From: Escherichia coli | GTDB lineage: Bacteria > Pseudomonadota > Gammaproteobacteria > Enterobacterales > Enterobacteriaceae | Strand: one strand, 5' to 3' | Length of the DNA: 64,000 nucleotides | Assembly (NCBI RefSeq): GCF_003334305.1 | Contig: NZ_QOWS01000022.1 | In this document: in pieces, positions 1 through 64,000 of the stretch | Position numbering within the stretch: position 1 is the stretch's first letter | How the letters are laid out: every line of letters begins with the position of its first letter | Position numbers and translations under genes: made by a program | The notes under the pieces: generated by a model | What the model was told of the DNA's origin: nothing | The model's input: only the letters and a program-made list of their open reading frames with translations | The model's database searches: none

Positions 1-52354: not shown

Positions 52355-53245
52355 ATGGCAATGGTCCAACCGAAATCGCAAAAAGCACGTTTGTTTATTA
52401 CTCACCTGCTACTGCTACTTTTTATCGCGGCGATTATGTTCCCGCTGCTGATGGTCGTCGCCATCTCACTGCGCCAGGGGAACTTTGCGACCGGTAGCCT
52501 GATCCCGGAGCAAATCTCCTGGGATCACTGGAAACTGGCATTAGGTTTTAGCGTGGAACAGGCTGATGGTCGCATTACGCCACCGCCATTCCCGGTACTG
52601 CTGTGGCTGTGGAACTCGGTAAAGGTCGCCGGGATTTCCGCGATTGGCATTGTGGCGCTCTCCACCACCTGCGCCTACGCTTTCGCCCGTATGCGCTTTC
52701 CAGGCAAAGCGACGCTGCTGAAAGGAATGCTGATTTTCCAGATGTTCCCGGCAGTACTTTCACTGGTCGCGTTGTATGCGTTGTTTGATCGTCTGGGTGA
52801 GTACATTCCATTCATTGGCCTGAATACTCACGGCGGCGTAATTTTCGCGTATCTGGGTGGGATTGCGCTGCACGTCTGGACCATCAAAGGCTATTTCGAA
52901 ACCATCGACAGTTCGCTGGAAGAAGCGGCGGCGCTGGATGGTGCGACACCGTGGCAGGCCTTCCGCCTTGTCCTGTTGCCGCTGTCAGTACCGATTCTGG
53001 CGGTGGTGTTCATCCTGTCGTTTATCGCTGCCATTACTGAAGTTCCGGTCGCGTCGCTGTTACTGCGTGACGTAAACAGCTACACCCTGGCCGTGGGGAT
53101 GCAGCAATACCTCAACCCGCAAAACTACCTGTGGGGTGACTTTGCCGCCGCTGCCGTGATGTCTGCATTACCGATCACCATCGTCTTCTTGCTGGCTCAA
53201 CGCTGGCTGGTCAACGGCCTGACGGCAGGTGGTGTGAAAGGTTAA
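52355..53245 (+). CDS. malG: Maltose ABC transporter permease MalG
   Basis: 296-aa polytopic ORF recognised as MalG. Confidence 0.96.
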
Positions 53246-53315
53246 AGATGTTGTTCTGCCAATGTTATGCCGCTGCACCCTCAACTTACGTTATCCCAAC
53301 TTGTGACTGTTATTC

Positions 53316-53342
53316 GGCGCTCCACGGAGCGCCTTTTTTTCT
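53316..53342 (+). terminator. Intrinsic terminator after malG
   Basis: Hairpin ggcgctcc-acg-ggagcgcc followed by tttttttc. Confidence 0.85.
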
Positions 53343-53616
53343 TTCGTCTGCAATCTGAATCGTTCGCCGGTTAATATTTCCATCATAGAACTTATTATTT
53401 TTACGTTATTTGTTTTCCCACTTACGATAATTCTCTTTCGTGCTCTGAGTCACGGCAATAGTATTGTTTTCATCAATTTTTGATAATTATCACAATTAAG
53501 ATCACAGAAAAGACATTACGTAAACGCATTGTAAAAAATGATAATTGCCTTAACTGCCTGACAATTCCAACATCAATGCACTGATAAAAGATCAGAATGG
53601 TCTAAGGCAGGTCTGA

Positions 53617-55092
53617 ATGAATACCCAGTATAATTCCAGTTATATATTTTCGATTACCTTAGTCGCTACATTAGGTGGTTTATTATTTGGCTACGACACC
53701 GCCGTTATTTCCGGTACTGTTGAGTCACTCAATACCGTCTTTGTTGCTCCACAAAACTTAAGTGAATCCGCTGCCAACTCCCTGTTAGGGTTTTGCGTGG
53801 CCAGCGCTCTGATTGGTTGCATCATCGGCGGTGCCCTCGGTGGTTATTGCAGTAGCCGCTTCGGTCGTCGTGATTCACTTAAGATTGCTGCTGTCCTGTT
53901 TTTTATTTCTGGTGTAGGTTCTGCCTGGCCAGAACTTGGTTTTACCTCTATAAACCCGGACAACACAGTGCCTGTTTATCTGGCAGGTTATGTCCCGGAA
54001 TTTGTTATTTATCGCATTATTGGCGGTATTGGCGTTGGTTTAGCCTCAATGCTTTCACCAATGTATATTGCGGAACTTGCTCCTGCTCATATTCGCGGGA
54101 AACTGGTCTCTTTTAACCAGTTTGCGATTATTTTCGGGCAGCTTTTAGTTTACTGCGTAAACTATTTTATTGCCCGTTCCGGCGACGCCAGCTGGCTGAA
54201 TACTGACGGCTGGCGTTATATGTTTGCCTCGGAATGTATCCCTGCACTGCTGTTCTTAATGCTGCTGTATACCGTGCCAGAAAGTCCTCGCTGGCTGATG
54301 TCACGCGGCAAGCAAGAACAGGCGGAAGGTATCCTGCGCAAAATTATGGGCAACACCCTTGCAACTCAGGCAGTACAGGAAATTAAACACTCTCTGGATC
54401 ATGGCCGCAAAACCGGTGGTCGTCTGCTGATGTTTGGCGTAGGCGTGATTGTCATCGGCGTTATGCTCTCCATCCTCCAGCAATTTGTCGGCATCAATGT
54501 GGTGCTGTACTACGCGCCGGAAGTGTTCAAAACGCTGGGGGCCAGCACGGATATCGCGCTGTTGCAGACCATTATTGTCGGAGTTATCAACCTCACCTTC
54601 ACCGTTCTGGCAATTATGACGGTGGATAAATTTGGTCGTAAGCCACTGCAAATTATCGGCGCACTCGGAATGGCAATCGGTATGTTTAGCCTCGGTACCG
54701 CGTTTTACACTCAGGCACCGGGTATTGTGGCGCTTCTGTCGATGCTGTTCTATGTTGCCGCCTTTGCCATGTCCTGGGGTCCGGTATGCTGGGTACTGCT
54801 GTCGGAAATCTTCCCGAATGCTATTCGTGGTAAAGCGCTGGCAATCGCGGTGGCGGCCCAGTGGCTGGCGAACTACTTCGTCTCCTGGACCTTCCCGATG
54901 ATGGACAAAAACTCCTGGCTGGTGGCCCATTTCCACAACGGTTTCTCCTACTGGATTTACGGGTGTATGGGCGTTCTGGCAGCACTATTTATGTGGAAAT
55001 TTGTCCCGGAAACCAAAGGTAAAACCCTTGAGGAGCTGGAAGCCCTCTGGGAACCGGAAACGAAGAAAACACAACAAACTGCTACGCTGTAA
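53617..55092 (+). CDS. xylE: D-xylose:proton symporter (MFS sugar porter)
   Basis: 491-aa 12-TM ORF recognised as XylE, with sugar-porter motifs (GRR, PESPRWL). Confidence 0.96.
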   Translation: MNTQYNSSYIFSITLVATLGGLLFGYDTAVISGTVESLNTVFVAPQNLSESAANSLLGFCVASALIGCIIGGALGGYCSSRFGRRDSLKIAAVLFFISGVGSAWPELGFTSINPDNTVPVYLAGYVPEFVIYRIIGGIGVGLASMLSPMYIAELAPAHIRGKLVSFNQFAIIFGQLLVYCVNYFIARSGDASWLNTDGWRYMFASECIPALLFLMLLYTVPESPRWLMSRGKQEQAEGILRKIMGNTLATQAVQEIKHSLDHGRKTGGRLLMFGVGVIVIGVMLSILQQFVGINVVLYYAPEVFKTLGASTDIALLQTIIVGVINLTFTVLAIMTVDKFGRKPLQIIGALGMAIGMFSLGTAFYTQAPGIVALLSMLFYVAAFAMSWGPVCWVLLSEIFPNAIRGKALAIAVAAQWLANYFVSWTFPMMDKNSWLVAHFHNGFSYWIYGCMGVLAALFMWKFVPETKGKTLEELEALWEPETKKTQQTATL

Positions 55093-55102
55093 TCTTCCTG
55101 TC

Positions 55103-55138
55103 CAGCACGCCGCGCCAGTTCGGCGTGCTGTCTTTTTA
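55103..55138 (+). terminator. Intrinsic terminator after xylE, overlapping the psiE stop
   Basis: Stem cagcacgccg / cggcgtgctg followed by tcttttta; the psiE stop codon (55136-55138) falls inside the T-tract. Confidence 0.8.
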
Positions 55139-55546
55139 CTCCCGCTTCAGCCGTTTCGAATTACACAGCCACAGGGTGATCACCAGTAACAGGATCGCAG
55201 CCGAGTAGATCAACACATCCAGTGGCGATTTATGATCGACGATGATCAAGCGCACAATGGCGGTGATCCCAATATAGACAAAGTAACGTAGCGGGAAGTG
55301 AAAACCGGACTGAAAGTACTTCACAATCAGCGCGATAAATTCGAAATAGAGAAAGTAAACCACCAGTCCTTCTACCAGCTCATATTTGCTGGTTTGTTCT
55401 GGCGCGAATAGCACATCAGCCAGATGCACCGTTTCTTTGCCGAGGAAGACAACCAAAATCAGGCCGAGGCACAACAGGCCAAGATTGAGTACGGTCTGCA
55501 AAATGGTGGAGATAAACTCCACGCGCGGACGAGAGAGTGACGTCAT
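55136..55546 (-). CDS. psiE: Phosphate-starvation-inducible protein PsiE
   Basis: 136 aa from [11 protein letters not shown] (cat at 55544-55546), membrane protein; ORF track extends upstream. Confidence 0.93.
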
Positions 55547-55760
55547 AGCAGTACCTCCTTCACAGTGGCGAGCTTCCTGTATAACGCAAAAATGTGACGG
55601 AGATCTATATTTTTTGTGTATGTTTTGTTCAGCTTGATTAAGTGGGCATCTCCCATCAACGTCGCATCTGGCAAAACACACAGCCCCAAAAAATCACCCA
55701 TTCAGGTGATTCCCAGCCACCAGCAATGCGCGAAAAATCGACAATGTTCCTCTGGAACAA

Positions 55761-56039
55761 ATGAAACGTAACCTGATAAAGGTGGTAAAAATGAAGCCTT
55801 ATTTTGCTGCTTTGATGTTATCAGTCTCTGTTCTTCCTGCTTATGCTGGTCCGCTCGGTACTGCTGATAAAGCCGACCTACCGCAAAGCAATGTCTCCAG
55901 CCCAATGATGGCCCAGTCGCTCAGGCAACCAGACCTGCAACCGATATCGACGGACAGGAAGACAGAATGTTTTCGCCTTTACACACCAGATCGTAAACCG
56001 GGGGTGAACTGCGTTCCTGATGGCTCAACAGGTCATTAA
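55761..56039 (+). CDS. Small secreted hypothetical protein (possibly yjbT)
   Basis: 92-aa ORF; an internal ATG at 55791 with RBS aggtgg gives an 82-aa protein with a signal peptide (MKPYFAALMLSVSVLPAYA). Confidence 0.5.
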   Translation: MKRNLIKVVKMKPYFAALMLSVSVLPAYAGPLGTADKADLPQSNVSSPMMAQSLRQPDLQPISTDRKTECFRLYTPDRKPGVNCVPDGSTGH

Positions 56040-56085
56040 GAATGAGGGTGCCAGTGAGTGCGAAAACTGGCACCTTTCCCATGAC

Positions 56086-58182
56086 TTAGCGGAAATTTAC
56101 GCTACGGTCGCTGGTCATATCATACAACTGGAACTTACGCCCAAGTTGCTGACCACCGTCACGCGTCAGCGGCGTCCAGCCAATCGCCGCACGGCTGCGT
56201 GTCGGGCCAGACGAGAAGAGATCCAACGGTACCGAGACATACACGCCTTTGGTGAAGTCCCCTTCGCCGTACTCCTCTTTCGAAACGTTGGTGATCGTGG
56301 CATAGCCGCCAACCACCACGCCGCTATCAAAGCGTTTGGCGATCTCCAGCGTGCCGCCTTTATCCCCTGCCAGATACTGCCCGACGCTGGCTTTCACCAA
56401 CACGTCCTGGGCGAAAGATGGCGTCCAGTAGGCGGTCAGATGTCCGGTTTTCACGCTGTAGTCGGTGAATTTCATCATATCTTTTGCACTACGCCAGTCG
56501 CGCTGTTTAACGTAGTTGGCATCCAGACCAAACGCCCAGTTACTGTCCAGCGGACGATACAACACTTCGGCCCCCGCACCGCCAAACATGGTTTCGAGAT
56601 AACCTCCATAGACCTGACCGTAGAAGCCGTTGCCCAGATGCTGGAAGTAGTTGGCTTGCAGGTTATTCACATAGACATCGTTCTGCACATACTCGCGCAC
56701 ATGGGTACGAACGCGCGGTAAGTGCGAGTCCTGCGGCGGATTGGTGTAGTTAAACTTGTCGTAGTTGTTGGCAAGATTTGCAAACAGGCTGCCGGTGGTC
56801 AGCAGATGGTCCGTCAGCCACAAATCTGCCGTTCCCATCACGCCCAGCTGATACATGTAAAAGTTTTCCGGGCCACCGACCGACTGGTTCAGCACCGGAT
56901 CGATGTGGAAATCAAAGCGTGATTTGTCGATATACCAGCCCTGCTCGGTGGACTGCGGAACCACTGGCTCGACGCGTTTTTGCGCCAGCTTCGTTTCGTG
57001 GCCCAACGGCTCTCCGGCGAGATGATTTTTCAGGCTGGCGACATCGGTTTCCGTCGTCACCTGCGGCATGTTAAGACGATTTTCCGTAATGCGGATCGTT
57101 TTGATCCCATCCGGCAGATCGTTCATCACGATCCGATTAGCACGGATGATCCCTTCGCGCGAATCACGATATTTCACCTGCTCGCCGGTGACATACAGCG
57201 TATCGCCTTTCGCCTGGATCTGCGGATCGGCAAGTCCGGCATTGTATTTCAACAGCGTTAACTGATTCGCCACCACCGAATGCTGCAAAATGGCATCCTG
57301 CGGCTGCGGTTGATATTGCGGGCGGGCGTTATCGTTGTAAGACGGGCGCAGATCGTTAAAGTTGGTGCGCAGCGTGACGCCAAACATAAAGGTGTTGCCA
57401 CGTTCATAGCTAAGGTTAACGTCGGCCCAATCGGTAACGCGATAAATCGCACCGACGTTAAACTTACTTTTTTGCTCCAGCTTCCCGGCAAAATCCTGCT
57501 GATAATTATTGCCTTCATACTCCAGTTTCAGGCGCAGCGGTTGCCAGGGCGTCTGGTATTCCACGCCGCCAAACAGTGAGGCAGGACCGTGGAACATCTG
57601 GCTACCGTCGATAGATCCCGCCTGTTTGTAGCTGTTATCGCGATAGCAATATTTATCACTGGCTGAACAGAGCGGATTTTTTACATTACCGCTGGTGCCC
57701 AGATATCCCCAGCCCAGGCCGAGCGTAAAATCGAACGGCCCCCAGGCTTTGCTGGCAACAAGATATTCCGCATCAAACAGCCCCGTACCGCCGATATCCC
57801 GCGCACCAACCGCCACTTGCGGCAGCCAGTAACTCTCTTCCCACAAACGCAGTTTGAGATCGAAGGCTTTATCTTTATACGTTTGATCGCCAGAGAACGC
57901 TTCGACGCTGCTGTACTGCCGGGTGCGCACGTCGGTGTAGCGCAGCGTTGTTTCCAGCCACGGGAAGAGTTGCACTGAAGCTGAGTAATAACGGTACTGA
58001 TCGTTATCGCGATAGTTCAGACTCAACTCCCCTTCCCGTGCCATACGCGCGGTGGGAGTTTGTAATAATCCTACGCCACCGAAATCCGACTGCGACGGAC
58101 CAATGGGCGCAGGATATGTTTCGCCGTAGCAAGCTGTGCTAATGCCCAGCGCCAGTAAGCTAAGCAGATGTCTTTTTTTCAT
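56086..58182 (-). CDS. yjbH: YjbH, GfcD-like outer-membrane protein of the yjbEFGH exopolysaccharide locus
   Basis: 698-aa ORF with signal peptide ending in a lipobox-like LGISTAC; start overlaps the yjbG stop. Confidence 0.92.
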
Positions 58183-58919
58183 TATTGAGGTATCCGCTGC
58201 GTCAGAGTCTGAAGAATGTCGGCGTTAAGGGCATCAGGCGTCTCACTCCAGACGGAGTCCGCGAGGCCAACATAAATAATGCTGCCGGGCATCGGCTCTA
58301 CGTGACGCTTGTTCCAGTAAGCCACCGGCGCTTTTTGCGTGCGTCCGTCCGGGTAAACCACCCACGCGTAGCTGCGATCCGCACCGCTAAGCAGGTTCTG
58401 CCCGGAGAGATAGCTCGCCACGTCGCGACCTGGAGTGAATGGCTGATTGCCAGGACGGCTGATAAGCCCGAACAGCGTGACCGTGGACGGTGGTGGCCCG
58501 ACCCACAGCGTGTAGTTGCCCTGCAACGGTGGGTTACCGCGTTCGGCAACGCGCACAATATCAGGATCAAGATTGATTTTTTGCCTGCCCGTCACTTTCA
58601 ACGCCTGAATTTGCTGGCGTAAGGCGTTAATGGCGGCGGCATCGTCGGCGCTGGAATCTGCAGCCTGTTCAGCCAGCCGTGTCAGCAACGCCTGCTGCTG
58701 ACGCAATGCTGCCGCCGTTGCCAGCTCTTCGCTAATCACCGCACCGGGCCACCAGCTGTTTGCCAGCCGCGGTTGGCCTACCAGATCGATTAAATGCTCT
58801 GCACCCGTCAGCGTTTTGGCCTCACTGCTGCCATTGCTGAACACCTTGACGGTTCCTGCCGCGAAGACCGATGACGCTCCCACACTCAAAAGCAACGCGA
58901 CAATAGTTTGTTTAATCAT
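58182..58919 (-). CDS. yjbG: YjbG, GfcC-like periplasmic protein
   Basis: 245-aa ORF with signal peptide; 4-nt overlap with yjbF. Confidence 0.92.
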
Positions 58920-59554
58920 TGTTTTGCCGCCTTGATGAGAGTGGTTTTCACCGGGAAATAATCCGCGCCGAGATACTGTTCCGACTGGCGAATTTGCCCT
59001 TCGCTGTCGATCCAGTAGCGGTTATGCCAGCGCGCCTGGTCGGTGGAGACTTCTTCGTCCAGCACGCGAACCAGGGTTTCATCGCTGCCGACCTTGACGG
59101 TATCGGTGCCATCCCATTTGAAGACTGAGCGTGCGGTGGCGTAGCGTACCTGCTGGTACTCGGTCCAGCCCATCGTGCGCGTCCATGTTGCACCATCAAC
59201 AATTTGTGCGGGTTTAATCAGTGGGTCGGCGGCAAGGTTATTCACTTCAATCAGGTTGTCGCCGCCAAGCAAAGTCTTCACCAGACGACCATGTTGTATG
59301 ACAAGAGTGGCTTGATCCTGAGTGACCCATTTTTGTTGTCCGTCTTCAGCGAAGGCCAGCACCACAAACAATTGCGGCCCGCCATTAAGCTGCATGTACT
59401 GGCTGGCGTAGGGCATATTTTGAATATCATCGTCCGTCAGCTGTACGCCTGGCGTGCCGAACAGACTGTCCCACAGTGAATTGCCCAGCTCTTTAGTCGT
59501 GGCTGAACAGGCCTGTAATAGCAGGCAGATAAGAATGAGTGCAGGTCGCTTCAC
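58916..59554 (-). CDS. yjbF: YjbF, GfcB-like lipoprotein
   Basis: Lipobox LLLQAC; GTG at 59552-59554 with upstream ggag RBS gives 212 aa; ORF track starts at GTG 59584. Confidence 0.9.
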   Translation of the reverse strand: MKRPALILICLLLQACSATTKELGNSLWDSLFGTPGVQLTDDDIQNMPYASQYMQLNGGPQLFVVLAFAEDGQQKWVTQDQATLVIQHGRLVKTLLGGDNLIEVNNLAADPLIKPAQIVDGATWTRTMGWTEYQQVRYATARSVFKWDGTDTVKVGSDETLVRVLDEEVSTDQARWHNRYWIDSEGQIRQSEQYLGADYFPVKTTLIKAAKQ

Positions 59555-59667
59555 GACTCTTCTCCAGAGGGGCAGAATAACCACACCGGAGTGTGGTTAT
59601 GGTAAATCCCTTCATACTTCAAGCCACAGATGCAATGACTCAAATTATTTTGGGGATACATACTTTA

Positions 59668-59910
59668 TTACTGGGTACTGGTGGTCGTGGTTGTGGTGGT
59701 CCCGGTATTAGAACCATCACCGCCACCGGTTGCCGCGAGCGCGACACCCACCGCCGAGCTTACGGTGCTGACGCTGGTCGCGGAGGAACTCCCCGCCGAA
59801 ACCGACGTTGCTGCCGACCCTGCCGCTTCGCCCACCTGTACAGGTGCAGCCCACGCAGAAGTCGCCGCAAGCGCAGATATGGCAAAAATGCCATACAGAA
59901 CTTTTTTCAT
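59668..59910 (-). CDS. yjbE: YjbE, GfcA-like Ala/Ser/Thr-rich secreted protein
   Basis: 80-aa ORF with signal peptide, low-complexity Ser/Ala/Gly region and a TTTTTTT run near the C-terminus. Confidence 0.9.
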
Positions 59911-60264
59911 AACAATTTCCCTTCATTGAATGAATGGAGATTTACCCAAAAACATTTCGGGCGGGATCGAGTATACACAACTAAAGCATGCGAATTACGG
60001 CGCGGGGAATTAGAGATGGGGTTTTAGGATAATTGGAATGAATATCAAATATAAGCTACAACTTATATATAAATAACATTAAAAATCATAATGTTAAAAT
60101 AAAAGTAAAAGTAATTAATCTGAGTATTTTCCGAAATCAATCACGATTAAAAATCTATTTTAGGATTAACCTCACGGTATGATTTCCGTTAAATCACAGA
60201 CAAGGGGATTTATCTGATAAAACAATGCCGACATAACGTCGGCATTGTTATTAAGGTTTTTAAA

Positions 60265-61914
60265 TTAACCGCGCCACGCTTTATAGCGGTTAATCAGACC
60301 ATTGGTCGAGCTATCGTGGCTGCTGATTTCTTTATCATCTTTCAGCTCTGGCAGAATACGGTTTGCCAGTTGTTTACCCAGCTCCACGCCCCACTGGTCG
60401 AAGGTGAAGATGTTCAGGATCACGCCCTGAGTAAAGATTTTGTGCTCATACAGCGCAATCAACGCACCCAGGCTGAACGGAGTGATTTCACGCAGCAAGA
60501 TGGAGTTGGTCGGGCGGTTACCTTCGAACACTTTGAACGGCACCACGTAGTCAAGCGTTGCCGGATCTTTACCCTGATCACGATATTCCTGCTCAACCAC
60601 TTCGCGGGATTTACCAAACGCCAGCGCTTCGGTCTGGGCGAAGAAGTTAGACAGCAGTTTCTGGTGATGATCAGAGAGCGGGTTATGGGTGATAGCCGGA
60701 GCGATGAAATCGCACGGTACCATTTTGGTTCCCTGGTGGATCAGCTGGTAGAACGCGTGCTGACCGTTAGTGCCTGGTTCACCCCAGATAATCGGGCCAG
60801 TCTGGTAATCCACAACGTTACCGTTACGGTCAACATACTTACCGTTGGACTCCATATTGCCCTGCTGGAAGTACGCCGCGAAACGGTGCATATACTGGTC
60901 ATACGGCAGAATCGCCTCAGTTTCCGCACCAAAGAAATTGTTGTACCAGATGCCAATCAGCGCCAGCAGTACAGGCAGGTTTTTCTCGGCAGGCGTGGTG
61001 GAGAAATGCTTGTCCATCGCGTGTGCGCCAGAAAGCAGTTCAACGAAGTTATCAAAGCCGATGGAGAGAACAATCGACAGGCCAATCGCTGACCACAAAG
61101 AGTAACGGCCGCCGACCCAGTCCCAGAACTCGAACATGTTGGCAGTATCAATACCAAACTCGCCAACGGCTTTGGCATTGGTTGAGAGCGCCGCAAAGTG
61201 TTTCGCAACGTGTTTTTCATCACCTGCCGCTTTCAGGAACCAGTCACGCGCGCTATGGGCGTTGGTCATGGTTTCCTGAGTGGTGAAGGTTTTAGATGCT
61301 ACCAGGAACAGCGTGGTTTCCGGGTTTACTTTTTTCAGCACTTCCGCGATGTGAGTCCCATCGACGTTAGAAACAAAGTGCATGTTCAGGTGATTTTTGT
61401 ACGGACGCAGTGCTTCGGTCACCATGTACGGGCCGAGGTCAGAACCGCCGATCCCGATGTTCACTACGTCAGTGATTGCTTTGCCGGTATAACCCTTCCA
61501 CTCACCGGAGATAATCGCTTCCGAGAAGGTTTTCATCTTCTCCAGCACCGCGTTGACTTCCGGCATTACGTCTTTGCCATCAACCAAAATCGGGGTATTG
61601 CTACGGTTACGCAGCGCTACGTGCAGCACAGCGCGGTTTTCAGTGCGGTTGATCTTCTCGCCAGAGAACATCGACTTAATCGCGCCCGCCAGATCGCACT
61701 CTTTCGCCAGATCTTGTAATTTCGCCAGCGTCTCTTCAGTGATGCGGTTTTTGGAGTAATCCACCAGCATCTGATCGCCGAAGGTTGCGGAGAACTTAGA
61801 AAAACGATCGCCGTCTTTAGCAAAAAGATCGGCGATCGTAACGTCTTTCATTTCATCGAAGTGTTTCTGTAGTGCCTGCCAGGCAGCGGTCTGCGTTGGA
61901 TTGATGTTTTTCAT
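60265..61914 (-). CDS. pgi: Glucose-6-phosphate isomerase
   Basis: 549 aa from [15 protein letters not shown] (cat at 61912-61914); ORF track starts 2 codons earlier. Confidence 0.98.
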
Positions 61915-62149
61915 TAGCAATACTCTTCTGATTTTGAGAATTGTGACTTTGGAAGATTGTAGCGCCAGTCACAGAAAAATGTGATGGTTTTAGTGCCGTT
62001 AGCGTAATGTTGAGTGTAAACCCTTAGCGCAGTGAAGCATTTATTAGCTGAACTACTGACCGCCAGGAGTGGATGAAAAATCCGCATGACCCCGTCGTTG
62101 ACAACCGCCCCGCTCACCCTTTATTTATAAATGTACTACCTGCGCTAGC

Positions 62150-62420
62150 GCAGGCCAGAAGAGGCGCGTTGCCCAAGTAACGGTGTTGGAGGAGCCAGTC
62201 CTGTGATAACACCTGAGGGGGTGCATCGCCGAGGTGATTGAACGGCTGGCCACGTTCATCATCGGCTACAGGGGCTGAATCCCCTGGGTTGTCACCAGAA
62301 GCGTTCGCAGTCGGGCGTTTCGCAAGTGGTGGAGCACTTCTGGGTGAAAATAGTAGCGAAGTATCGCTCTGCGCCCACCCGTCTTCCGCTCTTCCCTTGT
62401 GCCAAGGCTGAAAATGGATC
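62150..62420 (+). ncRNA. Lysine riboswitch (L-box) in the lysC leader
   Basis: Long structured 5-prime leader upstream of lysC with lysine-element-like stretches (agaggcgcg..., gggggtgcatcgccgagg...) running up to the RBS aggtag; ends approximate. Confidence 0.7.
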
Positions 62421-62438
62421 CCCTGACACGAGGTAGTT

Positions 62439-63788
62439 ATGTCTGAAATTGTTGTCTCCAAATTTGGCGGTACCAGCGTAGCTGATTTTGACGCCATGAA
62501 CCGCAGCGCTGATATTGTGCTTTCTGATGCCAACGTGCGTTTAGTAGTCCTCTCGGCTTCTGCTGGTATCACTAATCTGCTGGTCGCTTTAGCGGAAGGG
62601 CTGGAACCTGGCGAGCGATTCGAAAAACTCGACGCTATTCGCAACATCCAGTTTGCCATTCTGGAACGTCTGCGTTACCCGAACGTTATCCGTGAAGAGA
62701 TTGAACGTCTGCTGGAGAACATTACTGTTCTGGCAGAAGCGGCGGCGCTGGCAACGTCTCCGGCGCTGACAGATGAGCTGGTCAGCCACGGCGAGCTGAT
62801 GTCGACCCTGCTGTTTGTCGAAATCCTGCGCGAACGCGATGTTCAGGCACAGTGGTTTGATGTACGTAAAGTGATGCGTACCAACGACCGATTTGGTCGT
62901 GCAGAGCCAGATGTAGCCGCGCTGGCGGAACTGGCCGCGCTGCAGCTGCTCCCACGCCTCAATGACGGCTTAGTGATCACCCAGGGATTTATCGGTAGCG
63001 AAAATAAAGGTCGTACAACGACGCTTGGCCGTGGAGGCAGCGATTATACGGCAGCCTTGCTGGCGGAGGCTTTACACGCATCTCGTGTTGATATCTGGAC
63101 CGACGTCCCGGGCATCTACACCACCGATCCACGCGTGGTTTCCGCAGCAAAACGCATTGATGAAATCGCGTTTGCCGAAGCGGCAGAGATGGCAACTTTT
63201 GGTGCAAAAGTACTGCATCCGGCAACGTTGCTACCCGCAGTACGCAGCGATATCCCGGTCTTTGTCGGCTCCAGCAAAGACCCACGCGCAGGTGGTACGC
63301 TGGTGTGCAATAAAACTGAAAATCCGCCGCTGTTCCGCGCGCTGGCGCTTCGTCGCAATCAGACTCTGCTCACTTTGCACAGCCTGAATATGCTGCATTC
63401 TCGCGGCTTCCTCGCGGAAGTTTTCGGCATCCTCGCGCGGCATAATATTTCGGTAGACTTAATCACCACGTCAGAAGTGAGCGTGGCATTAACCCTTGAT
63501 ACCACCGGTTCAACCTCCACTGGCGATACGTTGCTGACGCAATCTCTGCTGATGGAGCTTTCCGCACTGTGCCGGGTGGAAGTAGAAGAAGGTCTGGCGC
63601 TGGTCGCGTTGATTGGCAATGACCTGTCAAAAGCCTGCGGCGTTGGCAAAGAGGTATTCGGCGTACTGGAACCGTTCAACATTCGCATGATTTGTTACGG
63701 CGCATCCAGCCATAACCTGTGCTTCCTGGTGCCCGGCGAAGATGCCGAGCAGGTGGTGCAGAAGCTGCATTTTAATTTGTTTGAGTAA
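62439..63788 (+). CDS. lysC: Lysine-sensitive aspartokinase III
   Basis: 449-aa ORF with kinase domain and C-terminal ACT domains; ATG at 62439. Confidence 0.98.
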   Translation: MSEIVVSKFGGTSVADFDAMNRSADIVLSDANVRLVVLSASAGITNLLVALAEGLEPGERFEKLDAIRNIQFAILERLRYPNVIREEIERLLENITVLAEAAALATSPALTDELVSHGELMSTLLFVEILRERDVQAQWFDVRKVMRTNDRFGRAEPDVAALAELAALQLLPRLNDGLVITQGFIGSENKGRTTTLGRGGSDYTAALLAEALHASRVDIWTDVPGIYTTDPRVVSAAKRIDEIAFAEAAEMATFGAKVLHPATLLPAVRSDIPVFVGSSKDPRAGGTLVCNKTENPPLFRALALRRNQTLLTLHSLNMLHSRGFLAEVFGILARHNISVDLITTSEVSVALTLDTTGSTSTGDTLLTQSLLMELSALCRVEVEEGLALVALIGNDLSKACGVGKEVFGVLEPFNIRMICYGASSHNLCFLVPGEDAEQVVQKLHFNLFE

Positions 63789-63932
63789 TATTTCCCTACT
63801 GGCGTATAACGCTCACCGATTGTTATACGCCATCCTCACTGAAAACATAGATTAAATAATATCTGAAAAGCAAAATCACTCCTGTAGAACAGTATTATAA
63901 TCACCGAAAAATATCATTTAACAGGAGTGTTA

Positions 63933-64000: not shown

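Follow-up and report, generated by a model that had tools for sequence, protein, structure and literature searches.

The 43-bp gap between the convergent genes xylE and psiE of Escherichia coli would hold a single, unidirectional Rho-independent terminator, that of xylE itself. In what we regard as the best explanation overall, and a probable one though well short of certain, psiE transcripts would read through this site, be stopped by Rho and be trimmed back to the hairpin, and the overlap of the psiE stop codon with the xylE T-run would be a passive result of genome compaction. The arrangement is old, common and unremarkable, and nothing in it departs from known biology; the main new information is the population and comparative context of the junction. 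The phenomenon is common, and is met here in the best-annotated bacterial genome. It offers a textbook case of tightly packed convergent genes with one 3' hairpin, which acts as intrinsic terminator of one gene and probably gives its partner no more than a protective stem-loop.

The DNA analysed is a stretch of 64,000 nucleotides of the E. coli chromosome (the window), in which the locus order is malEFG-xylE-psiE-yjbT-yjbH. A 501-bp query spanning the site found a match in 5424 of 5426 complete E. coli genomes, and RefSeq makes the same calls for xylE (D-xylose transporter) and psiE in an E. coli stretch of 100% identity. The features of the junction are:

53617–55092, + strand: xylE coding sequence (D-xylose:H+ symporter, 491 aa), from the ORF list and RefSeq annotation of the identical stretch
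55090–55092, + strand: xylE stop codon TAA, from the ORF list
55103–55130, + strand: hairpin with a perfect 10-bp stem (8 G-C pairs) and an 8-nt loop, the sole hairpin in the gap
55131–55137, + strand: U-tract-coding tail of the xylE terminator, TCTTTTT (ACTTTTT in K-12-type strains)
55136–55546, − strand: psiE coding sequence (phosphate-starvation-inducible inner-membrane protein, 136 aa), from the ORF list and RefSeq
55136–55138, − strand: psiE stop codon TAA, which reads TTA on the + strand

The intergenic gap runs from 55093 to 55135. The original prediction had the two genes ending within 44 bp of each other, which is right as to their close convergence and one base too long for the gap. 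The hairpin (first arm, loop and second arm: CAGCACGCCG / CGCCAGTT / CGGCGTGCTG) starts 10 nt past the xylE TAA and is followed on the + strand by TCTTTTTAC (55131–55139). Within this tail, a T5 run at 55133–55137 holds two of the three bases of the psiE stop codon (55136–55137), and the A at 55138 closes the run; put differently, the last two T of the tail are bases 2–3 of the complement of the stop codon. The overlap is therefore real, and to say that the T-tract contains the psiE stop codon, as had been done, is a slight overstatement. The run is short and offset (TC or AC, then T5) because the psiE stop and last codon begin at 55136–55141.

The hairpin is stable in the RNA of either strand, with folding energies of −18.4 kcal/mol (+ strand) and −19.2 kcal/mol (− strand). 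Its z-score against dinucleotide shuffles is about −4 (−4.07 in the xylE direction), with 0–1 of 200 shuffles folding equally well. When the whole window was scanned for the terminator pattern, this site ranked top of the seven reported, a total that is weak overall when set against the 3.9 ± 2.0 sites found in shuffles. The stem is identical in four aligned E. coli variants, which differ only in the loop and in the first base of the tail. Beyond E. coli, the Citrobacter freundii complex and K. oxytoca also have xylE between malG and psiE; there, a homologous hairpin (CA[A/G]CACGCCGC...) is present and the T-run again ends in the psiE TTA. In an alignment of 12 sequences from three genera, 93% of cells are paired in the hairpin register, compared to 18–59% in slid registers; six of 11 pairs are invariant and one shows a compensatory change (G-C to A-U). 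One might suppose that the hairpin is a chance palindrome or repeat fragment and no terminator, since the scan as a whole was not significantly enriched and the classical terminator score of the site (below) is marginal. The z-score, the single copy in the window, the position 10 nt after the xylE stop, the unchanging stem in E. coli and the paired homologues elsewhere, with their compensatory change, all argue against such an origin, which we hold to be extremely improbable.

An origin of the hairpin from REP or other repeats was tried and rejected, as the 64-kb window has one match to it when up to 3 mismatches are allowed. An Rfam scan of 53000–57000 matched no family, its sole result being a chance match to a miRNA model (E = 0.11). 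REP elements have been described between convergent genes as a terminator or stabiliser (bioRxiv 10.64898/2026.03.23.713779), and the xylE/psiE hairpin is like them in being an intergenic palindrome able to serve the 3' ends of both neighbours; it is unlike them in being unique in the window, with no repeated family.

In the xylE direction we would place the site in the class of intrinsic (Rho-independent) terminators, with a marginal U-tract. It resembles the canonical E. coli intrinsic terminator in its GC-rich 10-bp stem-loop shortly past the xylE stop, followed by a T-run, and the structure is kept in orthologous loci; it differs in that the T-run is short and offset, the score marginal, and the stem not preceded by an A-tract in the xylE sense. 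T accounts for six of the first eight nucleotides after the stem in the window (TCTTTTTA) and for five of eight in K-12-type strains (ACTTTTTA). The U-tract passed the consensus scan and was marginal by the classical index of d'Aubenton-Carafa. Values of this d-index, which are approximate, having been computed with modern energies, are about +1 in the xylE direction with the window tail (TCTTTTT) and about −28 with the K-12 tail (ACTTTTT), compared to −50 in the psiE direction and +54 for the malG terminator. These scores suggest that the site is a moderate-to-weak terminator for xylE and is not an intrinsic terminator for psiE. xylE transcripts would thus end in the T-run, perhaps leakily.

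The K-12-type variant (L004) differs from the window by a G-to-T change in the loop at 55119 and a T-to-A change in the first tail base at 55131. More generally, 1835 of the 3630 E. coli genomes with the xylE-psiE junction are 95–99% (not ≥99%) identical to the window over an 81-bp junction. By our calculation the K-12-type changes lower the classical terminator score markedly. With a score that is marginal, above all in the K-12 variant, xylE transcription may also read through into antisense psiE, and the extent of such read-through may vary by lineage.

The psiE direction looks quite different. The psiE stop lies 5 nt before the hairpin on its own strand, so that each complete psiE transcript enters the hairpin, in agreement with the original prediction that psiE transcripts must cross it. 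The same prediction placed a U-tract on the + strand only, and this too is borne out by a psiE-sense flank without U: the psiE strand reads UAAAAAGA before the hairpin and GACAGGAAGAUUACAGCG after it, with zero U in the first 9 nt, and the psiE-sense tail of the hairpin, GACAGGAAG, likewise contains none. The consensus scan reports the hairpin site on the + strand only. A U-tract on both strands, as in a bidirectional intrinsic terminator, is thus not found here, and with an A-run, a hairpin and no U-tract in the psiE direction, E. coli RNA polymerase would not be expected to be released.

Bidirectional terminators reportedly occur between convergent genes, as put forward by Ju et al. 2019 and, with the collision model, by Wang et al. 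2023. The xylE/psiE site shares with them one hairpin common to the pair in a very short gap, but its U-tract is one-sided and the two genes respond to different inducers, xylE to xylose and psiE to phosphate starvation. A ribosome at a stop codon covers nearby downstream RNA; as the stem begins 5 nt past the psiE stop, a ribosome at that stop would sit over part of the 5' arm, further disfavouring hairpin-driven release in that direction. We have nevertheless weighed whether the hairpin might be bidirectional in vivo, pausing the psiE-side polymerase, which would then be released through head-on and trailing collisions. The hairpin is equally stable in psiE-sense RNA (−19.2 kcal/mol), and a published mechanism covers such sites, in that convergent-gene terminators that are unlike intrinsic ones and Rho-independent can work by hairpin pausing and collisions (bioRxiv 10.1101/2022.10.23.513370). 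However, this would require simultaneous and fairly dense transcription of xylE and psiE, which is not a general condition; in addition, the pair was not found in the data sets searched, and during coupled translation the ribosome at the psiE stop would oppose formation of the hairpin. We therefore think this mechanism unlikely.

Past the psiE stop, the consensus scan found no minus-strand terminator from 55135 down to 51301 (about 3.8 kb), and a permissive scan in the psiE sense added two weak hairpins (−7 kcal/mol, four U each), 91 and 591 nt past the stop. With no separate psiE terminator, we therefore infer, as the original prediction had suggested, that psiE transcription probably ends inside xylE or by Rho; this is the natural reading, and it would fit the architecture of Rho-dependent 3' ends (PMC6061677). 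Mapped ends of this kind in E. coli have a stable stem-loop without U, located upstream of the rut site, and are trimmed by PNPase and RNase II; stable stem-loops stop 3' exonucleases (PMC6061677). In the psiE direction there is likewise, at the end of the unit, a stable stem-loop of intrinsic-type energy with no U-rich tail (−19.2 kcal/mol), and the RNA past the stop is untranslated. The minus strand between psiE and malK is without an annotated gene throughout the region antisense to xylE, malG, malF and malE, and psiE-sense RNA from downstream of psiE would therefore be an untranslated, generic Rho substrate. In these respects the psiE direction resembles the protective stem-loops of Rho-dependent transcripts. 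It is unlike them in that the psiE hairpin is preceded by an A-tract, whereas the Rho-dependent ends of Dar and Sorek are mostly without an upstream A-tract (PMC6061677), and in that the downstream excess of C over G is at background level. This excess concerns one region:

54958–55058, − strand: region of psiE-sense RNA with more C than G (C/G 1.2–1.6), 80–180 nt past the stop; a possible but undistinctive Rho loading zone

As a ratio of 1.6 is also reached by 45% of 300-nt stretches drawn at random from the window, the enrichment is no stronger than background, and C/G composition was dropped as support for a rut site.

The course of events that we favour for psiE is then as follows. The psiE-side polymerase would continue into untranslated antisense-xylE RNA, where Rho most likely terminates transcription at scattered sites, and the 3'–5' exonucleases PNPase and RNase II would trim the psiE RNA to the hairpin, which would form the protective 3' end of the mRNA. 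It is thus likely that the mature psiE 3' end lies at the hairpin, after trimming, and not inside xylE, a point that the original prediction had missed.

Alternatively, psiE might have no dedicated end, its transcripts running far into antisense RNA (of xylE, or of MalH/malG in strains without xylE) until they either halt at weak hairpin-U sites or are degraded with no defined 3' end shielded by the hairpin. The roughly 3.8 kb without a strong minus-strand terminator, the weak candidates 91 and 591 nt past the stop and the undistinctive C/G profile are all compatible with this. However, antisense transcription that is not translated is as a rule kept down by Rho in E. coli. The blocking of 3' exonucleases by stable stem-loops (PMC6061677) also speaks against unprotected decay. 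With a strong hairpin lying within 12 nt of the psiE stop in most species surveyed (66 of 80, below), we consider the absence of a dedicated end quite unlikely, and return to Rho termination followed by trimming as the preferred account.

In MG1655 the site lies at what we take to be coordinates 4,240,6xx–4,240,8xx. Adams et al. 2021 (PMC7815308) give no rows at these coordinates in their Term-seq and Rho tables, and none for psiE, xylE, malG or yjbT. The SMRT-Cappable-seq tables likewise lack such rows, and a full-text literature search gave nothing relevant on psiE together with xylE, a terminator or Rho.

Of 5426 complete E. coli genomes, 3630 have the xylE-psiE junction. A further 1787 are without xylE; malG and psiE are convergent in these, and the junction reads GGCGCTCCACGGAGCGCC-TTTTTTT-AC-TCCCGC, the malG (MalH) terminator having the psiE TAA in its T-run. 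Alignment of the junctions with and without xylE delimits two features of the window:

53316–53340, + strand: malG/MalH terminator (GGCGCTCC, a loop tentatively read as ACGG, GGAGCGCC, then T7), from the scan and the junction alignment
53341–55137: xylE presence/absence cassette, comprising the promoter region, gene, hairpin and T-run, from the alignment of junctions with and without xylE

The cassette is flanked by T7 at 53334–53340 and T5 at 55133–55137, and because T-runs bound both sides the position of its edges is uncertain to within about 5 nt. Edges of this kind would fit either a deletion via microhomology between the T-runs or an insertion into a T-run. The DNA identity of xylE between E. 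coli and Citrobacter is 82–84%, matching that of malG (81–84%), which would fit an old presence of xylE followed by recurrent loss; the other Escherichia species sampled, however, are without xylE. Judged from these alignments, the layout is not specific to xylE, a point that had previously been missed: the xylE cassette appears to reproduce an ancestral malG-psiE layout.

The malG/MalH-psiE junction, which is that of most Enterobacteriaceae as well as of E. coli without xylE, has the same partner and geometry as the xylE-psiE junction, with the psiE TAA in a convergent T-run and no psiE-sense U-tract, but its hairpin is different and shorter (GGCGCTCC/GGAGCGCC) and its run is better (T7–8). 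Unlike the xylE terminator, that of malG/MalH also forms the 3' end of MalH, a characterised sRNA of 104 nt that depends on Hfq (PMC8081044). The malG 3' end plus terminator (about 53237–53340) corresponds to this sRNA (PMC8081044); the part of MalH that precedes the hairpin (AACTTGTGACTGTT) shows conservation across genera, and no Rfam model matched here. In genomes without xylE, psiE read-through would be antisense to MalH. The malG/MalH and xylE terminators, which stand in the same position against the psiE stop in different strains, make a natural comparison, and one that could serve the study of one-sided terminators and of Rho back-up at convergent genes.

Two further loci show other forms of the junction. 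In Citrobacter braakii (L025, 3403–3800) the xylE terminator hairpin and a short remnant of the xylE 3' end adjoin psiE, with malG 389 bp away; the remainder of xylE is missing, apparently through a separate deletion whose end points differ. In a second locus (L002, NZ_OZ501612.1, 3140–4025) xylE is slightly truncated and followed by an IS1A element, and the genes from psiE to yjbF are gone, which we read as an IS-associated deletion that removed the whole junction in that isolate.

To set the junction in a wider context we surveyed 80 Enterobacteriaceae psiE loci, one genome per species. The psiE stop lies in an A-run of at least 5 (on the psiE strand) in 58 of the 80 species, and all 58 use TAA; among the 22 with the stop outside such a run, 10 use TAG or TGA. 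Stop-codon choice in psiE thus tracks the overlap, TAG and TGA being frequent where an insert parts the stop from the run (L008–L087). A GC-rich hairpin starts within 12 nt of the psiE stop in 66 species, and in 65 of these the longest U-run in the 12 nt after the hairpin is at most 2; the sole exception (L045) has lost the malG/xylE neighbour and has its own hairpin and T7. Several genera have spacers or REP-like inserts between the psiE stop and the T-run, often with TAG stops, and the overlap is therefore dispensable.

Nine convergent pairs were examined in the 64-kb stretch, of which five have a gap of at most 46 bp. Two of these unrelated pairs, uvrA(+)/yjbR(−) with a 34-bp gap (window 24891–24930) and yjbT(+)/yjbH(−) with a 46-bp gap (window 56037–56088), resemble xylE/psiE in that a one-sided hairpin stands next to the stop codon of the partner gene:

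24899–24921: uvrA/yjbR hairpin AAGGCCGC...GCGGCCTT, then TTCCTT, then TCA, the yjbR stop codon (24928–24930)
Within 56037–56088: yjbT/yjbH hairpin GGGTGCCAGT...ACTGGCACC, then TTTCCCATGAC, then TTA, the yjbH stop codon; the tail is weak and one-sided

Since the same layout occurs at other pairs, which the original prediction had also missed, the xylE/psiE arrangement can be seen as a normal result of compaction. For annotation pipelines the case shows again that a gene without a hairpin-plus-U terminator of its own is normal.

The same comparisons bear on whether the overlap could be a selected regulatory device, in which psiE read-through RNA from phosphate-starved cells acts as antisense to xylE mRNA or, in lineages without xylE, to the MalH sRNA and the malG 3' end, or xylE termination disturbs the termination of psiE translation. 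The stop-in-T-run layout is found in 58 of the 80 species and recurs with the xylE cassette, and in strains without xylE the read-through RNA would be fully complementary to the 104-nt MalH sRNA. However, spacers, REP-like inserts and other neighbours separate the stop from the T-run in several genera, and the unrelated nearby pairs have the layout that compaction alone predicts, so that we regard a device of this kind as very improbable. The more specific proposal, that selection has kept the stop in the T-run for the reason that obligatory psiE read-through during phosphate starvation lowers MalH/malG or xylE and so couples phosphate to sugar uptake, seems to us just as doubtful. We therefore prefer to view the overlap as passive genome compaction rather than a device, the xylE cassette having reproduced the ancestral malG-psiE layout.

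Some minor observations were made in the course of the comparison. The psiE-yjbT spacer differs by a 55-bp indel between a reference strain and the window. In the same spacer, some 126 bp before the psiE start, the RefSeq annotation has a hypothetical protein of 42 aa encoded on the minus strand (L089, 5672–5800, equivalent to about 55672–55800 of the window before the indel). Finally, a record labelled Chryseobacterium sp. 18061 (L048, CACSKA010000007.1) contains enterobacterial malG (93%) and psiE (97%) with a typical junction, and is probably mislabelled or contaminated.

Follow-up and report, generated by a model that had tools for sequence, protein, structure and literature searches.

Gene content and conservation of the locus

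Within the 64,000-nt stretch of Escherichia coli DNA that was analyzed (hereafter, the window), positions 55761–59910 hold five open reading frames, as follows.

yjbT, 55761..56039, + strand: small secreted protein (Pfam YjbT, PF17089, E = 1.5e-65)
yjbH, 56086..58182, − strand: 698-aa outer-membrane protein, by alignment a clear GfcD paralogue (Pfam YjbH, PF06082)
yjbG, 58182..58919, − strand: periplasmic protein of the GfcC family (Pfam GfcC_N and GfcC_C)
yjbF, 58916..59554, − strand: lipoprotein of the YjbF/GfcB family with a GTG start (PF11102, E = 6.9e-63)
yjbE, 59668..59910, − strand: 80-aa secreted protein rich in Ser, Ala, Thr and Gly (Pfam YjbE, PF11106, E = 5.5e-33, full length)

Their coordinates agree with those annotated in RefSeq for an E. 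coli genome that is 100% identical. This agreement, together with the Pfam matches, bore out an earlier reading made from the letters alone (the sequence-only reading), which had named the genes as yjbEFGH and a possible yjbT. The four co-oriented genes, the 698-aa YjbH, the lipobox LLLQAC and the overlaps of 1–4 nt that it described were all found in place, with yjbF and yjbG overlapping by 4 nt (ATGA) and yjbG and yjbH by 1 nt (TAATG). The space that it had put at about 110 bp between yjbE and yjbF measured 113 nt, and the AT-rich leader of about 350 bp, which separates pgi from yjbE, measured 354 nt with a G+C content of 32%.

The locus is flanked by psiE on the yjbT side and by pgi on the yjbE side. 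The stretch 55761–59910 was present in all of the complete E. coli genomes searched (5426/5426), and the order pgi-yjbEFGH-psiE was kept in nearly all of 80 sampled Enterobacteriaceae genomes. Every product of the operon belongs to the envelope: YjbE is small, secreted and rich in Ser, Ala and Thr, YjbF is an outer-membrane lipoprotein, YjbG is periplasmic and of GfcC type, and YjbH is a large protein of the outer membrane. No glycosyltransferase, polymerase, flippase or Wza/Wzb/Wzc genes were found at the locus. The region is the already described E. coli yjbEFGH operon with its neighbor yjbT, and since the operon is an annotated feature of the E. coli core genome, it is an ordinary locus that adds no new system.

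Relationship to the gfc operon and to distant loci

YjbH matched PF06082 with E = 1.1e-270 over model positions 1–657 of 658 and was 65% identical to K-12 GfcD over 696 aa in BLASTP; no solved structural relative was found for it. YjbG matched PF20616 (E = 1.7e-49) and PF06251 (E = 8.8e-43), was 42% identical to GfcC (BLASTP) and matched the solved GfcC structure, PDB 3P42, with E = 2.8e-54. For YjbF, in which the lipobox LLLQAC followed by S was read off the sequence, the identity to GfcB was 39% (BLASTP) and the match to the solved YmcC/GfcB structure, PDB 2IN5, had E = 2.1e-43. The Pfam hits of YjbF and YjbG, like those of YjbH and YjbE, covered the full length. These alignments clearly point to YjbH, YjbG and YjbF as paralogues of GfcD, GfcC and GfcB. 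According to the literature, GfcB and GfcC bind GfcD, and the gfcABCD paralogues are needed for the group 4 capsule. It also predicts that YjbH/GfcD folds into two beta-barrels and a middle domain located in the periplasm, and that a lateral gate is possible. The N-terminal barrel was likened there to FapF, an amyloid exporter, and the C-terminal one to a polysaccharide porin.

The likeness to K-12 gfcABCDE-etp-etk extends to the order of a small Thr-rich secreted protein, a lipoprotein, a GfcC-type periplasmic protein and a 698-aa outer-membrane protein, with 39–65% identity for the last three proteins and overlaps of 4 nt and 1 nt. In both operons a spacer of about 110 nt follows the first gene; the one between gfcA and gfcB likewise folds as a stable hairpin, although the two hairpin sequences are unrelated. 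Unlike gfc, yjb has no downstream gfcE-etp-etk (Wza/Wzb/Wzc-type) genes but is followed by yjbT and then psiE, with pgi upstream. It occupies a fixed core-genome position between pgi and psiE and is reported to be Rcs-regulated, whereas the K-12 gfc promoter region carries an IS1, and the literature assigns the handling of O-antigen capsule to gfc. The sequence-only reading had held that yjbEFGH mirrors gfcABCD. When aligned against K-12 gfc, this was upheld for F, G and H (39, 42 and 65%), for gene order and for the overlaps, but not for the sequences of YjbE and GfcA. The locus is not a complete capsule locus, there being no Wza/Wzb/Wzc-type genes. We also considered yjbEFGH as a group 4 capsule operon in its own right and discarded this, given that no genes for a Wza-type exporter, a tyrosine kinase or a phosphatase lie next to it.

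The literature lists homologous modules of four genes, with links to capsule or exopolysaccharide, as orf1-wbfDCB in Vibrio and as gfcABCD homologues in Aeromonas. The same order of small ORF, lipoprotein, GfcC-type and YjbH-type genes was seen in distant loci, some of them beside Wza/Wzc genes. As far as the Vibrio and Aeromonas modules can be compared from their literature description, their context often includes OPX/PCP genes, which are absent from yjbEFGH.

Mature YjbE consists to 88% of Ser, Ala, Thr, Gly and Val, in keeping with its earlier description as Ser/Ala/Thr-rich. No similarity in sequence between YjbE and GfcA was detectable (BLASTP E = 65; GfcA had no PF11106 match), and YjbE was accordingly not supported as a GfcA homologue by sequence, the two having only architecture and gene position in common. 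This architecture, which is also that of eight distant counterparts, comprises a signal peptide, a low-complexity stretch, a hydrophobic Gly/Ala/Val stretch, an acidic patch and a poly-Thr tail.

An invariant hairpin between yjbE and yjbF

Two features lie in the yjbE-yjbF spacer.

Hairpin AUAACCACAC-UCCG-GUGUGGUUAU then UCUGCCCC, 59577..59600, − strand: 10-bp stem on folding
Short repeat fragment, presumably ERIC-like, 59606..59659, − strand: between the yjbE stop codon and the hairpin

The hairpin was single-copy within the window and in 5421 E. coli genomes. A 9+9 stem was identical in 80/80 Enterobacteriaceae loci, all with UNCG loops on the sense strand. After the stem, E. coli has UUAUUCUG, a weak U-tract with 5 U among 8 nt, and most genera have the U-rich UUAUUUUG; a simple terminator scan did not flag the E. 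coli hairpin. Terminator-like counterparts were found at the same position in seven of eight distant family loci, as hairpins with T6–T9 runs; in one of them, the outer TAACC/GGTTA pairs were kept and the inner stem was altered on both sides. Because of these counterparts in distant relatives, the yjbE-yjbF hairpin is probably a partial intrinsic terminator (attenuator). Fimbrial operons such as papA have an attenuating stem-loop after the major-subunit gene. By analogy, and with no homology implied, the yjb operon may follow a similar plan, in which a stable hairpin stands right after the first small and abundantly needed gene and read-through leads into the genes for assembly machinery. The fold inductions of yjbE, F and G reported in the literature are similar, which fits a leaky terminator without showing one.

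It is unusual for a plain terminator to keep its stem fully invariant, and in these genomes the terminator of pgi does covary, so some sequence-specific recognition may be involved. The hairpin might even be no terminator at all and serve as a sequence-specific site, for example a protein-binding RNA hairpin that stabilizes the yjbE message or a palindromic DNA operator. The invariance of all 18 stem positions in 80 genomes whose flanks vary, the weak U-tract of E. coli and the persistence of the exact stem in two loci with YjbF only 38–46% identical would suit such a site. We nevertheless regard it as unlikely: within Enterobacteriaceae only the N of UNCG varies, a strand-specific RNA signature that is not expected of a DNA palindrome, distant relatives keep a hairpin and T-run with a different stem sequence, and the spacing to the yjbE stop and the yjbF SD has been freely changed by repeat insertions.

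These insertions occur on either side of the hairpin and never inside it. The ancestral spacer was 60–65 nt long. In E. coli and E. whittamii it is longer by about 54 nt, and this additional sequence matches the two termini of a complete element, about 127 nt long, that occupies the corresponding place in a Citrobacter locus (L036). The fragment at 59606..59659 looks derived from ERIC, by likeness to the core of that repeat.

Conserved elements in the pgi-yjbE leader

The leader carries the following features.

Proximal leader block GTTGTGTATACTCGA with invariant CTCCATTCATTCAATGAAGGGAAATTGTT just before the ATG, 59911..59985, − strand: from the conservation profile of 62 leaders
RcsAB-like box A TGAGGTTAATCCTA, 60161..60174, − strand: one mismatch to TN(G/A)GAN4TC(T/C)NA, the box given in PMC7913699
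RcsAB-like box B TGAGTATTTTCCGA, 60121..60134, + strand: inverted partner of box A
Match to Rfam STnc430 (RF02053), an enterobacterial candidate sRNA, 60107..60256, + strand: opposite to pgi and yjbE
pgi terminator hairpin AACAATGCCGAC-GTTAT-GTCGGCATTGTT, 60221..60249, − strand: read from the sequence

The highly conserved proximal block was found in 55 of 71 leaders at about 70 nt from the ATG. It contains a -10-like hexamer, TATACT, at 59975-59970 within GTTGTGTATACTCGA and might serve as a promoter or as an element of the 5' UTR.

A search for an RcsB box upstream of yjbE gave, as a match in sequence only, T.[AG]G.....TC[CT].A in 62/62 leaders, at 246–277 nt from the ATG in 61 and at 360 nt in one. 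Box A fits the invariant positions of the RcsAB box. The half-site ATCC(T/G)AAA was present in inverted orientation in 24 of the 62 leaders. In the literature, the operon is controlled by RcsA-RcsB with all four genes co-induced, the induction coming from the Rcs envelope-stress system, and a swept T-to-C mutation has been reported at K-12 position 4,235,682, which maps to window position 60134, the last base of box B.

The STnc430 match reached 69.1 bits (E = 4.9e-10), where the gathering score of the family is 47, and a promoter-like site on the + strand (60073-60100) ends 7 nt ahead of it. Matches that passed this threshold on the same relative strand were obtained in 9 of 14 other genera, with 158 and 164 bits in Salmonella and C. 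koseri. Since the conserved core of the family falls on the RcsAB-like boxes and on the terminator of pgi, STnc430 may reflect conservation at the DNA level. Across 52 genomes, the stem of the pgi terminator shows covariation, with GC replaced by AU at two pairs, and because an A-run and a T-run flank the hairpin in most genera, it could work as a bidirectional terminator.

The sequence-only reading had suspected regulatory elements in the leader and in the space between yjbE and yjbF. This was borne out by the RcsAB-like box and the terminator-like hairpin, both of them conserved, and by the match to an Rfam sRNA family. The additions made here are the invariant-stem hairpin after yjbE, the RcsAB-like box in every leader of the 62 and the STnc430 match on the opposite strand, the rest being essentially known already. 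The hairpin, the box and the possible antisense-strand sRNA crossing the box offer handles for work on the control of the operon and on the role of YjbE.

Proposed function of the operon

The locus is of some value because it carries a member of the widespread YjbH/GfcD family and because loss of the operon keeps recurring in evolution experiments. Taken as a whole, it is probably best explained as the known yjbEFGH operon, a gfc-paralogous envelope module under Rcs control via the box, with a leaky terminator after yjbE and with yjbT unrelated to it. YjbF, YjbG and YjbH would together make up a complex in the outer membrane that translocates or anchors a surface polymer, the enzymes for its synthesis being encoded elsewhere, with YjbE as an abundant partner that may serve as carrier, cargo or anchor. 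The hairpin would act as a leaky intrinsic terminator by which yjbE transcripts exceed yjbFGH transcripts, the overlapping stops and starts would couple the translation of F, G and H, and Rcs would act through the conserved RcsAB-like box, which lies about 260 nt ahead of yjbE.

Loss of function of the operon switches on Rcs and causes mucoidy according to the literature, and operon loss recurs in evolution experiments with mucoidy, resistance to phage and predators and resistance to sedimentation. Mucoidy on loss of function is by itself no demonstration of a role in export. A polymer-export reading also has against it that the locus is without synthesis genes and that the polymer is still described as uncharacterized.

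The same absence of synthesis, polymerase, flippase and Wza/Wzc genes and the uncharacterized state of the Yjb polymer in the literature would be natural if the operon were an envelope-homeostasis or capsule-anchoring module without a polymer of its own, whose loss perturbs the outer membrane and thereby induces Rcs and colanic acid, the 'Yjb exopolysaccharide' being indirect. Mutations in yjbH and in the leader that swept in T7-resistant lines (literature) also agree with such a module. We hold it possible, if on the improbable side, because overexpression of the operon was reported to give an exopolysaccharide distinct from colanic acid, because in Salmonella overexpressing RcsA uronic acid rose only when the wza or the yjb operon was present (literature), and because of the reported requirement of the paralogous gfcABCD for group 4 capsule. 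It is rather doubtful that YjbE itself is the exported cargo, an abundant, disordered and possibly glycosylated small protein passing through a FapF-like N-terminal YjbH barrel, so that the surface material would at least partly be (glyco)protein. The YjbE/GfcA architecture is conserved, the terminator-like element after the small gene is family-wide, as would be expected for a component needed in large excess, and the literature has likened the N-terminal barrel to FapF and suggested that GfcA is perhaps modified and sent to GfcD. On the other hand, neither this analysis nor the literature consulted gave support for YjbE leaving the cell or being glycosylated, GfcA is annotated as an inner-membrane protein, and the C-terminal barrel resembles a polysaccharide porin. 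Extended to the whole group, the small Thr-rich proteins (YjbE, GfcA and the distant counterparts) would be made in abundance and exported or anchored at the surface, as cargo or primer of the YjbFGH/GfcBCD machine, with their excess set by the terminator-like hairpin that follows the small gene throughout the family, a generalization that we consider quite speculative. On this view, the frozen sequence of the hairpin in Enterobacteriaceae would suggest a further, sequence-specific reader. If YjbE-type proteins are cargo, the 'Yjb exopolysaccharide' would at least partly be a secreted mucin-like (glyco)protein.

The convergent neighbor yjbT

The 92-codon ORF that had been tentatively named yjbT proved to be this gene by its PF17089 match. 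Its 92 codons stand for the annotated reading with a start at 55761; the conserved start is probably ATG 55791, which leaves 82 codons, because in Kluyvera the first ATG is replaced by ATA and the frame upstream is broken. ATG 55791 is preceded by the SD AAGGTGG, and the signal peptide reads MKPYFAALMLSVSVLPAYA followed by G. The earlier description of this small secreted ORF as 'upstream' did not hold, since yjbT sits past the yjbH 3' end, convergent with yjbH and 46 nt apart. The last 26 codons showed 14 synonymous versus 2 non-synonymous differences, and by this count yjbT is real coding DNA in which these codons are under strong purifying selection.

The YjbT family comprises only 14 clusters among 5.8 billion proteins and is confined to Escherichia/Shigella and Kluyvera. 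Since yjbT occurred in just 2 of 80 Enterobacteriaceae loci (Escherichia and one Kluyvera), it is not part of the yjb system; it is an unrelated, lineage-restricted secreted peptide gene that neighbors the system without being a component. That yjbT adjoins yjbH and that its product is also secreted might suggest a functional component or regulator of yjbEFGH, which is highly improbable given its rarity among genomes that keep yjbEFGH, its convergent position on the opposite strand to yjbH, a yjbH-psiE gap that differs between genera (about 100 to about 1900 bp) and the narrow range of the family. The gap between the two genes holds one further feature.

Hairpin GGTGCCAGT-N10-ACTGGCACC, 56047..56074, no strand: in the 46-nt yjbT/yjbH convergent gap, read off the sequence

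This hairpin is likely a terminator common to yjbT and yjbH, and Kluyvera carries a different hairpin at the equivalent site.

Identity and layout of the yjb locus

Between psiE and pgi, the ORF list and the sequence give the following genes.

55761-56039, plus strand: yjbT, a 92-codon ORF
56086-58182, minus strand: yjbH, 698 aa
58182-58919, minus strand: yjbG, 245 aa
58916-59554, minus strand: yjbF, 212 aa, GTG start, lipobox LLLQAC
59668-59910, minus strand: yjbE, 80 aa

The four co-oriented ORFs, their overlaps, the lipobox and the Ser/Ala/Thr-rich YjbE described in the sequence-only reading were all present. yjbF and yjbG overlap by 4 nt (ATGA) and yjbG and yjbH by 1 nt (TAATG), the yjbE-yjbF spacer is 113 nt long, the pgi-yjbE spacer is 354 nt long with 32% G+C, and Ser, Ala, Thr, Gly and Val make up 88% of mature YjbE. 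The identification as yjbEFGH plus yjbT was also right: RefSeq annotates psiE, a 'periplasmic protein' (yjbT in K-12), yjbH, yjbG, yjbF, yjbE and pgi at exactly matching coordinates, and full-length Pfam matches were obtained for YjbH (PF06082, E = 1e-270), YjbG (GfcC_N and GfcC_C), YjbF (PF11102), YjbE (PF11106) and YjbT (PF17089). NCBIfam returned zero matches for all five proteins. The small ORF had been placed upstream of the operon, which was wrong, as yjbT and yjbH are convergent genes with neighbouring 3' ends.

Several complete E. coli chromosomes matched the 5.2-kb stretch at 100% identity, and all 5426 complete E. coli genomes carry it. The yjbEFGH genes with yjbT are an already known feature; the additions to be kept are the conserved hairpin behind yjbE with its family-wide counterparts, an RcsAB-like box, an STnc430 match, and the start and selection pattern of yjbT. 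A YjbF scan with one genome per species yielded 80 Enterobacteriaceae loci, in nearly all of which the gene order pgi-yjbEFGH-psiE was kept. Beside psiE, xylE is annotated as frameshifted in strain H15 (L001, the 100%-identical reference genome, 1-493) and is an intact 491-aa ORF in the window. Lysine riboswitch matches ~2 kb upstream of pgi in several genera (L063, L074, L068, L076, L057, L047 and L072) presumably represent the lysC leader and are unrelated to the yjb locus.

Relationship to the gfc module

The K-12 gfc locus was fetched and its proteins were compared pairwise with their Yjb counterparts. The proposed mirroring of gfcABCD held for YjbH (65% identity to GfcD, 696 aa), YjbG (42% to GfcC) and YjbF (39% to GfcB), and for the gene overlaps, which are the identical 4 nt and 1 nt in the K-12 gfc genes, but not for YjbE, whose comparison with GfcA gave a BLASTP E of 65. 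GfcA did not match the Pfam YjbE model (PF11106) either, and YjbE was rejected as a sequence homologue of GfcA since neither BLASTP nor Pfam connects the two. In the PDB, YjbG matched the GfcC structure 3P42 (E = 3e-54) and YjbF the GfcB/YmcC structure 2IN5 (E = 2e-43); the search with YjbH found no solved relative.

Despite the failed sequence tests, YjbE, GfcA and eight distant counterparts have a common distinctive build, with a signal peptide, a low-complexity Ala/Gly/Ser/Thr stretch, a hydrophobic Gly/Ala/Val stretch, an acidic patch and a poly-Thr tail whose last residue is mostly Arg or Gln. K-12 gfc also has a 106-nt spacer after gfcA, and folding predicted a stable hairpin in the gfcA-gfcB spacer too. 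Whereas the gfc locus has the gfcE-etp-etk (Wza/Wzb/Wzc-type) genes, the yjb locus is without them, and no polymer-synthesis genes were found there. Judged by these sequence comparisons, the yjb locus is a paralogue of the gfcABCD module and not a capsule locus in itself.

GfcD is bound by GfcB and GfcC, and simulations have suggested a lateral gate for a lipid-anchored polymer. The yjb operon is activated by RcsA-RcsB and induced by envelope damage together with the colanic acid genes, and its overexpression reportedly yields a still uncharacterised exopolysaccharide distinct from colanic acid.

A conserved hairpin between yjbE and yjbF

The spacer behind yjbE contains the following elements.

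59577-59600, minus strand: hairpin TAACCACAC-NNNN-GTGTGGTTA, between yjbE and yjbF
59606-59659, minus strand: E. coli fragment of ~54 nt, 3' of the yjbE stop and 5' of the hairpin

Both 9-nt arms were identical in all 80 of the 80 loci including the region, with varying flanks. The hairpin folds stably and occurs as one copy in the window and as one copy in each of 5421 E. coli genomes. Its loop, in the 76 extractable spacers, was UUCG in 69, UCCG in 3 (the window among them), UGCG in 3 and UACG in 1; such variation, confined to the N of a UNCG tetraloop, reads as the signature of a sense-strand RNA. Most genera have UUAUUUUG as the tail after the hairpin, and the E. coli tail is UUAUUCUG. In the 3'-end supplement of PMC7815308, yjbE, yjbF and yjbT have no entry.

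Across the Enterobacteriaceae loci the ancestral yjbE-yjbF spacer is 60-65 nt long, and insertions never interrupted the hairpin itself. Some Citrobacter and Enterobacter loci carry REP-like insertions 3' of the hairpin. The ~54-nt E. coli fragment matches both ends of a full ~127-nt repeat found at the same site in Citrobacter (L036, 4814-5000), and we take the fragment and the repeat to be ERIC-like.

With YjbF as query, only close relatives came up in a word-indexed protein search, and a representative search was needed for distant ones, of which eight loci were fetched (YjbF identity of 26-46%). The elements behind their small ORF were as follows.

L085: identical 10-bp stem, also T6GT6
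L088: identical 10-bp stem, only TTT
L087: TAACC/GGTTA retained, inner stem altered on both sides, then TATTTTTG
L086: ATAACC..GGTTAT with T6
L089, L090, L091: unrelated canonical hairpins with T runs of 7 to 9
L092: no clear counterpart behind the small ORF

From these loci we conclude that a terminator-like element 3' of the small gene appears to be a family-wide feature. The hairpin was also considered as a DNA operator, and this reading was placed below that of an RNA element because the loop varies only within UNCG and distant relatives have T-runs. As an RNA element, the hairpin would most likely be a leaky terminator after the small gene that yields much more small protein than machinery. 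Its stem is wholly invariant, whereas the pgi terminator covaries across those genomes, and this hints at an extra sequence-specific recognition.

Conserved sites in the yjbE leader

The leader upstream of yjbE contains the following elements.

60107-60256, plus strand: Rfam STnc430 match, opposite strand to yjbE and pgi, score of 69 bits (threshold 47)
60161-60174, minus strand: RcsAB-like box A, TGAGGTTAATCCTA
60121-60134, plus strand: RcsAB-like box B, an inverted second box
60021-60033, minus strand: third half-site copy ATCCTAAAA, ~120 nt upstream of the yjbE ATG
59915-59942, minus strand: invariant pre-ATG sequence of yjbE

Regulatory elements had been anticipated in the leader and the yjbE-yjbF spacer, and the conserved RcsAB-like box, the STnc430 match and the conserved terminator-like hairpin bear this out. 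In an alignment of 62 leaders, the conserved blocks were the pgi terminator, TTATCAGATAA, TGAGGTTAATCC(T/G)AAAA, an inverted TTTT(A/C)GGA, GTTGTGTATACTCGA at ~70 nt from the ATG, and the last 30 nt before the ATG. Box A differs at one position from the RcsB box consensus TN(G/A)GAN4TC(T/C)NA (PMC7913699), and the pattern T.[AG]G.....TC[CT].A was present in 62 of the 62 leaders; in 61 of them it lies 246-277 nt before the ATG. An exact-consensus RcsAB search allowing 3 mismatches had no match in the leader; the match was seen only with a pattern limited to the invariant RcsAB positions, which is no rarer than chance across the whole window, so that the evidence for the RcsAB-like box is its conservation.

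A swept T-to-C mutation at -224 (K-12 4,235,682), reported in a T7-phage-selected population, maps to window position 60134, the final base of box B. Of the 62 leaders, 33, or about half, had the third half-site at the ~120-nt distance. In the pre-ATG sequence, where the leaders show zero variation, UCCAUUCA is able to pair with UGAAGGGA, a pairing that could enclose the yjbE Shine-Dalgarno in a small hairpin.

STnc430 is a candidate Hfq-associated sRNA, with its 3' end formed by the pgi terminator hairpin, and the match was also found in 9 of 14 other genera. A genuine RNA may underlie the match, or it may be a by-product of DNA-level site conservation. A promoter-like site on the plus strand ends 7 nt before the match, in a consensus promoter and terminator scan that was at chance level overall, and runs of A and T border the pgi terminator in most genera. 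The conserved core of the match overlaps the RcsAB-like boxes, and when both strands of the region were put through an RNAalifold-type analysis, covariation was not decisive and neither strand was favoured. In K-12 (L084, 109-250), an additional ~144 bases that include REP-like repeats lie between the stop codon of pgi and the terminator; these are missing from the window (60257-60264), so its pgi-yjbE spacer is 354 nt versus 498 nt in K-12.

Selection on yjbT and its start

The C-terminal peptide of YjbT is TECFRLYTPDRKPGVNCVPDGSTGH. The last 26 codons of yjbT (55959-56036, plus strand) encode TECFRLYTPDRKPGVNC(V/I)PDGSTGH with two Cys, and differ between E. coli and Kluyvera by 14 synonymous and 2 non-synonymous changes (pS 0.74, pN 0.034), against a pN of 0.51 in the fast-evolving remainder of the mature protein. 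Because of this very strong purifying selection, yjbT is, as read from the codon differences, a genuine gene, conserved in its Cys-bracketed C-terminal peptide, and the pattern suggests a secreted C-terminal disulfide-loop peptide. The annotated start, ATG 55761, is ATA in Kluyvera, where the upstream frame is broken, whereas ATG 55791 is retained there and is preceded by a strong Shine-Dalgarno, AAGGTGG; the precursor is therefore probably 82 aa and not 92. The AlphaFold model was of low confidence (pLDDT 51).

No YjbT relatives were found in phages, ordinary plasmids or the PDB, and six 'plasmid' matches were to records 655 kb to 4.9 Mb long, which are not ordinary plasmids. In 5.8 billion proteins the family forms 14 clusters, and several of these are frameshifted E. 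coli copies. Among the 80 loci, yjbT is carried only by Escherichia (L003) and Kluyvera georgiana (L065), and it is a lineage-restricted neighbour, not a component of the yjb system.

Follow-up and report, generated by a model that had tools for sequence, protein, structure and literature searches.

The leader of lysC in Escherichia coli, at positions 62133-62438 of the 64,000-nucleotide stretch of contig NZ_QOWS01000022.1 analysed here (the window), almost certainly carries the lysine riboswitch described for E. coli lysC, a cis-acting RNA that is already known, annotated and part of the ordinary biology of this organism. Locus and sequence are the same as those of the described element (RF00168, the L box or LYS element), and the published coordinates fit base for base. 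The aptamer covaries among relatives, and two alternative pairings downstream of it exist in the sequence and are conserved; which helix forms in which ligand state is the part of the mechanism that we infer. An earlier note, made from the letters alone, had put forward the lysC leader as a lysine riboswitch controlling translation and mRNA decay, and the identity, the translational control and the decay all stand in the light of RF00168, the NCBI annotation and published work (PMC10946432), although the Rho-dependent arm of the mechanism had been omitted. The element itself is no different from the published one; what is added here is a 5' hairpin, termed P0, and a conserved box upstream of the promoter, both absent from the text of PMC10946432 and from the Rfam model.

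Locus and transcription start

The stretch from 61915 to 62438 is exactly the 524-bp gap separating the divergent genes pgi and lysC, an arrangement already proposed from the sequence and now borne out by open reading frames and NCBIfam matches on opposite strands. The names pgi and lysC are also those given to the flanks in an annotated E. coli copy of the identical locus (L001). The features of the locus outside the riboswitch are the following.

60265-61914, minus strand: coding sequence of pgi (glucose-6-phosphate isomerase), with its ATG at 61914; NCBIfam NF001211, 909 bits (cut-off 492)
61956-61985, minus strand: pgi promoter-like candidate, -35 ATCACA, 18-nt spacer, -10 TACAAT; a consensus match only, 9/12
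62073-62087, unstranded: conserved box ATGAAAAATCCGCAT (ATG-N9-CAT; T-N11-A), -60 to -46 from the lysC start
62098-62127, plus strand: lysC promoter as read from the sequence, -35 TTGACA 62098-62103, 18-nt spacer, -10 TATTTA 62122-62127
62133, plus strand: lysC +1 (inferred)
62439-63788, plus strand: coding sequence of lysC (lysine-sensitive aspartokinase 3), with its ATG at 62439; NCBIfam NF006570, 766.7 bits (cut-off 455)

A megablast search found the gap sequence in all 5426 complete E. coli genomes, with at least 99% identity in 5421 of them, and many genomes are 100% identical to it. A 'riboswitch' feature placed by NCBI on the annotated E. coli copy covers the bases equivalent to window 62151-62347. 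The G+C content is 52% for the gap, 58% for the leader and 60% for the aptamer, against 51% for the whole window, and the description of the region as GC-balanced was thus roughly correct. Elsewhere in the window there are further Rfam matches at 60107-60256, 17876-18016, 10568-10638 and 50706-50776, namely STnc430, with 69 bits, just 3' of pgi, sraL with 153 bits, and a pair of naRNA4/REP-type elements. In Citrobacter and Enterobacter loci STnc430 adjoins pgi as well. On the other side of lysC, positions 63789-64000 are a variable accessory insertion adjoining the gene: they are unrelated to the O157:H7 reference, where yjbD comes next, 1434 of the 5426 E. coli genomes have a match to them, annotated there as a 'zeta toxin family protein', and an open reading frame that begins at 63935 runs past the window end.

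Published work numbers the leader from +1 (PMC10946432). In that numbering the AUG contains G309, Rho stops transcription at G349, U354-357 and A364, nt 250-253 make up RNase E Site1, and the candidate rut site, rich in C and poor in G, is placed near nt 240. With +1 at 62133, G309 becomes the G of the AUG (62441), the downstream positions fall on G, UUUU and A, and Site1 reads UCUU. Since this is the only offset that places the published landmarks on matching bases, the 5' UTR should be 306 nt long, in keeping with the claim of a non-coding leader of more than 300 nt. Of the gap, therefore, only 62133-62438 is leader, the portion from 61915 to 62132 being promoter DNA that holds two promoters and the conserved box. 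The position of the lysC promoter agrees with this start. Its TTGACA is perfect, and blocks of TTGACA and TATTT(A/C/G)TAA are conserved 5' of the leader across the Enterobacterales; an automated promoter scan missed it because the scan demands that the -10 hexamer end in T. On the pgi side, Citrobacter and Escherichia sp. E1V33 have almost the same first ~110 nt next to that gene.

The lysine aptamer

Lysine-riboswitch-like stretches had been noticed upstream of lysC by eye, and a scan with RF00168 over 62150-62420 had been named as the check. Such a scan (Rfam 15, gathering thresholds, whole window) gave an untruncated match to the full model, positions 1-182 of 182, at 62151-62347 on the plus strand, with a score of 99.5 bits (gathering 30) and an E value of 3.1e-25. 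The aptamer ends 92 nt 5' of lysC, on the same strand, and comprises two features.

62151-62347, plus strand: lysine riboswitch aptamer (RF00168), a five-way junction P1-P5, in which P1 is 62155-62161 paired with 62337-62343
62194-62250, plus strand: L2-L3 loop-loop (kissing) contact, GCCA 62194-62197 with UGGC 62247-62250 (nt 62-65 with 115-118)

For comparative analysis, representative bacterial genomes were scanned with a degenerate DNA pattern for the LysC N-terminus, which yielded 120 Enterobacterales loci; with the E. coli leader as query, nhmmer detected a homologue of it in most of these, and 62 non-redundant leaders were aligned with the window (alignment A1, 63 sequences). When the Rfam structure was projected onto this alignment, 83.2% of cells were paired, as against 42-48% when the partners were slid by 1-3 columns. 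Two-sided changes were observed in 307 cells compared with 135 in shuffles, none of 500 shuffles reaching 307, and they affected 5/9 pairs of P2a, 7/8 of P2b, 8/10 of P3 and 2/5 of P4. P1 (99.8% paired) and the base of P5 (98.8% paired) are nearly invariant among the 63 leaders. RNAalifold, supplied with no structure, recovers the same five helices, with compensatory changes in 19 of 47 pairs.

The junction is conserved at the level of single residues. The blocks AGAGG, GCCGA, UGUCAC and GGUGGAG are invariant or nearly so in the 63 leaders and match the model consensus, and residues A30, G31, G32, G34 and C35, C97, C98, A100 and G101, G159-C163 (G159, U160, C161, A162 and C163) and G196-G199 with G202 are all either invariant or conserved in at least 90% of them. 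These conserved junction residues are presumably the lysine-pocket contacts of the published crystal structures. The L2-L3 loop-loop contact is the tertiary hallmark of the lysine riboswitch class. Both of its C-G pairs are invariant (63/63 leaders), while pair 65-115 alternates between A-U (19) and G-C (40), and pair 62-118 occurs as A-U, G-C and U-A as well as a wobble, giving a covariation score of 0.287 versus 0.107 in shuffles, a value that none of 500 shuffles reached. The contact takes the form GCCA/UGGC in Escherichia and Klebsiella and (A/G/U)CCG/CGG(U/C/A) elsewhere. Non-canonical positions of P2 in the cmscan alignment fit internal-loop motifs, the candidates being a kink-turn and a loop-E. 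Direct binding of L-lysine by the E. coli lysC RNA rests on published experiments as cited in PMC10946432. Among the leaders of Klebsiella and Raoultella (L116, L065, L070, L048, L120, L111), P5 is extended by ~45 nt (A1 columns 228-266) and there is a ~90-nt insertion between the C-rich tract and the Shine-Dalgarno (SD) block (A1 columns 380-470).

Alternative pairings in the expression platform

Two blocks are conserved 3' of the aptamer, CGCUCUUCCCUUGUGCCAAGGCUGA (nt 255-279) and CCCUGACACGAGGU (nt 289-302), and the spacer between them is very variable in length. The ribosome-binding site named earlier, aggtag, is present at 62431-62436, and the GAGG core at 62430-62433 lies 5 nt before the AUG. 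The platform contains the following elements.

62322-62400, plus strand: anti-P1/antisequester fold (ON), nt 190-214 (3' side of P5, and P1) with nt 244-268
62351-62371, plus strand: small platform hairpin UAG.AGCGA-AGUA-UCGCUCUG, predicted in all folds
62363-62402 (nt 231-270), plus strand: C-rich, G-poor tract, 50% C and 17% G, with the UCUU of Site1 at 62382-62385
62395-62433, plus strand: SD-sequestering hairpin (OFF), CCUUGUG 62395-62401 (nt 263-269) with CACGAGG 62427-62433

It had been suggested that the leader ends in a region able to pair with the ribosome-binding site, and the strand at 62395-62401 does so with 62427-62433, covering the GAGG and leaving the trailing UAG uncovered. 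Folded by itself, nt 255-312 adopts this sequester helix as its structure of lowest energy (-11.0 kcal/mol; duplex energy -10.4), and the helix is 95.9% paired in the 63 leaders. None of its seven pairs shows a two-sided compensatory change in those leaders, and six vary on one side, for example from U-G to C-G; the variation being all one-sided, the comparative support for this helix is conservation and not covariation, and conservation of both strands could equally be due to other constraints, such as the SD as such or the binding of Rho or of RNase E. The anti-P1 fold belongs to the unconstrained minimum-energy structure of the leader, its helices are 95.0% and 91.0% paired in the 63 leaders, and four of its pairs have two-sided changes. 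An anti-P1/antisequestering stem has been named for the E. coli lysC leader (PMC10946432). The ON and OFF helices share strands nt 205-214 and nt 262-269, and as the anti-P1 fold takes up both the P1 strand and the sequestering strand it excludes both of the OFF-state helices. The small platform hairpin is only 58% paired in the alignment because its loop varies in length. The C-rich tract, the composition of which was measured in 30-nt windows from nt 231 to 270, coincides with the region published as rut site and as target of RNase E (PMC10946432).

Energies computed for the whole leader were kept out of the evidence for the switch, as they fail to separate the ligand states convincingly. 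With the aptamer enforced, the sequester helix was not chosen as the best platform structure; predicted SD accessibility barely differs between the constrained states (0.32 vs 0.29-0.43); and the aptamer-enforced fold lies 19 kcal/mol above the anti-P1 fold in a nearest-neighbour model that leaves out tertiary contacts and ligand. In the predicted ON fold, published Site1 is part of an internal loop and is not helical.

The SD might instead be hidden by the 5' end of the mRNA, with ACUACCU at 62135-62141 pairing to AGGUAGU at 62431-62437 in place of the C-rich tract. The E. coli strands match perfectly along 7 bp, their duplex energy of -10.6 kcal/mol is as good as that of the sequester helix, the pairing appears in some constrained folds and it covers the aggtag of the earlier note exactly. 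Over the 63 leaders, however, the pairing accounts for 41% of cells, which 464 of 500 shuffles equalled or bettered and which was no better than slid controls, and nt 7-9 of the 5' strand are already taken by the conserved P0. Perfect complementarity (nt 3-9 with 299-305) is found in E. coli and in Cedecea. As a general mechanism this pairing was rejected, since it is not conserved, and it is regarded as chance or lineage-specific; that it hides the SD in place of the C-rich tract is very improbable indeed.

A genuine aptamer could also act through an intrinsic (Rho-independent) terminator in the manner of Bacillus subtilis lysC, transcription attenuation being the common mode of lysine riboswitches in Firmicutes and lysine being known to lower the level of E. 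coli lysC mRNA (PMC10946432). A terminator scan of 62348-62438, however, detected no terminator-like stem followed by a U-run on the plus strand, the sole match in the platform being on the minus strand, and an intrinsic terminator in the platform was rejected. The conserved 3' block of the platform is moreover the SD region and not a U-tract, and termination in vitro requires both Rho and NusG, single-round transcription without Rho giving only full-length product whether or not lysine is supplied (PMC10946432). A switch of this kind is scarcely credible for the locus. The aptamer family and the regulated function, aspartokinase, are common to B. subtilis lysC and E. coli lysC, but the platform of the former is an intrinsic terminator whereas the latter works by SD sequestration, RNase E and Rho (PMC10946432), and with no plus-strand terminator in the E. 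coli platform the B. subtilis mode is inapplicable.

A model of lysine control

According to published work the leader controls translation initiation and RNase E-dependent decay, this being the 'dual-acting riboswitch' of Caron et al. 2012 (as cited in PMC10946432), and a newer addition to the mechanism is a Rho arm (Ghosh et al. 2024, PMC10946432), in which Rho/NusG termination at G309 is enhanced by lysine. In the published experiments lysine stops translation, uncovers RNase E sites and lets Rho terminate, and deletion of Site1 raises RNA polymerase occupancy (PMC10946432). The elements described above can be fitted to this scheme. Transcription would proceed from the TTGACA/TATTTA promoter, starting at ~62133, and the aptamer (62151-62347) would fold as a five-helix junction braced by the L2-L3 loop-loop contact. 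Without lysine, 62322-62346, comprising the 3' strand of P1 and part of P5, would pair with the C-rich 62376-62400, so that the SD would be free and the C-rich tract double-stranded, and lysC would be both transcribed and translated. With lysine bound, P1 would form and the C-rich tract would be released, 62395-62401 would pair with 62427-62433 to hide the SD, and the exposed UCUU sites (Site1, 62382-62385, and Site2) would be open to cleavage by RNase E. The freed tract would also serve as a loading site for Rho, and Rho together with NusG would stop transcription at the G309 pause (62441); once translation has stopped, Rho would terminate at further sites in the open reading frame as well.

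The closest parallels to such a mechanism within E. coli are the thiC and ribB riboswitches, in which ligand likewise exposes a C-rich rut site within the riboswitch and in which Rho, as in lysC, terminates at or just after the start codon (PMC10946432). Their ligands, TPP and FMN, and their aptamers differ from those of lysC, and the pause at the start codon is ligand-sensitive in thiC but reportedly not in lysC (PMC10946432).

The upstream box and control at the promoter

In 36 related loci exactly 10 nt separate the box ATGAAAAATCCGCAT from the -35 hexamer 3' of it, and in one more locus 9 nt do so; these loci belong to many genera and have long and short leaders alike. It looks like a candidate transcription-factor site, and one might guess at a LysR-type regulator such as ArgP. 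On a rival reading, lysine controls lysC chiefly through a promoter-bound protein, ArgP or some other factor acting at this box, and the leader adds little. The conservation of the box 9-10 nt from the -35 hexamer in 37 loci speaks for such control, as does the retention of promoter and box in relatives that lack the aptamer, and the literature includes both promoter-level regulation of lysC (Liao and Hseu 1998, as cited in PMC10946432) and ArgP-lysine repression of lysine-pathway genes (PMC6254735). However, when the leader is fused to a foreign promoter, lacUV5, a 2- to 8.5-fold repression by lysine persists and depends on the riboswitch (PMC10946432), the aptamer is kept in 5426 of 5426 complete E. 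coli genomes, and regulatory mutations conferring AEC resistance are said to fall mainly in the lysC riboswitch (PMC6254735). It is thus very unlikely that the leader adds little; the lacUV5 fusions, the universal presence of the aptamer and the AEC mutations make promoter control an extra layer on top of the riboswitch rather than an alternative to it.

A conserved 5' hairpin

Immediately upstream of the aptamer, and outside the Rfam model, there is a further hairpin.

62139-62154 (leader nt 7-22), plus strand: P0 hairpin CCUGCG-CUAG-CGCAGG, ending one base before P1

P0 was predicted in every fold computed for the leader. On the columns of the MAFFT alignment it was only 45% paired, its 5' strand being out of register because loop lengths differ. 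It was retested on sequences anchored on the start of P1, with a shuffle control, whereupon a stem of at least 6 bp abutting P1 was found in 48 of the 63 leaders, compared with 3.8 (maximum 12) in shuffles. Between genera the stem shows compensatory changes at several of its positions, occurring as CCUGCG/CGCAGG, CUUGCAC/GUGCAAG, CUCGCGC/GCGCGAG and CUUACGC/GCGUAAG. P0 is absent where other DNA precedes P1, which is the case in Klebsiella, Raoultella, E. albertii and loci with an ERIC-like repeat. In E. albertii the promoter is further upstream, and in several species (L092, L099, L066) the ERIC-like repeat lies directly 5' of P1, in the place of P0. As to function, it may be guessed that P0 stacks on P1 and biases the switch, or that it shields the 5' end from RNase E.

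Leaders without the aptamer

A number of relatives have a gap between pgi and lysC that is ~230 nt shorter and lacks the aptamer, among them Citrobacter spp., Enterobacter, Phytobacter and the unclassified Escherichia sp. E1V33 (loci L002 3712-4024, L051 (upstream of 2142), L035, L038, L040, L084, L117 and others). RF00168 gave no match in these short syntenic lysC leaders, even at E<=1 in L002 and L035. What they are without is leader nt ~5-235; lysC still adjoins pgi, and they retain the promoter and the box as well as, further 3', the C/U-rich tract and the block of the SD hairpin (…UGCCUUUGUGCCAUGG…CCCUGACACGAGGUAG…AUG). Because distant Enterobacterales have the long form, the short form is probably derived. 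The gap of E1V33 resembles that of Citrobacter from mid-gap onward, a likeness that hints at recombination.

Two other kinds of variant were encountered. A second aspartokinase gene (…YPPSVVAKFGGTS…) is present in Citrobacter, Kluyvera, Pseudocitrobacter and Phytobacter (L003, L016, L021, L026, L032, L072, L078, L080, L104, L106, L109, L112), and the region upstream of it has weak nhmmer similarity to aptamer nt 115-200. The leaders of this gene in L003 and L016 gave no Rfam match at E<=1, and the upstream region may be a degenerate or divergent leader. In the complete genome of the blood isolate E. coli EECO1006 (NZ_CP090319.1, L122 2944-3641) an IS1 lies directly 3' of the aptamer, at leader nt ~213, and cuts it off from both the expression platform and lysC, which makes this isolate a natural uncoupling mutant.

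Significance

As a riboswitch the finding adds nothing new, the lysC element being among the best-characterised of E. coli and one that routine annotation marks. Its value is that of a positive control, in which a riboswitch was recognised from raw sequence with the right boundaries and a nearly right mechanism. The presence of a conserved P0 abutting P1, outside the family model, may be of modest use to riboswitch specialists, and the natural leaders that have a platform but no aptamer are ready controls for the platform's own role and for compensation after riboswitch loss. Whether the leader has functional parts beyond the textbook aptamer and platform, in the form of P0 together with a self-standing module of promoter and 3' platform, is a more tentative matter, and on balance such an arrangement seems rather unlikely. 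If it were true, the platform would have a lysine-independent regulatory activity of its own, and loss of the riboswitch would have recurred, or spread horizontally, inside a single bacterial family.
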